Shown here: positions 1 through 64,000 of the stretch, piece by piece
How positions within the stretch are numbered: position 1 is the stretch's first letter
How the letters are laid out: each line of letters starts with the position of its first letter
Assembly: GCA_963845085.1 (NCBI GenBank)
Contig: CAWJQI010000004.1
Location: 352,001 to 416,000 of the forward strand
DNA from: Candidatus Fermentibacterota bacterium
GTDB taxonomy: Bacteria; Fermentibacterota; Fermentibacteria; Fermentibacterales; JCC-6
Direction: 5' to 3'
Length of the DNA stretch: 64,000 nt
The notes under the pieces: generated by a model
The model's database searches: none
What the model saw: the letters and a program-made list of their open reading frames with translations, nothing else
Told to the model about the DNA's origin: nothing
Translations under genes and position numbers: made by a program

Positions 1-392
1 GCCTGCATGATGTCTCCCTGGCTGACCTGAGTCGGAAGACCCGTGGAAGGGCCTGCCCTCATCACGTTCACGATGACAATGGGCACTTCCGTCATGCAGG
101 CGTAACCAAGCCCCTCCTGCATGAGGCTGAACCCGGGACCGCTGGTGGCAGTCATTACCCTCGCACCGGCAAGGCTTCCGCCGATGATCGCGCTGACGCT
201 TGCGATCTCGTCCTCCATCTGGATCCATCTTCCGCCGACCAGGGGCATTTCCCTGGCGAGGATCTCCGCCACTTCAGTGGAAGGGGTTATGGGATAGCCG
301 GCGAAAAAATCGATCCCCGCGGCAAGGGCTCCGAGCGCCACCGCTTCATTGCCCTGCACAAGGCGTGTTTCGCCCCAGGGAACCCCGCTCAT
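1..392 (-). CDS. korA: 2-oxoacid:ferredoxin oxidoreductase alpha subunit (runs off the window edge)
   Basis: Manual translation from ATG 392: MSGVPWGETRLVQGNEAVALGALAAGIDFFAGYPITPSTE...QMEDEIAS...TATSGPGFSLMQE; YPITP and TSGPG motifs. Confidence 0.88.
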   Translation of the reverse strand, partial: MSGVPWGETRLVQGNEAVALGALAAGIDFFAGYPITPSTEVAEILAREMPLVGGRWIQMEDEIASVSAIIGGSLAGARVMTATSGPGFSLMQEGLGYACMTEVPIVIVNVMRAGPSTGLPTQVSQGDIMQ

Positions 393-691
393 TCTTCACC
401 TTCCTTCTCCTCGTTGCGGGTGTTCTCAGCCTTGCGGGTGTGACCGTAGACTGACACGGCGAAATCGGGGCACCTGCGGGCGCACAGATAACACCGAATG
501 CACCTTTCGGGATGCGCCACATGGGCTTTCTGGTCCTTGCCCATCTCGAGAACCTGTTTCGGGCAGAAAGCCACACAGATCCCGCAACCCTTGCACCATT
601 CGGGAAAGATGTGCACCGATGTCACATCGGGTTCCGGAAACTGAGCCTTCTCCATCTTGGCGTTCCGCCCGTCTTCGGGCTTGTCGGACAT
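389..691 (-). CDS. 2[4Fe-4S] ferredoxin / 2-oxoacid oxidoreductase delta subunit
   Basis: Two CxxCxxCxxxCP motifs (CKGCGICVAFCP, CIRCYLCARRCP); 4-nt overlap with the alpha subunit start. Confidence 0.88.
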   Translation of the reverse strand: MSDKPEDGRNAKMEKAQFPEPDVTSVHIFPEWCKGCGICVAFCPKQVLEMGKDQKAHVAHPERCIRCYLCARRCPDFAVSVYGHTRKAENTRNEEKEGEE

Positions 692-769
692 GGGTCCGCA
701 CCTCCGGTTCATGCAGGTCGAGGCAGGGCGAACCCTGCCTCACCGTTATTCGTTCCCGCGTTGCGCGGT

Positions 770-2095
770 TTACTCTGTAAAGGGCTTGAGAACTGTTGGA
801 ATATTCGGCAGCCCGATTTCCTGAAGGTCATACCCCACCCTGACCGACGGCTTGCTTATCCTGATCACCCTGCCAAGGTCGATGGGTGTCGCGATGACCA
901 CGGAATCGCAATCGGCGCTGTTGATGGTTTTCTCCAGATCCCGCATCTGGGCGTCGCCGTAGCCCATCGCAGGCAGAACCGAAGCTTCCTCTTCGCCGGG
1001 ATAGTACTTGTCGAAGGTGTCGCGGATGGAACCCACGGCGATGGGGATCGGGTTGACCATGTCGGCGGCGCCGTACTTCTCGGCGGCGACGTAGCCTGCG
1101 CCGAATTCCATTTCACCGTGCGTGAGGGTGGGACCGTCCTCGACGATGAGAACCCTTTTCCCGGTGATGAGCTCGGGTTTGTCAACGCTGACCGGGCTGG
1201 CGGCCTCGATGATCCTGGCCGAGGGGTTCACGCGGCGGACATTGCTGCGGACCTCGTCGACATCTTCCGGGTATGCGCTGTCGATCTTGTTTATGACGAC
1301 CACATCGGCAAGCCTGAGGTTCGTCTGACCGGGGTAGTAGCTGATCTCGTGACCGGGCCGGTGAGGGTCGACGACGGTGATCGTCAGATCAGGCTTGTAG
1401 AAGGATGTGTCGTTGTTCCCACCATCCCAGAGGATGATGTCGGCCTCCTTCTCGGCCTCGCGGAGGATGGCTTCGTAGTCAACCCCGGCATAGACGATGG
1501 TTCCGCGGTGAATGTGGGGTTCGTACTCTTCCATCTCCTCGATGGTGCACTGATGCATCTTGAGATCCTCGATGGTCTGGAAGCGCTGAACCCTCTGCTT
1601 CACGAGGTCGCCGTAGGGCATGGGATGCCTGATCGCAACAACCCTCTTGCCGGCGGCCTGAAGCACTTCGATGACCCGTCGTGTGGTCTGGCTCTTGCCG
1701 CAGCCGGTCCGGACCGCACAAACCGCGATGACAGGCTTGCTGCTCTTCACCATGGTTCGTTCGGCCCCGATAAGAGTGAAATCCGCCCCTGCGGCGTTCA
1801 CCCTGCTTACGAGCGCCATCACGGTGCTGTCGCTGAGGTCGCTGTAGGAGAGAACGCACAGCTCGATGCCCTGGTTCCTGATGATGTTCTCAAGGCCTGA
1901 CTCGTCCAGGATGGGGATGCCCTGGGGGTACAGATCCCCGGCAAGCTCGGCGGGGTATTTCCTGCCGTCGATGTCGGGTATCTGGGTTGCGGTGAAAGCC
2001 ACTATTTCGTGGGTTTCATCGTGCCTGAAAAGCGTGTTGAAGTTGTGGAAGTCTCTCCCGGCGGCGCCGAGAATAAGGGTCCTCTTCCTGTTCAT
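770..2095 (-). CDS. COG2403 P-loop NTPase (cyclic 2,3-diphosphoglycerate synthetase-like; arginine synthetase ArcE-like)
   Basis: GAAGRDFHNFN, AFTATQIPDI, AVRTGCGKSQT P-loop, RHPMPYG, WDGGNND, EDGPTLTHG; AGGA SD upstream of ATG 2095. Confidence 0.85.
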   Translation of the reverse strand: MNRKRTLILGAAGRDFHNFNTLFRHDETHEIVAFTATQIPDIDGRKYPAELAGDLYPQGIPILDESGLENIIRNQGIELCVLSYSDLSDSTVMALVSRVNAAGADFTLIGAERTMVKSSKPVIAVCAVRTGCGKSQTTRRVIEVLQAAGKRVVAIRHPMPYGDLVKQRVQRFQTIEDLKMHQCTIEEMEEYEPHIHRGTIVYAGVDYEAILREAEKEADIILWDGGNNDTSFYKPDLTITVVDPHRPGHEISYYPGQTNLRLADVVVINKIDSAYPEDVDEVRSNVRRVNPSARIIEAASPVSVDKPELITGKRVLIVEDGPTLTHGEMEFGAGYVAAEKYGAADMVNPIPIAVGSIRDTFDKYYPGEEEASVLPAMGYGDAQMRDLEKTINSADCDSVVIATPIDLGRVIRISKPSVRVGYDLQEIGLPNIPTVLKPFTE

Positions 2096-2198
2096 GGTCG
2101 TCCTTTCCGCAAGCGGTGAGTGTTCTTGCGGAAGAGCAACAGCGAGCCGAAGGCTCGGCCTCTCCCGGAAATTGAAGAAAACCAGCCACACGGGCTGG

Positions 2199-2233
2199 TT
2201 GACAAATCTTGGCATATCGGGCGCTTTTGTCAA
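2199..2233 (-). promoter_or_regulatory. Inverted repeat TTGACAAA-N19-TTTGTCAA containing a -35 box for the COG2403/oxidoreductase genes
   Basis: Perfect 8-bp inverted repeat; minus strand reads TTGACA-N16-CAAGAT. Confidence 0.5.
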
Positions 2234-2253
2234 GCCGCGAAAGGGTTTGAGCT

Positions 2254-2673
2254 CTATCGGTCATCGACCGCCCTTCCCATGAGCATGGCAAGGCCGATTC
2301 CAGCCGCGGCGCCGGTGATCACCCTGACAGGGTTGGTGCTCTCGTGGAGGCCAATGTACTGAAGCCCACCGTCAGCGAGCATCGGAGCAAGGAGGATGAG
2401 CCCTGCAACCGGCGATCCCGGCATCCTGCGAAAGAACATCAGCATGGCGGAGAGAAAGCAGCCTGACCAGAAACCTGTGCAGCGGGCGCACTGTCCCGCG
2501 GTTCCCCAGGGAAAGTGCAGGCTTCTGTGGGGAAGGCGATGGCATGAAACCTTCATGAGGGGCATCAGGAACGGGGGGTCGAAGAACGCACCGACAAGAT
2601 AGACGAGTGAGAGAAGTGCAAGGACGGCTGCCGCCCATCTTCGAAAGGAATTTGCCGCCGGCGGGCTATCCAT
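2254..2673 (-). CDS. DUF2085-family membrane protein
   Basis: CHRLPHRS...CARCTG motif, TM helices, DGGLQ...ESTNPVRVITG. Confidence 0.8.
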   Translation of the reverse strand: MDSPPAANSFRRWAAAVLALLSLVYLVGAFFDPPFLMPLMKVSCHRLPHRSLHFPWGTAGQCARCTGFWSGCFLSAMLMFFRRMPGSPVAGLILLAPMLADGGLQYIGLHESTNPVRVITGAAAGIGLAMLMGRAVDDR

Positions 2674-4036
2674 CCGCCCAGGTGCCTTCACCCCAATGGA
2701 ACCGCTCCTCGACGCTTCCCTCGCCAAGCACCTCGAGGGCGGCACACTGGCCCATTTCGATGGAATGGTCCATGTTGTTGTATCGGAACAGCCCCTGCCT
2801 CCCGCAACTGACAATCCCTCCCAGCGCCTTGATCCCGTCAAGCACCGTGGCCGCCTGCTGCCTGTAGCCCAGCCTGTAAAGGGGGTAGGCGTGCTCCTGT
2901 CTTACAGCAACGCTGGCCAGAACCGTGTCGGGTTTGAAAAGGCACAGATGCGACGCCCCCGAAACAGCGTTCTCGAGGAGGGTGCTCTTGTCAAGGTTCC
3001 AGATGTCGTCGCCCTTGTTGCAGCTGAACTCGAATACAGCCTGGGGAGGCATTTCCGGATCAAAGCTGCCGGTCAGCGACAATCTGTTGAACATGTATCT
3101 GTCTTCGGAGGTGTATATCCAATGGTCCCGGGCTTCGGTACGCTCCTTCAGCAGCACCGTCAGAAAAACAAGCGACCTGAAGGACAGCTTTTGTGCGGCC
3201 TCATGAACCGCCACAGGCAGAAGCGGCCCGAGCAGGCCGGCGAAGTCGTTCAGGGGGATCGTGTTTATGACCCGGTCGACACGCAGCCTGTCCCCCCCGG
3301 CAACGATCTCCCAGCGGTTCCCGTCCCTCGCGACAAGCTCGGGCGCGGATGCAAAACGGATCTGTCCGCCCGAGGCCCTTATCCTTGATTCCAGCGCTCC
3401 CGCGATACGGCCGATGCCCCCCCTTGGATAGTGGAATTCACCGGCAAGGCTGCGAACGGTGCCCGAGGGTGCAAATGTCTCCCTGACAAGCCCTGCAAGA
3501 CTCGGAACGGTGATTCTCTGGCTTGCCCAGTCCGCGCTGAGCTCACGGGGAGGGAGCCCCCACAGCTTCTGGTTGTACGGAGAGAAATACATGTCGTACA
3601 AGGGTTTGCCGAATCGGCTCAACACCCAGCCCTCGAAGCTCTTCTGCTCCCTGGGGCTGACCAGCCCCCTTATCTTCTCTGCGACGAAGCCTGCCATCAT
3701 TGAGGTGCCGCTCGTGAGTGGCATCGAGGAAAGAACGCTTCCGAGTGAAAGCGGATAGTCGAAGTAGCGGTCGAGCAGCCTGATCCTGCTGTGCCGCTGA
3801 AGGGTGAGAAGGTCTTCTCCCAGAAGATCCCGTACGAACTCCAGCAGGGCATCGTTCCTGGTGTGAAAACGGTGAGGGCCGAAATCGAAGCTGAACGCTC
3901 CCCGAGTGAACGTGGCAGCCAGCCCACCCGAATGACGATGCTTCTCAAAGACCGTCACGGGCACACCGCGCCGCGTCAGGGCGTCAGCCGCGCTGAGCCC
4001 CGCAAGTCCCGCACCGAGAACCGCGACTCGATCCAT
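2666..4036 (-). CDS. FAD-dependent oxidoreductase (protoporphyrinogen oxidase / UDP-galactopyranose mutase-like)
   Basis: GAGLAGL Rossmann motif, FDFGPHRF, C-terminal GRQGLFRYNNMDHSIEMG. Confidence 0.85.
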   Translation of the reverse strand: MDRVAVLGAGLAGLSAADALTRRGVPVTVFEKHRHSGGLAATFTRGAFSFDFGPHRFHTRNDALLEFVRDLLGEDLLTLQRHSRIRLLDRYFDYPLSLGSVLSSMPLTSGTSMMAGFVAEKIRGLVSPREQKSFEGWVLSRFGKPLYDMYFSPYNQKLWGLPPRELSADWASQRITVPSLAGLVRETFAPSGTVRSLAGEFHYPRGGIGRIAGALESRIRASGGQIRFASAPELVARDGNRWEIVAGGDRLRVDRVINTIPLNDFAGLLGPLLPVAVHEAAQKLSFRSLVFLTVLLKERTEARDHWIYTSEDRYMFNRLSLTGSFDPEMPPQAVFEFSCNKGDDIWNLDKSTLLENAVSGASHLCLFKPDTVLASVAVRQEHAYPLYRLGYRQQAATVLDGIKALGGIVSCGRQGLFRYNNMDHSIEMGQCAALEVLGEGSVEERFHWGEGTWADG

Positions 4037-4049
4037 GAAGGTCGCCTTC

Positions 4050-5645
4050 CTACTGAACCCAGATCACCCTGTCCCGGAAATCCGCTTCTATCGGCGAATG
4101 GGTGCGAATATAATCCATGACCGTATCCATGAGATTGTACCCGGTATGCCAGGGCTCGAGATGCGTGAGTATCCCGTAACCGACGCTTCCGTATGCCAGA
4201 TAGCCAGTTGTTGCGAACGTGTAGGTCGAGCAGGCGGAAAGGGGCTCGCCCTGCACCAGCGGGTTCTCAATCTTGCCGCCGTCAGGGTTCGACTGGTTTC
4301 GCAGGCAGGTGAAGCCCGAGACCTGCATGTCCCTGCGGCGCCCCTGCATGCCTGTCTCAAGTATTTCGAGCAGCTCAGCGCCCGTCACGCTGAACGCAAG
4401 GATGTCCTCCTCAAAAGGCAGTGCAGCGTAAACCGTCCTGGCCGTGACATCCCCGCGCGGAATCGAAGCCCTTATGCCCCCCCTGTTCACGAGGGCGACA
4501 TCTGCCCCGGCCCTCCAGCGTATCGCGTCGGCAACAAGCCTTCCCAGAGGATGCTCGGCGCCACCCCTGGGTATCTCGGTGAGGGCCTGCCCCAGCACTT
4601 CGTCCATGCCCTCTTCCGCAACGAGCCGGAATGACTCCACAAGACCCTCGGTCACCGTATCCGGCCAGAACTGCTCATGGAGAAGGCTCACGTACTCTCC
4701 GCCAAGAGGGCAGTCGTACCCAGTAACTGAACCGGTCCCGGTATCCAGCCGCAACCTTATCCAGCCGATGCCCGTCCCGTTGCCGTAACCCTGAACGACG
4801 ATGGAATGCGTGACGGGATTCACCCATGGCTCCTCGAGACCGGCGTGGATGTGGCCGCTCACCACGACGTCGATCCCGGGAACGAGACATGTGAGCTCCG
4901 CATTGTTGAGGGCAAAGTTCTTCGAATAGTCCACCCCGGCATCCCAGGCGGCGAAGACCCGCTCGAGGTAGACCCCGGGGTCCGGGGGCTGGCCAAGGTG
5001 CGAGACGAGGATGATGGTTTCCGCTCCCCCGTTCCGGGCTTCCCTCATGCTTCGCTCAAGAGCCTCGCGCTCGTTGATGAATTCGTAACCCTCAAGGCCG
5101 GCCTCATCGACAAGCGTACGTGTGTCGGGCGTCGCAAGACCGATAAAGGCGGTTCTCACACCGCCGAAATCCATGATCACACTTGGTGTTATCTCCCCTG
5201 GAACGGAATGGTCCGTGGTTTCGAAGTTCGCGCAGATCACTGGAAAATCAGCCAGATCAGCATTCCTCAGCGCTGTTTCCGCCCCCCGGTCAAAGTCATG
5301 GTTCCCGAGGGTCATCATGTCATATCCCACGGAATTCATCCACTCCACGACAAACGCGCCGGAATCATGGCTGCCGACGGGAGTGCCCTGCCAGATGTCA
5401 CCGGCATCGATGAGAACCACATACTCGCCGGCTTCCGTGCAGCTTCTGCGCACTTCCCCGACGAACGAGGAAATCCATGCCCCCCCTCCGATCTCCGGAG
5501 GGAAGTCGGGGTTCAGGAAGGTGGCGTCAGAATCGACGATTCCACCATGCATATCATTGGTATGCAATATGTTGAGGTATACGGTGCCTCCGTGGGAGAT
5601 CGCCGCCGGAAGCAATACCGGCAACCAGGCCCTGATCAACGCCAC
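4050..5645 (-). CDS. Secreted bifunctional metallophosphatase / 5'-nucleotidase (UshA/CpdB-like)
   Basis: Signal peptide; HTNDMHG, DAGD, GNHDFD, SHLG, GHIH metallophosphoesterase motifs; NRGGIR...LPF C-terminal domain. Confidence 0.9.
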   Translation of the reverse strand: MALIRAWLPVLLPAAISHGGTVYLNILHTNDMHGGIVDSDATFLNPDFPPEIGGGAWISSFVGEVRRSCTEAGEYVVLIDAGDIWQGTPVGSHDSGAFVVEWMNSVGYDMMTLGNHDFDRGAETALRNADLADFPVICANFETTDHSVPGEITPSVIMDFGGVRTAFIGLATPDTRTLVDEAGLEGYEFINEREALERSMREARNGGAETIILVSHLGQPPDPGVYLERVFAAWDAGVDYSKNFALNNAELTCLVPGIDVVVSGHIHAGLEEPWVNPVTHSIVVQGYGNGTGIGWIRLRLDTGTGSVTGYDCPLGGEYVSLLHEQFWPDTVTEGLVESFRLVAEEGMDEVLGQALTEIPRGGAEHPLGRLVADAIRWRAGADVALVNRGGIRASIPRGDVTARTVYAALPFEEDILAFSVTGAELLEILETGMQGRRRDMQVSGFTCLRNQSNPDGGKIENPLVQGEPLSACSTYTFATTGYLAYGSVGYGILTHLEPWHTGYNLMDTVMDYIRTHSPIEADFRDRVIWVQ

Positions 5646-6781
5646 GGGGGGACCTCCCCGAAGCTTCTTGAAAGACCCAGCACCAGGGCTGCTGAGAGCG
5701 TGTTCATGGAAAGGCTGTCGCCGGATTCGAAGCTCGGAAGCCCGGCCACCTCGGCCTGTCTCCAGCCCGAGGGAGTGAGCAGGAGACCCGCGTCGAACCT
5801 GTAGCTGTCGAACGCAAATCCTGCACCCGCGGTAAAGCTGAACGTGTCGAGCGCCCTGTGGAGGGGGGAGGTTCGGTAGTCGAAACCGAAGCGGGCGACC
5901 GGACCTCCGGGTAGGTGGTTCTCAACACCGCCCCTGATCCCCCAGGTGTTCCCCGCACCGGGTTCGCCTTCATCCCTCCAGTCAGCCTCTGCGACGAAAA
6001 GGCTTCTGAGCCTGTTTCCCGGAAGGTAGCCGACACCGCACCGAACCTCCAGGGCGTCATCGATTCCGTCATCGACCCCCCCGGACCTCACGTTCCATCC
6101 CATCGGTGCAGCCACCCCCGCCGCCAGACGAACCCTTTCAAGAACGATCTCCCCCGAAGCCCTCAGAACCGCCCCGGAAATACTCTCGTCAAGCTCCCAT
6201 GACTCGTCCGGTTCGGACGGGTCGGAATACGCCTTCGTCCAAGCCACATTGCGGCTGCCCGTTACGATACCCCCGCCGGCCCCGACGGACAGACCCGGGG
6301 TTGGGCTCCACCCCGCGGACGCTCCGAACTCCCAGAGCAGTCCGGTGCATTCGAGCGTTTCGAGTGCGGTCCGCACGTACGCCTCATCCCTTGTGGTTCG
6401 AGCGAAGTCATACGAGAAGCTTCCGACAGCCCTCGCCCCGGCGGCCACCCCCCAGTTTCGCAGGCGGAACACGCCGGCGAAGCCGCCCGGAGAAAGCACG
6501 GCACTCTGGTTGAAGGCATTTTCGGATTCGCCTACAACCCCCCCGAAAGAATCGTAGACCGTGCGGGTCCTTGATTCCCTGAAGTAGACGAGGGAGCCCG
6601 TGAAATCGGCGCGGTTCCCGGAAACGCACGCATAGGCGGGGTTCTCAAGGGCACCGAAGGCGGAGCGGTCCATGAAGGTGCCGCCTCCCATTCCGGCGGA
6701 GCCTGCGCAGGTTGCCGGGTTCCGGCCACCGAGCCACATCACCTCGGGAAGCCCGCAAAGAAGTGCAATAAGCGCGATCAT
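5636..6781 (-). CDS. Outer-membrane beta-barrel protein (FadL/PorV-like)
   Basis: SAGMGG...ENPA N-terminal motif typical of FadL/PorV barrels; alternating amphipathic strands. Confidence 0.65.
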   Translation of the reverse strand: MIALIALLCGLPEVMWLGGRNPATCAGSAGMGGGTFMDRSAFGALENPAYACVSGNRADFTGSLVYFRESRTRTVYDSFGGVVGESENAFNQSAVLSPGGFAGVFRLRNWGVAAGARAVGSFSYDFARTTRDEAYVRTALETLECTGLLWEFGASAGWSPTPGLSVGAGGGIVTGSRNVAWTKAYSDPSEPDESWELDESISGAVLRASGEIVLERVRLAAGVAAPMGWNVRSGGVDDGIDDALEVRCGVGYLPGNRLRSLFVAEADWRDEGEPGAGNTWGIRGGVENHLPGGPVARFGFDYRTSPLHRALDTFSFTAGAGFAFDSYRFDAGLLLTPSGWRQAEVAGLPSFESGDSLSMNTLSAALVLGLSRSFGEVPPWR

Positions 6782-6793
6782 CAGTTCTCCCGC

Positions 6794-9232
6794 CTACCAG
6801 CGATAGTCAAGCTGGAAACGCAAGCCATACTCAACCAGGCGGTCGGTAAAATCGCCCGGTACCGTCTCATCGCCTCCCCCGAAGTGATACGAATCGTCGG
6901 GGTCGGGACGGTAGAAACCGTTGTGCGGATAGCAGGTTTCCTTTCTCAGAAACCTCATCCTGAGCTGAATGCTGTCGGAGAGGACGTTTTTCAGCGTGAG
7001 GTAGAACTTCGTGCCCCTGCCGTCGAGAAAGTCGATGCCCGCATCCTCGAACTCCCACTGGCTCATCCCGTTCGTCGTCCAGAGAGTCGCGCCTCCAAGG
7101 AGGGACATGTCCCCGCTGAAGTCGTGCTCCCACTGCAGGCTGACAAAGCCCCCGTCCATGAGCCTGTCATCCCCGTAAAGGGGGTTCGGCGCGAGTTCGA
7201 CCATTCCGTACCGCAGGGACACGCTCACGTAGTCCCCGCCGGTGGGAAGGATGAACGTTCTGAATGTGTACTCGGAGGTCCGGGAGTCAGTGTCGAGAGC
7301 TTCCTTCGGTTTGTACTTGTCCTGAAACTTGTATTTGAGCCTGAAGCGAACCGGCCACACCGGCCGGTACTCAACCTCGCCCTGGAACCTGAGGTTTCCG
7401 GTGTCATGCGGGAGGGTCCTCCACAGATCGAGGTAAACCTTGGTGAATGTGATCCGGCCGCTCAGCTGGTACCTGGTCTCAAGGTAAACGCCCTCCTCGG
7501 GCTTTGGGACGGGCAGGCCGGCAAGCTGGCCGTAGAGGGGGTCGTTAAATCTGTAGGGGCTCTCGAACACGGTGTCATCAAACCTCAGTTGCTCCGTGAA
7601 ACCGCGGTTGTACGGATTTGTGAAGCCGGGTTCGTAACGGCGGTAGATGCAGGTAACGTAATGCCAGTCATTCCTCCAGTCCGCCCTTGCCAGCCCTGCC
7701 GCAGCTCCGTTGTCCTGAAGCGCAAGCTCGCCCTCCAGACTCAACCTGTCCAGAACGGTCTGGCCGCAGAAGCCCGTGAAGTCCATCCGGTCGCCCGAGG
7801 GCATGAGCGAATACTCCGGACAATCCCAGACGTAGCCGTCATTCGGAATATCCAGGGTTTCCTCGTCGGGGTTGAGGGAATCGCCGTATGCAACGCTCAT
7901 GAAACCTGCTCCAAGCGCCGTCCCGACAGGAAGGCGACCGCCGAGGTCGATGAACCCGTAGGCGCCCGCTGTTGTTTCGTCAATCATGCCTGAAGTGGCT
8001 TCCGTTCTGAAACGGCTCTGAATCAGAACATTGGGGGTCCCGTCGGGGTTCATCACCGCGTCCCGCCTGTTCCACGAGCCGAACCCGTAAAGTATGAAGT
8101 CGCCGGTCCTGACCTCGACGGCGCCGCCCGAGAGGGCATGCTGCCGTGTGGCGGTCAGGTCCGGCATCAGACCCCAGCTCCTCTGGGTGTTCCTGTATCG
8201 GAGTTCATCGGTGTTGTCCATAAAAAGCCCCTGCCCGAGGCTCAGGCGGTAATTGCCCACCAGTATTCTTCTTACCGCACCCTCCGGACGCCACTCGGCG
8301 AACACCTTTGCCGTTTCGAAGCCGCCTTCCGTCTCAAGTTCGTTGGTGAATGTGAAGAGGGGGCCTTCGACGGCGGTCGCGGATCGATCCCTTGAAAACC
8401 TTATGCCCGCCTGAAAGCTCCCGCCGGTGCTGAAGCGGAGTTTGTGGCTGAAGCCCGGCCTGTCGCGCGAGGCCAGAAGGGTCTCCCTTTCGGCAAGCAG
8501 CTGTCCGGCGAGGGCAGCGCTGTCAACCGGGCTTCCGGAATAGTCCCTGGAACCATCCGAAAGGGCTGTGATGGCGGATTCGACCTCGGAGATCATTCCC
8601 TCAAGGTTCTCGTCGATCCCGTCCCTTCCCGAGCCACCCGAGAAGACGAATCTGTAGTTTCCTCCGAAACCGGAACGGACAGAGGGCCCGGCCGACACGA
8701 AGTCCCTCATGTTCCGCCAGGCGAAGTGGGTCAGATTGTCCGTGTCCCTCAGGGAGGTGATGCTGCCGGGAGCGCCGGTGCTTCTGAGCCTGGCATCCAC
8801 CGCCGCGGCATCGATCAGGCTGACACCGTCAAGACCGCGAAGGTCCCAGTGCGTGGCCCGCTCGAGCGGCAACGGTCTTTCGAGAAGGTCCTCCCAGTAC
8901 TCGACCTCGGAGGCGCCCGGGCCGTCTTCCTGGGAGAGTTTGTCCATAACGTCCATGATCTGCGGGCTGATCCTTCCTGCTTCGGGCGGAAGCACCACTG
9001 TGTTGCCGATCAGCCATTCCAGCGTTTCCGGGTCGAACCCGGGTATGGACAGCACTTCGTAGATGTTCTCGAGCCCCCCGGTCTCAAGGATGTATGCATG
9101 AAGGGCGAGAGCCTGAGAATCCGTCAGACCCGGCAGATCCAGAAGCTCCTGAAGGCGGGCGGAGTTAAGGTCGGGCCCGGTCATCCCGAAGGCCGAGAGG
9201 ACGAGAAGAATGGCGGGAAGGCTAGAACGCAT
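6794..9232 (-). CDS. Helix-hairpin-helix (ComEA-like) domain fused to an outer-membrane beta-barrel
   Basis: Signal peptide; DLNSARLQELLDLPGL and ATHWDLRGLDGVS HhH motifs; VGNYRLSLGQGL motif; C-terminal FQLDYRW beta-signal. Confidence 0.75.
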   Translation of the reverse strand: MRSSLPAILLVLSAFGMTGPDLNSARLQELLDLPGLTDSQALALHAYILETGGLENIYEVLSIPGFDPETLEWLIGNTVVLPPEAGRISPQIMDVMDKLSQEDGPGASEVEYWEDLLERPLPLERATHWDLRGLDGVSLIDAAAVDARLRSTGAPGSITSLRDTDNLTHFAWRNMRDFVSAGPSVRSGFGGNYRFVFSGGSGRDGIDENLEGMISEVESAITALSDGSRDYSGSPVDSAALAGQLLAERETLLASRDRPGFSHKLRFSTGGSFQAGIRFSRDRSATAVEGPLFTFTNELETEGGFETAKVFAEWRPEGAVRRILVGNYRLSLGQGLFMDNTDELRYRNTQRSWGLMPDLTATRQHALSGGAVEVRTGDFILYGFGSWNRRDAVMNPDGTPNVLIQSRFRTEATSGMIDETTAGAYGFIDLGGRLPVGTALGAGFMSVAYGDSLNPDEETLDIPNDGYVWDCPEYSLMPSGDRMDFTGFCGQTVLDRLSLEGELALQDNGAAAGLARADWRNDWHYVTCIYRRYEPGFTNPYNRGFTEQLRFDDTVFESPYRFNDPLYGQLAGLPVPKPEEGVYLETRYQLSGRITFTKVYLDLWRTLPHDTGNLRFQGEVEYRPVWPVRFRLKYKFQDKYKPKEALDTDSRTSEYTFRTFILPTGGDYVSVSLRYGMVELAPNPLYGDDRLMDGGFVSLQWEHDFSGDMSLLGGATLWTTNGMSQWEFEDAGIDFLDGRGTKFYLTLKNVLSDSIQLRMRFLRKETCYPHNGFYRPDPDDSYHFGGGDETVPGDFTDRLVEYGLRFQLDYRW

Positions 9233-10040
9233 ACCTGACCCCCGCCTGATGGGTGGGGCTCAGCCGGGAATGGGTTTCGACGGCGTAGGAGAAAACAACA
9301 CCGGACACCTCGGCACTGAAGCCTCCGGAAACCGCTGCGGGCCCGCTTCTGGCTCCGGCGAACAGAGTGAGCGGACCAAGCGGCAGGGCCTGCCCCACAC
9401 GAAGCACGGTGCTTTCGAAATCGCGCGACAGCGCGAGGGCGCTTGCCATGCCGGGCAGGGGTTCGTACCTCACACCCAGGTCCATCCGGTTCCCGAGGTG
9501 CTCGCCGCCCTGCCCGATCCTCGCCTCGAAAGGGTTCCGCAGACATGCGCCAACGCTCCACCTGTCGAATACCCTTGCCTGAAGGCCCGCCGTCATGTCC
9601 ATTGTCCATGCGCTTCCATAACTGCCGACGCCGTCGGAGATCGACACCCTTCCCAGAACAGGCTGAAACCCGACGGCAAAGTCCTCCGACAACAGAAACG
9701 AGGCCGTGACGTGTACAAGCTGTTCCGAATAAAGCTCTCCCCCGAACCATCTCATCCCGCCGCCAAGGGTCCAGCCCCCGGGGAGTGGATGGGCAAGATC
9801 AGCGCCGGCCGTTGCGAAATCGGTCAAACTGTATGGCAGCCTTGCTGCTGCTGACGCCGAAGCCCTCGTTTCGAAGGATATCGAGGCAGGGTTCCAGCAG
9901 ATCCCGGAAAGCCCGGGCATCACAACTCCGGTTCCTCCCATTGCCCTGCACTCGGTTCCCAGTTCAAGTTCTTCAAAGGCTGCCGCGGCCACCCCTGCCA
10001 AAAGCAGAACGATGATCGAATGAAACACAAACGCTCTCAT
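9222..10040 (-). CDS. PorV/PorP-like outer-membrane beta-barrel
   Basis: Signal peptide; AFE...RAMGG...WNPA; C-terminal HSRLSPTHQAGVRYAF. Confidence 0.7.
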   Translation of the reverse strand: MRAFVFHSIIVLLLAGVAAAAFEELELGTECRAMGGTGVVMPGLSGICWNPASISFETRASASAAARLPYSLTDFATAGADLAHPLPGGWTLGGGMRWFGGELYSEQLVHVTASFLLSEDFAVGFQPVLGRVSISDGVGSYGSAWTMDMTAGLQARVFDRWSVGACLRNPFEARIGQGGEHLGNRMDLGVRYEPLPGMASALALSRDFESTVLRVGQALPLGPLTLFAGARSGPAAVSGGFSAEVSGVVFSYAVETHSRLSPTHQAGVRYAF

Positions 10041-10049
10041 GTCGTCCCC

Positions 10050-11057
10050 TTACCGAAGCGGGGAGGCCACTACGACTGTCTCCGTCGTTGTGAGCCTTTC
10101 CCCGGCGGGGGTGGTTCCTTCAAGGAGCAGAACGTACTGCCCCATCGGCAGAATTTCGTACGAGTCGCCCCGGCCGTCCCAGACTGTCACGTCACCGGCT
10201 GGCATGTTCTCGGCGAGTCGTGCGACCGCCCTGCCGCACCTGTCAAAAACGGTCAGGTCGAGAAGGGTGCCGGAAGGCCCTCCGTACGTGATCGAAACAA
10301 CCTCGCCGAGTGAAGGTGCGAACGGATTGCCCTGCACATCGAGGTGAAACGTTGCCGGGATCGAGGGGTCGTACACCTCAAGGTCCTGCTGGTAGCGCGG
10401 AAGCAGCTGGTAACCGGTCGAATACGGGGGCTCGGACGAGTACTGGCCCGAGATCCCGGTCATGACCAGCCTTGTTCCGGGGGAGATGCCCGAAACGTCG
10501 ATCCCCGTGGTCTCATTCACCCTGACAGCGATGAGCGCGTTTCCGTTCCAGGCGCTGAAATTCCAGCCGCCGCCCGACATGGAGGGGGTGTCGATCACCG
10601 TCGCCCAGTGTTCACCTGCAATGTCGCCGACGACGACAAGCATCCCCTCCAACGCCTCACCGATGTTCCTGTGCCTTGATAGGTACAGTGGTTCGGGCGC
10701 ACCGGGGCTTCCGATCAGCTCGAAGTCGGACGGGTCTCCCGGCGAGATCTCGGTCAGGCCGTTATAGAACATTATCTCGCCGGTGATCCGGTACTCGTCA
10801 CCCGCGTTGATCTCACCAGGCGAGGCCTGGCTGTAGGCGTACACGTTTATGCCTGCCGTGTCATCCTGAACGAAAAAGCTGAGCCCCGTTGTCGAGAAAA
10901 GCATGCCCTCGCAAGTGGCAACGGCCTGGATCGTGACGGTCTGTCCCAGAAGGTCGGGTATTCCGTTCCCGTCCGAATCCGCCCTGGCGTCGGCCACGGT
11001 CAAAACCTGTGCCCACAACCGGCAGGCCACCACCGCGGGAACCAGGAATCGTTTCAT
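10050..11057 (-). CDS. Secreted tandem OB-fold protein with FlgD-Ig/T9SS-like C-terminal sorting domain
   Basis: GQTVTIQAVAT...FFVQDDTAGINVY and GISGQY...YQLLPR OB-fold patterns; CTD GNPFAP...VFDRCGRAV...WDGR...GQYVL. Confidence 0.65.
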   Translation of the reverse strand: MKRFLVPAVVACRLWAQVLTVADARADSDGNGIPDLLGQTVTIQAVATCEGMLFSTTGLSFFVQDDTAGINVYAYSQASPGEINAGDEYRITGEIMFYNGLTEISPGDPSDFELIGSPGAPEPLYLSRHRNIGEALEGMLVVVGDIAGEHWATVIDTPSMSGGGWNFSAWNGNALIAVRVNETTGIDVSGISPGTRLVMTGISGQYSSEPPYSTGYQLLPRYQQDLEVYDPSIPATFHLDVQGNPFAPSLGEVVSITYGGPSGTLLDLTVFDRCGRAVARLAENMPAGDVTVWDGRGDSYEILPMGQYVLLLEGTTPAGERLTTTETVVVASPLR

Positions 11058-11067
11058 TCAAACCCCC

Positions 11068-12453
11068 TCAGCGTTCATTTTCGAGCCGGATCTCGGCATC
11101 GGTGAGGGACGCAGCCCTGTCCAACGCCTCCTCCGGCTCCATCCTTCCGTAAAGCACGATCTCGAGAGCTTCCGACAGGAACTCCCTGCCATCGTACCAG
11201 GCGATGGTCTGGGGTTCGTACAGCGCTGTCTCCACCTGTGCTACCACAGCGTAAAGGCCCGGGTACTCGATGAACTTCTCCTGCATGAGGGGATGATCGA
11301 GGCTTGACCTCCTTGCGGGAAGATAGCCGCTTCCGGCTGACCACCGTGCCTGCTGCACGGGCTCGGTAAACCATCGGATGAATTCCCAGCCGGCCTCCAC
11401 GACGCGCGGGTCCTCATTGCGGAAAAGCACCACATTGGTTCCCGCGATGTAGACCCTTCGATAATCATCACCCGGCAGGGGCGCAACGCCCACCGTGAAT
11501 ACGGGTTCTCCGGCCGCCCTTCTCCGCTCCATCTCCTGCTCCATGAAGGCCAGGCTTGTGACCGATCCCTGGACCTGCCCGAGCCCGCCTTCGAGAAAGT
11601 TCCTCTGGTGGTCGAAGCCCGACGAAAGGTAAGCGGTTCCATCGACATGAATGAGGCATGCCAGGTACTCGAGCGCCTCAACGCCCTCGGGTCCGTTGAA
11701 TGCAGCCCTTGTGCCGGAATCGCCAAGCAGGGCGCCTCCGGCCTGGGCGAGGAGGCATTCGAAGGTCCAGACGCTCGGGCTGAAGGCCGTACCCCATCTG
11801 TCGCCGGCGTCAAGCAGGTCGCCGTCGCCGTTGGCATCAAGGCAGAGCGCCCTCAGAAGCTGTCTCTGTTCATCCCATGTGGCCGCCGGAACAAGCCCGA
11901 GCCTGCGGTACAGGTCTGCATCGTAGTAGACCAGCGGAACGCTCTTGTTGAATGGAAAGCTGTAGATGCGCCCGTCATAGGTGTTGTTGTCCCTGAAGAC
12001 CGGGAAGAAATCGTTCCAGTCATCCCGGCTGTAGAGGGTGTCGGCTTCCATCAATGAGTCAAGCGGGACCACAACTCCTCCGCGGATGAGCTGCGCTGTC
12101 CAGGTTTCGTAGGCCTGTGCGATGACGGGAGGTGAGCCTGCCATGACCGAAGCCATGATCTTCTGGCTGAGGGCGCGGTAGTTGCCCATGTTGACGGGGA
12201 TCACCCGGATCTCCGGATGAGTGCTGTTGAAATCGGCGATCAGGGAATCCTCAAGCACATCGCCGAGCGGCCCGCCCATGGCGTGCCAGAAAACAACTTC
12301 GACCGGCCCGTCCGCGCCGCCACGACCACCGCAGCCGCACAGCAGGCAGGCGAAGGCCATATAAAGCGTCCTGGCTCTCAGCGGAACCTCCATCTCCGGG
12401 AAAAGCGATGCGGTAAGATGCAGCACCGCCGGATTCGGGACAAGAAGCGGCAT
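11068..12453 (-). CDS. ABC transporter solute-binding lipoprotein (UgpB/family 1-like)
   Basis: Lipobox-like LLCGC; FWHAMGG, PFNKS, GTNVVLF, SGYLP; start may be 12393. Confidence 0.85.
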   Translation of the reverse strand: MPLLVPNPAVLHLTASLFPEMEVPLRARTLYMAFACLLCGCGGRGGADGPVEVVFWHAMGGPLGDVLEDSLIADFNSTHPEIRVIPVNMGNYRALSQKIMASVMAGSPPVIAQAYETWTAQLIRGGVVVPLDSLMEADTLYSRDDWNDFFPVFRDNNTYDGRIYSFPFNKSVPLVYYDADLYRRLGLVPAATWDEQRQLLRALCLDANGDGDLLDAGDRWGTAFSPSVWTFECLLAQAGGALLGDSGTRAAFNGPEGVEALEYLACLIHVDGTAYLSSGFDHQRNFLEGGLGQVQGSVTSLAFMEQEMERRRAAGEPVFTVGVAPLPGDDYRRVYIAGTNVVLFRNEDPRVVEAGWEFIRWFTEPVQQARWSAGSGYLPARRSSLDHPLMQEKFIEYPGLYAVVAQVETALYEPQTIAWYDGREFLSEALEIVLYGRMEPEEALDRAASLTDAEIRLENER

Positions 12454-12457
12454 GCCC

Positions 12458-12486
12458 TTTTCAAGGTGATTGGACGCGGTTATAAT
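12458..12486 (+). promoter_or_regulatory. Putative sigma70 promoter in the divergent intergenic region
   Basis: Perfect TATAAT at 12481-12486 in an AT-rich patch, weak -35 (TTTCAA/TTCAAG) upstream. Confidence 0.45.
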
Positions 12487-12539
12487 AAAAACTCATTTTT
12501 GTATGGGTTTGATGGCCGAGCGCCTTTGGGGGGGATTGC

Positions 12540-13025
12540 GTGAAACCGGCTTATGCCTTGTCCTGCCTTCTCCTTGCTGCCTGTAACGGCCCAGGCGACC
12601 CGGCCGATGCACTTGACGCCTTCTTCGACGCGGCGAAGGAAGGGAAGGGTGAACTCGCTGTTTCGTACCTTTCGGGCGAGGCAATCGACTCCCTTGGTGC
12701 GGGATTGAACCTTGCGGAGATGAGGGGCAACCCTGAACGCGCCTCCTCAATGCTGGCGTCGTATGGAATTGCCATTTCTGAGGCCGAGTTGGACACGATC
12801 ACGACGGGGCCTCTGCTGGAACGGCTTGTTGAATCGCCTCTTTTCGAAGGCTTGATGGAGGATGCGTTACTTGAGACCGAAGGTGTTTCCATTGAAGGCC
12901 GGAGGGCAATTGTGAACGCCACCGTTGTCTTTCTTGGAGATACCACGACGGGTGCTGTGGAAATGGTGCTTGAGAACAACCAGTGGAAGATCGGCAGCGA
13001 AGGTTTGCGCTTCGCGCTTTTGTGA
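12540..13025 (+). CDS. DUF4878/NTF2-like lipoprotein
   Basis: Lipobox LAAC; P...FFDAAKEG; C-terminal MVLENNQWKI. Confidence 0.7.
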   Translation: MKPAYALSCLLLAACNGPGDPADALDAFFDAAKEGKGELAVSYLSGEAIDSLGAGLNLAEMRGNPERASSMLASYGIAISEAELDTITTGPLLERLVESPLFEGLMEDALLETEGVSIEGRRAIVNATVVFLGDTTTGAVEMVLENNQWKIGSEGLRFALL

Positions 13026-13051
13026 ACCCCAAAACGAACAGGAGAAAGACG

Positions 13052-13516
13052 ATGAAGAAGCTTCTCATTATCACGGCCATCGTGGCCATGATCGCTGGCT
13101 GCGGAGCCGCCATGGGTCCCAAGGCCACCGTTGAGAAGGCGTTCAATGCCCTTAAGACCGGCGACGGAAAGGCCCTCATCGAGTGCATGTCCGCAGAGCA
13201 GATCGCCGAACTGAACACCTCTATCGAGGAAATGAAGGCCAACCCCGAGGAATCCGCCCAGATGATGGCTTTCATCGGTGTCGAGGTTACCGCCGAAGAG
13301 ATCACCGCCCTTGATGCAGCCGGCTTCGTCACCCTCCTTCTTCAGTCGGAGATGTTCGGCGCCGAGTTCGCCGAGATGGAGATCACCTTCGGTGCCGAGA
13401 GGATCGAAGGCGAGCAGGCCTGGGTCGAGGTTACGACCGATGGCGAGACCGAGGAAGTAATGCTTGTGAAGGAAGACGGCCGCTGGGTCATCTCCGAAGG
13501 CTTCGACATGATGTAG
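13052..13516 (+). CDS. DUF4878/NTF2-like lipoprotein (paralog of the upstream gene)
   Basis: Lipobox IAGC; PKATVEKAFNALKTGD; LVKEDGRWVI; AGGAG SD. Confidence 0.75.
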   Translation: MKKLLIITAIVAMIAGCGAAMGPKATVEKAFNALKTGDGKALIECMSAEQIAELNTSIEEMKANPEESAQMMAFIGVEVTAEEITALDAAGFVTLLLQSEMFGAEFAEMEITFGAERIEGEQAWVEVTTDGETEEVMLVKEDGRWVISEGFDMM

Positions 13517-13536
13517 AACCGACTTTGTCGGTTCCT

Positions 13537-13565
13537 GGGGGCGGGTTCACCCGCCCCCTTTTTTT
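13537..13565 (+). terminator. Rho-independent terminator
   Basis: GGGGGCGGG-TTCA-CCCGCCCCC stem followed by T7. Confidence 0.9.
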
Positions 13566-13603
13566 GTGATCACCGGATTGTACTGCCCCCGGGGGGGGCA
13601 GGA

Positions 13604-13855
13604 TCAGTCGCTCTTCTTGTGGCAGCCTTCGCAGCAGCCTGAGGACTTTCCAGTTTCAATGGGACAGGAGGACTTTTTCTTGTAATCGGTCTCGTAGAAA
13701 CCGCTACCCTTGAATATCAGTCCGGCGCCCGTTCCAATGAGCCTTCTGACAGGCCCTCCGCAGACCGGGCACTCACTGTCTGCAGTGTCGCTCATCTGCT
13801 GGAACTTCTCGTACCGGTGATGACACTTCTCACACACGTAATCGTAATGAGGCAT
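13604..13855 (-). CDS. FmdB-family zinc-ribbon protein
   Basis: MPHYDYVCEKC...CPVCGG...FKGSGFYETDY. Confidence 0.9.
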   Translation of the reverse strand: MPHYDYVCEKCHHRYEKFQQMSDTADSECPVCGGPVRRLIGTGAGLIFKGSGFYETDYKKKSSCPIETGKSSGCCEGCHKKSD

Positions 13856-13963
13856 GTCTTCGCTCCGCTCCTACAGTTACTCCTGGTTTTTGAGGCACCG
13901 GTAATATACGAAACCGGAGGAAGGAATCCCCTGTCACACCCGGAAAGCGCGCATGGGCGGGCG

Positions 13964-14947
13964 TCAGCTCGAGGTGATGTCCTTCTTGAGACCGCCGCCC
14001 CCCGCGATGAGGCCGGCGACGATCACGGGAAGGAACTGGGTCGCGTGGAAGAGAATGGCCATCGCCTTGGCGCTGGCCTCGGGAATGCCTGTGACCACGG
14101 GAAAGACAACCCCGAGCAGATAATGGATGGTTCCCGTTCCGGCAGGTGTGGGAATGAGCATGCCAAGACCGGAAAGGATCAGCACCAGGGGCGCGGTGTT
14201 CCACTGAAAAGCCATTCCAAGGCTCCAGAAAACCGGAATTACCGAGATGGTCAGGCAGCCCCACACACCGGCGGAACACGCCACGGCCTTCAGCAGGTCC
14301 CGCGGGCTTTTCAAAACATCCAGGCCGGCCGCAAAACTCAGGAGCAACCGTTCCACCTTGTCCGCCGCTCCTGAAAAGCCGAGGAAACGAACAGGTTTGA
14401 CGAGGATCGCTGCGGTTTTGTCATGCCAGGCCCTCAAAGCTGCGAGAACGAGGAGCACGGCCAGGTAACCGACCCCGGCCATGATGAGGCCCGACCTGAT
14501 CGGCCCTGTGAGGTTCCCCCACATGGAAAGCATGACAAGCAGCGTCATGAAGGTCAGGGAAAGACCGTCAAAAAGCCTTGCCACAACAACCGTTGCAAAT
14601 GCCGAGGAAAACGGGACGGTGGTCTTTCGTGAGAGGAGGACCGCCCTGATCACCTCTCCCACCCTTCCGGGAAGGATGGCATTCAGCATGAAGGCCACCA
14701 GAACGGGGGGGGTGAGAATCCTGTAAGGGATCTTTTCCATGTGCCCCAGCAGCACTCTCCAACGAAGTATCCGGAACATGTAGCTGGCGGCAAGAAGGGG
14801 AAGCACAAGGAGAAGGGGGGCGAGCGATGCCGCTGAGACAACTTCGGCGAGCTCGGTCCAGGCGGTTTTCCTGAAGGCAAGCCAGAGGGTGGCCAGAGCA
14901 ATGACAAGCCCGACTGCGGTCCTCAGGATTACGTCACTCCTCCGCAA
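13964..14947 (-). CDS. Lysylphosphatidylglycerol synthase TM-domain (UPF0104) flippase-like protein
   Basis: RILRWRVLL, NAILPGRVGEVIR, ARLFD, IPTPAGTG; start uncertain (TTG 14947). Confidence 0.8.
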   Translation of the reverse strand: MRRSDVILRTAVGLVIALATLWLAFRKTAWTELAEVVSAASLAPLLLVLPLLAASYMFRILRWRVLLGHMEKIPYRILTPPVLVAFMLNAILPGRVGEVIRAVLLSRKTTVPFSSAFATVVVARLFDGLSLTFMTLLVMLSMWGNLTGPIRSGLIMAGVGYLAVLLVLAALRAWHDKTAAILVKPVRFLGFSGAADKVERLLLSFAAGLDVLKSPRDLLKAVACSAGVWGCLTISVIPVFWSLGMAFQWNTAPLVLILSGLGMLIPTPAGTGTIHYLLGVVFPVVTGIPEASAKAMAILFHATQFLPVIVAGLIAGGGGLKKDITSS

Positions 14948-15494
14948 GTGCCGACTCCAGTGCCTCGCAGAGCGCATGAAAGGCCACGAGCATGGCCTCC
15001 TGGGCATGACTGGTGACAGCGGACGGAGCCCGCCAGTGAAGGTCGGCCCAGGGAGCCTCCCTTCCGCCGGCCGTGAAGGCAACAACCTTCACTCCCCTGC
15101 GCCCGGCCTCCTCCGCGGCTGCCACCACGTTGGGGGAACAACCGCTTGTCGTTATGGCCACAAGCACGTCCCCCTCCCTCGCGAGGGCTTCCACCTGTCT
15201 GGAGAAAACCATTCCGAACCCGAAGTCGTTGGCCACCGCAGTGATCACCGCAGGGTCAACGGTCAGGGCGATGGCAGGAAGCGCCCGTCTGTCGCGGCGG
15301 AACCTTCCGATAAGCTCGCCTGCGAAATGGGATGCATCAGCCGCGCTTCCCCCGTTGCCGCAGACAAGTATCCGCCCGCCGCCCGCAATGGAAGCGGACA
15401 TGCAGCAGCAGATCTTCTCAAGGGTTTCCAGATCGAACATCTCAAGATTCCTTGAGGCTTCCTCGATGTACCTTCTCATTTGATTCGCATCCAT
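14934..15494 (-). CDS. gmhA: Phosphoheptose isomerase (SIS domain)
   Basis: CGNGGSAADASHFAGEL, NDFGF..VFSRQV, TTSG, QE. Confidence 0.9.
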   Translation of the reverse strand: MDANQMRRYIEEASRNLEMFDLETLEKICCCMSASIAGGGRILVCGNGGSAADASHFAGELIGRFRRDRRALPAIALTVDPAVITAVANDFGFGMVFSRQVEALAREGDVLVAITTSGCSPNVVAAAEEAGRRGVKVVAFTAGGREAPWADLHWRAPSAVTSHAQEAMLVAFHALCEALESALAEE

Positions 15495-16270
15495 TCCTCG
15501 AATGCTTCCTCGAGGGGAGGAAGGTGAACCGAACGCTCCGTGCCCAGAGCGGAATAACGGGGCCGGGGGGCCGGCACACCGAGTTCCTTCCACGTAACCC
15601 CGAGGATCGCACCCTTGTTCAGCCGCGCCCTGATCATTCCCGCAAGTTCATACGGCGTGACGCTTCCGGAATTCACGCAGTGGAACACTCCGTTTCCGTC
15701 CGAATCAATTATCTCAACAACAGCGCGGACCAGGTGATCCGAAAGGGTCACGCAGGCGGTCTGATCCTTCACCGCGCGCAACGGAGATCCACTGAGAAGG
15801 CCCTTTCTGATCCAGGGAAGTATGCCCCTGTCACCGCTGCAAAGCCATGACGTTCTTATGACAGCGTTGCCCTCGAATGCAAGTGCGAAGGCTTCGCCAC
15901 TGAGCTTGCTCTCCCCGTAGGCATTCGCCGGGAACGGCTTCGCGCCTTCCGTAATGGGGTCGGTTCCCTCTGTGAAGACATGGTCCGTGGAGAAGGTCAG
16001 AAGCCTGATCCCGGTTTCCGCCAGGTTCCTGACACCATCGGCATGGACCTGAAAGGCCCGGTCAGGGTGGGTCTGGCAGTAATCCACATCAGTGAGGGCC
16101 GCCGTGTTGATGATCAGCCCCGGCTTCGTCCTGCGAACGGCCTCGGTCACAGAGAACCTGTCCGTTATATCGATCTCGGGAAGGTCCATTCCGCAAGCTC
16201 TTGCCCCAAAGTGCGCCATGAGGGCGGAGCCCAGCAATCCGCGGCAGCCCGTGACGAGTATCTCAGGCAC
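15476..16270 (-). CDS. rmlD: dTDP-4-dehydrorhamnose reductase
   Basis: VTGCRGLLG, AALTDVD, STDHVF, YGESK, APRPRYSAL. Confidence 0.85.
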   Translation of the reverse strand: MPEILVTGCRGLLGSALMAHFGARACGMDLPEIDITDRFSVTEAVRRTKPGLIINTAALTDVDYCQTHPDRAFQVHADGVRNLAETGIRLLTFSTDHVFTEGTDPITEGAKPFPANAYGESKLSGEAFALAFEGNAVIRTSWLCSGDRGILPWIRKGLLSGSPLRAVKDQTACVTLSDHLVRAVVEIIDSDGNGVFHCVNSGSVTPYELAGMIRARLNKGAILGVTWKELGVPAPRPRYSALGTERSVHLPPLEEAFEEWMRIK

Positions 16271-16988
16271 GGCCCGCCTCCCGCAGGGGCGGAAGCGCCC
16301 CGTCATCCAGTATCACGCGGGGATTGGAAACCGCAAGCACTTCCCAGCCTCCCGGGTGCAGATTCTCAACGAGAGCTCTCGCGCGCTCACCCAGCACCAT
16401 GTCATTCTCGCAGTGGCAGTCGCTGGTCACGAGATGGCACATGCCCGACTCGAGGATCCACTCCGCCTTCCGTCTGAAACGGGAGAACGACAGGGAACGA
16501 AGGCTCATGCTGACGCCGGAGCCAAGTCCTGCAAGGAACCTGATCCTTGCCGGAGTCGCCCATCTGTACCGCTCGGCATGGGCCAGAAGCGGTTTGTAGC
16601 CCTCCTTCAGGAGCCTGATGCACCTCTTCAGAACGCCGAACCAGAGCATGCCCTGAGAAAATTCCACCAGGACCCATCTGGTTCCCGGGTAGGCAACAAC
16701 TTCGTGAATCCTTGAGCGCCTCATCCCCATTTTGAGTTCGCCGGCGCAGATAACGGTCAACCTGTCGTCGGAAGCCCTTTCGGCAAAACTGCACGCTCTC
16801 GCGGACCTGGACCAGGCGGCAAATTCCGGCATGGCTGACGAGTAGTGTGGTGTAGCAGCGACAATGGAACCTTCAGGCATGTTCTGCCTCAGCTTCTCAA
16901 GAAGCCTGAGGGCGTCGGCCGGGGTCACGGGTCCGTCGTCGACACCCGGCACGATGTGGGTGTGAAGATCGCAGCAGGAGGCAGTCAC
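16263..16988 (-). CDS. CpsB/CapC-family PHP tyrosine phosphatase
   Basis: DLHTHIVPGVDDG, ATPHY, LAHAERY, TSDCH, SNP. Confidence 0.85.
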   Translation of the reverse strand: MTASCCDLHTHIVPGVDDGPVTPADALRLLEKLRQNMPEGSIVAATPHYSSAMPEFAAWSRSARACSFAERASDDRLTVICAGELKMGMRRSRIHEVVAYPGTRWVLVEFSQGMLWFGVLKRCIRLLKEGYKPLLAHAERYRWATPARIRFLAGLGSGVSMSLRSLSFSRFRRKAEWILESGMCHLVTSDCHCENDMVLGERARALVENLHPGGWEVLAVSNPRVILDDGALPPLREAGRA

Positions 16989-17506
16989 GCCGGCCTGCCT
17001 AAGGCGGACAGAAGACCCGTCCTGCCCTGGAAGCGCATCCCGCGGAGCTTCATGCCCGAGGCGGTGACGGCGGTCAGCGCCTCGCCTTCCATACCCTTGC
17101 GGAATGTAAGGACAAAAACGCCATCCGGCTTCAGCAGATGGGCGGCTGCGAAAACGAAGCTGTAAAGAAGAAGGGGATCGCCCCGCCTGGATGCCTCCCT
17201 GCGCGGGTCGGGGCTCGGTCTGCCCGTTCCTCTGGTAAAGTAGGGCGGATTTGCAGTGACGAGGTCTGCTATCCCGGAATGAAACAGCGACGGAACCCGC
17301 TCCACTTCTGCAAGCACTGGAAGCACGGCGTCCCTGGAGCGGCCAAGGGAGGAGTGGCAGGTATCCAGGCCGATCCAGAGATATGCCCCGTTGACTTCCG
17401 CCACCAGCCTTGCCACCTCACCCTCCCCGGTACCGAGGTCAAAAGCCAGCCCTCCGCTTCCGGAGGCGGCCTCTCCGGCCAGAAGCACAGAGTCGTGGGT
17501 GATCAC
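16985..17506 (-). CDS. SAM-dependent N6-adenine methyltransferase (tRNA1Val m6A37 YfiC/TrmN6-like)
   Basis: DSVLLA, DLGTGEG motif I, ANPPY motif IV. Confidence 0.75.
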   Translation of the reverse strand: MITHDSVLLAGEAASGSGGLAFDLGTGEGEVARLVAEVNGAYLWIGLDTCHSSLGRSRDAVLPVLAEVERVPSLFHSGIADLVTANPPYFTRGTGRPSPDPRREASRRGDPLLLYSFVFAAAHLLKPDGVFVLTFRKGMEGEALTAVTASGMKLRGMRFQGRTGLLSALGRPA

Positions 17507-18114
17507 CGGTAAAGGGCCTTGGCAACGCCCCAGGTGTAGTTTTCGCCGGTGTAGTAGGGAACCCTGTTGTCCTCCCATCGGCGGATGCTCCAAAGACCGA
17601 ACTCATCGGCAACCATGGTGATGACCGCCTGCCCCTTCGAGGGCCGGTCCCACCCGCAGCCAAGCGTTCCGGCAGCCACGATGTAGTAGTCGCGGTAAAT
17701 GGTTACGCTGTCGACGGGCACCGGCGGATCGGGGTGCTCGGGGTCCACCATGAGATACGCCAGTGAAAGGCTGTCCTCCGGGGCGCCGGAAGCCTCAGCC
17801 TGGTAAAGGATCGATGCAACGGTCTGTTCCTCAACGCTCTTCGACCAGTCCGAGAAATCGAGGTCCTGGAAGTCGGGGTCGGAGACATCGAGCGGATCTG
17901 CAAGGAACTCGAAATCCTCGTGGAAGCAGGCATTGTAGTAATTTATGGAAAGCCCGTTGAGAGAGTTCTGAAGGTTCGCAATGACGACGGTCGGATGGAC
18001 GGGGTCCTCCCACTGCACGTCGGGATCGGGATCGGGGTCTTCGGGATCCCTGGGCTCGAACACGCTGCACGAGACGAGGAGCAATGCGCAGAACTGAAGA
18101 AATGGTCTCATCAT
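17503..18114 (-). CDS. Acidic lipoprotein of unknown function
   Basis: Lipobox LVSC, FEPRDPEDP, WSIRRWED. Confidence 0.7.
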   Translation of the reverse strand: MMRPFLQFCALLLVSCSVFEPRDPEDPDPDPDVQWEDPVHPTVVIANLQNSLNGLSINYYNACFHEDFEFLADPLDVSDPDFQDLDFSDWSKSVEEQTVASILYQAEASGAPEDSLSLAYLMVDPEHPDPPVPVDSVTIYRDYYIVAAGTLGCGWDRPSKGQAVITMVADEFGLWSIRRWEDNRVPYYTGENYTWGVAKALYR

Positions 18115-18120
18115 ACGCTC

Positions 18121-19926
18121 CTAGAGCAGGTAGTTGAAGTTCATGGAGGCGCTCCAGTAACTTGGCACGTCCGTGGTGCGGATGGACCTTGTCATGTTTG
18201 CGGACAGCACTCCGCCCAGAATCCTTATCGAGTTTCTGATGCCGATGTGATGGATGTGCTCGTCGGTGCTGGTGCCCTGGTCAAGCCTGTTGCTCCACGA
18301 ATACTCCCAGCCGTAGCTGGGCGTTATGCCGACGTTGTCCGACACATGGAAACCCATGTTGAACGTGAGGCGGGAGTTCACGGTCTCGGTGGTTCTGGCG
18401 AAAAGCCTGTTCTCGTATCGGCCCTGGTCACGGAACATGAAGGTGTGGCTGATGCCGAGAACCGTGCTGTCGCTGCTCACCCTGTTGAAGGTGAAAAACG
18501 ATTCCAGCCTGCGGCTCAGACGGTTGCCCTGGCTTGAATACTGCGGGAAGAAGTATGTGGTGTAGTCTGCGCTGAGCTTCACGGAGTGGTCGACATTCCA
18601 TCCCCGTCCAACGTTGCATTCGTACCCGGGACGGACGCTGTAAGTGGAGCTGCGCCTGTTTTCGCCGGACATGGACGCCATGAGGAAGATCGTCTCGCGA
18701 CGCTGCCCCTGCATCTCGCCCTTCAGGGTGAACCAGTCGGAGAGCGGGATCCTCGCCGAAATGCCAAGAAGCTCCCGGAGCTCATCATTGTCGGTATCGT
18801 CTTCGTAAGTGTTTCCGAAGCTGTCCTCCCAGGTCCCGGAGGTGTCGGTCCGGTAAAGGTCGACCAGCCTGTGGAAGGTGATGCTGCTCTCCCCCGGTGT
18901 GTAGATGAGCCTGAAGGAGAGAAGCCTGTCGTCAGTTGTTTTCGAAATGTCGAACAGATCGGGCATGCCCGCAATCTGGCGCTTGGAGTCTTCTAGGTTG
19001 AGCGTGCGGGAGATATTGATGTCGAGGTCGATCTCTTCCAGCATCTCCCATACGATCGTGCAGCCTATCTGACGCCCGTTGGTCGAATTGTCGCCGGGAT
19101 TGCCTTCGATCGTGGTGTCGGGGTCGAATTCGGTGTTGATCCTGTCCTCAAAGGACCAGGCACCGCTCATCTCCATGAAGATTCCGGGGATTATCTCGGG
19201 CAGGACGAGGCTTTCAGAATGCCTCCAGCTCTCCCCCCGTCTCGAAAGCTCGGTCTCGTAGTTCGTGTTGAAATTCCTGTCGGCGCCCACCTCTGCGTTG
19301 AAGCTGCCGCCCATCCAGGAATCGGGGAAATTGTAGCCCATCCTTGCGGAGATGTTGTCACGCCCGGTGTCCACCAGGCTGCCGTACGCCCTGCCCTCGG
19401 TAACGCTCAGGCTTGCGCTCAGGATGTTGAACAACCGCCTCGTGAGGGTTGCACTGACATCCTGGAGCGAACCGTCGTTCACCTTGGGAGCAAGTGAATC
19501 GCGGTACATCGTACTCGATGAGAAAAGTCCCGCCTGCATGTCAAGAGAGAGCCATTCCGCAGGGCTGAACCTGATCTGGCCCGTACTGCTGTCGTTTATC
19601 TGGTCCTGCTCCATCGATCCCGCTTTGTCCCACAGGTCGATCGACCGGGCGAAACTGGTGGATATCTCCATCCCCGGCCTGGGCTTCCAGCTCAGCCACG
19701 CCCTGCCGCTCCTGCCGTCGGTGAACCTTTGAAGGGCGAGGCTTCTCGATGCGATGAAGGTTGCGCTTCCGTTGATGCTCAGGTTGCGGGAAAAATCCTG
19801 GGAAAAGGTGAGGGAATTCGTCAGGTTGCTGGTGTTCTTGTACTGGTCGAGCCCGACGTTGTAGTTGGCGTTCCAGGCCGGAAGCATGCCGGCGCACAGG
19901 AACAGCAAGGGAAGGCTTCTTTTCAC
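18121..19926 (-). CDS. Hypothetical outer-membrane beta-barrel protein
   Basis: Signal peptide; Ser/Thr/Asn-rich amphipathic strands; terminal WSASMNFNYLL. Confidence 0.7.
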   Translation of the reverse strand: MKRSLPLLFLCAGMLPAWNANYNVGLDQYKNTSNLTNSLTFSQDFSRNLSINGSATFIASRSLALQRFTDGRSGRAWLSWKPRPGMEISTSFARSIDLWDKAGSMEQDQINDSSTGQIRFSPAEWLSLDMQAGLFSSSTMYRDSLAPKVNDGSLQDVSATLTRRLFNILSASLSVTEGRAYGSLVDTGRDNISARMGYNFPDSWMGGSFNAEVGADRNFNTNYETELSRRGESWRHSESLVLPEIIPGIFMEMSGAWSFEDRINTEFDPDTTIEGNPGDNSTNGRQIGCTIVWEMLEEIDLDINISRTLNLEDSKRQIAGMPDLFDISKTTDDRLLSFRLIYTPGESSITFHRLVDLYRTDTSGTWEDSFGNTYEDDTDNDELRELLGISARIPLSDWFTLKGEMQGQRRETIFLMASMSGENRRSSTYSVRPGYECNVGRGWNVDHSVKLSADYTTYFFPQYSSQGNRLSRRLESFFTFNRVSSDSTVLGISHTFMFRDQGRYENRLFARTTETVNSRLTFNMGFHVSDNVGITPSYGWEYSWSNRLDQGTSTDEHIHHIGIRNSIRILGGVLSANMTRSIRTTDVPSYWSASMNFNYLL

Positions 19927-20738
19927 GGACCCACCTCTTCCGCCATCGCAGCGAAGCTTTCCGGCGGAACCCTCTCCGCCCGAAGGTCGGGGCTCACCCC
20001 GGCGCTTTCAAGTATAGCCAATGCCCGCGTCTTTCCATAGGCCCGGGTCAGGTTATTTACGATCTTCTTCCGCCGGGAGGAGAAGGCGGCTTTTACAATC
20101 TCGACGAAGCGGGGGTAAAGCTCCGGGGCGAGGGGAGGGATCGGTTTCCTCTCAAGCAGAACCACGTGCGACTCCACCTCGGGACGCGGAAAGAACTCCC
20201 ACGGGTCCGCAGCGAACAGCATTGAAACCGTGAAGTGCGGCCAGACCGCGAGGGCCAGCCTTCCGTATTCCCTGCCTCCCGTAAGGCACTCAAGCCTTAT
20301 GGCGACCTCCCGCTGAAGCATCAGGACAGCCCTTGAAACCGAAAGGAAGCCCGGCTCGCAAAGGCGGATCACTGCCGGAGTGGAAATGCTGTACGGAAGG
20401 TTCGAGGCGACCGCAGCAAAAGGATGGCCGGGGAGCTCTTCCGGAACAGCCTTTAAAAAGTCATTCTGCACCACGTGCAATGCCGGATGCATCTCCCGCA
20501 GCCTTACGCTCATGGCCTGGGATATCTCCAGCGCGGTCACCCGAAGCCCCCTGTCCAGAAGAGCTTCGGTGAGGGCGCCGAGGCCCGGGCCGATCTCGAG
20601 GACGGGTCCCGCCGGGTCGCCCAGCGCCATGGCGATCCTTGCTGCCAGAAGGGGATTGACGAGGAAGTTCTGCCCGAGCCCCCTGTCCGGCACCACGCCA
20701 AGCTGTTTCAGTGTGTTCCTGGTCTCCGCGGTGTTCAT
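19923..20738 (-). CDS. rsmA: 16S rRNA m6,2A1518/1519 dimethyltransferase
   Basis: LGQNFL, EIGPGLGALT, NLPYSIS, MLQREVA, FFPRPEVES, RRK, RAE. Confidence 0.95.
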   Translation of the reverse strand: MNTAETRNTLKQLGVVPDRGLGQNFLVNPLLAARIAMALGDPAGPVLEIGPGLGALTEALLDRGLRVTALEISQAMSVRLREMHPALHVVQNDFLKAVPEELPGHPFAAVASNLPYSISTPAVIRLCEPGFLSVSRAVLMLQREVAIRLECLTGGREYGRLALAVWPHFTVSMLFAADPWEFFPRPEVESHVVLLERKPIPPLAPELYPRFVEIVKAAFSSRRKKIVNNLTRAYGKTRALAILESAGVSPDLRAERVPPESFAAMAEEVGP

Positions 20739-22113
20739 TCGGCGCCCCTGACATGGAGTGGGATTGAAAGCCGGGAGGCCATCGCCTTCACCCTGGGCAT
20801 GTCGGCCCCGGAACCGGCAACCGCAGTGAGCACCGCTTCGATCGAGAGCCTTCTGACAAGCCTGATGAACCCCATGAGGCTTTCCCAGCCGTCACGGCAT
20901 GTGCCGGGGCAGATCCTCTCGTATTCGGTCGGCGCCGGAAGCGTTTAGGCTGATGCTCACTCGGTCGAACTTCGATAGAAGGGTTTCAACGGCCTCGACC
21001 GTCATGTGATCGAGGCACAGCCCGTTGGTGTTGAGCCGGGTCACGGCACCCGACGCCTTTCGCCAGCCCGGAAGCCTCGAGGAGCAGGTCGGGCCTCATC
21101 GTGGGTTCTCCGTAACCACAGAAAACCACTTCGGAGAAACGCGAAGGGCCGGCTGCGGCAAGAGCTGTGAGAACCGCCTGCCTTGAAGGCTCCGAACGGT
21201 GTCTGAGATTGTAGCCGCCGATCCCGTCCACCTGCCGCCGAATGCAGAACACGCACGAGGCGTTGCACTTCCCGGTGATGTTCACGTAAAGGTTGCCCCC
21301 CATGGGGTAAACGAGGTGGGTCCTCCTGTTGGCGGGTGAAAGGAGAAATGCGTCGAGGGCGTTGTTCCACAGAATGTGAAGGGTTTCTCCGACCGACAGG
21401 TTCCATTCCCTGGCAATCCTCACCGCGGTGACCTGCGACAGCCCCGGTTCGTTCCTTTTTCCCCGGTGAGGTTCGGGGGGAAGGAAAGGGGCATCGGTTT
21501 CCACCAGCACCAGATCCCTTGGAATAAGACCAAGCGTGTGCGCGATGGCGCTTTTTTTGTATGTGAGTGCGCCGGTGATGCCGAAGCGGAACCCCCGCTT
21601 CACGGCCTCCCTCGTGGCAGTTTCGTCGCCGCACCAGCTGTGGAGGATCACCGGAACGGGGGGGGCATCGGGAAGGGCATCGAGAACGGCCTTCTCGGCG
21701 CCCCTGGAGTGAACCACAAGGGGAAGGCCGAGGTCGGACGAGAGCTTTACATGCTTTTGAAACCAGAGCATCTGGGTTTCCCTGGGGAACCGGTCCCTGT
21801 AATGATCAAGTCCGGTCTCGCCCACCGCTGCAGCCTGTGGAAGCAGGCAGAGACCGGAAATCTCTTCAAAGGCTTCCATGGTGGCTTCTTCGAGATGGTT
21901 GGGATGAAAGCCGGCTGCCGACCAGAGCCCGTACTCATGCGCGACTGCGCTTGACCGGGCGCTTGACCGCAAATCGATGGATGGGATCAGTATGCCCCTT
22001 ACACCGGCCAGGAAGGCCCGTTCCACAACCGCCCCGAGGTCTTCATCGAACTCGGGGAAATGAAGGTGGCAGTGGGTGTCGAAAAGCTCCCCCGGCCAAT
22101 GGGAACGGTTCAC
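20735..22113 (-). CDS. tatD: TatD-family nuclease fused to a radical SAM domain (two apparent frameshifts)
   Basis: DTHCHL, GETGLD, HSR, ETDAPFL; then LYVNIT-CNASCVFC, FCGYGEP; continues in shifted frames as RLNTNG...RVSISLNA and YERIC...PLHVRGAE* ending at the rsmA start. Confidence 0.85.
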
Positions 22114-22115
22114 CC

Positions 22116-23390
22116 TCAGATTTCCCGCCGGATCAGATGGCTGCGGTCAGGGCCTGTGGATATGGCCCTTATGGGCACGCCGGCAAGCTTTTCAAGGGTC
22201 TGCACGTAGTTTCTGGCGTTCCGGGGAAGGGACTCCCATCGGGTTTCCCCCCTGATGTCTTCCTTCCAGCCGGGCAGGGTCTCGTACACGGGGATGTGAC
22301 AGCCAAGCCTTGCCCCGGTCTCGAAAAGCGCAAGTTCCTGTTCGGGGTCAAGCTCGTAACGGGTGCAGACCGAAAGCTCGTCAAAACCCGAGAGAACGTC
22401 GAGAAGCGTAAGGGTTATCCAGTCGCAACCGTTGAGACGGCTCGAGTACCTGGCCAGAACGCCGTCAAGCCAGCCGCACCTTCTCGGACGACCCGTCGTG
22501 GTGCCGTATTCGTTGCCGGCCTTCCTGATCCGCTCTCCGATCTCGTTCTCCTGCTCGGTCGGGAAGGGGCCTTCACCGACCCTGCTGGAGTAGGCCTTCA
22601 GAATGCCCACCACCTCGCCGACCCGGTTCGGGCCGAAGCCGAGGCTGGTGCATGCAGCACCGCTTACGCACTGACCGCATGTGACGAACGGGTATGTGCC
22701 GTGGTCAGGGTCGAGAAGGGTTCCCTGCGCACCCTCGGCGATCACGGTGCCGTTCTGGTCGAGTATCCGGGAGATGGCGTAGGAAACATCGCCTGCATGC
22801 CGTGAGAGGGATAGCGCCGCCCTGATGAAGGATTCGGTTTCAACCTTCAGGGCTTCGGCGCCGGCGCCGTCGAGCCCGAACTCCCTGATGCACTCTTCTG
22901 CCTTTTCCCGAGACCTTGCCGTAAAGAGGTCAGGCAGGGAAATGTCTTCGAGGCGGATGCCCCGTCGACGGAATTTTTCAACGTAGGTCGGGCCGATGCC
23001 CCGGCCCGTAGTTCCGATCCTGCAGGCTCCGCCCCCCTCCGAGCGCGTTTCGGAGACCCTGGCGGCGGGATGCACAAGGTGAACCTTGCCGCTTATGAGA
23101 AGCCTGTCTCCGACGGATATGCCCGTTTCCTCGAGGTCGCCTATCTCCTTCAGGAGAGCCACGGGATCAACAACGCACCCTGCACCTATCATGCCGGCCA
23201 TTCCCTGCCGCAGAACACCGGAAGGCAACAGATGAAGTGCGTACCTTCCCGTTGGAGTTTCCACGGTGTGGCCTGCGTTCGCCCCGCCGGAGAACCTGGC
23301 GACAGCCGCCGCATCCACGGCAAGATGATCGACCATCTTGCCCTTCCCCTCGTCACCCCATTGGAGCCCAACAACTATTCTGACCGGCAT
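22116..23390 (-). CDS. purA: Adenylosuccinate synthetase
   Basis: QWGDEGKGK, GANAGHT, EGAQG, GTYPFVT, TTGRPRRCGW. Confidence 0.97.
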   Translation of the reverse strand: MPVRIVVGLQWGDEGKGKMVDHLAVDAAAVARFSGGANAGHTVETPTGRYALHLLPSGVLRQGMAGMIGAGCVVDPVALLKEIGDLEETGISVGDRLLISGKVHLVHPAARVSETRSEGGGACRIGTTGRGIGPTYVEKFRRRGIRLEDISLPDLFTARSREKAEECIREFGLDGAGAEALKVETESFIRAALSLSRHAGDVSYAISRILDQNGTVIAEGAQGTLLDPDHGTYPFVTCGQCVSGAACTSLGFGPNRVGEVVGILKAYSSRVGEGPFPTEQENEIGERIRKAGNEYGTTTGRPRRCGWLDGVLARYSSRLNGCDWITLTLLDVLSGFDELSVCTRYELDPEQELALFETGARLGCHIPVYETLPGWKEDIRGETRWESLPRNARNYVQTLEKLAGVPIRAISTGPDRSHLIRREI

Positions 23391-23398
23391 TTCTCCCC

Positions 23399-23968
23399 CT
23401 AATCCGCCGTGACCTGGACAAGCCAGCGAAGCAGTTCCTTAATTCCCGAACCGCGGACCGACGATACCGGAATTACCGGCCCCAGCTCCTCGGCCTTCCT
23501 TCGGGATTCGGAAAGCTTCGAGGCTCCGAGTTTGTCGCTTTTAGTCAAAGCCACGATGTATGGTTTGCCGCTGCCCCTGAGGAATTCGGCCATGCCCTGG
23601 TCGCTCTCCATCTCCGGGTGCCGGCTGTCCACGAGAAGGACGGTTCCTCTCAGAGGGCGTCTGCGCCCGAGATAATCCTCCATCCATTCAAGCCACTTTG
23701 ACCTCTCGCCGCCGGGCGCTTTTGCATATCCGTATCCTGGAAGGTCTGCGACATAGTAGCCGCGGTTGGTGGTATAAATGTTGATGAAGCGGGTGCAGCC
23801 CGGTGAGGAGCTTGTGCGTGCAACCTGGACGCCCCCGGCAAGGCAGTTTATGAGGGACGACTTCCCCACATTCGAGCGGCCTGTGAACGCGACTTCGGGA
23901 AGGCCGTCCTCCGGAAGACCGATCCCTCCCGGGCAGCTTTTTAAAAAGCCAAGTTCCAAACCGGGCAA
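23399..23968 (-). CDS. engB: Ribosome biogenesis GTPase YihA/EngB
   Basis: GRSNVGKSSLIN, DLPGYGYA, TKSDK. Confidence 0.95.
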   Translation of the reverse strand: MPGLELGFLKSCPGGIGLPEDGLPEVAFTGRSNVGKSSLINCLAGGVQVARTSSSPGCTRFINIYTTNRGYYVADLPGYGYAKAPGGERSKWLEWMEDYLGRRRPLRGTVLLVDSRHPEMESDQGMAEFLRGSGKPYIVALTKSDKLGASKLSESRRKAEELGPVIPVSSVRGSGIKELLRWLVQVTAD

Positions 23969-23969
23969 A

Positions 23970-25214
23970 TCAGACCGCTTTTCTTCCCCTCCGGGACATG
24001 ATGCGGGGCTTCTTGGACCCGGTGACGCAGTCTTCGGTCACCAGAAGAGTCCCTGTTTTTTCCTTCGCATCGGGAATGGTGTACATGGGTTCGAGAAGTA
24101 CCCGTTCGAGAATGGTGCGAAGCCCCCTGGCGCCGCTCTTTGTCTTCCTGGCCTCGAACGCGATCGCCCGGAGGGCGTCGGGGGTGACCTCGAGCGACAG
24201 CCCCTCGAGATTGAAGAGGTACGAATACTGCTTCATGAGGGCGTTCTTCGGCTCGGTCAGCACCCTGACGAGGGCATCCTCGTCGAGATCCTCGAGGGTG
24301 ACCACCACCGGAAGCCTTCCCACGAGCTCGGGGATGATCCCGTAGCGGACCAGATCGTGAGCCTCCACCTGTTCGAGCATGGAGGTTTCCTGCTCCCCGC
24401 CCTTGATGTCGGCGCCGAATCCCATCACACCGCGGCTGAGCCTCGACTCGATGATCCTGTCAAGTCCGTGGAAGGCGCCGCCGCATATGAACAGAATGCC
24501 CGAAGTATCGATGTAGATGTTTTCCTGGTAGGGGTGTTTCCTTCCCCCCTGGGGCGGAACTCCCGCAACGGTCCCCTCGACGATCTTCAGGAGCGCCTGC
24601 TGAACGCCCTCGCCGGATACGTCCCGCGTGATGGAAGGGTTCTCGGACTTGCGTGAGATCTTGTCCAGCTCGTCGATGTATATGATCCCGTGCTGGGCTT
24701 CCTCGACGTTCATGTCGGTGACCTGAAGCAGCCTCAGGAGGATGTTCTCCACATCCTCGCCGACATACCCGGCTTCTGTCAGGGTCGTTGCGTCGGCAAT
24801 TGCGAACGGAACCTCGAGTATGCGGGCAAGGGTGCGGGCGAGCAGGGTCTTGCCCACGCCGGTGGGTCCCAGAAGAAGGATGTTGCTCTTCTCGAGTTCA
24901 ATTTCGGTTTCGCCCTGCTGTTTGGCCAGAAGCTTCTTGTAGTGGTTGTAGACTGCCACGGAGAGTACCTTCTTCGCCTTCTCCTGGCCTACAACGTACT
25001 GGTCGAGCTGCTCCTTGATCTCTCTCGGAGAGGGAAGCCCCTTGTGGAACAGACCGGTCGCGGATTTGTCATCCGGCTTCCCCGGTGTCTCGGTGATGAT
25101 CTCGCTGCAGTACCTTACGCAGTCATCGCAGATGAAGACTCCCGGCCCCTGGATGAGCTGGTTCACTTCCCCCGATGCCCTGTTGCAGAAGGAACAGCGA
25201 TTCTCTTTGGGCAT
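23970..25214 (-). CDS. clpX: ATP-dependent Clp protease ATPase subunit
   Basis: CSFC...ICDDC zinc finger, [29 protein letters not shown] loop. Confidence 0.97.
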
Positions 25215-25215
25215 G

Positions 25216-25807
25216 CTACATCCTCTTGTTCAAAATGTTGTCTACTATGCCATATTCAACGGACTCGGCAGCATTCATCCAGAAGTTCCTGTCGGAGTCA
25301 CGGGCGATCCTGTCGATTGGCTGTCCCGTGCATTCGGCGAGTATGCCGTTCATCTCCTCCCTGATCTTCAGGATCTCGCGGGCCTCGATCTCGATGTCGC
25401 TGGCCTGGCCGCTCACACCGCCGCTGGGCTGGTGGATCATTATGCGGGCATGGGGGAGGATGTTCCTCTTGCCCTTCGCACCGGCCGCAAGAAGCACCGA
25501 AGCCATGCTGGCCGCACTCCCCATGCAGAAGGTCGCGATGTCGGGGCGGATGAAGCGCATCGTGTCGTATATCGCAAGCCCCGCGGAAACAGAGCCTCCG
25601 GGGCTGTGGATGTACATGTTGATGTCTTTCTTGGGGTCCTGACCCTCGAGGAACAACAGCTGCGCCACAACGAGCCCTGCGGCCTGGTGGCGTGATCACG
25701 TCGCCGATGAAAACGATGCGGTCCTTCAGCAAGCGCGAGTAGATGTCGTACGAGCGCTCGTAGTTACCGTCCCTCTCCACAACGAAGGGAATGACGGAAG
25801 ACATCAT
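25216..25807 (-). CDS. clpP: Clp protease proteolytic subunit (frameshift near 25690)
   Basis: [13 protein letters not shown] in one frame; AQLLFL, SPGGSV, AASMA, MIHQP in another. Confidence 0.93.
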
Positions 25808-27039
25808 GAATCCTCCCTGCCGGCCTGTTCTTCAACCGCAACCCATCTCCATGAGGGCTCATCCTGTTTATCCGATGATTCCGTACGAGGTTCCGCGACG
25901 GTCTCGACCGCCTTTTCAAGAACCAGCTCAAGCGCCTTCTCGTTGCGAAGCCGGTCAAGGGCGGCGGACATCGAACCACCCTTTGCGGCGGCGGCGAGTT
26001 CCTCCTGCGGAATCTCGATTCCCTCATGGATGGCGATCTGCCTGAGTATCAGGAATTCCCTTACCTTCCGCTCCGCCAGCTCTCTGAGCGTCTTTTCGGT
26101 TTCAGGTGTCGACTCCTCGTCCTCCAGCCGCTTCATGTAGTCCTTCGCAAGGTTCTCGACCATGAATGACGGGACCTGGAAAACGTTGGATGACAGAAGG
26201 CTGTCTATCGCGGACGACTCGATGAACGAACGCCGCTCGGCGCCGTGCTTCTCCGCGATGTTCTCGCGAAGCTTGTCGCGAAGCTGCTGCATGCTCTCAA
26301 AGCCCCCCGCCGACCTTGCGAACTCGTCGTTGAGCTCGGGACGCCTGGGCTCCCGCACTTCGAGAACCTTGAAGGTTGTGGGTGCAGGAAGCTCTTCGAT
26401 CCCCGGAAACTCCATCCTGGCCGTCAGCGAATCTCCGACGGACAGACCCGGGAGAAGCTCGTCAAAGCCGGGGCCCATGTTCTCGCGTCCGATGACGACC
26501 GCAGCCCGCCTGGATTCACCCGAATCGCGCGATGGGTATTCGAGCATCAGAAGGTCGCCGTCCTGGGCCGAACGCTCGACCGGCTCGAATGAGACGAAGC
26601 GGTCACGGATCTCTTCAAGGGCTTCCCCGAGGGCTTTTTCCTCGTCGAACCCCGGAACGGCGATCTGGATGCCGGTGTAACCTGCGGGTTCGGGGGTTTC
26701 AAAAAGGGTGTAGGTGACAGAGTATTCGTAGTCCCTGCCCTCTGCGGGGAGGATCGGTTTGAACTCGGGTTCGGTGTCGGACAGGACCCAGTCGTTCTCT
26801 TCGAAGAGCACGTCGGACATCTCGTGGTGCGCCTTCTCGGCGACCTCGGAAAGTATCAGGTTCCCGAACTTCTGGCGGAGGATGGAGGATGGTATCTTGC
26901 CTTTCCTGAAGCCCGGAACGGTGATGTCCTTCTGGATCTCACGCCTGACCTCGCGAAAGATCCTGTCCACCCCTTCGGCATCCATGTGAAAGAAGACAGT
27001 TTTCCTGCCGGACTCATCCGTTGTGATTTTGTACGCCAT
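25804..27039 (-). CDS. tig: Trigger factor
   Basis: [10 protein letters not shown] signature; upstream of clpP-clpX. Confidence 0.93.
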
Positions 27040-27144
27040 TTGATTTCCACTCTTGGGTGTTGCGTTCAATGACCGCAGCTGCCCGGGCAAACCCGGGCAG
27101 CTCATGTTCAGACCGTAAAATATGTCAGATTCGGGCGACCGCCG

Positions 27145-27815
27145 CTACCTGCCGGTCCGCTGGCGGATCAGCTCGGCTTCATCGCTCCGGGGGTATTCCT
27201 CGAGAATCACCGCTTCAAGCCTGTCCCGCTCTGCGGAGGCGGTATGCAGGGCGTAGATGGCTGCCGCCCTCGAGAGCGCGGAGGCGGCCCTGTCTCCCGC
27301 CGGGTACATGTAGTAGACGGCGACAAGCTCCTCGATGGCCCTGTGCGGCTGGCCGAGCGCCTGGTTGCACAATGCGGCGTAGTAAAGCGCATCGTCGGCC
27401 AGCGAGCTTCCGGGGTGTTCCAGAAAGACCTGTCTGAAGCCTGCGGCCGCCAGGGCGTAGCTTCCCTGCTGGTACTGCCTGAAGGCATCATCGTATACAG
27501 GCTGTGCATCCCCCGCATCGCCCTGCTGCCCGACGCCTGGCTGGGAGGCCCTCGCCAGGAGCGTCTCGAGTTCCCTGACAAGCTCGGTCAGCTGTTCCGT
27601 CGTACCATCGGCGCGCATCCCGGACTGGGCCTGAATGCTCCTGAGAAGGTGCTGGTTGGCCTCGACAAGGGTTGCGATCGAGTCGACATCGGTCCTGAGT
27701 TCCTCCTGCGAAACAGAAAGCGTTTCGATCCGCCCGGAGCCTTGGACCATGTGGCAAGCCAGCACCCGCAGAACAACGGAACGAGAAAGGCCGCGTAGAG
27801 CGCCCCCTTCCTCAT
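27145..27815 (-). CDS. cpoB: Tol-Pal TPR protein CpoB/YbgF (frameshift near 27733)
   Basis: Lipoprotein-like signal MRKGALYAAFLVPLFCGC in one frame; coiled coil and TPR (HPGSSLADDALYY, YPRSDEA) in another; follows pal. Confidence 0.8.
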
Positions 27816-27820
27816 GGCGT

Positions 27821-28327
27821 TCACTCCGGAAGAACCCGCAGATGAACCCTGCGGTTCTGGGAGAAGGCGAATTCGTCAGTGCCGGTCACAAAGGGTCTTT
27901 CCTTGCCGTAGCTGACCGTTGAAAGCCTTGAGGCCGGAATGCCGTAGTTGACAAGGTAATCGTAGACGGACTGTGCCCTTCTCTCGCCGAGGGCGAGGTT
28001 GTAGTCAACGGTTCCGCGTTCGTCGCAATGGCCTTCGAGAAGGACCCTGAACCCTGTGTTGCTCATGAGGTAGCCGGCGTCGAACATGAGGGCTTCGAGG
28101 GCTGCGCTGCTGAGTTCATTCGAGTCGTACTCGAAGAACACATCGCGGACTGACTCCTGGTGGCGGGCAAGTGCGGCGTTGAGCACGGCAATGGGATCTT
28201 CCTCCCACACGCCGACCTCAAGGGTGTCGGTATCGATGACGTCTTCCTCGATGACCGTCGTCCTTCCGCAGCCCGCGGCCAGGATCGCGAGGATGGCAAC
28301 CGCAAAAAGCATTGCCTGTTTTTTCAT
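27821..28327 (-). CDS. pal: Peptidoglycan-associated lipoprotein
   Basis: LAAGC lipobox; EGHCDERGTVDYNLALGERRA, SYGKERP, QNRR. Confidence 0.95.
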   Translation of the reverse strand: MKKQAMLFAVAILAILAAGCGRTTVIEEDVIDTDTLEVGVWEEDPIAVLNAALARHQESVRDVFFEYDSNELSSAALEALMFDAGYLMSNTGFRVLLEGHCDERGTVDYNLALGERRAQSVYDYLVNYGIPASRLSTVSYGKERPFVTGTDEFAFSQNRRVHLRVLPE

Positions 28328-28340
28328 GTTCCATTTCCTT

Positions 28341-29519
28341 TCACTGAAGCACCGGCGACCAGGCCGGGCAGTAGCTCTCTCCACCCGTGGAGAGGCGGTG
28401 AACCGTCAAACCGTTCAATTCCATGATGTAGATGCTGCGCACACCGTCCATGTCGCTCGAGAAGGCGAGATGGCGTCCTGTCGGGGACCAGACAGGGTCC
28501 TCGTTCATCGAACCGCGGGAAGTAACCTGCCTGATCTCCGTCCCGTCGGAGTTCATGACGAAGATGTGAAAACCGCTGCCCGAGCTGGCGCAGTACGCTA
28601 TCCTGTCGCCCTGCGGCGACCATGCCGGGCTGTCGCAGTAACCGTGGGAAAAACCCGCCCGCTCTGCGCTGCCACCCGATGAACTCATCCAGTAGAGCTG
28701 AGGGTAGCCGACCCTGTCGCTCGTGAAGATCAGTTGAAGACCGTTTGGGGAAAAGCTCGCCGAGGTCTCGATGCTCGACCTTGCCGTGAGGCGGACCGGG
28801 CTTCCCCCGGAAATGCTCTGGAGCCAGATATCGCTCGACCCCTCTTCCGACCGAGTATATGCGAGGCGGCTGCCGTCGGGGCTCCAGGCGGGCGCCGTGT
28901 TCACACCCCCGGAAATGATGCGGGATGCCGAGCCGGAGGCGAAGGAATAGGTGTAGATGTCACCCGTGCCGGCCCTGTAGGAAGTGAAGGCAATGCGGTC
29001 GCCCAGGGGGCTCCAGGCGGGTGTCGTGATAACCTGGGTGTCGCGCATGAGAGAGGTGGATGAACGGGGATCGATGGTTTTGACGACCAGCTTCCACTCC
29101 TCGGCGTTGCGTACGATGTAGGCTATGCGCGTCGAGGCTATGCCCTGTTCGCCAGTGAGGACGAAGACCAGGTCATCGGACAGGTTGTGCACCATGTCGT
29201 AAAGCGATGCGCCCTGGTATTCCTTGACAAGTACCCCCTCGCCGTCGGCCTCGGCCCGTGCCGAGATATTCCAGCTTCCATCCCTGCCCGAGACCCTGAC
29301 CGACAGCTTTGCGAATGCCTCGTTTTCGGGAGCGGTTATCAGAAGCCCCGAAAAGTCGATGTCGAACACAAGCTGATCATGGACTGTTGCGGCCTCGCTG
29401 CCGGAACCTTCGACGCGGATGCTCACGGGAAGGCACTGGGCGCCTATCGGGGTCATGGGAAGGAAATCGCCTGCCAGAAGGCAGACCGGCAACGCCAAAA
29501 CCAGGGATAAAAGTCTCAA
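28341..29519 (-). CDS. tolB: TolB beta-propeller (PD40 repeats)
   Basis: LTGEQGIASTRIAY; repeated PAWSPDG-type motifs. Confidence 0.9.
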   Translation of the reverse strand: MRLLSLVLALPVCLLAGDFLPMTPIGAQCLPVSIRVEGSGSEAATVHDQLVFDIDFSGLLITAPENEAFAKLSVRVSGRDGSWNISARAEADGEGVLVKEYQGASLYDMVHNLSDDLVFVLTGEQGIASTRIAYIVRNAEEWKLVVKTIDPRSSTSLMRDTQVITTPAWSPLGDRIAFTSYRAGTGDIYTYSFASGSASRIISGGVNTAPAWSPDGSRLAYTRSEEGSSDIWLQSISGGSPVRLTARSSIETSASFSPNGLQLIFTSDRVGYPQLYWMSSSGGSAERAGFSHGYCDSPAWSPQGDRIAYCASSGSGFHIFVMNSDGTEIRQVTSRGSMNEDPVWSPTGRHLAFSSDMDGVRSIYIMELNGLTVHRLSTGGESYCPAWSPVLQ

Positions 29520-29544
29520 AGGTTTCTCCCCTCAGGGTTCCGTT

Positions 29545-30291
29545 CTATTCGGGACCCAGAAACTCTATGCTCAATCTTACCGGAGTGGTCCGGCCCGGGG
29601 GCATGGGCGGAATGTTTGCCGTTTCAAGGGCGTTCTCCACTGCGCGGTCAAAAGCGGCGTTGCCGCTTCGGCGGACCACCTCGTACCTGTGCGTGCCGTC
29701 GGTGTTCACCGTGAAATGAATCTGGTATGTCTCGACGGGCTCCATCGATGTTACGAAATTCCTGCGGATCGCCGCGAACACCCTTCCCTCGTAGCTGGCG
29801 GGTCCGGGCGCCCCCGCACCTGCCTCGCCCGAACCACCGACCCCGATGAACCCGCCTGCGGCCTGGGATTCGGCCTGCTGCTGGGTCTCGGTGGGAGTAA
29901 CCTCGGAAGGCTCGACCTCCGAGGGCTGGACCTCGGCGGGCTGGACCTCTTCCTGAAGCTCTTCCTGAAGCTCTTCCTGGCTCTCTTCCGCCTCCACGGT
30001 CTCCTCGAAAACTTCGAGTATCTCGAGGGTTTCCTCGACCCTGACCTCTTCGACTGCAACCTGGGCGGTGGTGCCTTCGGCGCCGGGCGCCGGATCCAGC
30101 AGGATCATTTCAACAGAAACCATGGAGCCGCCCCCCGTAATCACGGGGGTGGAACCGGCATTCATCACAACCCCGAGCAGTATTACAAAGACCAGTATGC
30201 CTGCATGAAGGCCGAATGCCATCACCATGGACTGCCGGTCGATCGCAGGCGCCCTGCTGACAGGTCTGCGGAATGCTTCAGAGCTGTTCAC
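29545..30291 (-). CDS. tolA: TolA/TonB-like energy transducer
   Basis: Single TM helix with HAG, acidic low-complexity linker, RRSGNAAFDRAV...IPPMP C-terminal domain; start uncertain. Confidence 0.75.
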   Translation of the reverse strand: MNSSEAFRRPVSRAPAIDRQSMVMAFGLHAGILVFVILLGVVMNAGSTPVITGGGSMVSVEMILLDPAPGAEGTTAQVAVEEVRVEETLEILEVFEETVEAEESQEELQEELQEEVQPAEVQPSEVEPSEVTPTETQQQAESQAAGGFIGVGGSGEAGAGAPGPASYEGRVFAAIRRNFVTSMEPVETYQIHFTVNTDGTHRYEVVRRSGNAAFDRAVENALETANIPPMPPGRTTPVRLSIEFLGPE

Positions 30292-30691
30292 GCGCCGACT
30301 CCTGCACAAGACCGACATTCTCGTATCCGCCCCGTCGAAGCTCTGTGAGTGCAAGGGCCAGAACCGAGTATTTTGCCTCACCGTCCGCCCTGACATAGGC
30401 TTCCGTTCTGCCGGAGGCCACGGCTTCCTCGGCAAGCCCGGCGATGTCGGCGGGGGCGACCGGTTCTCCCGCAACAGTGATGTTCCCGAGCGAGTCGATC
30501 TCAACGAGAAGCGCGGTTCCGGGATCGAGCCGGTTGATTATGCGCCCGATGTCGGTGCTTGGAGGATGAACGTCCGCGCTTCGGTGGATCACCGGGGCAC
30601 TGAGCATGAAAATGACGAGCAGGACGAACGTTACATCAATGAGATTGGTGAGGTTGATGGACGAGAACTGCTTGTACCTGGGGCGTATCAT
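30278..30691 (-). CDS. tolR: TolR/ExbD
   Basis: INLTNLIDVTFVLLVIFMLSAP; VRADG. Confidence 0.88.
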   Translation of the reverse strand: MIRPRYKQFSSINLTNLIDVTFVLLVIFMLSAPVIHRSADVHPPSTDIGRIINRLDPGTALLVEIDSLGNITVAGEPVAPADIAGLAEEAVASGRTEAYVRADGEAKYSVLALALTELRRGGYENVGLVQESAREQL

Positions 30692-31356
30692 GTAATGCTG
30701 CCCCTTCTGCACACGTCGACGAGCTCGGAAAGGAACCTGTCGATCTCCCCCGCCAGGTCGTCGACCTTTCCAACGGAATAATTATGGAACACGTTGGCCG
30801 GGATCGCTGCCAGAAGCCCGGCAACCGTGGTTGTCAGGGCGGCGGCGATGCCCGATCCGACTGCGCTGATGTCGGCGGAGCCCATTTCACGCATGCCGAT
30901 GAAACTTGCCAGAACCCCCCAGACGGTTCCGAGAAGGCCGAGCAGCGGGCTGATGCTCGTGACCGTGGCAAGGAAACCGATGTTGCGGCTTCTCTGGGCA
31001 AGGTCCTCACTGGCTTCCCGCTCAAGAGCGCCGTGAAGGATCGTCACTTCTTCCGCGGTCAGCGGCCCGGTAAGGCCAAGGTCGATCCTGCGGCGGAGGA
31101 AACGGCCGGCTTCCGTGTACATCCTGGCCAGCGGACCCATGTCCGAGCTGTTCTTGAGGAAATCGCCGCTGGGGGGACGGCCCGTCGTTCTGAGGGCTTC
31201 CATGAACATTCTGGAGGCCCCGCTTATCCTCGAAAGCTCCCGAAGCTTGGAGATTGCGACGGTCCAGGCGCCCAGTGAAAGCACGAGGATGAGCAGGAGA
31301 ATGAACTTGGTGAATCCGTCGGAGGCTGTCACCGTTGACCAGACAAGTCCCAGCAT
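30688..31356 (-). CDS. tolQ: TolQ/ExbB
   Basis: SPLLGLLGTVWGV, GIAAALTTTVAGL, AIPA. Confidence 0.88.
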   Translation of the reverse strand: MLGLVWSTVTASDGFTKFILLLILVLSLGAWTVAISKLRELSRISGASRMFMEALRTTGRPPSGDFLKNSSDMGPLARMYTEAGRFLRRRIDLGLTGPLTAEEVTILHGALEREASEDLAQRSRNIGFLATVTSISPLLGLLGTVWGVLASFIGMREMGSADISAVGSGIAAALTTTVAGLLAAIPANVFHNYSVGKVDDLAGEIDRFLSELVDVCRRGSIT

Positions 31357-31357
31357 G

Positions 31358-31744
31358 TCAGTCCCTTCCGGAAAGGGCGATGGCCTCTATTTCCACAAGA
31401 CCGCCGAGAGGCAGCCCGGCTGCCTGATATGCGGCACGGGCAGGGAACGGCTCGTTGAAATACCTGGCATATATGGCGTTGACCCTCGAAAAATCCTTCA
31501 TGTCGGCGAGCAGCACCGTCGTTTTCACCACCCGGTCGAGTGATGATCCGCCGGCTTCGAGCACTGCCCGGAGATTTCCGAGCGCAAGCTCGGCCTGGGC
31601 TTCCACCGAAGGCGGCATCACGCCCGTAGCGGGATCAATCCCGAGCTGACCGCTTGCGAACACAAACCCAGCCGCAAGAACGGCCTGGCTGTATGGACCC
31701 ACCGGCGCAGGCGCGTCGCTGGAACGGACCTGTGTTTTAGTCAT
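31358..31744 (-). CDS. ridA: RidA-family enamine/imine deaminase
   Basis: APAPVGPYSQA, SGQLG, PARA, LPLGGLVEIE. Confidence 0.92.
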   Translation of the reverse strand: MTKTQVRSSDAPAPVGPYSQAVLAAGFVFASGQLGIDPATGVMPPSVEAQAELALGNLRAVLEAGGSSLDRVVKTTVLLADMKDFSRVNAIYARYFNEPFPARAAYQAAGLPLGGLVEIEAIALSGRD

Positions 31745-31850
31745 TACGACCTCCTTGCATTACTGGGCAATATACAACGAAAAATGGCATCATGTTCCAT
31801 CTCAACGGCTTTGTCATACAGGGCAGGGATTTGTGGCCCGGGTTCGGGGA

Positions 31851-34658
31851 TCAGGTGTCCATCACCCGGCGAATCACACCGGACAGTTCGGACAGAGTGT
31901 ACGGTTTGCCCAGCACTCCGCTGAACCCGAAATCGCGGTAACGGGCCATGATGCTGTTTCCCGCGTATCCGCTTGAAACAATGACCCTCGCACCGGGATC
32001 GATCGTAAGAACCTCTCGGACAGCCTGCTCTCCGCCCATACCGCCCGGGATGGTCAGGTCCATGATAACGGCGTCGTACGGCCGGCCGGATTCAAAAGCG
32101 CTGCGGTACATCGACACTGCCGTCTCCCCGTCCGAGGCTTCGTGGACCGTGCAACCAAGGGCGGTGAGCAGGTTTCTTGCAGCCGTCCTGACCATTTCCT
32201 CATCGTCGAGCACCAGGATCCTTTCACTGTGGGCGACGGGAAGAACATCAACCCTGGCGGCGGATGGCTGCAAAACTCCGGCGGCGGGCATCAGAACCTC
32301 GAAAAGCGCCCCCCTTGCCGAAGGCAGAAGCCTGATCAGACCGCCATGTCTTGCAACGATGGAATGGCTTGTGGTGAGCCCGAGCCCGTGACCATGCGAA
32401 CGTGTCGTGAAATAGGGGTCGAACACCCTGTCGGAGATCTCGTCCGGAATCCCCGGGCCCGAGTCATGGAAGAGAAGCCTGACGTACCTGCCCGAAGGCA
32501 ACCCGTTCTCGCTCGTGGCCTTCAATACCGTGTTTCCTGCGGTGATGCTCAGGCTTCCCGATTCGTTCATGGCCTGTTTTGCATTTAGAACGAGGTTGCT
32601 CACCACCTGGGCGAACTGCTCGGGATCGGCCTCGAGGTTCCAGAGATCCTGGTCGGCATGAATGGAGAATGAGACTCCCGAACCCCTCAGCAGGAAACGG
32701 GTGGACTGCTCAAGAAGCTCGGCTGTCCGCACAGCCCTTTTTACGGGCGCACCACCCTGTGCGAAGGTCAGGAGTTGATTCGTCAGGTGCCTGGCGCTCA
32801 GGGCGGCCTTCTCTGCATCGGCGGCCAGGCTCCTGTACCCCTGCGATCCCGGTTTCTCCCGCTCCAGCAGGCTGAGGTTGGCCAGTATCCCTGTCAGTAT
32901 GTTGTTGAAATCGTGCGCTATGCCGCCAGCCAGAACGCCCACCGACTCCAGCCGCTCGTTCCGGGCCGCCTCGGCTTCGAGCGCAAGTTTTCTTGTTGCA
33001 TCCTGTATGCCCACGAAGAAAAGCCTCGCTCCCGATTCCTCGAACACCGACCCCCTCGCTTCAAACGGGAAACTCGATCCGTCGGGTCTGGTAAGCTGCC
33101 CCATGAACCCGAAACTGTCATCCTCAGATCCGGGGTCGAGGAAACACCTCAGCCTGTCCGCTCCCGTGCTCAGAAAGTCGAACAGGTCGGTTCCTATCAA
33201 TTCGGTATTCGCGTACCCGAGGATTTCCCGGGCCTGGGGGTTGCAGTCCTGCACCCTGCCTGTGGAATCGATGAGAAGGATGGCCGAGGGATCGGCATGC
33301 ATGAGCCTTGAAAGGCGTCTTCTTGATGCGGTGAGATCCTCGATGGCCCTCATCCTGAGGACCGCGCTGCCGAGCTGCGCCCCCACGCTCTCAAGGAGCT
33401 CCTGGTCAGCCTGTGAAAACTGGTCGGGTTTCTCGTAGCTCTGAACCGCCACGACCCCGACGGGCACCCTGCCGGCTCTGAGGGGAACACCCATCCACTG
33501 CTCGGCAGGTGTGCCCACCTCCTTCCCGCCCCTCTCCCTGTAGTAAGCTGAAATGTCGGCGCGGGTCCATCTGATGGCATGGTCGGAATGGAATACCAGA
33601 TGGGTCAATGATTCGGGATTGTCGATCTTTGTGTCCCTGTCGAACCTGTCGAGGAACTTGGGAATGCGGAACTCGTCCCTCTCGGCGACGTGTACCGCAA
33701 TGTAGAGGTCGGATGTATCCATGACATCGGCAAGGGCTTCGATAACGCGGGAGCACAGCTCATCGAGGGTGTCGACCTCGTTGACCGCCCCTGCGATCAC
33801 CGCAAGGGTGGAGTTCACCCGGAGCGCCCGGTTCTTCTTCGTGACCTCCCTGCTCAGGCGAACATTGCTGACGATGATGAACACAACGCCCGAAAACGCC
33901 AGAAAGCCGAAAACGAACGCCAGAACGCGATGGGGGGAAGCGGTTTCGGGGAACACCCACTTCCTCCTGAGCGTGTAGTAGACGGATGAGTCATCGGCCT
34001 TCAGGGCGGCCAGTTGCCGGTCTATGGCGCCGATGAGCAGCCGGGCCGAGTCAATGTTGCCCGCGATGCCGGTTTGGATGGGGTTCCATATGATCGGGGA
34101 GCCCTCGAGCCTCAGGTCTGAACCGTAATAGGAAAGGGTGTGCCAGGGAACCGCCGCTGCATCGGCCTCGCCCTGCGCCACTGACTGCATCGCAGCCTGA
34201 AATGTCGGCACCCACAGCGGAGAAATGGTGATCCCCAGCCTGTCCACAAGTTCCAGGAATGTCATGGAATGTATATCGCTGTGGATCATTGCGATCCTTG
34301 CCCCCTCGAGGTCAGCCACCGACGCGAACCGGCCGGACCGCCTGACGGCGAGAGTGGACCATCCGGAGTAGACGTTGTTCTCGGGAAACAGGAACATCTC
34401 CTGTCTCGCCGGGGTGTAGCCCGTGCTCAGCAGAAGATCGATCCCGCCGCTCTCGAGCTTGGAGAGGAGCTCCGGCCATTCACCGGGAACAAAGGTGAGC
34501 TGCCAGTCTTCCTCGCCCGCAATGTAGGTTATGAGTTCAACATAGAAACCGTCGGGCTGCCCGGTTGAATTGGTGAATGCCATCGGGGGGTTTTCTTCGT
34601 AACCTACCCTCACCGGGAGTGACACAAGCACCCAGAGAAGAACACACATGATGTTCAT
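31851..34658 (-). CDS. Hybrid sensor histidine kinase (periplasmic PBPb - TM - GAF - PAS - HisKA/HATPase - receiver)
   Basis: ENPPM...DGFYVEL PBPb, GIAHDFNN H-box, DSGPGI, GHGLGL, LDDE...MDLTIPGG receiver. Confidence 0.92.
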   Translation of the reverse strand: MNIMCVLLWVLVSLPVRVGYEENPPMAFTNSTGQPDGFYVELITYIAGEEDWQLTFVPGEWPELLSKLESGGIDLLLSTGYTPARQEMFLFPENNVYSGWSTLAVRRSGRFASVADLEGARIAMIHSDIHSMTFLELVDRLGITISPLWVPTFQAAMQSVAQGEADAAAVPWHTLSYYGSDLRLEGSPIIWNPIQTGIAGNIDSARLLIGAIDRQLAALKADDSSVYYTLRRKWVFPETASPHRVLAFVFGFLAFSGVVFIIVSNVRLSREVTKKNRALRVNSTLAVIAGAVNEVDTLDELCSRVIEALADVMDTSDLYIAVHVAERDEFRIPKFLDRFDRDTKIDNPESLTHLVFHSDHAIRWTRADISAYYRERGGKEVGTPAEQWMGVPLRAGRVPVGVVAVQSYEKPDQFSQADQELLESVGAQLGSAVLRMRAIEDLTASRRRLSRLMHADPSAILLIDSTGRVQDCNPQAREILGYANTELIGTDLFDFLSTGADRLRCFLDPGSEDDSFGFMGQLTRPDGSSFPFEARGSVFEESGARLFFVGIQDATRKLALEAEAARNERLESVGVLAGGIAHDFNNILTGILANLSLLEREKPGSQGYRSLAADAEKAALSARHLTNQLLTFAQGGAPVKRAVRTAELLEQSTRFLLRGSGVSFSIHADQDLWNLEADPEQFAQVVSNLVLNAKQAMNESGSLSITAGNTVLKATSENGLPSGRYVRLLFHDSGPGIPDEISDRVFDPYFTTRSHGHGLGLTTSHSIVARHGGLIRLLPSARGALFEVLMPAAGVLQPSAARVDVLPVAHSERILVLDDEEMVRTAARNLLTALGCTVHEASDGETAVSMYRSAFESGRPYDAVIMDLTIPGGMGGEQAVREVLTIDPGARVIVSSGYAGNSIMARYRDFGFSGVLGKPYTLSELSGVIRRVMDT

Positions 34659-34697
34659 GGGGCAAAGATAGCCGCACAGCCCCCCGTCAGGAAGGGA

Positions 34698-35015
34698 TCA
34701 GGGCGCCACGATCAATACCAGCATGCCGGCAAGCGAAAGCAGCAGCGACAGCACGAGCCATGCCGTGAAAACCGTCCGGAACACCACTCTCCTTCTGCGC
34801 TGCCCGCAGACGCACTCAATGACAAGACCCCGTTCGCCCGGCCTGTGGTAGCCGGCCCTGGTCGTCACGATGCACAGTTTTTCCCCGGGACGGCAGACCA
34901 GGCGCGAAACGAGCCTGAAAACATTCGGGTCGATCGATGCGGCGGCGGCCGTGATCATCAGTGCGATGAACATGCCGCCGCCCGTAACTAAAAGCAGCAG
35001 GACAAGCCCGCTCAT
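34698..35015 (-). CDS. Small membrane protein
   Basis: Two TM segments flanking a Cys-containing loop; abuts the mscL stop. Confidence 0.55.
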   Translation of the reverse strand: MSGLVLLLLVTGGGMFIALMITAAAASIDPNVFRLVSRLVCRPGEKLCIVTTRAGYHRPGERGLVIECVCGQRRRRVVFRTVFTAWLVLSLLLSLAGMLVLIVAP

Positions 35016-35416
35016 CACTTCTGCTTCAGAAGGTCCCTGATCTCGGAGAGAAGAACTTCCTCCCTCGTCGGGGCGGGGGGCGCGGCGGGAGCCTGCTCCT
35101 GCTTCCTCTTCAGGGAGTTCATTCCCTTTATGACCATGAAGATGGCGAAGGCGATTATTACAAAGTCCACAAGCGTCTGGATGAAGAGGCCGTAGTTGAT
35201 TGTTACGGCAGCCGTCTCTCCGGCGGCTTCCCTGATGACAATGGCGAGACCCGAGAAATCAACCCCGCCAAGGAGTACACCGAGCGGAGGCATTATGACG
35301 TCGGCCACAAACGATGAAACGATCTTCCCGAAAGCCGCGCCGATAATGATGCCCACCGCCATGTCCATAACGTTGCCCCGCATGGCGAATGCCTTGAACT
35401 CCTTCATCATGCCCAT
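35015..35416 (-). CDS. mscL: Large-conductance mechanosensitive channel
   Basis: [30 protein letters not shown]. Confidence 0.97.
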
Positions 35417-35703
35417 GCTCTTCTCCCTTCGGTTCCGTCTGTGTGAGTTCCGATCCAATTACCATTATTGTCGTTCAGCCACTGTATGGCAAGCATCCAC
35501 AGCCCGGCGGCATGAACACGTCCGGTGAAAACGCCGGAGCAGTTTTTAGCGTGTTGCACGAGGGGGACGTTTGATATCCACAGCAGGTCATGCCGGGGCA
35601 GTCATTGACCGCTGCATGAAACCGGAGCTATCATTGTGTGCGGCATGTGCCGGAACAGATTACGGAAGTTATGCGGCGCAACGGGTTGGAAACGGAGGGA
35701 AGC

Positions 35704-36087
35704 ATGTCCGGTGATGACAGGAGAAGACACGGCTGCCTTGCCATCTGGCTTCTGGTGCTTGCACTGTGGAACCTCGCGCTCATCCTCACATACACTGGAT
35801 GCAACATCGCGCAGTGGGTTGGAGATACGGGTGAACCGTTCGGCTGGTACTATCCGATAATGATCGGTCTGGCAGTTCTCAGCCTTATCTTCGTTATGGC
35901 CCTCTTCGGCTGGAGGAAGTGGGGCTTCTGGGGGCTGATCGTCGTCAACGCGGTGAAGCTCATTCTCGAGGTCTCGGTGGGAAGCGGCGATTTCATGGTT
36001 CTCGCAGGCATTGTTGCAACGATGCTGATCCTTTTCGCCGTGCTGAACATGGGGCGCGAAAACAAGGGCTGGCCACAGCTCCGGTAA
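35704..36087 (+). CDS. Hypothetical membrane protein
   Basis: RHGCL..WL, WRKWGFWG, four TM segments; GGAGG SD. Confidence 0.65.
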   Translation: MSGDDRRRHGCLAIWLLVLALWNLALILTYTGCNIAQWVGDTGEPFGWYYPIMIGLAVLSLIFVMALFGWRKWGFWGLIVVNAVKLILEVSVGSGDFMVLAGIVATMLILFAVLNMGRENKGWPQLR

Positions 36088-36117
36088 TCCGGCTGTACCA
36101 GGACGGAAGGTGGCGCG

Positions 36118-36705
36118 ATGAACAACATTGTGCAGCAGGTGCTTCAGTCCCTTGCAGGAGAGGGGCTTGCCAGTGTTTCGAAGCGGATCGGGGCCGACGA
36201 GCAGAAAACAGGCTCGGCGCTGTCCCTGGTCGTGCCGCTCCTCGTCTCCGCCCTCGCAAAAAACTCCTCGAACCCGGAGGGTGCACGATCGCTTCAGGAA
36301 GCCGTCAGCAAGGATCATGACGGTTCAATACTCGATAACCTGGGCGGATTTCTCAACGATCCTCATGCTGCCAACGGCGACGGAATTCTCCGGCACGTTC
36401 TCGGAGCCAGGCAGAACACTGTCACAAGCGCTCTGGCCCGCGGAACCGATCTGGAGCAGAATCAGATCGGGGAGCTTCTGCGGATAGCCGCACCCCTGAT
36501 CATGGGTCTGCTGGGCAGCAGGAACCGTACGGAAAGCCTCGATGCAGGCTCGATCGGAACCCTTCTGGGTTCAGAGACCAGGGCTGTGAAGAGGAAAGAC
36601 CCCGGTCTCATGGGCGTGCTGAACACACTTCTCGATTCCGACCAGGACGGCTCGGCGATCGATGACGTGATGGGGATGATCGCCAGAAAACTGAAGGGCC
36701 GCTGA
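36118..36705 (+). CDS. DUF937-family protein
   Basis: DHDGSILD, GILRHVLG, LDSDQDGSAIDD EF-hand-like end. Confidence 0.85.
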   Translation: MNNIVQQVLQSLAGEGLASVSKRIGADEQKTGSALSLVVPLLVSALAKNSSNPEGARSLQEAVSKDHDGSILDNLGGFLNDPHAANGDGILRHVLGARQNTVTSALARGTDLEQNQIGELLRIAAPLIMGLLGSRNRTESLDAGSIGTLLGSETRAVKRKDPGLMGVLNTLLDSDQDGSAIDDVMGMIARKLKGR

Positions 36706-36716
36706 GGAGGGGGCGC

Positions 36717-38078
36717 TCAGAGGGTCGGTATGGCCGAGGGGACCACGAGCCCCTCGCTGTTCACAGCGCCGAGATCCACCCAGCCTGTGCAACCGCCTGC
36801 GTCACCGGATGACATGTAATCCGGTATGACCGTGTCCACAAGCACCCAGTCACCCCGACGCTCCCTCACTTCCAGTACTACTCCGACCGGAATTACCGCG
36901 ATCTCGTCGGCTGCTGCGGACGGCCCGGTCCGAAGGGAAATGCCGAGGGCTTCGATCACCGTGATGCTCTGCGGAAACTCGTCAGCCAGCTGAACGTAGA
37001 TGAACGAGCCGGTCCAGCCCGAGGGTCTGATACTGATCTCGCCCTCACGCCAGCGCCTCACGCTGTCGGCAACGGCTGCGTACATGTCGCCAAGCCCCGG
37101 GTACATACCCATCCAGCCCGTGTTCGCAAGCCGTGGCTCAAAATCGCTGAAGCTCCAGACCAGTGCATCAGGAAAGTCACGGCCTGCCATCGCGCTGAGG
37201 TCACTGAGAGCAAATGCCCGATGCGAGGCAATTTCCTGCAGAGGCTGGAAGCCCGTGGAAGTCATGCCGGACGGCGGCGGCATCATCAGCCCTGCCGCGA
37301 ACGCGATCCGCTCCTTCACCGGGTGCCGTGGAACCACGGTCACCCTCCCCCTGCCGATGCTTCCGGCCCAACTGCTCCCGGTCTGGAGCGGATAGCACAG
37401 GATGGCCATGGTCCTGTCGTAGTCAGCCGTCATTGACCCGGAGACGGTGTACTCGACGAGAACCGTGTCGCCGGCTTCGAACTCCACGATCCAGGCGGCG
37501 TTCATCGCCTGGCCGTCAAATGCCGGGTACAGGCTGTCCAGCGAATCGTGTGAGCCGGTCAGCTCGGCATAGCTTGGTATGCGGGTCAGGTACATGGGAG
37601 AGCCCGGTGCGGGTTCGCCGGTAAAAAGCGGGTTCATCAGCTGTAGAACGGTCTCCCATGTCACCGGCTTGTCGGGATCCGAGTTCCACCAGGACGATCC
37701 CGACGCTGGATCGGGATCCCACTCTGCGATGAACAACGGGAACACTTCGGCCGCCCGTCCGTTGACCGATACGCCGACCCTTTCCAGAAAGCGGCCCGGC
37801 TCGGTAGCGCTGTACAACAGACCGACGAAGGGCGTTATCACGTCCACCGGAAAATACATGCAGACCCCGCCTTCGTCCGAAGGCGAGAGGAAGAGGAAGT
37901 CACCGGTTATGTCGAACGTTTTGCGGTCGACCCTGATCACCACATCCTGGGCCAGCATTCTTACCCGGGTTCCGATGCCGTCGAGCGGAACAGGCCCCTG
38001 CGCGACAGATCCAAGGTAGCCCGCATCTCCCAGGGCCAGGAACGGCAGCAGCATCGGGATAAAAAGCAATGAGCGCAT
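36717..38078 (-). CDS. Secreted DUF4424-like protein with C-terminal SH3 domain
   Basis: Signal peptide; YPLQTGSSWAGSIG; LRTGPS...GDWV...GWV SH3b pattern. Confidence 0.65.
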   Translation of the reverse strand: MRSLLFIPMLLPFLALGDAGYLGSVAQGPVPLDGIGTRVRMLAQDVVIRVDRKTFDITGDFLFLSPSDEGGVCMYFPVDVITPFVGLLYSATEPGRFLERVGVSVNGRAAEVFPLFIAEWDPDPASGSSWWNSDPDKPVTWETVLQLMNPLFTGEPAPGSPMYLTRIPSYAELTGSHDSLDSLYPAFDGQAMNAAWIVEFEAGDTVLVEYTVSGSMTADYDRTMAILCYPLQTGSSWAGSIGRGRVTVVPRHPVKERIAFAAGLMMPPPSGMTSTGFQPLQEIASHRAFALSDLSAMAGRDFPDALVWSFSDFEPRLANTGWMGMYPGLGDMYAAVADSVRRWREGEISIRPSGWTGSFIYVQLADEFPQSITVIEALGISLRTGPSAAADEIAVIPVGVVLEVRERRGDWVLVDTVIPDYMSSGDAGGCTGWVDLGAVNSEGLVVPSAIPTL

Positions 38079-38207
38079 CGAATCCCCCCCCATCCCATGC
38101 AACGGCGCCGAATCTCCATGACAACGCAAAGATAACCATTGCATTCCAGGCATGTGTTTATATGTTCTTTCAAAACCCCGGCAAAACGGCGGAGGGATGC
38201 TTCAGCC

Positions 38208-38510
38208 ATGGAATGCTCGAACTGCTCTGCCCTCTCGGACAGGGAGTACGCATCTCAGAAGTACGGATCCGATGAGAACACATTCCTGCCGGCTGCGGCG
38301 TCAGCCCTTGCAGATGTTTTTGACTTCGATCCCCTGAGCAGCAGGAAGCGGATTCTCAAAAGGTGCACCGAATGTGGAACCTACTACCTGTATGTGTCTG
38401 ACTACGTGTACCTTGTCAACGGGTCGGAAGACGAGGAACTGCTTACCAGACTTGATGAAGAAGAGACAGCAAGCCTTCTCGGAGAGGTTTCGGAACGGCG
38501 CGGCATTTGA
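38208..38510 (+). CDS. Small protein with two CxxC motifs
   Basis: CSNC and CTEC; GGAGG SD upstream. Confidence 0.6.
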   Translation: MECSNCSALSDREYASQKYGSDENTFLPAAASALADVFDFDPLSSRKRILKRCTECGTYYLYVSDYVYLVNGSEDEELLTRLDEEETASLLGEVSERRGI

Positions 38511-38544
38511 GGTGGCCGGCCATGCAGCATGGAGAGGAAGGAAA

Positions 38545-39036
38545 GTGAAGATCACTCTGGCCCCGATGACGGGAGACGACCGCGTGCCGGTGATGGACAT
38601 TTTCAACCATTACGTGGAGAACAGCTTTGCGGCATACCCCGAACACAGGCTTCCATACGAGTTCTTCGACAATTTCCTTGCGATGTGCAGGGGGTACCCG
38701 ACCGCGGTGGCCCGCGACGAGAGCGGAATGGTTGCGGGATTCGGGATGCTTCGCCCCTACAGCCCCTTCCCCGCCTTCAGCGGCGCAGCCGAGATATCCT
38801 ACTTTCTCACGCAGGGGTGCACCGGGCACGGCATCGGCAGGCTGATGCTCGACCACCTTGTCAGTGAGGCCAGGGCGAAGGGGCTCAGAACAATTCTTGC
38901 CAACGTGTCTTCACTGAACGAAGGAAGCATGAGGTTTCACCTCAAGCACGGCTTCGTCAGATGCGGAACGCTTCAGGCCATCGGCTGCAAGAACGGCCGG
39001 GAATTCGATGTGGTCTATTTCCAGCTGATGCTTTAG
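38545..39036 (+). CDS. GNAT N-acetyltransferase (Pat/YncA-like)
   Basis: IFNHYV, GHGIG acetyl-CoA motif, NEGSMRFHLKHGF, GCKNGREFDV. Confidence 0.9.
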   Translation: MKITLAPMTGDDRVPVMDIFNHYVENSFAAYPEHRLPYEFFDNFLAMCRGYPTAVARDESGMVAGFGMLRPYSPFPAFSGAAEISYFLTQGCTGHGIGRLMLDHLVSEARAKGLRTILANVSSLNEGSMRFHLKHGFVRCGTLQAIGCKNGREFDVVYFQLML

Positions 39037-39129
39037 GGGCCGCTTCCGCGCGGCACGCATCGGGAATCCACGCCCGCAATCATCCCGGTCACACTGGATT
39101 GTGCGAACATTTCCGTTGCGTAGAGCTAT

Positions 39130-39152
39130 ATTCCTATTGCTCTGATAGGAAT
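39130..39152. promoter_or_regulatory. Perfect 8-bp inverted repeat, candidate operator
   Basis: ATTCCTAT-N7-ATAGGAAT about 27 nt upstream of the Spy-like gene. Confidence 0.45.
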
Positions 39153-39178
39153 TCAGTTTCGGAAGGAGGACGGAAACT

Positions 39179-39782
39179 ATGAGAAGTGGAAGATGGCTGC
39201 TGCTCGGGGCACTGATGCTCGCCCTTGACTGCTCCGGCCATGGCCCAGGGCTGTTGTGGAATGGGCGGCATGGAGAACATGGGCGGTGCCGGCGGACGGA
39301 TGGGCATGCGTGGAATGTCATGCGGAATGTGCGGCGGCATGATGGGCATGGGAGCATGCTCCATGATGCAGGGCTCTCCGATGATGGTCATGCCCTACCT
39401 TGAGTACCTTGATCTCTCCGAGGAACAGCGGGGCGAAATTGATGCCCTTATGACGGGAATGGAAGAGAGAATCTCCGAGGCTCGTGAAGAGGCCGGGATG
39501 GCCAATCCTGCCAGGGCGTTCCTCGATCTTTTCTCGGAGAGCGACTTTTCGGCTGCTTCCCTTGATGACTTCAATGAAAGGGCGGCTGCTCTCGCGGAGG
39601 AGATCCGGCAGATCCATGAGGCAACTCTTGTGGGCATTCACGGGGTCCTTACGGCCGATCAGCTCGAGCAGCTCGAGACCATCGACGTTGACGACGCGGA
39701 CGGTGGCATGCGCCGGGGCTGCGGAAGCGGCGGAATGAACGGCATGGGCCGCAATGGCGGCGGTTGCAGAGGCATGCGTTAG
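39179..39782 (+). CDS. Spy/CpxP-family periplasmic protein with Met/Cys/Gly-rich termini (frameshift near 39223)
   Basis: Signal MRSGRWLLLGALMLAL joins TAPAMAQ in another frame; LDLSEEQ and VLTADQ LTxxQ motifs. Confidence 0.75.
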
Positions 39783-39785
39783 AAC

Positions 39786-40847
39786 TTGACCAGAGCTGCT
39801 GAAGGCCCATTTTTCGCCCTCTCCGCAGCGATTCTCTTCGGCGGGGCTACGGCAGCTGCGAAAGCGCTTCTGTCCGGCGTCTCGCCCTGGATGCTCGCTG
39901 GGCTTCTGTACCTGGGTTCGGGGCTCGGACTGGGTGTCATTGTCCTCGTCCGGAGACCCCGCGGATCATCGTTTGCTGCTATGACAGGGCTCTCCCGCAG
40001 AGAACTGCCATGGCTCGCAGGAGCGGTGATCAGCGGCGGGGTCATTGCCCCCCTTCTTCTCATGTGGGGTCTTGACCGGACGCCAGCCTCAACGACATCG
40101 CTTCTTCTCAACCTGGAGGGCGTGCTGACGGCCGTCATTGCGTGGGCGATCTTCCGGGAAAACATCGGACCGAGGGTTATGGCTGGCCTGGCTGCCATCG
40201 TTGCCGGAGCGGTCCTCATCTCCATCACTCCCGGAGGGGGCGGCTACGACGGCCTTGCCGGAAGGGTCGCGATCATCGCAGCCTGTCTGGGGTGGGCGGT
40301 GGACAACAACCTGACCCGCCACATATCGGCTGGAGATCCTGCAGTCATAGCCGGCACGAAAGGGCTGGTGGCGGGGGGGGTCAACGTGCTCATCGCCCTT
40401 TCGATGGGGCAGAGCTTCCCGTCATTCGACAGGACTGCCCTTTCATGCGCAGCAGGCTTTCTCGGGTATGGGGCGAGCCTCGTATTGTTCGTGATGGCTC
40501 TCAGAACCCTTGGCGCCGCCAGAACGGGAGCGTTCTTCTCGACAGCGCCTTTCATCGGTGCGTTCGCATCGCTATTCATCCTTGGCGAACAGCTCGTTCC
40601 CATGCTGATTCCCGGCGCCGTGCTCATGATCATCGGGCTGTTCCTTCAGCTCGGAGAACGGCACATCCACGAACACACACATGACCGGCTTGCACACAGT
40701 CACACCCATCGCCATGACGAGCATCACCGGCACAGCCACGATGACGGGTCGTCCGACACGGGCAGCCACAGCCATCCCCATTTTCATGACCAAATCAAAC
40801 ACTCGCACAGGCACTTTCCTGACATCCACCACAGGCACGGCCACTGA
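39786..40847 (+). CDS. EamA/DMT transporter with His-rich C-terminal tail
   Basis: AGLLYLGSG, LLNLE, DNNLT, APFIGA; tail HIHEHTH...HFPDIHHRHGH. Confidence 0.9.
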   Translation: MTRAAEGPFFALSAAILFGGATAAAKALLSGVSPWMLAGLLYLGSGLGLGVIVLVRRPRGSSFAAMTGLSRRELPWLAGAVISGGVIAPLLLMWGLDRTPASTTSLLLNLEGVLTAVIAWAIFRENIGPRVMAGLAAIVAGAVLISITPGGGGYDGLAGRVAIIAACLGWAVDNNLTRHISAGDPAVIAGTKGLVAGGVNVLIALSMGQSFPSFDRTALSCAAGFLGYGASLVLFVMALRTLGAARTGAFFSTAPFIGAFASLFILGEQLVPMLIPGAVLMIIGLFLQLGERHIHEHTHDRLAHSHTHRHDEHHRHSHDDGSSDTGSHSHPHFHDQIKHSHRHFPDIHHRHGH

Positions 40848-40864
40848 TCGCTCAAATCAGCACA

Positions 40865-41195
40865 CTATTTCGCCAATCTTGCGCTTACCAGTCTATTGAT
40901 GCTTACGCCTTCCTCTGCCGCAAGCTCAGCAAGTCTTTTATGCAATTCCGGCGGAATTCGAACCATGAATTTGCCACTGTACTTCCTGACGGAAAATGGA
41001 GCTGGTATTGGTCTCCTCGTTTGCTTCCATGTCTTTGATGGTGTCTGAGACCAGTTCGCGGATGCCTTTAAGCGCAAGTTCCTGGCTTTCAGCAAGCCAA
41101 CTGAGGCTGGGGAATTCACTGCAAAGTGCAAGATACTCCTGGTCCTCTTCAGACCATGTTACCCTGTATGTGTAAAGATCATTCTTCAGTGACAT
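40865..41195 (-). CDS. hicB: HicB antitoxin (frameshift near 41013)
   Basis: YTYRVTWSEEDQEYLALCSEFPSLSWL joined to YSGKFMVRIPPELH RHH domain in another frame. Confidence 0.88.
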
Positions 41196-41439
41196 CTGTC
41201 TCGCTCAACCTCTCTATGGCGCGGAGGACCTGCCTGACCTGGTAGGGTTTTGCATTGCCGTTGCTGTTCTGGATGTTGACCCTCGGATCACCCTGCCATG
41301 GCATTCTGAAAACAACATGGCTTGATTTCGATTGTCTTGGTTCCCCGAAGTAGTGCCTGCAAACCCTGAGCACATCCAAGAAGGAAACATCCCTGGGATT
41401 CCTCCGCATCGCTTCTACAAGATCCTCAACCTTAGCCAT
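41179..41439 (-). CDS. hicA: HicA-family toxin
   Basis: NPRDVSF, SSHVVFRMPWQGDPRVNIQ, AKPYQVRQV. Confidence 0.88.
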   Translation of the reverse strand: MAKVEDLVEAMRRNPRDVSFLDVLRVCRHYFGEPRQSKSSHVVFRMPWQGDPRVNIQNSNGNAKPYQVRQVLRAIERLSETDVTEE

Positions 41440-41444
41440 AGAAT

Positions 41445-41473
41445 ATAGTACCAATATTGATACTGTTCGTCAA
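41445..41473 (-). promoter_or_regulatory. hicAB sigma70 promoter with overlapping palindromic operator
   Basis: TTGACG-N17-TACTAT on the minus strand; near-perfect palindrome AGTACCAATATTGATACT at 41447-41464. Confidence 0.75.
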
Positions 41474-41562
41474 CCCTTTCTGGCGTATCAACAAGGAATG
41501 ATAGGGTGCAGGGCGCACGGCTTCTTCCCTGCGCCTTCACTTGACTGAACGAATATTTATTC

Positions 41563-42024
41563 TCACCCGTGGAAGATTACCGAATGGCTCTTCAGCCCAT
41601 TGGGGCCGTATGTGAATTTCGCACTGAAGAATTTTTCTGAATCAAGCCACTTCATGAAGATGTGATCACCCTCCCAAAGCGGAAGCGTTGACAGCTCTTC
41701 GTCCGCGACCCAGTGAACGGATCCCTCGGGGCACTGGTCGATGAGCGTTCCGGTGAATTCCGTGCATGTGAAGACGAAAACCAGCCAGTCCTGTTCTCCG
41801 TCGAACTCAGGAAAGGTGATGACACCCCTCATCCTCGGATTGATGACGGTGAGGCCGCTTTCCTCTTCAACTTCCCTTGCCGCGCAGGCGTCGGGAGTTT
41901 CGCCGGGCTCCATCTTTCCGCCCAGTGTGTTCCACCTGCCGGGGTGGTCGTCGCCGGGTTTCCGGTTGCGGCGTATCATGAGGGTTCTGCCGTCGTGTTT
42001 CAGATAGCAGAGAACCCCGAGCAA
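41563..42024 (-). CDS. NUDIX hydrolase, 8-oxo-dGTP diphosphatase (MutX/MTH1-like)
   Basis: WNTLGGKMEPGETPDACAAREVEEESGL Nudix box; LPLWEGD. Confidence 0.9.
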   Translation of the reverse strand: MLGVLCYLKHDGRTLMIRRNRKPGDDHPGRWNTLGGKMEPGETPDACAAREVEEESGLTVINPRMRGVITFPEFDGEQDWLVFVFTCTEFTGTLIDQCPEGSVHWVADEELSTLPLWEGDHIFMKWLDSEKFFSAKFTYGPNGLKSHSVIFHG

Positions 42025-42026
42025 GG

Positions 42027-42989
42027 CTACAGGTCCCGGATGATTCGAAGCAGAAGCTGATCGAGCTGCTTTTTGTTGTTCCAGGTGTCAGGAAGGGCAT
42101 GATGGGAGACGGCCCCGTTCTCAACCCCTACCATGCAGGGCGCCCTGCCCTCGACAAGGGCTTCGACCGCCGCCCAGCCGAGTTTTGTGGCAAGAACCCT
42201 GTCGCTGGTGGTCGGGCTGCCGCCCCTTTGAACATGGCCCAGCACTGTGACCCGGCTTTTCAGACCGGAGTGTTCATCGATGCGCCTTGCTATCTCATAG
42301 GCGTTCCCCTCCTCGTCGCCCTCGGCGACAACGAGGATGTTCGATGTTCTTCCCCGGGAAACCCTGTCCTTCACCATTTCGCACACCGCCGGTATATCGC
42401 TCGGTGTCTCGGGAAGGAAAACCGCCTCGGCGCCTCCGCCGATGGCGACTTCAAGGGCGATGAACCCGGCGTGCCTTCCCATGACCTCGACAATGAAAAG
42501 CCTGTCGTGCGCCGCCGCGGTGTCCCTCACCTTGTCCAGTGCGGAGAGAGCCGTGTTCACCGCGGTGTCGTAGCCTATCGTGAAGTCGGTTCCCCATATG
42601 TCGTTGTCTATGGTGGCGGGCACACCGACGACCATTGTTCCGTGGGCTTCATGAAGGTCATGCGCTCCGCGGAAGCTGCCGTCGCCCCCGAACACAACAA
42701 GGCCGTCGATGCCTGCGTTCGCAAGGTTCGCTGCTGCGGCCGCCCTCCCCTCCGGGGTCATGAATCGGTCGCTTCTCGCGGTATGAAGGATTGTGCCGCC
42801 GTGCTGAAGAATGTTCGATACATCACCGGAAACCAGGGGGCTCATCCTGTTGTCGATCAGCCCTTCGTAACCCCGGTGAACGCCGTGTACGGCAAGGCCA
42901 CGGTGCAGGGCAGCCCTGACCGTGGCCCGAATGCCCGCGTTCATTCCCGGGGCGTCACCGCCCGAGGAAAGAACGGCGATTCTCTTCAC
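42027..42989 (-). CDS. pfkA: ATP-dependent 6-phosphofructokinase
   Basis: SGGDAPGMNA, GGDGS, TIDND, EVMGR, GHVQRGG. Confidence 0.96.
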   Translation of the reverse strand: MKRIAVLSSGGDAPGMNAGIRATVRAALHRGLAVHGVHRGYEGLIDNRMSPLVSGDVSNILQHGGTILHTARSDRFMTPEGRAAAAANLANAGIDGLVVFGGDGSFRGAHDLHEAHGTMVVGVPATIDNDIWGTDFTIGYDTAVNTALSALDKVRDTAAAHDRLFIVEVMGRHAGFIALEVAIGGGAEAVFLPETPSDIPAVCEMVKDRVSRGRTSNILVVAEGDEEGNAYEIARRIDEHSGLKSRVTVLGHVQRGGSPTTSDRVLATKLGWAAVEALVEGRAPCMVGVENGAVSHHALPDTWNNKKQLDQLLLRIIRDL

Positions 42990-43360
42990 TTCTTTTCCAC
43001 TGCGGGAGCATCAACCAGTTCGAGAATGACCGCTTCCGCCGCGTCGCCCGCCCTGCAGCCGAGCCGGAGTATGCGCGTGTACCCTCCGGGGCGTGTGGCG
43101 AACCTGGGGCCGAGTTCGTTGAACACCTTCTTCACGGCAACACTGCCGTAAACCATCCCGGCAACCTGCCTGCGGGAGTGGACGGTGTCGTTCCTGCCCT
43201 TGGTTATGATCCTCTCCGCCAGGGACCGGGCAACCTTTGCCCTGGCCAGACTGGTGGTTACTCTCTCCTCGGTGATGAGCGAGGTGACCAGGTTTCTGAG
43301 CATGCGGGCCCTGGCTTCCCTGGTGCGGCCAAGCTTGGGTGTTGTTTTTCTGTGACGCAT
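42986..43360 (-). CDS. rplQ: 50S ribosomal protein L17
   Basis: MRHR..., RPGGYTRI. Confidence 0.97.
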   Translation of the reverse strand: MRHRKTTPKLGRTREARARMLRNLVTSLITEERVTTSLARAKVARSLAERIITKGRNDTVHSRRQVAGMVYGSVAVKKVFNELGPRFATRPGGYTRILRLGCRAGDAAEAVILELVDAPAVEKK

Positions 43361-43367
43361 GGGTTTC

Positions 43368-44354
43368 CTATTCCGTTCTCAGCTTCAGGCCCTTCAGAGC
43401 AAGCTTCTCGTTGATCACCTGAAGGGTTTTGTCGCCCACGCCGTTGAAGGCCTTCAACTGGTCGGCGGTCATGGCGGTGAGTCCGCCAACGGTCTCAATC
43501 CCAGCGGACTTCAGTATGTTCACATACTTCCTGTCCATCTGGAAATCCTCGTCATCGATGGGCACCGAGTCCCATGCGCTGCTCTTGGCCTTGGCGGAAG
43601 CCTTTCTGGCCGGAGCCGCCTTTTCCGCCGGGGCTTCCTCGGGAACTTCGTTGTTCGTGCCTTCCATGATCATCCTGAAGTGCTGGACGAGGATCGCGCA
43701 GGTCTTCTCCACCGCTTCGACAGGGGAGAGGCTTCCATCGGTGGTGATGTCGATGTAAAGGCAGTCGTAGTCAGTTCTGTCACCGACCCGGGCGCTTTCG
43801 ACGGTGTAGTTGACCGTCTTCACGGGGCAGAACCAGGAATCGACAAGGATCGTTCCGATGTCGTGGCCCCGTCCGGTGTTGAACCACTCGTCAACCGTGA
43901 CAAAGCCCTTGCCCTTTTCGACAAGTATCGAAAGGTCAAGCACTCCCTTGCCGGTGATCTCGGCGATCTCCTGTTCGGGATTTGTCACCTTCAGCATGGG
44001 GTCACCCGTGAGGGAAGCCGCGGTGTAAACGCCGGGCTTCTCAGCCTTGAGCACAAGCGTGCAGGGCTCGTCGCCGGAATGGCGGATGCTCAGGGACTTC
44101 ACGTTCAAAACGATGTCGGATGCATCCTGTCTGACACCGGGAAGAGCGCTGAATTCGTGGCTTGCGCCCTTGATGGAGACGGACACCGGTGCCGCTCCCT
44201 CCAGCGAGGAGAGCATCACCCTTCTGATTGCGTTGCCCAAGGTGCGGCCGAAACCTCTTTCCAGAGGTGTTATCACAAGCCTGCCATTGGTTTCCGTGAG
44301 TGTTTCCTGATCCCACTGAATACGATCCGGCAGGTAAAGCTTCATGAATTCCAT
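43368..44354 (-). CDS. rpoA: RNA polymerase alpha subunit
   Basis: PLERGFGRTLGNAIRRVMLSSL, HEFS, RVGDRTDYD. Confidence 0.97.
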   Translation of the reverse strand: MEFMKLYLPDRIQWDQETLTETNGRLVITPLERGFGRTLGNAIRRVMLSSLEGAAPVSVSIKGASHEFSALPGVRQDASDIVLNVKSLSIRHSGDEPCTLVLKAEKPGVYTAASLTGDPMLKVTNPEQEIAEITGKGVLDLSILVEKGKGFVTVDEWFNTGRGHDIGTILVDSWFCPVKTVNYTVESARVGDRTDYDCLYIDITTDGSLSPVEAVEKTCAILVQHFRMIMEGTNNEVPEEAPAEKAAPARKASAKAKSSAWDSVPIDDEDFQMDRKYVNILKSAGIETVGGLTAMTADQLKAFNGVGDKTLQVINEKLALKGLKLRTE

Positions 44355-44385
44355 TCATCTCCCCCTGAAGGCTTGAGAAACCCTC

Positions 44386-44787
44386 CTACGACTTGCCCCT
44401 GCGTCTCTTTGTAGGTCTGCAGCCGTTGTGAGGCAGACGGGTGATGTCCTTTATGGCCAGGACTTCGAGATCGGTCGACTGGAGAGCCCTTACTGCGGCT
44501 TCCCTTCCCGATCCCGGTCCCATCACCCAGATCTCGACCTTCTTCAGGCCCGCCTCTATGGCTCTCTCGGCAGCCTGCACCGCTGCCTGGCTTGCCGCGT
44601 AGGCAGTGCTCTTTCTCGTTCCCTTTACACCTGTGGTACCGCCGCTGGCCCAGGTGATGACATTTCCCTGCCGGTCCGATATGGATACCAAGGTATTGTT
44701 GAATGATGATTTAATGTGCGCTACGCCATTAATGTCAGAAACCCTGGTGATCTTCTTGACAGTTCGCTTTCCCTTAGCTTTGGGCAA
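44386..44787 (-). CDS. rpsK: 30S ribosomal protein S11
   Basis: SFNNT, GPGSGRE, PHNGCRP. Confidence 0.97.
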
Positions 44788-44798
44788 GGTCTACCTCC

Positions 44799-45164
44799 CT
44801 ACCGCTTCCTGGTGTGGCCCTGCTTGGGACCCTTTCGGGTGCGGGCATTGGTGTGGGTTCTCTGTCCCCGGACTGGAAGACCCCTGCGATGCCTGAGACC
44901 CCTGTAGCAACCGATATCCATCAGCCTCTTGCGATTCATGCTGACCTCGGCCCTCAGGGCGCCCTCAACCTTGAACTCTTCTTCGATGACTTTGCGAAGA
45001 GCAGCCACATCGCTTTCCGAAAGGGCATCGGTATTTCTGTCCAAGGGAATCCCAACCTTGTCCAGAATGAACCTGGAACTCGTGAGCCCAATGCCGTGGA
45101 TGTATGGAAGAGCGTAGAGCACATGCTTGTTCCTGGGCAGGTCAACTCCTGCGATTCTCGCCAA
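44799..45164 (-). CDS. rpsM: 30S ribosomal protein S13
   Basis: [27 protein letters not shown]. Confidence 0.97.
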
Positions 45165-45193
45165 TCTTACACCTCCGTCGCCGTTTTATGCGG

Positions 45194-45310
45194 CTATCCC
45201 TGCCGTTGTTTGTGTCGCGGATTCCTGGGACAGATGATCATCACCTTCCCGTTGCGGCGAACAACCCGGCAGTACTCGCAGATTTTCTTCACTGAGCTGC
45301 GTACCTTCAT
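45194..45310 (-). CDS. rpmJ: 50S ribosomal protein L36 (zinc-binding type)
   Basis: Manual translation [38 protein letters not shown]. Confidence 0.96.
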
Positions 45311-45319
45311 TTTTCAACC

Positions 45320-45544
45320 TCACTTGTACCTGTAGGTGATCCTGCCGCGGGAAAGATCGTAGGGGGAGATCTCAACCGTGACCCTGTCGCCCACCAGTAT
45401 TCTTATGTAGTGCATTCTCATCTTGCCGGAAACATGGCAAAGGACCACATGACCCTCGGGCTTGTCCAGCTGAACGCGACACATGTTGTTGGGAAGTGTT
45501 TCGAGAACGGTCCCGTCAACCACTACGCCCTGTTCTTTCGCCAA
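45320..45544 (-). CDS. infA: Translation initiation factor IF-1
   Basis: [19 protein letters not shown]...[10 protein letters not shown]. Confidence 0.97.
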
Positions 45545-45597
45545 GTGCCTTCACTCCTTCCCGGTGGTAAGAGAACCCCAATTATTCGCATAAATGT

Positions 45598-46344
45598 CTA
45601 CGCCGTCAATATTTCCGGTTCATTCCGGTGAACCATCACGGTGTGCTCCGCGTGAGCCGAGAGAGAGCCGTCGGCTGTGGTAACCGTCCAGCCGTCTGAA
45701 AGCGTTCTGACCAGGGCCTGCCCGGAGTTCACCATCGGTTCGATGGCAAGCAGCAACCCGTCGGAAAGCTTCATCCCCCTGCCTTTCACGCCGTAGTTGG
45801 GCACCTGCGGGTTCTCGTGAAGCCGCCTGCCGATCCCGTGCCCCACCAGCTGTCTCACCACGCTGAACCCGTTTCTTTCGACCTCTTCCTGGATCGCAGC
45901 GCCGATGTCCCCCACATGGCCGCCGCTCACTGCTGCCGAGATGCCGATATCCCTGGCGCGGCGGGTCACCTCGACCAGCCTGGCCGCCAGCGGTATCACG
46001 TCGCCGATCGGAAACGTCTCTGCGGCGTCGCCGTGAAAGCCGCCCTTGAAAGCGCCAACGTCAACGCTCACAAGGTCGCCTTCCTTTATCATGCGCTGCG
46101 GCGAGGGAATGCCGTGGACGACTTCGGAGTTCACCGACACGCAGATCGCGGCGGGGTATCCGTTGTAGCCCAGGAATGACGGCACGGCGCCCTCGGCCGC
46201 GATAATTTTCCTTCCAAAACTGTCGATGTCGGCCGTTGTGATGCCGGAAGTCACGTACCCCCGGAGTTCGTGCAGAACCTTGCCGACGATCCTGCATGCC
46301 TCCCTCATGGCGGCAACATCGTTCTTCGAGCTTATCACAGCCAT
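45598..46344 (-). CDS. map: Methionine aminopeptidase type I
   Basis: VVHGIP, GHGIG, HENP, AIEPM, SAHAEHT. Confidence 0.96.
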   Translation of the reverse strand: MAVISSKNDVAAMREACRIVGKVLHELRGYVTSGITTADIDSFGRKIIAAEGAVPSFLGYNGYPAAICVSVNSEVVHGIPSPQRMIKEGDLVSVDVGAFKGGFHGDAAETFPIGDVIPLAARLVEVTRRARDIGISAAVSGGHVGDIGAAIQEEVERNGFSVVRQLVGHGIGRRLHENPQVPNYGVKGRGMKLSDGLLLAIEPMVNSGQALVRTLSDGWTVTTADGSLSAHAEHTVMVHRNEPEILTA

Positions 46345-46952
46345 TGACTCATCGCCTTGAGCAGTCTTTCGTGAACCTGCTGAACAGTCCCGAGCCCGTC
46401 GACCCTCACAAGCCTGCCTTCGTAGTACGACTCGAGGGGGAGTGTCTCGCGGCGGTACTTCTTGAAGCGGTTCCTTATCACTTCGGGGTCGTCATCGCTG
46501 CGCCGCACCAAGCCCGCGCCGCAGGCGCCGCATGTTACGTCCGCCTGTGATGACTGCACACCGCACGCCGTGCAATGCTGTCTGCGGGAGAGGCGCGAAA
46601 CGGCTTCCTCTTCAGGAATATCGAGGAACACCGCCACGTCGAGCTTCCTTCCCCGATTCCTGAGAAAGGTGTCGAGATCGCCCGCTTGAAGGGCGTTCCT
46701 GGGGTACCCATCGAGGAGTACCCCTGGAAGCTCTTCAAGAAGCCCGAACACAAGCCGGTTCACTATGTCATCGGTCACCAGATCACCCGCTTCGATAACT
46801 CCCCGAATCTCTTTTCCAAGGGGGGTTCCCTGCTGAACCTCGAGGCGAAGCTGCGTACCGGTCGAGACATGGGTAAGGCCCATAGCCTCGGCCGCCAGTT
46901 CAGCCTGCGTGCCCTTTCCCGAGCCGGGAGAACCGAAGAAGGTTGCGATCAT
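46335..46952 (-). CDS. adk: Adenylate kinase (zinc LID)
   Basis: GSPGSGKGTQ, LDGYPR, CTAC...CGAC, RSDD. Confidence 0.96.
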   Translation of the reverse strand: MIATFFGSPGSGKGTQAELAAEAMGLTHVSTGTQLRLEVQQGTPLGKEIRGVIEAGDLVTDDIVNRLVFGLLEELPGVLLDGYPRNALQAGDLDTFLRNRGRKLDVAVFLDIPEEEAVSRLSRRQHCTACGVQSSQADVTCGACGAGLVRRSDDDPEVIRNRFKKYRRETLPLESYYEGRLVRVDGLGTVQQVHERLLKAMSQWL

Positions 46953-48253
46953 CGGCGGCCGCGGATCCTTCCCTTGGAAAGGAAACCGTCGTAATGACGC
47001 ATCAGCAGATGAGTCTCGATCTGCCTCAGCGTTTCAAGGGCAACGCCAACCACGATCAGAAGGCTTGTGCCTCCGAACATGAAGTTCACGCCGACCTGCC
47101 TGATGAGAACCATCGGGAGCACCGCGATCAGGGCGAGGAAGATGGCGCCCGGCAGAGTCACCCTGACCAGAACCCTCTCGATGTACTTGGCGGTGGACTT
47201 GCCCGGCTTTCTGCCGGGGATGAAACCGCCGTACTTCTTCATGTTGTCGGCGAGGTCCTGAGGATTGAAGGTGATTGCGGTGTAAACGTAGGCAAACACG
47301 ATGATGAGCACTGCGTAAACGATGTTGTAGATCGCGCCCCCCGGGGAGAGCCAGCTGCTGACCCAGTTGTCGATGCCCGAGTTGGGGAAGAACATGGCTA
47401 TGGACGAGGGGAACATCATGAACGACTGGGCGAAGATCACCGGGATGACCCCGGCGGTGTTGAGCCTGATCGGGATGAACGTGCTCTGGCCGCCGTAGAC
47501 CTTTCTCCCGCGCACCTGCTTCGCGTAGGTGACGGGGATCTTCCTCTGGGCCTCGGTCATCAGTACGACGAACGCTATGGTGGCGAACATGAACACCAGC
47601 AGGAACACCATGCTTATGAAGCTGGTCTGCTGAAGGATGAACACGTCGCGGTAGAGGGAGATGACCGCCTGGGGAATGTCGCCCACTATGCCGGCGAAAA
47701 TGATCAGGCTTATGCCGTTTCCAACTCCGCGCTCGCTTATGCGCTCACCCAGCCACATCACGAAGATGGTTCCCGTGATCAGCGTGAGAACCGTCTGCAG
47801 GGTGAACCCGATGCCCGGGTTGGGCACGACTCCCGGAACCTGCTGGTTCATACCGACGATGAACTGAGAGATTCCCAGCCCCTGTATCAGACCGAGAAGA
47901 ACGGTTCCGTAACGGGTGATCTCGGTCATCTTCTGCCTGCCGGCCTCGCCTTCCTTCTTGAGCTTCTCGAAGTAGGGCACCACCGACGTAAGGAGCTGAA
48001 TGATGATCGAGGCGGAAATGTAGGGCATGATGCCGAGTGCGAAAATACTGGCTCTGCTGAGAGCGCCGCCCACGAAGAGGTCGTACATGCCCATCATTCC
48101 CCCGGCGGTGCTGAACGCCTCCTGGAGGGCTGTTCCGTCAATGCCGGGAACGGGAATGTGCCCGCCGATGCGGTAGACCGCCAGGAGCAGGAAGGTGTAG
48201 ATGATCTTCTTCCTGAGCTCCTGGATCTTCATGATGCTTTCGAAACCGCGCAT
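46949..48253 (-). CDS. secY: Preprotein translocase SecY
   Basis: LGIMPYISASII, WLGE...GNGISLII, GGTSLLI. Confidence 0.98.
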   Translation of the reverse strand: MRGFESIMKIQELRKKIIYTFLLLAVYRIGGHIPVPGIDGTALQEAFSTAGGMMGMYDLFVGGALSRASIFALGIMPYISASIIIQLLTSVVPYFEKLKKEGEAGRQKMTEITRYGTVLLGLIQGLGISQFIVGMNQQVPGVVPNPGIGFTLQTVLTLITGTIFVMWLGERISERGVGNGISLIIFAGIVGDIPQAVISLYRDVFILQQTSFISMVFLLVFMFATIAFVVLMTEAQRKIPVTYAKQVRGRKVYGGQSTFIPIRLNTAGVIPVIFAQSFMMFPSSIAMFFPNSGIDNWVSSWLSPGGAIYNIVYAVLIIVFAYVYTAITFNPQDLADNMKKYGGFIPGRKPGKSTAKYIERVLVRVTLPGAIFLALIAVLPMVLIRQVGVNFMFGGTSLLIVVGVALETLRQIETHLLMRHYDGFLSKGRIRGRR

Positions 48254-48696
48254 CAGCCGATCACCTCTGCGGAGCCCCCGGCGGACTTAATGGTTTCAAG
48301 GGCGCTCTGGGTGAACGCATGGGCGCACACCGTGAGCTCCTTCTCAAGCGCTCCGTCACCGAGGATCTTGACCGGCTTGTTGCGGGAGGAGATGAGACCG
48401 GCGCACTTGAGGATGTCGGGGGTTATCACCGTGGCGTTCTCGAACCTGTTCAGCATGCCGACATTGACCACCTGGTAATCGATGGCGAACCTGACATTGC
48501 TGAAGCCCTTGTGGGTCATCCGGCGGTGTATGGGAAGCTGACCGCCCTCGAACCACGGGTGGATCTTTCCCCTTGCCTTCTGACCCTTGTGACCCTTGCC
48601 TGCCGTCCCGCCGTTGCCGGTTCCACGGCCGCAGCCCCTTCGATGGCGGTCCTTGGTGGCGCCATCTGCGGGCCGGAGGTGTTGCAGCCTTCTCAT
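48253..48696 (-). CDS. rplO: 50S ribosomal protein L15
   Basis: [17 protein letters not shown]. Confidence 0.96.
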
Positions 48697-48884
48697 GCCT
48701 TCACCTCTTCCACTTTGACGAGGTGGCGAACCCTGAACACCATTCCGCGGGTCTGCGGGTTATCGGGCTGCTCCACCACCTGGTTGATCCGTCGGAGCCC
48801 CAGGGCGGCAAGCGTGCGTTTCTGCACTTCCTGCCTGCCGATGCAGCTCTTCACCTTGGTGATCCGGAGTCTGGTCTCAGCCAT
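48693..48884 (-). CDS. rpmD: 50S ribosomal protein L30
   Basis: KSCIG...LGLRRI...RGM...VRHLV. Confidence 0.95.
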
Positions 48885-49506
48885 TGGTCTCCGTCCTTCC
48901 GGCAACGATCCTGGACCGGATGGCACTCACCCTCGTGATCGTGATCAGGTCGCTCAACCCGCTCATGGTTGCCTTGACCACGTTGTGGGGGTTGCTCGTG
49001 CCCTGTGCCTTGGTGAGCACGTCCTTGACGCCGGCGCATTCCATGATGGCCCTGACCGCGCTTCCGGCAATGACGCCGGTTCCCGGGCTGGCAGGCCGGA
49101 GCAGGACCTGGCCTGCGCCGTACTTGCCGATAATCACGTGGGGGAGCGTTCTGTTGTCCACCATGGGGATCTCGATCATGCTTTTCTTCGCCGCTTCCGT
49201 AGCCTTCCGGATCGACTCGGGAAGCTCGGTTGCCTTTCCAAGGCCGACTCCGACCTTGCCGTTCTGGTCGCCGACGGCAACAATGGCGTTGAACCCGAAG
49301 GTTCTTCCGCCCTTGGTGACCTTGGCGCACCTGTTGACCGCAATGAGCCTGTCGACAAGACCGTCATCCTCGACGACCTCGGGCTTCCGCTGCCTGCCCT
49401 TGGCTTCCTTGCGATCCCTGGGATTCCTGTTGCCTCTGGCGCCCGGTCCGCCACCCGCGGCGCCTGCGCCCCGGGGAGACCTGCCGCCCTGTTTTTCTTC
49501 AGCCAT
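48877..49506 (-). CDS. rpsE: 30S ribosomal protein S5
   Basis: [23 protein letters not shown]. Confidence 0.97.
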
Positions 49507-49516
49507 TGAAAGCCCC

Positions 49517-49879
49517 CTAGAAAACCAGTCCGCCTTCGCGGGCCTTTTCAGCCAGAGCCTTCACCCTACCGTGGAAGGGATGACCGCCCCGGTCAAATAC
49601 TACCATTGTAACGCCTATCGCCCTGGCTTTCTCCGCCAGCTTCGCCCCGAGGAACGCGGCCTTGTCGCTCTTGCTCCCGGTGGCGGTATCCGCAATCTCA
49701 TGCGAATCGGTGGTCATTGAGAGAAGGGTCCTGCCGGCCTGGTCATCGATGATTGAAGCAAGCATGTGCCGGTTCGTTCTTCTCACAAACAGCCTGGGCC
49801 GTTCCGCCGTTCCGGAGATCTTCTTCCTGATGCTCCGATGGCGGCGAAGGAGGCGCTGAATTCTGTCAGGTTTGGACAT
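49517..49879 (-). CDS. rplR: 50S ribosomal protein L18
   Basis: [19 protein letters not shown]. Confidence 0.96.
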
Positions 49880-49893
49880 TTTGCCTCCGTTTT

Positions 49894-50439
49894 CTAGGTT
49901 GTAGCAGATTTGGCGGCTTTGCGCTTTATCTGCTGGTCGCTGTACCGGAATCCGATCAGGTTGTAGGGCTCGACCGGCCGGATCTTGTAAAGAGCGGCCG
50001 CGAAGTTTCCTACAAGCTGTCTGTCGTTTCCGTTGATGATCAGGCTGAACGTGTTCTGGCCCAGCTTGAGTTCGACTGAAAGCCCGTCGGGAATGGTCGC
50101 GACGACCTTGTGTGAGAAGCCGATCTGCATTTCGATCGATTTCCCGATCATCTCGGCCTGATAACCCTTGCCCTGAACGACAAGTTCACGCGAATGACCC
50201 CTGGTCACACCCATGATGCGGTTGTTGAGCTGCGCCCTTGTAACGCCGTGAAGACGCCTCTGGTCGGGGCTGTCGTCCCGGCGGTTCACATGCACCGCCT
50301 CGCCGGTCACTTCGATGGTGATGCCGTCCGGAAGAACGAAGGTGTCCTCTCCCCGGGAACCCGCTGCTGTAACAGTATTCCCGGAAACCGTAACCCTTGA
50401 ACCGTTCAGCGGGATCGGCAGTTTTCCGATTCTTGACAT
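49894..50439 (-). CDS. rplF: 50S ribosomal protein L6
   Basis: MSRIGKLPI, GFSH; spc operon position. Confidence 0.95.
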   Translation of the reverse strand: MSRIGKLPIPLNGSRVTVSGNTVTAAGSRGEDTFVLPDGITIEVTGEAVHVNRRDDSPDQRRLHGVTRAQLNNRIMGVTRGHSRELVVQGKGYQAEMIGKSIEMQIGFSHKVVATIPDGLSVELKLGQNTFSLIINGNDRQLVGNFAAALYKIRPVEPYNLIGFRYSDQQIKRKAAKSATT

Positions 50440-50451
50440 CGCCTACCCCCG

Positions 50452-50847
50452 CTACCAGACGTGGAGCAGCACTTCGCCGCCCACGTTGTGTTTCCTGGCC
50501 TCAAAATCGGTGATGATCCCGCGAGGAGTGGTCAGCACTGCCACGCCTCTTCCTCCCATTACCCTGGGAAGAGTTCCAACACCGGAATACACCCTGCACC
50601 CAGGTTTGGAAATCCTCTTGATCCCAACGATAAGGGGAGTTCCGTTCCTGTAGGCCAGGTAGACCCTGAGCACTCCCTGTTTCCCGTCTTCAATCCTGCG
50701 GAAGCCGAGAATGAAGCCGTGATTGTAGAGCACCCTCGCAATACTGGCCTTCAGTTTCGATGCGGGGATATCAACCATTTTGTGGCCCGCCGAGGAAGCA
50801 TTCCTGATCCGGGTCAGCATGTCGGCTATCGGGTCAGTCATTGACAT
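50452..50847 (-). CDS. rpsH: 30S ribosomal protein S8
   Basis: MTDPIADMLTRIRN, SKPG.RVY, GGE. Confidence 0.97.
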   Translation of the reverse strand: MSMTDPIADMLTRIRNASSAGHKMVDIPASKLKASIARVLYNHGFILGFRRIEDGKQGVLRVYLAYRNGTPLIVGIKRISKPGCRVYSGVGTLPRVMGGRGVAVLTTPRGIITDFEARKHNVGGEVLLHVW

Positions 50848-50860
50848 GTTTCACCCCTTC

Positions 50861-51046
50861 CTACCAGCTAGCCTTGCGGATGCCAGGAATAAGACCCCTG
50901 TTGGCCATATCCCTGAAGCAGATCCGGCAAATTCCGAACATGCGCAGAAAACCTCTCGGCCTTCCACACAGCGTGCACCTGTTGTAGTTCCTCACCTGGA
51001 ACTTGGCGGGTCTTTTCTGTTTGGCGATCAGGCTCTTCTTCGCCAT
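50861..51046 (-). CDS. rpsN: 30S ribosomal protein S14 (61-aa zinc-binding type)
   Basis: CTLCGRPR...CRIC...IPGIRKASW. Confidence 0.96.
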
Positions 51047-51047
51047 T

Positions 51048-51623
51048 CTACGCCCCCCTTCTGCCACTGCGACGGAATGGCATTCCCAGGAGGCTGAGAA
51101 GTTCAAGGCCTTCCTCATCGGTCCTGGCTGTGGTGACGATGGTGATGTTCATCCCCCTGAACTTGTCAATTTTGTCAACGTCTATTTCGGGGAAGATCGC
51201 CTGTTCCTCGACTCCGAAATTGTAGTTTCCTCTGCCGTCGAAGCCCTTTGCAGGAAGGCCCCGGAAATCACGCACCTGGGGAAGTGCGAAATTTATGAGC
51301 CGGTCGAGGTATTCCCACATCCTGTCACCCCGGAGGGTTGTGAAAACGCCGATGGGCATGCCTTCCCTGAGCCTGAAAGCGGCGACGGACTTCTTTGCCT
51401 TCGCAACGACGCTTTTCTGGCCGGTGATGGCCTCCATCTGGGATTGTGCGCTGGTAACGTTGTTGGCGTTGTCCATCGCTTCCTTGCCGAGCCCCATGTT
51501 GACCACGATCTTCGAAAGACGCGGGGTCTGCATGGCATTTCGGTAGTTGAACTTCTCAAGCATCTTGCCGCGGACTTCCTGCCGGTAGATCTGCTTGAGC
51601 CTGGGCATGGTATTCTCGCTCAT
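51048..51623 (-). CDS. rplE: 50S ribosomal protein L5
   Basis: [21 protein letters not shown]. Confidence 0.97.
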
Positions 51624-51631
51624 TCAGTCTC

Positions 51632-51949
51632 CTATCCCGCGGTGATGATCTCGCCGCAGGCCTTGCACTTGCGGCTGAGATGTCCTTCTTCGTCCCTGAC
51701 ACGGCTCATGCCCGAAGCCTTGCCGCAGTCAGGACAGATTACCTGAAGATTCGAAGCGTCAATGGGGGCTTCCTTCTCCACGATTCCGCCCTGCTGATTC
51801 TTCTGGGATGGCCGTGTGTGGCGCTTGATGATCCTGATGCCCTCAACCACGGCCTTGTTCTTGTCCCGGAATACCTTCAGCACCTTGCCGCTCTTGCCCT
51901 TGTCGTTCCCGGTGATGACAAGAACCTTGTCGCCCTTGCGCACATGCAT
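51632..51949 (-). CDS. rplX: 50S ribosomal protein L24
   Basis: KGDKV..GNDKGK KOW motif, EAPIDASN. Confidence 0.96.
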   Translation of the reverse strand: MHVRKGDKVLVITGNDKGKSGKVLKVFRDKNKAVVEGIRIIKRHTRPSQKNQQGGIVEKEAPIDASNLQVICPDCGKASGMSRVRDEEGHLSRKCKACGEIITAG

Positions 51950-51950
51950 C

Positions 51951-52316
51951 CTAAATCACCTCCGGCGCCAGCGAAACGATCTTCATGAACCGCTGGCGAA
52001 GCTCACGACCAACGGGACCGAAGATCCTGGTTGCTACCGGCTGCCCGGCATCGTCCAGTATCACGGCGGCATTGTCGTCGAACCTTACGCTCGAGCCGTC
52101 GGCACGGTTGAGTTCCTTGCGGGTGCGGACCACAACCGCCCTTCTGACTTCACTCTTCTTCACTGTCCCACCGGGAGACGATTCCTTCACGGTGACCACG
52201 ATGAGGTCACCGATGCCGGCGTACCGGCGCCCGGTACCACCCAGTACCTTGATGCACATGACCTCGCGGGCGCCGGAATTGTCGGCTACCTTGAGCCTTG
52301 ATAACACCTGAATCAT
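51951..52316 (-). CDS. rplN: 50S ribosomal protein L14
   Basis: VADNSGA, FDDNAAV, SLAPEV. Confidence 0.97.
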
Positions 52317-52327
52317 ATCCGGCCTCC

Positions 52328-52591
52328 CTACTTGGCCTTCTCGACGATCTCAATCAGGCGCCATCTCTTGAGTCTCGAGAGGGGGCGGGTTTCCGCGATG
52401 GTCACCACATCCCCCACGGCGCACTGGTTGTTCTCGTCGTGGGCGTAATACCTGCTGCTGGAGCGAACGCGCTTCTTGTACGCCGGATGGGCCTTGACCG
52501 CCGTGACTTCCACAACTGCGGTCTTGTCCATGGCGTTCGAAACCACTGTTCCCCGAAGCACTCTTCTGTTTCCGACTCTTGTTTCGGCCAT
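52328..52591 (-). CDS. rpsQ: 30S ribosomal protein S17
   Basis: MDKT, AHDE, ETRPLS..KRW. Confidence 0.97.
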
Positions 52592-52593
52592 GG

Positions 52594-52812
52594 TCAGTTC
52601 CCTTCCCCGGCTTTGATTTCAATGCCCATGTCTATCTCTTGAAGAATGGACAAGGCCCGGGCCAGATCTTTCCGGACCATTCGCACCTTCACCGGGTTGT
52701 CGAGCTGCTGGGCCGCCTTGCGGAACCGGAGGTTGAAGATCTCCCGACGGAGTTCCCTCACCTGTTCCTCAAGCTCTTCCCTGCTCATGGCCCGGAATTC
52801 ATGAGGTTTCAC
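52594..52812 (-). CDS. rpmC: 50S ribosomal protein L29
   Basis: FNLRF, RKDLAR; operon position. Confidence 0.95.
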
Positions 52813-53231
52813 TGGTGAGCCTCCTTATCCCTAATCACGAACCGGGTGGCGACCGGAAGCTTGTGCCCGGCGAGACGCATGGCCTCCCTGGCGGTTTCCG
52901 GAGCAACCCCCTCGATCTCAAACATCACCCTGCCGGGCCTGACCGTGGCCACCCAGCCTTCAACAGGGCCTTTCCCCTTGCCCATTCTTGTTTCCAGGGG
53001 AGTTGCCGTGATGGGCTTGTCGGGGAATATCCTGATCCAGACCTTTCCGCCCCTCTTGATGTGCCTGGTCATCGCGATTCGGGCGGCTTCGATCTGCGCG
53101 CTGGTTATCCATCCCGGTGCAAGTGCCTGAAGGCCGAACTCGCCGAAGGAAACCTCGGCGCCGCCCTTGGCCATGCCGCGCATTCTTCCCCGGTGCTGCT
53201 TCCGGTACTTAGTTCTTTTTGGCATCAACAT
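52809..53231 (-). CDS. rplP: 50S ribosomal protein L16
   Basis: [18 protein letters not shown]. Confidence 0.97.
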
Positions 53232-53248
53232 GCTGCATCACCGCTCTT

Positions 53249-53902
53249 TCAGGATCCGGCCACGGGGGCTTCGTGAACGTCGCCCACATAGATCCAGACC
53301 TTCACGCCAATCACGCCGTAGGTTGTCCGGGAAACGGCCCTTGCGAAATCGATGTCCGCCCTGAGCGTGTGCAGGGGCACCCGGCCCTCATGGTATGTGT
53401 TGACCCTGGACATCTCGGCTCCACCAAGCCTTCCGGAGCAGGATACCTTGATCCCGAGGGCGCCGGCCCTCATGGTGTCGGAGATGGTCCTCTTGATCGC
53501 CCTCCTGACGGAAACCCTGTTCTCAAGCTGACGGGCGACATTCTCCGCAACCAGCGTCGCGCTCACTTCAGGGTTGTCGATCTGGTCAACCTTGACCTTG
53601 ACCGTCTTGTCAGTGAGTGCCGTGAGTTCGCTTGTCAGCCTGTCTATCGTCTTGCCGCGGGTGCCGATAACCATGCCCGGCCTGGCCGTGCTGATGGCTA
53701 TATGCACTTCCTGGGGCTTGCGCAGGATGGAGACCTTGCTGATCTGAGCCTTGTCAAGAAGAGGGTTCAGAAGGATGTATTTCCTGATCCTTGCGTCCTC
53801 CTCGACGAGCTTTGCGAAATTCCTGCCCTTGGCGAACCAGACCGAGTCCCAGCTTCTGGTGATGCCCAGCCTGAGGCCTATAGGATTTGTTTTTTGTCCC
53901 AT
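53249..53902 (-). CDS. rpsC: 30S ribosomal protein S3
   Basis: MGQKTNP, GRLGGAE, PLHTLRAD. Confidence 0.97.
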   Translation of the reverse strand: MGQKTNPIGLRLGITRSWDSVWFAKGRNFAKLVEEDARIRKYILLNPLLDKAQISKVSILRKPQEVHIAISTARPGMVIGTRGKTIDRLTSELTALTDKTVKVKVDQIDNPEVSATLVAENVARQLENRVSVRRAIKRTISDTMRAGALGIKVSCSGRLGGAEMSRVNTYHEGRVPLHTLRADIDFARAVSRTTYGVIGVKVWIYVGDVHEAPVAGS

Positions 53903-53904
53903 GT

Positions 53905-54270
53905 TTACCTCTTCTCCAGTCCGGCTGTGTCACCCTGACTGACCCTGACGGTGATGTGGCTGGTCCGGTGGACAATGCGTGTGGCCCTTCCCCTGGCCCT
54001 GGGGCGCCAACGTGCGACCATGGGGCCTTCGTCCACGGTGATGACGGATACCTTCATCTTGTCTGCCTCGAGCCGGGCGCCGTCGGAAAGGTGCACGGCA
54101 TTGGCCACGGCCGAGTCCAGCGTCTTGGCGATGATCTTCGAGGCGTTCTTGGGCACTGTCATGAGGATCGAGAGTGCCTGTCCGACTGATTTGCCTCTGA
54201 TGAGATCCGCCACGGCGCGCGCCTTGCGGGGAGGAACCCTCACAAACCTTGCTTTGGCAACGGCTTCCAT
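53905..54270 (-). CDS. rplV: 50S ribosomal protein L22
   Basis: PRKAR, SAVANA, PRARGRA. Confidence 0.97.
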   Translation of the reverse strand: MEAVAKARFVRVPPRKARAVADLIRGKSVGQALSILMTVPKNASKIIAKTLDSAVANAVHLSDGARLEADKMKVSVITVDEGPMVARWRPRARGRATRIVHRTSHITVRVSQGDTAGLEKR

Positions 54271-54281
54271 TTCCCCTCCCC

Positions 54282-54548
54282 CTACTTCTTCTTCTCGCGG
54301 TGACCGCGGAAGGTTCGGGTTGGGGCGAACTCGCCGAGCTTGTGCCCCACCATGTTCTCAACAACGAATACCGGTACGAACTTGCGGCCGTTGTGCACGG
54401 CAAACGTCTGGCCTACGAAGTCCGGCGGAATGGTCGAACGTCGGGCCCACGTCTTAATAACCTTGCTCTCGCCGGACTGGCCCATGAGCTCCACCTTCCG
54501 GAGAAGCCCGGCATCGATGAACGGGCCTTTCTTCAGGGAACGCGCCAT
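54282..54548 (-). CDS. rpsS: 30S ribosomal protein S19
   Basis: [21 protein letters not shown]. Confidence 0.97.
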
Positions 54549-54550
54549 CG

Positions 54551-55393
54551 CTACTTCCTCCTCTTTCCGGTGGGTCTGCGCCTTGTGATGAGTTTGCTGG
54601 ATTCCTTCTTGGGCTTCCTGGTGCGAAGACCCTTGGCAAGCTGACCCCAGGGTGAGCACGGATGACGGCCACCGCTTGTCTTGCCTTCGCCGCCGCCCAT
54701 GGGGTGATCAACCGGGTTCATGGCAACACCCCTGACATGGGGTCTTCTGCCTATCCATCGGCTGCTTCCGGCCTTGCCGGGAACCACGAGGTTGTGCTCG
54801 TTGTTGCCGACCTGGCCGATCGTGGCCATGCAGTTGGCGGGAACCTGCCTCATCTCGCGGGAGGGCATGCGCAGTGTTGCGTAGCCGCCTTCCCTTGCCA
54901 TGAGCTGCACCGATGCGCCGGCGCTGCGTGCGATCTGCCCGCCCTTGCCCGGCTTCATCTCGACGTTGTGAACCATCGTTCCGAGGGGAACCCTGTTCAG
55001 CGGAAGATGGTTGCCGATCTCGGGAGGCGCTTCTGCGCCGCTGAGAACGGTCTGGCCTACAACAAGGCCCTCGGGAGCTATGATGTACCGCTTCTCGCCG
55101 TCGCAGTAGATCACGAGGGCGATCCTGGCGCTGCGGTTGGGATCGTACTCAATGGAATCGACCCTTCCGGGTATGCCCGGCTTGTTCCTGCGGAAGTCGA
55201 TGATCCGGTACATCTTCTTGTGGCCGCCGCCCCGGTGCCTTGCGGTTATCCGCCCCTTGTTGTTCCGGCCCGCCTTGCTGGGCATCGGGATCATCAGGGA
55301 CTTTTCGCCTTCCGTTCTCGTGATCTCGGAAAAATCGGGCGATACTTTGAACCTGGTACCGGGGGTGGTAGGCTTCCATCGCTTCATTCCCAT
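54551..55393 (-). CDS. rplB: 50S ribosomal protein L2
   Basis: [25 protein letters not shown]. Confidence 0.98.
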
Positions 55394-55395
55394 GG

Positions 55396-55683
55396 TTACA
55401 CCCCCTCAAAAATGTCGACGGTGTCGCCCTTTTTAAGGGTGACCACAGCTTTTTTCCAGGCGGAGCGGCGGCCGGCGAAACGGCCCATTCGCTTCAGTTT
55501 CCCCTCCATCCTGATGGTATGAACGGCAAGCACTGTAACGTTGAAGATCTCCTCGACCGCCTTGGCGATCTGATCCTTCGTTGCCGCGGGTTTCACCTTG
55601 AAGGAGTAGGCGTTGATGGTCTCACGCGCCACGGTGGATTTCTCGGTGACGATGGGCTCGATGATTATCTGTCGGGCATCCAT
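55396..55683 (-). CDS. rplW: 50S ribosomal protein L23
   Basis: PIVTEKS, WKKAVV. Confidence 0.96.
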
Positions 55684-56306
55684 TACAAAAGCCTCGCTTT
55701 CAGCTCATCAATGGCCCGTTCGTCCATGAGAACCACTTCGGAATTCACCAGTGTGGTCACCGGAACGCTTCGGGCGCTGGCGGCGTATACACCGGGGATG
55801 TTGCGGGATGCCCTGGTTGCGTTCTCGTCACCTTCAAGAGTGAGGATGAGAGTCTTTCTTCCGGAGCAGCCGTTTCCTGCCAGCATTCCCGCCACCTGGC
55901 GGGTTTTGCCCTCGAGAAGGAAATCCCTGATCAGCCTGAGGTTGCCCTCGTCCAGCCTTTCGCTCAGAATGCCTGCAAGGGCCTTGCGGCGTATCTTGCG
56001 GTTGAGCTTGATTCCCCAGGGACGGGGATGGGGACCGAAGGCGACTCCACCGCCACGCCAGATCGGCGACTTCCTGGAGCCGCTTCGGGCATGCCCGGTG
56101 TGCTTCTGACGCCATGGCTTCTTGCCGCTGCCCGTTACCATGGCCCTTGTCTTTGAACTGGCCGTACCCCTGCGGCGGTTGGTCTGCTCTACCCTGACGA
56201 CCTCCCACAGCACGTGGGTGGATACCCCCGTGGAGAACACCTCGTCAGGGAGCTGAACGGTATCGACCTCTTCGCCGCTCATAGTGTAGACTCTTGCGAG
56301 TGCCAT
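55683..56306 (-). CDS. rplD: 50S ribosomal protein L4
   Basis: KPWRQKHTGHAR, GGGVAFGP. Confidence 0.97.
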   Translation of the reverse strand: MALARVYTMSGEEVDTVQLPDEVFSTGVSTHVLWEVVRVEQTNRRRGTASSKTRAMVTGSGKKPWRQKHTGHARSGSRKSPIWRGGGVAFGPHPRPWGIKLNRKIRRKALAGILSERLDEGNLRLIRDFLLEGKTRQVAGMLAGNGCSGRKTLILTLEGDENATRASRNIPGVYAASARSVPVTTLVNSEVVLMDERAIDELKARLL

Positions 56307-56941
56307 CAGCTGTTACCTCCGCTCTTGCGGTGCTTCCGTATCAGAAGGTACCCGTTCCTTGAGCCGGGAACAGCGCCCTTGAGCACGACGATGTTCTTCT
56401 CGCCGTCAACTTCCACAACCTCGAGGTTTTTTACCGTAACCTTGGCGTTACCGGTCTGCCCGGGCATCTTCTTGTTCTTCCAGACACGGCCGGGAGTGGC
56501 GCACTGTCCGATCGAGCCGGGAACCCTGTGAGATTTGCAGCCGTGTGTCTGGTCGCCGCCGCTGAAACCGTGCCTCTTGACAACGCCCTGGAAACCTTTG
56601 CCCTTGGAGAGTCCGGTTACGTCGACCTTCTCACCCGGGCTGAAGATGCTGACCGTGATGGTGTCGCCGGGCTTGACGTCGCCCTCCGGCTTTCCCACTT
56701 CAGCAAGCCTGGACACGGGGGGAACCCCCGCCTTTTCCAGATGCCCCTTCTGGGGCTTGTTGAGCCGGCTCTCCTTCTGTGGATAGAAGCCCACCTGTAC
56801 GGCGGCATAGCCGTCGCGCTCGGGGGTCTTCACCTGAACCACATGGTTCGGCGCCGCCTCGAGAACAGTGACCGGGACGACCCTTCCGTCTTCATTGAAG
56901 ACACGGGTCATGCCCAGTTTACGAGCCATCAATCCGCTCAT
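56306..56941 (-). CDS. rplC: 50S ribosomal protein L3
   Basis: KLGMT, KGKGFQG, KGAVPG. Confidence 0.97.
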   Translation of the reverse strand: MSGLMARKLGMTRVFNEDGRVVPVTVLEAAPNHVVQVKTPERDGYAAVQVGFYPQKESRLNKPQKGHLEKAGVPPVSRLAEVGKPEGDVKPGDTITVSIFSPGEKVDVTGLSKGKGFQGVVKRHGFSGGDQTHGCKSHRVPGSIGQCATPGRVWKNKKMPGQTGNAKVTVKNLEVVEVDGEKNIVVLKGAVPGSRNGYLLIRKHRKSGGNS

Positions 56942-57094
56942 ATACCACTTCCCGTCGCTGAAGTCCCCTGAAGGCGGGGGGACGAGCGTTGCTGTTCTTT
57001 CTACCGCCGCCTGCCGGAGCATCCGCCCAGGCTCCGCAGTGCGACATTTCCTCTTAATCCGGCTGAGCCGGATCAGTCAGGAGAACTACACCGA

Positions 57095-57400
57095 TTACTT
57101 GATCTCGACGTCCACACCAGCGGGAACATCAAGCTGACGAAGCGCCTCGGTTGTCTGCTCGTTGGGATCCCTGATCTCAATGAGCCTTGAGTGCACCCTC
57201 AACTCGAACTGCTCCCTGGATTTCTTGTCAACATGGGGGCTACGAAGAACCGTAAGCATCGTGCGCCTTGTGGGCAGCGGGATCGGACCCGCAACCTTGG
57301 CACCGGTATTGAGCACGCCGCGCACAATGGATGCGGCGGACTTGTCCAGCAGCCTGTGATCATAGGCCCTGAGCCTTATTCTAAGCCGTATCTCGTTCAA
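57095..57400 (-). CDS. rpsJ: 30S ribosomal protein S10
   Basis: [31 protein letters not shown] start after GAGGAG. Confidence 0.97.
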
Positions 57401-57572
57401 CCCATCTCCTCGTTCAGTACAACCATAAATAAACGCGCAATACACCCGTTCGGGAGAATCCCGCGCCGCCACTGGTCAAAAAATGCCCTTTGGCTCATCG
57501 GAGCCTCGGGGGACGTAATATGGTGGAAGCTTTCGGAAACTGCAACCACCCCTCCCCTTTCAGGGAAGTGCA

Positions 57573-57601
57573 AGACTACCACTCAAAACCCGTTTTGTCA
57601 A
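57573..57601 (-). promoter_or_regulatory. Sigma70 promoter of the S10 ribosomal operon
   Basis: TTGACA-N17-TAGTCT with TG extended -10 on the minus strand; a back-to-back TTGACA at 57611-57616 faces the plus-strand genes. Confidence 0.75.
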
Positions 57602-57665
57602 GACGGGTCATTGACACGGCGGGGTTTCCCCGCTTATGCAAATACCTCGGAGAAAGGGGGCCTGC

Positions 57666-57869
57666 ATGGAATGCAAAAAGGACGGCAACCTTCTGCGGTG
57701 CAACTGCAGTTACGACCCCTGTTCCAGAAAGGGGCTCTGCTGTGAATGCATAGCTAGTCACCTCAGGGATCGCGAACTGCCCGGCTGCTGCTTCCCTGAA
57801 TCAGCGGAGAAGACCTGGAACAGGTCGTTCGAACACTTCGCAAAGCTCGTTACGGAGGGAAAGGTCTGA
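57666..57869 (+). CDS. Small Cys-rich protein (DUF6485-like)
   Basis: [21 protein letters not shown]...LPGCCFP...RSFEHF. Confidence 0.8.
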
Positions 57870-57886
57870 CCGTCAGGGAATTCAGA

Positions 57887-59006
57887 ATGGCGCTCCACAG
57901 GGCGGCCGAGGTGTCCGGCAGGGAGGCTGCCACGGCAGAGCTCGTGGCGGGCTTTCTTGCCGCCACACGCCCTGAGAGGCTTCTTCGGGGAATCGCCGGA
58001 CACGGTGTTGCAGCGCTGTACCAGGGGCCACTCCCCGGCCCCCGGGTGATAGTCCGCTGCGAGCTCGACGGACTTCCATTGCCGGATGGACCCGGAGCCC
58101 GTCACGGGTGCGGGCACGATGGACACATGGCCATGACTGCCGGTGTTGCGGCGCACCTTGCGAAAGCCCCGCTCGACATGGGCTCGGTCCTGCTGCTTTT
58201 CCAGCCCTCGGAAGAGACCGGCGCAGGAGCTTCCGCCGTACTGAAGGACGACGGTTTCAGATCCCTGATGCCCGACTTTGCCGTAGCGCTCCACAACCTT
58301 CCCGGGTTCAGGCTGGGGGACGTTGTGCTGAAACGGGATTTGTTTTCCCTGGCATCTGCCGGGATCACGGTCAATTTCACCGGCGTGAGTTCCCATGCAG
58401 GGGAACCCCACAAGGGAAGAAGCCCGGCAATTGCCCTCGCCCGGATGATCCAGTCTCTGAACGCCCTCTCACGGAGCCGGGCCGATCAATTCCAGCCGAC
58501 CATGGTCACTGTCGTTCACGCAACAATGGGCGCTGCGGCATTCGGTACTTCACCGGGCGATGCGGTCGTGATGGCAACGATCAGGGCTTCCGAAAAGGAG
58601 GTTCTCGATGCTTTGTTTCAGGAGTGCCGCGGGATGGCGGAAGGTATTGCGGGAACGTGCGGGCTCGGGGTTTCAGTAGAAGCAAGCGAGGAGTTCCCGC
58701 CGGTTTCAAACGACAACCGTCTTGTTGGACCTGGTCGCAGAGACCGCCAAAAGGCTTGATATGAACGTTTTCTTCAGGAATGAGCCCTTCCCATGGTCGG
58801 AGGACTTCGGTCACTTCACCAGCGCCATGCCGGGGGTTCTTTTCGGGCTTGGCGCAGGGGAGGAAACGCCCCCGCTGCACCACCCCGATTACGAATTTCC
58901 CGACGAACTTCTGCCGCTGGGTTCGAAGCTGCTTCTGGAAACGGCAAGATCGATGATCAGGCAGGGCTGGTCATCACAGAAAAAGAACCAGCAACATCAT
59001 CAATGA
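57887..59006 (+). CDS. M20-family amidohydrolase (frameshift near 58727)
   Basis: RCELDGL, HGCGHDGH, FQPSEETG, SHAG; WSEDFG and LHHPDYEF in the second frame. Confidence 0.88.
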
Positions 59007-59445
59007 TCGGTGTCAGCAGATGTGCCCCTGAAGTAAACATGTGCTTCATCAGAAACAATGGGGTTCAAGTCGCTGATGAGGCGCCAAGCAATTTCGAGCG
59101 TGTCTCCCAGTAAACTTTCGGTTGCAGTTGCCCTTTACGGGCGTTCCATATTTTTGTTTGACAATCATTTCTGACAAGCAGCCCATTTTCATAATCCTGG
59201 CAAACTCTCGTCGGAGTTAGCTCCGAGACACTGGTTCACATCCCAGCTGATGGCCCAAACCAGCAATTTGTCAACTTTTCGGCAGAAAAGTAATGCTCCG
59301 TCGGGATGAGGCAAGATCAGTAAAAACTCATGGCTTTCAATGGGAACCGGGTTCGTACACAAGGGTGCCGGGATATGCAATCGAACGGTTGTATACAGGG
59401 AACAAGGGCACATCTTGCTGATATCCAGATACTTGAGTGCCCTAT

Positions 59446-59476
59446 GAAGAAAGGGCCGCTGCCTATGCAACGGCCC
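59446..59476 (-). terminator. Putative intrinsic terminator of the repeat-protein gene
   Basis: GGGCCGTTGCATAGGCAGCGGCCC stem followed by TTTCTTC on the minus strand, about 20 nt after the stop. Confidence 0.6.
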
Positions 59477-59495
59477 TACCTTCGATGGTTTCCGA

Positions 59496-61019
59496 CTATC
59501 TCACTAGCACCACCCGCGTGGAAGCCTCGAGTTCATCGCTGGAGAGCCTCAGGAAGTACACCCCCTGGGCCAGGGCGTGCCCGTTCCCGTCGAGGCCGTC
59601 CCAGTAGTGGGTTTGCGAACCCATGGGCAGGATTCCCAGATCCTGCGTCCTCACCAGACGCCCTGCGGCATCGAAGATCTCGAGTGTCAGGGGGGAGAGC
59701 CCGATGCCCTGGAAGGAGAGTTCGATTCCAGCAGCCGTGGGGTTGGGCGAGGCATGAAGCAAACTCGATTCCATCCCCGGAGATGGTTCGATCCCTGTGT
59801 AAGGTTCCCATCGAGCTATGCCATTGGCACGTTCACCACCGGCCTCGGTGAAGTATCCTCCCACATACAAGCCTGAACCACTCACTACGATGTCGGCACT
59901 ACCATTCTGCACACCGCTTCCAAGAGAATGCCAGGAACTGCCGTCCCACATGGCAATGCCATCTAGGTCGTCATAGGGAGACCAGCTGGGATACCAGAAT
60001 AATCCTCCAACATAAACGTCCGAGCCACTCAAGACGATGTCGTAGACTTCGTCGTTCAATACGCCTCCCATTGCTGACCAGCAGCTGCCATCCCATCGGG
60101 CAACGTAATTGGCAGGGTTCCCTCCGGCCTGGGTGAAGCCTCCTCCCACATACACGTCCGAACCGCTCACAGCGACGGCCCAGACCCAGTTGTTCACACC
60201 GGTTCCGAGCGCTGACCAGCTGCTGCCATCCCATCGGGCAATACGGTTGGCTGGGTTCCCACCGGCTTGGGAGAACTCTCCTCCCACATACACGTCCGAG
60301 CCACTCACGGTGATAGCGTAGACATAGTCGTTAACACCGCTTCCCATTGCTGACCAGCTGCTGCCGTTCCATCGGGCGATGTAGTTGGCAGGATTCCCCC
60401 CTGCCTGGGTGAAGTTGCCTCCCACATACACGTCCGAGCCGCTCACAGCGATAGCCCAGACACGTTTGTTCACACCGCTTCCCAGTTCTGACCAGCTGCT
60501 GCCATCCCATCGGGCGATGTAGCTGGCGGGGTTGCCACCGGCCTGGGTGAACCACCCCCCCGCATATACATCCGAGCCGCTGACAGCGATGGCCCAGACC
60601 ATGTCGTTCACACCGCCACCCAGTTCTGACCAAGAACTGCCATTCCAACTGGCTATGTGGTTGACAGTGCTCCCCCCGGCCTGGTTGAACCACCCCCCCG
60701 CATACAAAACGCCTGTATCGCTGTAGTCGATGGCATAGACCGGCGCGTCAACACCTCTTCCCAGCGGGTACCAGGTCCCTTCCATGTCCTGCCCGGCAGG
60801 AGGGAAAAGGGGTTCCCAGGGTGAAGAGTCCTCTTCCACGAACAGAGGTTCCCCACCTGGACCGTATTCCATGTGGAAACCGGTGGGGTCGAAACTCCCC
60901 GTAGCCCCCTCCATTATCTCTCCGCCTGAAGTCAGTGCTGTCCCCAAGGAGGGTAGCGTCTCGGAAAATGCCACAGAGGCGCTCAGAAGTAGAGCAGCTA
61001 AAAGGTTCCATGCTCTCAT
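59496..61019 (-). CDS. Secreted repeat (beta-propeller-like) protein with T9SS type A / FlgD-Ig C-terminal domain
   Basis: Signal peptide; 46-aa repeats GGxFTQAGG...IARWDGSSWS..G.GVN; CTD SPNP...IFDAAGRLV...WDG...GVYFLRL. Confidence 0.85.
   Translation of the reverse strand: MRAWNLLAALLLSASVAFSETLPSLGTALTSGGEIMEGATGSFDPTGFHMEYGPGGEPLFVEEDSSPWEPLFPPAGQDMEGTWYPLGRGVDAPVYAIDYSDTGVLYAGGWFNQAGGSTVNHIASWNGSSWSELGGGVNDMVWAIAVSGSDVYAGGWFTQAGGNPASYIARWDGSSWSELGSGVNKRVWAIAVSGSDVYVGGNFTQAGGNPANYIARWNGSSWSAMGSGVNDYVYAITVSGSDVYVGGEFSQAGGNPANRIARWDGSSWSALGTGVNNWVWAVAVSGSDVYVGGGFTQAGGNPANYVARWDGSCWSAMGGVLNDEVYDIVLSGSDVYVGGLFWYPSWSPYDDLDGIAMWDGSSWHSLGSGVQNGSADIVVSGSGLYVGGYFTEAGGERANGIARWEPYTGIEPSPGMESSLLHASPNPTAAGIELSFQGIGLSPLTLEIFDAAGRLVRTQDLGILPMGSQTHYWDGLDGNGHALAQGVYFLRLSSDELEASTRVVLVR
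60010..60699 (-). repeat. Five tandem 138-bp coding repeats
   Basis: Motif CACATACACGTCC at 60147, 60285 and 60423 and unit starts at 60561 and 60699 recur at 138-bp spacing. Confidence 0.9.
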
Positions 61020-61335
61020 AGTAATCCTCCTAAACTGGGACATGGAAGCATATACATGAGTGATACTCTGGAACAACATGCAGGTCAATGGACGGTCAGA
61101 CAACACTGAAAATCGCGCCCGAATCTGTCTGAACAGTTCTGTTCATGAGTCTATCCAGGTCAAGAGATGTAAGGAAGGCCGCGGCGTCAACGGCGGCTCG
61201 TTTCACCAGTTGGTTACTTGGTCTTGACTGCCTCGCGGATCCTCCACCCGGATGCAGGCCACGATCTCTCCGAATGCCTCGCAGGTCGTCGCATCGGTTT
61301 CCTAGCATCAAGTGGATTGCTGAAGTTCTTTACAA

Positions 61336-61921
61336 TTATGAGAGCTGTCTTCTTAAGCTTCTCTCCGTCACCAGCCTCCTCTCCCAGTTATCCCCCATCG
61401 CCAGAACCCTTTCGATCTCGATACTGGGCATCTCCAACAACGATAACCACTGAGTTACACTGGCCCTGGACATCCCATGCCTTCTTGCCAGTTCAGCTCT
61501 GGAGATACCGTCTCGCTTCAGTTCCTCAGCGAGTTCGAGGGCGACAACCATGGGATTGCGGAATGTCTTCCGAGGTTATGGTTCCGATTCGCTCGTCGGA
61601 AGTTTTCTGATGATGGTGAAATCTGGGCTTGAGAATTTCGAGCGGGTAGCGGAACGAGGCGCCAGGATTCATATGCGTGTCTCCAAACAACCTTTCAGTT
61701 CCCGATGTGCTCTTCAGACTCTCCAAGTGATTGTTTCAACTGCCATTCAGATGCACAGCCCATTCTTCATCCCGGATGACTCTCATCAGAGCTGATTTCG
61801 GCCAATCGGCATACATCCGGGTTGGACTCCCAACAAGCCTGAATTTGATCAACTTTCGTGAGAAGGGTCTTGTGTTGCCCGGTTCAGCAGGGATCTGCAC
61901 AAACTCCTTGACTTCTTTCAT
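61336..61921 (-). pseudogene. Degraded HTH-containing gene, probable mobile-element remnant
   Basis: ISRAELARRHGMSRASVTQWLSLL HTH; upstream fragments broken by a stop and a frameshift; lower GC. Confidence 0.5.
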
Positions 61922-61977
61922 ACTTTCACCATTGTCCGGAAGTATCCAAACGACCCTTCAACCAGTTGGGAGCAAAA

Positions 61978-62370
61978 ATGAAACAGCTGTTGCTTCTTAT
62001 CATTGCTGCATGCGCGGCACTTGCCGGCCAGACGCCCACGGACGACTCGGAGGACATCACGCTCCCGTCGGATAGGAACATGGACGAGGTCAGAGAGATC
62101 CTGGATGTGTTGAAACCGTCAGTTCAAGAAGCCTACGCAGAACTTCTGGTCACCGCACCTGAAGCTTCGGGAGAAATGACTGTGGGATTCGCCATCACGC
62201 CTGCCGGTGATGTAACCGATCTTGAGGTCACATGCACCGAAGGGCTTGAAACCCTGATTGATCCTGTGACCGAAACGATGACGTCACTTGACTTCGGCAG
62301 CTGTCCCGAACAGGTGGAGAACATTCCCGTCTTCATTCCCGTTTCCCTTGTTCCACCTCTGCAGGAATAG
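61978..62370 (+). CDS. Secreted TonB-C/AgmX-PglI-like domain protein
   Basis: Signal peptide; AY..LL...P..SGEMTVGFAITPAGDV pattern. Confidence 0.6.
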   Translation: MKQLLLLIIAACAALAGQTPTDDSEDITLPSDRNMDEVREILDVLKPSVQEAYAELLVTAPEASGEMTVGFAITPAGDVTDLEVTCTEGLETLIDPVTETMTSLDFGSCPEQVENIPVFIPVSLVPPLQE

Positions 62371-62557
62371 GAAACTGCCTGACCTGGTGAACCAGCACTA
62401 TCTCAAAAACACGCAACGTCTCGTGATGGTTTCGCCGGCCGACTCCAGCCGTATCAAATAGCACCCCGGCTGTTCCCGTTCGGGAAGCAACCGCGTTACG
62501 CCAGGCTTCCCGAAAACATCCCGGGGCAGTTACGGTCTGAGCAATTCAGGATGCGGT

Positions 62558-64000
62558 TCAGGTAATGATGCCCATCTTCTCAAGAAGATCGCGCTGTACG
62601 TTCGGCGGAGTGTTCTCATACCTCAGGAACTGCATTGAAAAGCCGGCGCGTCCCTGAGTGATGCTTCTGACATTACTGGAGTAGCCGAACAATTCGGCAA
62701 GGGGCACCCTTGCGCGCACGTCCCGTGCCTCACCCCTCTGGTCGATGGCGTCGACCTGGCCCCGGCGCGAGTTGATGTCTCCGAGAACGTCTCCGAGATA
62801 GTCGATGGGTGTTATCACATCCAGTGACATGATGGGCTCCCGGATCACGGGCGTTCCGTCCTTCAGGGCGTCGCGAAGGGCCGATGCGGCCGCAGAGGAG
62901 TACCCGAGCTCTGTGGAATCAGTCTCGTGCACCCTGGCTTCGACCACTGTGATCCTCACACCGTCGACTGGAAAACCGGCAAGTGCGCCGGCCCCGATGC
63001 TGCCCCTGATGCCGGCCTTGGCAGCTTCAACGAACGAGGCGGCAGAGACCGGGAACCGTACACTCAACCTCGACTCCCGCAGGCGTCGGCTCGACAAGAA
63101 CAACGGCATGGCCGAAGTTGCCCCTGCCGGCGATCAGCCTTTCGAAAACGCCCTCCCCTCTCCCTGTCCGGGAGACCCCTTCGCGATATGAAACCTGCGG
63201 GTTCCCGGTGTGGACCTGGAGCTTCCGCTCACGCTTGAGCCGGTCCACGACTATCTCGAGGTGAAGCTCGCCCATGCCCATGATAAGGTTCTGCCCGGTG
63301 TCGCGGTCGACCCCGACCTTCAGGCTGGGATCTTCGCTGGTCATCTCGGAAAGGGCATCCTCGAGCGCCTTGTCGTCCCTGGCGCCCACCGGCTCGATCG
63401 CCATCTGCATGACGGGTTCGGCGAACTCGATGGACTCGAGGGTGATGGGCTGGTCGGGTATTGTCAGCGTGTCTCCCGTGGCGGCGTCCTTCATGCCTGC
63501 AGCTGCGATATCGCCGGCCTGGACGGCGTCGAGATGATCGCGTTTGTCCGCGTGCATGCGGACAAGGCGCATCATTCTCTCCTTCTTGCCGGTTCGGTTG
63601 TTGTAAACGGCCTGCCCGTCTTTGGCGGTGCCCGAATAGACCCTCATGTAGGCAAGCCTTCCAAGGTGGGAGTCGGTCTGGATCTTGAAAACAAGCGCCG
63701 TGAACGGCGCGTCGACAGACCTTTCTCTTTGGGCCGGTACCCCCGATGGCGTCCTTCCCGTCACGGGAGGAAGCTCCTCGGGAGCTGGGAGCCAGTTCAC
63801 GATCGCGTCAAGAAGCCGCTGCACGCCGACATTGCGCAGGGCGGCACCGCAGAGAACCGGCACGAAGCGTCTTTCGAGAGTGCCGGTGCGCATGAACGCG
63901 ATGATCTCGGCGGGGCCGAGACCTCCCGAAAAGTAGAGCTCCATGGCTTCCTCGCCGAGGTCGGCCACGGCTTCCTGGATCGCTTCAAGGGCTGCAGCCG
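62558..64000 (-). CDS. fusA: Elongation factor G (3' part; frameshift near 63050)
   Basis: PVLCGAALRNVGVQRLLDAI, RVYSG, EDPS, GMGELHLE, PQVSYRE, EPIM, VPLAELFGY, TQGRA. Confidence 0.92.

Follow-up and report, generated by a model that had tools for sequence, protein, structure and literature searches.

A conserved six-gene operon of Fermentibacterota with an HhH-domain outer-membrane barrel and a predicted role in nucleic-acid scavenging

Organization of the operon and its gene products

The window, i.e. the whole 64-kb stretch of Fermentibacterota DNA analysed here, contains six tightly packed, genuine ORFs on the minus strand (4050..12453). The intergenic gaps, in transcription order, are 10, 9, -11, 12, and -10 nt, which confirms a first-pass annotation of this DNA that had described six co-oriented genes overlapping or lying no more than 12 nt apart. 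The gene run goes on beyond the sixth gene, a nucleotidase gene, since a flavin oxidoreductase gene begins 13 nt past it; this gene is missing from that site in 4 of 20 Fermentibacterota loci, and a search of 15 loci belonging to other phyla turned up no homologue. Scans for promoters and terminators gave no signal above the shuffle level, and Rfam gave no match within the window. Searches of Pfam and NCBIfam identified no nuclease domain among the six operon proteins and, at E 0.1, no match to a TonB-receptor or plug family.

The first gene (11068..12453) encodes a solute-binding lipoprotein, as annotated initially, with a match to SBP_bac_8 (E 3.6e-29) and a lipobox cysteine (Cys41) shared by 90% or more of the 16 family members compared; translation probably begins at Met21 (12393) or further downstream. 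The protein falls in the CUT1 family of ABC transporters, in the clade of UgpB, glycerophosphocholine, and U3G-dinucleotide binders. Its best PDB match is the 7C0F series (E 1e-33), the dinucleotide-binding U3G-binding protein of Thermus thermophilus, followed by UgpB (1e-27), and the family profile likewise scores 216 bits against 7C0F and 194 bits against UgpB, a margin of 22 bits. For the Edwardsbacteria protein alone, UgpB (E 1.7e-45) ranks over 7C0F (5.8e-39). The NCBIfam UgpB match (E 4.6e-30) reaches 105 bits, with a cut-off of 411. In the phosphoester-binding clade, the phosphate is held by two Tyr and two Ser residues, and the glycerol moiety in UgpB is clamped by two Trp residues (PMC12718374). 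The corresponding Y92, S171, S297, and Y377 are invariant with respect to UgpB in 10 of 10 alignment rows; in a wider set of 16 rows, both Tyr residues are invariant, and two rows depart at the Ser positions. The operon protein shares the phosphate Tyr/Ser positions with both 7C0F and Escherichia coli UgpB, but is only ~25% identical to the latter and lacks its Trp clamp, which reads WQGW in E. coli UgpB; none of the 16 operon binding proteins has a WxxW motif at that site. These features suggest a member of the phosphoester/dinucleotide clade and do not point to a plain sugar binder, the finding that would have spoken against the initial reading of the locus.

The second gene (10050..11057) encodes a protein with two OB folds in tandem that ends in a sorting domain of the T9SS type. 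Its AF2 model (pLDDT 88.6) has p204 HIN-dsDNA, Teb1, and POT1 as top Foldseek matches, so that the structural comparison recommended by the first-pass annotation yields a modelled likeness to dsDNA-binding HIN domains; residues 231–333 resemble the CTDs of PorU (Z 10.9) and PorZ (Z 9.7). Of 18 family members, 14 match FlgD_ig and 5 match DUF5689 weakly, whereas at E 0.01 the protein encoded here matches neither; the DUF5689 matches in orthologues include E values of 4e-14 (a WOR-3 orthologue) and 1.8e-11. The protein is predicted to be a distant relative of DUF5689 (DdbD-like) proteins and a surface nucleic-acid binder. OB folds bind non-nucleic ligands as well. The genome carries 72 CTD-bearing ORFs and an SprA-family match over the cut-off, which is split across two adjacent ORFs; with its Ig-like C-terminal sorting domain, the OB protein has the characteristics of T9SS cargo. 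No nuclease domain was found in the 20 of these 72 CTD proteins that were scanned, nor Endonuclease_1 in the 88%-complete genome.

The third gene (9222..10040) encodes an outer-membrane barrel of 272 aa that matches NF033709 PorV_fam below the cut-off (E 7.7e-7). PorV_fam is matched by 40 of 42 family members, and the family profile matches PorV 6h3i (E 1e-7), whereas the PorP/SprF family TIGR03519 is matched weakly by only two of the 42 (best E 4e-4). The barrel, previously called PorV/PorP-like, is thus better described as PorV/PorQ-like, and probably serves the OB protein as its dedicated shuttle and anchor.

The fourth gene (6794..9232) specifies an outer-membrane protein of 812 aa that consists of two HhH-fold domains (approximately residues 19–80 and 119–180; HHH_3, E 4e-5) and a barrel (approximately 189–812), with 24 strands of at least 8 residues in the AF2 model (pTM 0.74). 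A fold search found a likeness, at 9–11% identity, between the barrel and the translocation barrels of the ushers FimD (Z 13.2) and PapC (Z 12.4); assignment to a family by fold was rejected, because the matches are generic barrels with 7–13% identity. When solved structures were searched by sequence, the HhH domains alone were matched and the barrel part was not, and no match to the protein was found in a plasmid collection. Within the barrel, the family conserves Arg/Lys and aromatic residues, and it is distantly linked to an HhH barrel family of ~680 aa widespread in Bacteroidota. The barrel is predicted, from the model, to be the main pore of the system. Residues 17–81 have the ComEA fold (8DSS, Z 11.2, rmsd 1.7 Å over 65 residues), and to this extent the earlier label 'HhH (ComEA-like)' stands. 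The canonical HhH hairpin has a hydrophobic residue and Gly after Pro-Gly. The second hairpin Gly is lost here: in most of 64 members, position 37 is T, S, or P and position 67 is D, T, or S, with Gly at position 67 in 4 of 64. In contrast to ComEA, moreover, the domain is fused to an outer-membrane barrel, and the first HhH domain is acidic (net -9); DNA binding by the HhH domains, as initially assumed, is not supported by such degenerate motifs. A separate ComEA-like protein retains canonical PGxG motifs.

The fifth gene (5636..6781) encodes a barrel of the FadL/TodX/BamG superfamily, in agreement with the first description, its profile matching TodX (E 2e-16), BamG (3.5e-11), and FadL (6e-9). 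The BamG model NF053685 matches it with E 1.2e-5 (24.6 bits; cut-off 250) and also matches 48 of 64 family members, as distant relatives only. Distances within the HhH and FadL barrel families correlate (Spearman 0.59), but this is a product of common ancestry and was given no weight.

The sixth gene (4050..5645) encodes a UshA-type 5'-nucleotidase/metallophosphoesterase (Metallophos and 5_nucleotid_C) that scores below the UshA equivalog cut-off (163 versus 600 bits). Compared with E. coli UshA, D31, H33, D83, N115, H116, D119, H216, and H265 are retained, F411 and Y482 occupy the base-stacking positions (UshA F429 and F498), R392 occupies that of Arg410, and Arg375 and Arg379 are lost. The dimetal ligands and catalytic His-Asp are kept in 50–53 of 53 family members; judged by these residues, the active site is intact, and the C-terminal base-binding domain is present. 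Because the protein has an N-terminal hydrophobic stretch (identified by eye) and lacks a sorting domain, it is probably periplasmic; the earlier assignment as a 5'-nucleotidase stands, but its secretion to the surface is improbable.

Conservation and joint loss with unlinked ABC genes

Relatives belong to Fermentibacterota, where the gene order is the same in 20 of 20 loci picked from 66 barrel-positive genomes with long contigs favoured. Complete or partial versions of this order recur in Edwardsbacteria, WOR-3, and Zixibacteria and in Cloacimonadota-like loci; what hardly varies is a core of three genes, those for the HhH barrel, the nucleotidase, and the FadL barrel. The gene-neighbourhood conservation that the first-pass annotation proposed to test is upheld, and the arrangement is more than chance. 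The FadL barrel gene is the constant partner of the HhH barrel gene: it comes directly after it in 68 of 71 loci from metagenomes, 13 of 13 from genomes, and 30 of 30 from WOR-3, and in 56 of 58 distant metagenome loci the nucleotidase gene comes next. Upstream of the PorV/PorQ-like gene, 22 of the 23 metagenome loci that have sequence there carry a gene for an OB or other CTD protein; a PorQ-like gene is present in 27 of 58 distant loci, many of which carry neither PorQ-like nor OB genes directly upstream. In Edwardsbacteria, all six genes lie in a single gene run with permease, DHH phosphoesterase, and MalK genes. LTD, DHH, and PLD genes occur as neighbours; those of nuclease type are limited to this DHH gene and a PLD-family (Nuc-size) gene within the run of two WOR-3 loci (L061 and L062). 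The surrounding gene order, too, is largely conserved across Fermentibacterota.

The presence of the operon is linked to that of an unlinked CUT1 ABC transporter comprising two permeases and a MalK-type ATPase. Among 46 high-quality genomes of the phylum, the full barrel, OB protein, and permease were each found in 44 and the ATPase in 43. Two genomes from different genera, G018 (98% complete) and G068 (94%), lack the barrel, OB protein, permease, ATPase, and binding protein, and their empty sites at the operon and permease locus are contiguous and N-free, i.e. clean deletions. The losses in Fermentibacterota amount to two, at most three, events. Both genomes still carry ComEC, an HhH-metallo-beta-lactamase gene, a PorV-like gene, purM, and pyrB; the HhH-metallo-beta-lactamase gene, which precedes the permease genes, was accordingly rejected as a part of the system. 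G018 is a reduced genome. The nucleotidase gene is retained in G068 and G023 despite the deletion of the other genes, and so is not strictly tied to them. In 121 WOR-3 genomes, the barrel and the mostly unlinked binding protein are both present in 65 and both absent in 52, with 4 discordant, although the genomes are related and the 117 concordant cases not independent. ComEC was found in 68 of 70 genomes of the phylum, including all 46 high-quality ones; ComEC and MalK were not detected in the window's own genome (88% complete), which is read as incompleteness; a sister genome has both on one contig.

Proposed function and alternative explanations

The operon and the unlinked ABC genes, whose parts, folds, order, and joint presence and loss were computed here, probably constitute a nutrient-scavenging module for nucleic-acid fragments. 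The tandem-OB protein would be exported by the T9SS and held on the surface by the neighbouring PorV/PorQ-like barrel, where it would bind DNA or RNA, and fragments would then pass the outer membrane via the 24-strand HhH barrel; the FadL-like barrel may provide another channel or act as a partner, possibly in a physical complex. In the periplasm, the binding protein may supply the ABC importer with short products that still carry phosphate (di- or mononucleotides), and the 5'-nucleotidase would in parallel free nucleosides and phosphate. Polymer cleavage would have to be supplied by nucleases encoded elsewhere or by other organisms. The purpose would be food (carbon, phosphate, and salvage); nucleotide auxotrophy was rejected as the reason for the module, because purM (45 of 47 genomes) and pyrB (46 of 47) are over the cut-off. 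The proposal of a SusCD-independent nucleic-acid utilization locus therefore gains from synteny, joint loss with the ABC genes, the dinucleotide-clade binding protein, the HIN-like OB model, and the intact nucleotidase, its biochemistry being predicted. The order proposed with it, dephosphorylation followed by import, fits poorly with the conserved phosphate-binding residues and with a nucleotidase that outlasts deletion of the module. Weighing against the module as a whole are the degenerate HhH motifs, the nuclease-free operon, the narrow margin of 7C0F over UgpB together with the reverse ranking in Edwardsbacteria, the nucleotidase that is kept without the other genes, and the many distant loci in which the PorQ-like and OB genes are missing.

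The same proteins could import phospholipid breakdown products or other non-nucleotide phosphoesters, with lipids passing the FadL-like barrel, the UgpB-like protein importing glycerophosphodiesters, and the phosphoesterase trimming them. FadL/TodX proteins transport hydrophobic compounds, the sub-threshold UgpB match and the Edwardsbacteria ranking suit such a role, and joint loss of the ABC genes is compatible with any imported solute. We nevertheless consider this unlikely, given the missing UgpB clamp, the family profile that favours 7C0F, the retained base-stacking aromatics of the nucleotidase, and the OB/HIN, HhH, LTD, DHH, and PLD genes that indicate nucleic acids; neither a glycerophosphodiesterase nor a lipase was found among the 58 and 24 scanned neighbours. 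Somewhat less probable still is an envelope housekeeping cluster, or DNA uptake for transformation. In the latter, which the first-pass annotation had offered as a non-pilus DNA uptake machine, the HhH domains would act as a barrel-fused ComEA ratchet feeding ComEC. A ComEA fold N-terminal to a large pore, the near-universal ComEC, and a ComEA-like HhH gene before the permease genes in 30 of 30 loci agree with it, as does a DUF5689 protein, RA0C_RS04920, described as essential for Riemerella transformation (PMC8459023). It is disfavoured by the retention of ComEC and the ComEA-like gene in both deletion genomes, by homologues of PilB and PilT, by the degenerate HhH motifs of the barrel, and by the nucleotidase and small-solute ABC system, which suit catabolism better; the joint loss of the ABC genes and the dinucleotide-type binding protein favour nutrient import over competence.

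Least probable of the three is the housekeeping cluster, in which T9SS attachment or BAM accessory barrels would adjoin the nucleotidase and binding protein by chance. The PorV/PorQ-like and BamG-like barrels, the conserved wider gene order, and the related HhH barrel family common in Bacteroidota would accord with it, but it is largely refuted by the clean deletions: two near-complete genomes do without the cluster and still have another gene of PorV type. The HhH barrel is also patchy outside Fermentibacterota (66 of 121 WOR-3 and 2 of 81 Zixibacteria genomes), both barrels lie far under the BamG and PorV cut-offs, and joint loss with unlinked ABC genes is unexpected for housekeeping barrels.

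Comparison with known systems

Only a few routes are known by which extracellular DNA or RNA is taken through the outer membrane for food; the TonB-dependent ddb locus and competence pili are the main ones. The scavenging module suggests an apparently undescribed route for eating nucleic-acid fragments; neither the operon nor the HhH barrel was found described in a full-text search of mostly non-subscription papers. In Bacteroidales, ddbABCDEF is a six-gene PUL-like DNA-utilization locus, and DdbD matches HIN-200 dsDNA binders (PMC12478041). Both systems, the present one by prediction, place a tandem-OB, HIN-like surface binder beside an outer-membrane transporter and include periplasmic processing enzymes. 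The predicted pore, however, is an HhH-fused 24-strand barrel here, and the pore in ddb is the TonB-dependent DdbC; the OB protein here, rather than forming a lipoprotein lid, carries a T9SS sorting domain and has a putative partner of PorV/PorQ type; and the present operon is nuclease-free, while the module includes a CUT1 ABC system together with the FadL-like barrel and the 5'-nucleotidase. The module would work like ddb loci but through another, uncharacterized 24-strand pore.

More tentatively, and as a possibility rather than an expectation, the HhH barrel may represent a new channel class, an usher-sized, TonB- and pilus-free 24-strand pore with a FadL-like barrel and a T9SS-displayed OB protein as partners that passes oligonucleotides to a dinucleotide ABC importer, may be the main eDNA/RNA feeding route of several abundant uncultured FCB phyla, and may give a first function to the Bacteroidota HhH barrels. 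The scavenging module would also assign a role to an uncharacterized large-barrel family. The module is widespread in uncultured anaerobes (Fermentibacterota, Edwardsbacteria, WOR-3, Cloacimonadota, and some Zixibacteria), its defined parts can each be expressed and assayed singly, and natural deletion variants mark its boundaries.

In Riemerella anatipestifer, RA0C_RS04915/04920/02645 (PMC8459023) are implicated in DNA passage without a canonical pilus. As in the present operon, their products include an HhH protein and an outer-membrane barrel, together with a DUF5689 protein to which the OB protein here may be distantly related; the Riemerella barrel, however, resembles DdbC, its HhH protein is a separate one with a predicted periplasmic location, and transformation depends on ComEC, whereas the module here has been lost independently of ComEC. 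In the T9SS cargo/shuttle pairs described in PMC12618676 (type B CTD with PorP/SprF; PorZ with PorQ), a CTD surface protein also directly precedes a small barrel. The putative pair described here differs in that its barrel is PorV/PorQ-like rather than PorP-like and its hosts lie outside Bacteroidota, where, if the pairing is true, such pairs would be shown to work.

Organization and conservation of the six-gene operon

ORF calling identified six genes on the minus strand, running from position 12453 down to 4050 of the window, with intergenic distances of 10, 9, -11, 12, and -10 nt, which confirms the run of linked, co-oriented genes described in the first-pass annotation. Read in the direction of transcription, they encode a solute-binding protein of family 1 (461 aa in the called frame, with a lipobox Cys41 and a likely start at Met21), an OB protein (335 aa), a PorV/PorQ-like barrel (272 aa), the HhH barrel (812 aa; window positions 6794-9232), a barrel of the FadL/TodX/BamG superfamily (381 aa), and a 5'-nucleotidase (531 aa). 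Named homologues, which share 52-55% identity, are from Ca. Fermentibacterota. A flavin oxidoreductase gene starts 13 nt past the nucleotidase gene; it is absent from that site in 4 of 20 loci of the phylum, and no homologue turned up in the 15 loci sampled outside the phylum, so we rejected it as a member of the module. Two tandem DUF4878 lipoprotein genes (12540-13516) are divergent from the operon, with up to four copies in one relative (locus L050) and none in other relatives. The remainder of the window is housekeeping, including a Tol-Pal-type cluster (MotA/TolQ, TonB_2, PD40, and OmpA; 27821-31356) and ribosomal protein/SecY/RpoA operons (43368-63968), at the end of which the EF-G domains are split over two ORFs (62558-63968), possibly by a frameshift.

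The six genes are present in identical order in all 20 Fermentibacterota loci examined, a set selected from the 66 genomes in which the barrel is matched in full. This order is weak evidence by itself, because the flanking genes are also conserved in the phylum. Outside Fermentibacterota, the flanks differ and the module is retained; the synteny that the first-pass annotation asked to have checked holds in these loci. Among 15 genome loci from other phyla, including Edwardsbacteria, WOR-3, and Zixibacteria, the PorQ-like gene lies upstream of the HhH barrel gene in 13 of 13 loci with enough sequence, and the FadL and nucleotidase genes follow in turn (13/13 each). In more distant relatives, i.e. 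the best 80 of 416 metagenome loci, the FadL gene directly follows the HhH barrel gene in 68 of 71 cases and the nucleotidase gene comes next in 56 of 58, with a PorQ-like gene upstream in 27 of 58. Upstream of the latter, these best 80 loci encode the OB protein (17/23) or another protein with a T9SS-type C-terminal sorting domain (CTD; 5/23); three of those five were scanned, and all three contain lamin-tail domains. The named relatives stem from Cloacimonadota, Gemmatimonadota, and Dependentiae bins. The HhH-barrel family is patchy, being found in 66 of 121 WOR-3 genomes and 2 of 81 Zixibacteria genomes. In the Edwardsbacteria run, two permease genes stand ahead of the binding protein gene, and genes for a DHH phosphoesterase and a MalK-type ATPase come after.

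Joint loss with unlinked ABC importer genes

Fermentibacterota carry orthologues of the Edwardsbacteria permeases (52 and 48% identical) as a pair located 290 kb away from the operon. In each of the best 30 of 64 loci, this pair is preceded by an HhH-metallo-beta-lactamase gene. The ATPase gene occupies a third genomic site. Among 46 high-quality genomes, the full barrel, the OB protein, and the permease were each identified in 44 and the ATPase in 43. The barrel, OB protein, permease, ATPase, and binding protein are all absent from two Fermentibacterota genomes, G018 and G068; a third, G009 (90% complete), is without the ATPase only. The operon and permease sites of G018 and G068 are contiguous and N-free, and in both genomes the sequences on either side of the permease pair are now directly adjacent. 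All six operon genes are gone from G018, whose genome is reduced; in G068, whose genome is not, the first five are gone and the nucleotidase gene remains. At least two independent losses have occurred, since these genomes come from two genera in which the module is otherwise retained. Both keep ComEC, the HhH-metallo-beta-lactamase gene, a PorV-like gene, purM, and pyrB. In G023 (67% complete), a binding-protein stump lies directly ahead of the nucleotidase gene. This joint loss defines the extent of the module, in which the outer-membrane parts are coupled to one ABC importer and are independent of ComEC. Of 121 related WOR-3 genomes, 65 have both barrel and binding protein, 52 have neither, and 4 have one alone (raw counts over kin); the two genes are mostly unlinked, being on separate contigs or at distances of tens to hundreds of kb.

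In the window's own genome (G000, of which the window is C4:352001-416000), the HhH-metallo-beta-lactamase gene (G000:C4:653808-654878; L071:3809-4879) encodes a ComEA-type HhH domain joined to a metallo-beta-lactamase domain whose HxHxDH motif is intact. ComEC open frames are short in the phylum (mostly 390-500 aa versus 690-805 aa in five other genomes), which raises the possibility that this protein is a nuclease domain separated from ComEC.

Folds and conserved sites of the components

The OB protein model (pLDDT 88.6) contains two OB folds that resemble HIN-200 dsDNA-binding domains, Teb1, and POT1 in a fold search, and a third domain matching the sorting domains of PorU (Z 10.9) and PorZ (Z 9.7). 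DUF5689 is matched by 5 of 18 family members, the window protein itself being without a match, and more strongly by longer orthologues. The 272-aa barrel, previously likened to PorP as well, is instead PorV/PorQ-like (40 of 42 family members; PorP matches in 2 of 42). G000 contains 72 CTD-bearing ORFs and an SprA-family match over the cut-off. The SprA/Sov match (G000:C1:243313-248968; L074:5313-10968) is shared by two adjacent ORFs of 471 and 1430 aa, directly followed by PilB and PilT homologues. In Edwardsbacteria and some WOR-3 (L051:15342-17569; L058:15039-17131; L063:11486-13674), a CTD protein of ~450 aa with its own PorV-like barrel is encoded after the nucleotidase, a candidate second cargo-shuttle pair.

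The 812-aa protein is modelled (pTM 0.74) with a pair of helical HhH domains together with a barrel that has 24 long strands, for which the nearest folds are generic and include the usher pores FimD and PapC (9-11% identity). Residues 17-81 fold like ComEA in a fold search; the second Gly is missing from the HhH hairpins, and domain 1, with a net charge of -9, is acidic. In domain 2, D141 and N174 are conserved in 64 of 64 sequences, R162 in 62, and R176 in 56, and the barrel part has many conserved Arg, Lys, and aromatic residues. Alignments of the model with several TonB-dependent receptors start at residue 91-103 (model residues about 91-180), which weakly suggests that HhH domain 2 may lie plug-like in the barrel mouth. 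A 608-aa protein aligns with the HhH barrel over 555 columns (HHalign 99.1%) and connects on to a 684-aa Bacteroidia HhH protein, with Atlas pointing the same way. The 381-aa barrel, a member of the FadL/TodX/BamG superfamily, scores far under the BamG cut-off. Elsewhere in G000, a 441-aa protein (G000:C4:581706-583031, minus strand; L070:6707-8032) combines an N-terminal part of the PorQ-like barrel family (E = 2.9e-26) with a strong C-terminal HhH domain (HHH_3, E = 4e-16), i.e. a small barrel + ComEA-like fusion; its gene neighbours encode a lamin-tail protein, a DHH phosphoesterase, and a tandem-OB lipoprotein (L070:11709-13283).

The nucleotidase has an intact UshA-type active site, with every metal ligand, the His-Asp pair, and the aromatics that stack on the base in place. 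The enzyme has no sorting domain and is thus probably periplasmic (signal peptides were assessed by eye); the first-pass annotation called it secreted. A second, distant 5'-nucleotidase (30% identity) is encoded at G000:C5:389080-390936 (L072:4081-5937). Nuclease domains were detected neither in the six operon proteins nor in 20 scanned CTD proteins of the 72, and Endonuclease_1 was not found in G000 (88% complete). Polymer cleavage is thus the step without an assigned enzyme, and the module may take up oligonucleotides or nucleotides that other organisms have produced. Two WOR-3 loci (L062:13371-14749 and L061) contain a PLD-family gene (185 aa) within the module run, between the FadL barrel gene and a nucleotidase gene shortened to 274 aa.

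Proposed function and relation to known systems

The module probably serves to scavenge nucleic-acid fragments as nutrients. The OB protein would be exported by the T9SS, held by the adjacent PorV/PorQ-like barrel, and bind nucleic acid; fragments would cross via the large HhH barrel, with the FadL barrel as a second channel or partner, and the binding protein would capture phosphorylated short products. The nucleotidase would act alongside this uptake, liberating nucleosides and phosphate, and not as an obligatory step before it, because the phosphate site of the binding protein is kept and the nucleotidase gene can persist after the rest of the module is lost. The first-pass order of dephosphorylation before import is not supported.

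The nature of the ligand bears on an alternative, uptake of phospholipid-derived phosphoesters, which we consider unlikely. The solved structures closest to the binding protein are the 7C0F series (E = 1e-33), with UgpB second (1e-27), and a 16-member profile scored 216 bits for 7C0F versus 194 bits for UgpB; the Edwardsbacteria protein, searched alone, ranked UgpB first, which counts against this order. PMC12718374 lists 7C0F as the binding protein for uridylyl-3'-5'-phosphoguanosine (U3G) and describes phosphate as bound by two Tyr and two Ser in UgpB, GPC, and U3G binders, and a glycerol clamp of two Trp as restricted to UgpB. All four phosphate-site positions are unchanged across the 10 rows of an alignment that includes E. 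coli UgpB, and the Ser positions differ in two of 16 rows of a wider one; the WxxW clamp is absent from all 16 operon binding proteins. A natural transformation machine, to which the ComEA-like fold might point, appears slightly less probable still: the first-pass proposal of nucleic-acid capture is partly supported, as a utilization locus by the joint loss with the ABC importer, but not as a transformation machine, ComEC being kept in G018 and G068. The module is likewise distinct from the transformation set of Riemerella (PMC8459023) and from competence based on ComEA/ComEC (PMC11532111). Least probable of all is an envelope housekeeping cluster; G018 and G068 dispense with the module's barrels and keep another PorV-like gene.

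Neither the six-gene operon nor the HhH barrel was found described in the literature searched by full text, and scavenging of nucleic-acid fragments would make this a utilization locus of a new make, built on a previously uncharacterized pore family. It would work like the ddbABCDEF locus (PMC12478041) and shares with it a HIN-like OB protein, here a predicted binder; the module is without the TonB-dependent DdbC and without nucleases and thus falls outside that group. The OB protein and its barrel would correspond to the cargo-shuttle pairs of Flavobacterium, in which a CTD cargo is held by an adjacent barrel (PMC12618676). Monoderm DNA foragers have loci combining nucleases, nucleotidases, lamin-tail proteins, and ABC transporters, without outer-membrane parts (PMC8289736).

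Follow-up and report, generated by a model that had tools for sequence, protein, structure and literature searches.

Two routes are known by which DNA crosses the outer membrane: secretins and, among Bacteroidota, a transporter of the TonB-dependent type. The window analysed here, a stretch of 64,000 nucleotides from Candidatus Fermentibacterota, carries a gene whose product joins two HhH-type segments to a large beta-rich region. The original prediction took these segments for DNA-binding domains of the ComEA type, followed by a helical linker and an outer-membrane barrel, which together would form a DNA-translocating pore with a built-in periplasmic ratchet. The question raised by this locus is whether the protein takes part in nucleic-acid uptake and, if so, whether its HhH modules could pull DNA inward.

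The large-barrel gene and its operon

The large-barrel gene (P0001) is a single open frame on the minus strand (9232..6794) that codes for 812 aa and ends in LDYRW. Its homologues are about 750-940 aa long and its nearest named relatives belong to Candidatus Fermentibacterota. The protein is real, conserved and uncharacterised; a literature search covering sources other than subscription journals and preprint supplements found no study of the HhH-barrel family.

Six genes on the same strand follow one another closely, with -11 to 13 bases between them, in the order binding protein, OB-fold cargo, small PorV-like barrel, large barrel, FadL/BamG-like barrel and 5'-nucleotidase. The small-barrel gene overlaps the start of the large-barrel gene by 11 bases. 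Scans for promoters and terminators gave results at chance level. Downstream of the operon lie genes for an FAD oxidoreductase and a GTPase with no evident link to scavenging. The features are as follows (coordinates in the window):

6794..9232, minus strand: HhH-HhH-large barrel gene (P0001, 812 aa); reading frame, profile and alternation evidence; found in 66 of 70 phylum genomes
9182..9232, minus strand: predicted cleavable signal peptide, about residues 1-17, without lipobox; sequence reading and family count
8993..9175, minus strand: HhH module 1, residues 20-80, ComEA-type fold, net charge -9, hairpin Gly and Lys lost; HHH_3 and 8dss alignment
8693..8878, minus strand: HhH module 2, residues 119-180, near-invariant Asp at the ComEA lysine site; profile alignments
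8642..8668, minus strand: likely first barrel strand, residues 189-197; amphipathic 9-mer aligned to the post-HhH region of Bacteroidota homologues
8465..8635, minus strand: helical insertion, residues 200-256, likely first outer loop by predicted topology; helical periodicity z 2.1, gap in Bacteroidota homologues
6797..8464, minus strand: main predicted beta-barrel region, residues 257-812, aromatic C-terminus; alternation and terminal residue
9222..10040, minus strand: small PorV/PorQ-like barrel, 272 aa; NF033709 E 8e-7, below cut-off
10050..11057, minus strand: OB-fold protein with T9SS-like C-terminal domain, 335 aa; weak matches to ExeM/NucH N-terminal region, OB fold and FlgD_ig/CHU_C
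5636..6781, minus strand: FadL/BamG-like barrel, 381 aa; NF053685 E 1e-5, far below cut-off
4050..5645, minus strand: exported 5'-nucleotidase of the UshA type, 531 aa; family matches, metal motifs intact
11068..12453, minus strand: ABC transporter substrate-binding protein, UgpB-like; family matches, true start probably inside the ORF

The 335-aa OB-fold protein is likely to be a surface nucleic-acid binder. Pfam and NCBIfam profiles detect no nuclease domain in it, and DUF5689 was not detected in it either; among five cargo homologues scanned, DUF5689 is found in one from Cloacimonadota (L061, E 2e-13) and weakly in two others (L074 and L076). The small barrel encoded next to it is likely a cognate shuttle or anchor; it is matched at 97% by the profile of the FadL/BamG-like barrel.

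Evidence for an outer-membrane barrel

Export of the large-barrel family is indicated by a hydrophobic 8-mer leader ahead of module 1 in 79 of 85 scorable homologues (85 of 90 rows, five rows without the anchor motif being left out), and a lipobox occurs in the leader of none of the 85. The C-terminal residue is W, F or Y in 87 of 90 homologues. Lipid/polar alternation over residues 257-812 lies at z 3.3 above column shuffles. The same test gives z 3.8 and 3.4 for two neighbouring proteins of barrel type, -1.0 for the nucleotidase and -0.9 for the binding protein, both soluble, and the HhH region scores helical in the periodicity test. These data, with the aromatic LDYRW end, suggest that the main region is likely an outer-membrane barrel, as originally predicted. 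The support is uneven along the protein: alternation reaches z 4.6 at residues 580-812 but only z 1.0 at residues 257-540, a weak value that counts against a channel, and a lax strand count is barely above chance (26 versus 19.4 ± 3.0 in shuffles).

Residues beyond the HhH modules have no match in Pfam, NCBIfam or PDB sequences. A kelch-repeat match in the PDB sequence search was discarded as spurious, all other PDB matches being to HhH. By language-model features the nearest named family to the barrel region is DUF6029 (PF19494), at 0.93, which serves as a lead only; the 812-aa protein has no sequence match to this family, and a search of the host genome, run without a positive control, did not find it.

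The helical linker that had been placed before the barrel could not be confirmed. An amphipathic strand at residues 189-197 comes first, and residues 200-256 are absent from Bacteroidota homologues; in an HhH-less paralogue (see below) the region matching the barrel begins directly after the signal peptide. Given this preceding strand, the gap in the Bacteroidota homologues and usual barrel topology, the helices likely form an insertion in the first outer loop and no periplasmic linker.

Within the main region, strands with a basic polar face were located at residues 261, 628 and 755. The net charge of amphipathic polar faces per segment is +0.34 in the group of P0001 itself and +0.50 and +0.28 in two other large-barrel groups, against -0.11 and -0.43 in two smaller barrels, a comparison made without shuffle control.

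The HhH modules and the ComEA DNA grip

The presence of two HhH-type segments after the signal peptide was confirmed. Module 1 (residues 21-73) matches Pfam HHH_3 with E 4e-5 and aligns to the solved ComEA structure 8dss. HHH_3 is likewise found in each of the 38 sequences of the close alignment A1, so that the profile search suggested at the outset does find this family, although the score of 24 bits in the 812-aa protein stays below the cut-off of 27. Module 2 (about residues 119-180), taken alone in the 812-aa protein, has no detectable Pfam match, and was recognised through profile comparison, in which its counterpart is the lone HhH module of the Bacteroidota homologues. With the 90-row profile A2, the match to EEPD1 (E 2e-21) falls on its tandem HhH region and comes in two stretches. 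The same profile also matches PsbU and GspK, which are not known as DNA receptors.

The residues of these modules do not bear out the label DNA-binding. According to the consulted part of PMC3879209, Vibrio cholerae no longer transforms when its ComEA carries K63E, K62/63A, G60V or G60E, whereas it tolerates G60A. The equivalent sites were placed through the 8dss alignment and that source, without the Vibrio sequence itself. In alignment A2, no homologue has glycine at the G60 site, whether in module 1 (0 of 89) or in module 2 (0 of 90); lysine or arginine at the K63 site is found in 9 of 89 and 0 of 90, respectively, and 88 of 90 homologues carry Asp at that site of module 2. Of the 90 rows, 2, 5, 0 and 2 keep a full GhG motif in the first to the fourth hairpin. 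In the Bacteroidota-type set (P0201 and 119 others, out of 311 found) the G60 site is Gly in 1 of 120 proteins and the K63 site is Gln in 106 of 120. Judged by these positions, the canonical ComEA DNA grip is absent from both modules of the large barrel, and the built-in ratchet is not supported.

Module 2 has a median charge of +2 in A2, that is, it is mildly basic, and its second hairpin bears a conserved aromatic/arginine (Tyr/Arg) patch in the 90-row alignment, through which non-canonical binding is possible. Net charge was dropped as a test of DNA binding in favour of site-specific residues, since the intact HhH modules of a paralogous small barrel are also net negative (-1 to -7).

Conservation of the locus across phyla

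The large-barrel gene is found in 66 of 70 genomes of the phylum (44 of 46 of high quality), apparently as a single copy; six genomes give two incomplete matches each, apparently the product of split contigs or frames. Related genes were found in WOR-3, Cloacimonadota, Edwardsbacteria, Latescibacterota and TA06, and also in Fidelibacterota clusters and in Elusimicrobiota and Dependentiae records.

Neighbours were surveyed in the best 80 of 155 related loci. Title or an identity above 50% placed 59 of them in Fermentibacterota; the other 21 are from other phyla. The Fermentibacterota-type loci carry the FadL-like barrel in 58 cases, the nucleotidase in 55, the small barrel in 55, the OB protein in 52 and the binding protein in 48; the corresponding figures for the 21 other loci are 20, 13, 15, 13 and 3. 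Many of these loci end at contig ends, and the counts pool such cuts with true losses. One locus (L068) has none of the neighbours, and its large-barrel gene lies in three frames.

Single-domain PLD genes, one or two per locus, join the neighbourhood in eight of the 21 loci from other phyla. A single complete HKD motif is found in each of these 12 PLD genes, a layout that we take to be that of Nuc-type nucleases. The window's own operon contains no nuclease gene. The catalytic GNH motif of the nucleotidase is intact in 55 of 55 Fermentibacterota homologues; in the other phyla it is missing in 8 of 13 loci and intact in the remaining 5, and the eight without it are the same eight that carry PLD genes. 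Gene context across several phyla thus supports a link to nucleic-acid uptake. This part of the originally predicted DNA pore is supported; the ratchet is not.

Homologues in Bacteroidota

A Bacteroidota family, represented by WP_121956131.1 and WP_237924592.1, aligns with the large barrel in hhalign at 100% (E 2e-49, 589 columns). Both families have a signal peptide, degenerate HhH and a barrel region, and Parabacteroides also has a small barrel upstream, a 269-aa protein homologous (98.8%) to the small barrels of Fermentibacterota. Unlike the large barrel, the Bacteroidota proteins have one HhH module and lack the helical insertion. No nuclease, OB or nucleotidase gene was found beside the homologue in three records; the Bacteroides neighbours are unrelated, and in Bacteroides finegoldii and a Prevotella record no small barrel adjoins the large one. 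BT3167 of Bacteroides thetaiotaomicron is a likely orthologue, judged only from its name and a nearby rubrerythrin gene, and it appears in an expression table in the consulted part of PMC10434189.

A paralogous pair of barrels

At a second locus of the host genome (G000:C4:582764-580228), the gene of a small barrel with a terminal HhH runs into the beginning of the next gene, which codes for a 493-aa large barrel devoid of HhH. By profile comparison this 493-aa barrel is of the Bacteroidota type (99.9%) and related to the 812-aa barrel (97%, 400 columns), and the small barrels of both loci are homologous (99.6%). The HhH-less large barrel is present in 66 of 70 phylum genomes and in 46 of 46 of high quality, and both paralogues occur in four of five genomes examined from other phyla.

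The 30 best paralogous loci all come from one family, in which they represent three genera. Their small barrel has a terminal HhH with both GhG hairpins in 30 of 30 cases and lysine or arginine at the K63 site in 29 of 30. The loss of the gripping residues is therefore specific to the large barrel: as read from these motifs, the HhH on the small barrel is intact and that on the large barrel disarmed. A simple shift of the gene boundary over one HhH is too simple an account: at locus L125 two intact, basic HhH modules close the small barrel, and its large barrel, too, gives a match to the part of the A3 profile that holds HhH.

Barrels normally have both their last and their first residues on the periplasmic side. 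Since the HhH modules sit at the small-barrel end or at the large-barrel start, this supports a common small-barrel/large-barrel module with periplasmic HhH, and a periplasmic place for the modules of the large barrel is a reasonable inference.

Transport, secretion and competence genes in the genome

No permease genes lie beside the binding-protein gene of the window. The sole permease pair of the genome that matches the in-operon permeases of a related locus (L076) is directly behind a gene for an HhH protein with a ComEC-type MBL (HhH-MBL). This gene is found in 67 of 70 phylum genomes and is followed by a permease in 28 of the 30 best loci, and the pair behind it likely serves the binding protein of the window.

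The host genome also has a SprA-like gene, PorV-family genes, 67 CTD-like ORFs and a secretin beside pilus-type genes. A claim of TonB independence from absence was ruled out by six TonB_C matches. ComEC was not found in the host genome, which is 88% complete; it is present in 68 of 70 phylum genomes, and a lack of competence genes was therefore rejected as an argument. With a secretin, a SprA-like gene and TonB-like proteins in the genome and ComEC in the phylum, genome content leaves standing all four of the readings weighed below.

Proposed function and alternatives

We propose, with an even chance of being right, that the large barrel is the channel of a nutritional nucleic-acid uptake module, with its HhH modules as a dock or plug. 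Scavenging is suggested by the operon content (OB-fold cargo, barrels, 5'-nucleotidase and binding protein) and by the Nuc-like PLD genes of other phyla. The tight gene spacing, the permease pair behind the HhH-MBL gene, the basic polar faces of the large barrels, the DUF5689 match of a cargo homologue and the SprA-like, PorV-family and CTD-like genes speak for this reading too. A SprA-like translocon would export the OB-fold cargo, which the small PorV-like barrel would hold at the surface, where it would gather extracellular DNA or RNA. Fragments would cross the large barrel along its basic strands, and the HhH modules would be a periplasmic plug or docking site, no ratchet. Periplasmic nucleases (PLD/Nuc-type in some phyla; HhH-MBL, encoded elsewhere, in Fermentibacterota) would cut the fragments, the 5'-nucleotidase and the nucleases would yield nucleosides and phosphate, and this degradation would pull the flux inward, an ABC system carrying the products into the cell. 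Counted against a channel are the UgpB-like character of the binding protein, the seemingly unconnected FAD oxidoreductase and GTPase genes downstream, the GNH-less nucleotidase in 8 of 13 loci, the solitary gene of L068 and the bare Bacteroidota loci.

The large barrel might instead anchor or assemble a T9SS-type surface complex of OB cargo with the small and FadL-like barrels, the products entering through other pores such as the FadL-like barrel. The order of cargo gene and then shuttle gene fits the T9SS cognate pairs described in the consulted part of PMC12618676; small- and large-barrel genes adjoin at the operon, at the paralogous locus and in Parabacteroides, and degenerate HhH modules would suit protein contacts, as the profile matches to PsbU and GspK illustrate. 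We nevertheless consider such a scaffold unlikely, because B. finegoldii and the Prevotella record have the large barrel without an adjacent small one and the conserved basic polar-face strands suggest a solute path. A housekeeping role in the envelope, in the handling of outer-membrane proteins or lipids, with HhH as a relic and a lineage-specific operon link, seems less likely again. It would agree with a near-universal, apparently single-copy gene in the phylum, a weakly BamG-like barrel downstream, HhH modules that are degenerate in 120 Bacteroidota-type proteins too and unrelated neighbours in Bacteroides, but OB cargo, PLD nucleases and nucleotidase recur alongside in several phyla, and the partner small barrel of Fermentibacterota and of L125 bears intact HhH modules as a fusion.

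Least probable of all is the competence pore of the original prediction, whose own ComEA-type modules would ratchet double-stranded DNA inward and hand it over to ComEC. Its ComEA-type fold is indeed present in all homologues, ComEC is nearly universal in the phylum and the mildly basic module 2 has its Tyr/Arg patch; ddb loci, as set out in the consulted part of PMC12478041, show besides that feeding and competence machines can be related. Against it, the G60 and K63 equivalents are lost, the co-transcribed nucleotidase and the nucleases would degrade incoming DNA, and the genome already has a secretin beside pilus-type genes. Furthermore, in the consulted part of PMC8459023 a Riemerella anatipestifer screen points to a TonB-dependent-type channel, and the essential HhH protein of that species, compared by description, has its domain at residues 236-301, unlike the large-barrel family.

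Our preferred uptake channel may belong to something wider. It is conceivable, though we would sooner doubt it, that the FCB group and neighbouring phyla possess a two-barrel nucleic-acid gate, made up of a small PorV-like barrel, a large barrel with basic lumen and periplasmic HhH, that works without a secretin or TonB-dependent receptor. The Fermentibacterota paralogues would then have split, the one with disarmed HhH feeding the nucleotidase pathway and the one with intact small-barrel HhH taking up intact DNA.

Comparison with known systems

If the proposed channel is real, it would be a third barrel family tied to nucleic-acid genes and would change the view of DNA and RNA recycling by uncultured anaerobes. 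The homologues in cultured gut Bacteroidales (Parabacteroides distasonis, Bacteroides finegoldii and likely BT3167) make the family testable now. The disarmed HhH of the large barrel, set against the intact one of the small barrel, calls for caution with automatic "ComEA family" names.

ComEA itself (PF12836, TIGR00426/TIGR01259; PDB 8dss, 8dfk and 2duy) shares with the large barrel an exported (HhH)2 module. However, ComEA is small and soluble or membrane-anchored, whereas the 812-aa protein has its HhH fused to a beta-rich region of 620 aa, in two copies that fall below all cut-offs and are devoid of the hairpin glycine and the DNA-binding lysine. As orthologues, PGN_0421 (ComEA domain at residues 94-165 in the consulted part of PMC11532111) and RA0C_RS02645 are unproven either way: the stated domain positions do not fit, and both were compared by description.

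The cargo-shuttle pairs of the T9SS (PorV; PorP/SprF) resemble the operon in that a CTD-bearing cargo gene is followed by a small barrel gene. They differ in that no HhH-barrel is described in the consulted part of PMC12618676, and the small barrel of the window scores below the PorV family cut-off.

The closest parallel in gene content is ddbABCDEF, the DNA-utilisation locus of B. thetaiotaomicron, which is needed for DNA depletion and in which, in the model of Sharan et al. (PMC12478041, consulted part), DdbD binds DNA as the partner of the transporter DdbC. DUF5689 occurs in DdbD (PMC12478041) and in R. anatipestifer RA0C_RS04920 (PMC8459023), in the parts of these sources consulted. The ddb locus is separate from the likely B. 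thetaiotaomicron homologue of the large barrel, a point counted against a channel. In both systems a transporter gene of the outer membrane (a predicted one in Fermentibacterota) is clustered with genes for an OB-type surface binder and for exported enzymes of nucleic-acid breakdown, which would fit a nutritional function with ties to competence; on the side of the large barrel, DUF5689 is seen in some cargo homologues of other loci, and nuclease genes in 8 of the 21 loci from other phyla. The annotation of DdbC is that of a TonB-dependent transporter, whereas the large barrel starts with HhH modules and matches no TonB-dependent receptor or plug family in Pfam or NCBIfam. The Fermentibacterota binder, in turn, has a T9SS-like tail and a small barrel of its own, and the enzyme types here are 5'-nucleotidase, PLD and MBL. 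On the proposed reading the operon would be a variant among nucleic-acid-utilisation loci, ddb-like and yet different in its type of transporter.

Paralogous barrel pair and HhH-MBL locus

The genome that includes the window (G000) also carries a paralogous pair of barrels and, about 4 kb upstream of it, a lipoprotein-like protein, both in locus L092:

G000:C4:582764-580228 (L092 8765-6229), minus strand: small barrel and large barrel
L092 12709-14283, minus strand: lipoprotein-like protein with two OB repeats, similar to the ExeM/NucH N-terminal region (E 1e-15)

The small barrel is PorV-like and has an intact C-terminal ComEA module, a fusion found in 30/30 loci checked; its gene overlaps that of the large barrel, which is of the Bacteroidota type, lacks HhH and is present in 66 of the 70 genomes of the phylum. 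The two-OB-repeat protein is the only other OB match of the ExeM/NucH N-terminal type in the genome.

A further locus (L089) combines HhH with a ComEC-type MBL:

G000:C4:653808-656577, plus strand: HhH-MBL gene, then ABC permeases, then PorV-family gene

The HxHxDH motif of the HhH-MBL gene is kept in 30/30, and the ABC permeases located between this gene and the PorV-family gene match the orphan binding protein of the window. Among 38 weaker matches (tables inspected by eye), 14 have a second MBL gene, devoid of HhH, at most 16 kb away from the paralogous barrel.

Variation among loci of the family

Without correction for kinship, all eight loci with inserted PLD genes (L060, L061, L062, L065, L069, L073, L076 and L078) have a short nucleotidase homologue devoid of the catalytic motif, and in 5 of 5 loci without such genes the homologue is intact. 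Other loci vary as follows:

L063 12190-14456; L064 12189-14416; L075 4818-6922: second cargo (PHP-like metallohydrolase appearance, with CTD) and small barrel, after the nucleotidase
L068 6866-9381: family gene broken across three frames, all usual neighbours missing
L077 11-2413: family gene broken across two frames

In the family member P0106 (1251 aa), a 430-aa N-terminal extension with many TPR repeats precedes the HhH modules.

Other genes of the window and the genome

Window 12540-13516, plus strand: tandem pair of DUF4878-like lipoproteins, encoded divergently to the operon of the family gene
Window 17503-19926, minus strand: 601-aa protein with barrel-like C-terminus and 203-aa lipoprotein, downstream of an rRNA methyltransferase-like gene; no family matches for either
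C1:305569-307317: secretin
G000:C1:243312-248967, minus strand: SprA-like translocon gene, two open frames

The SprA-like gene, whose two-frame state possibly reflects a frameshift or a split, is located directly upstream of pilus-type ATPase genes.
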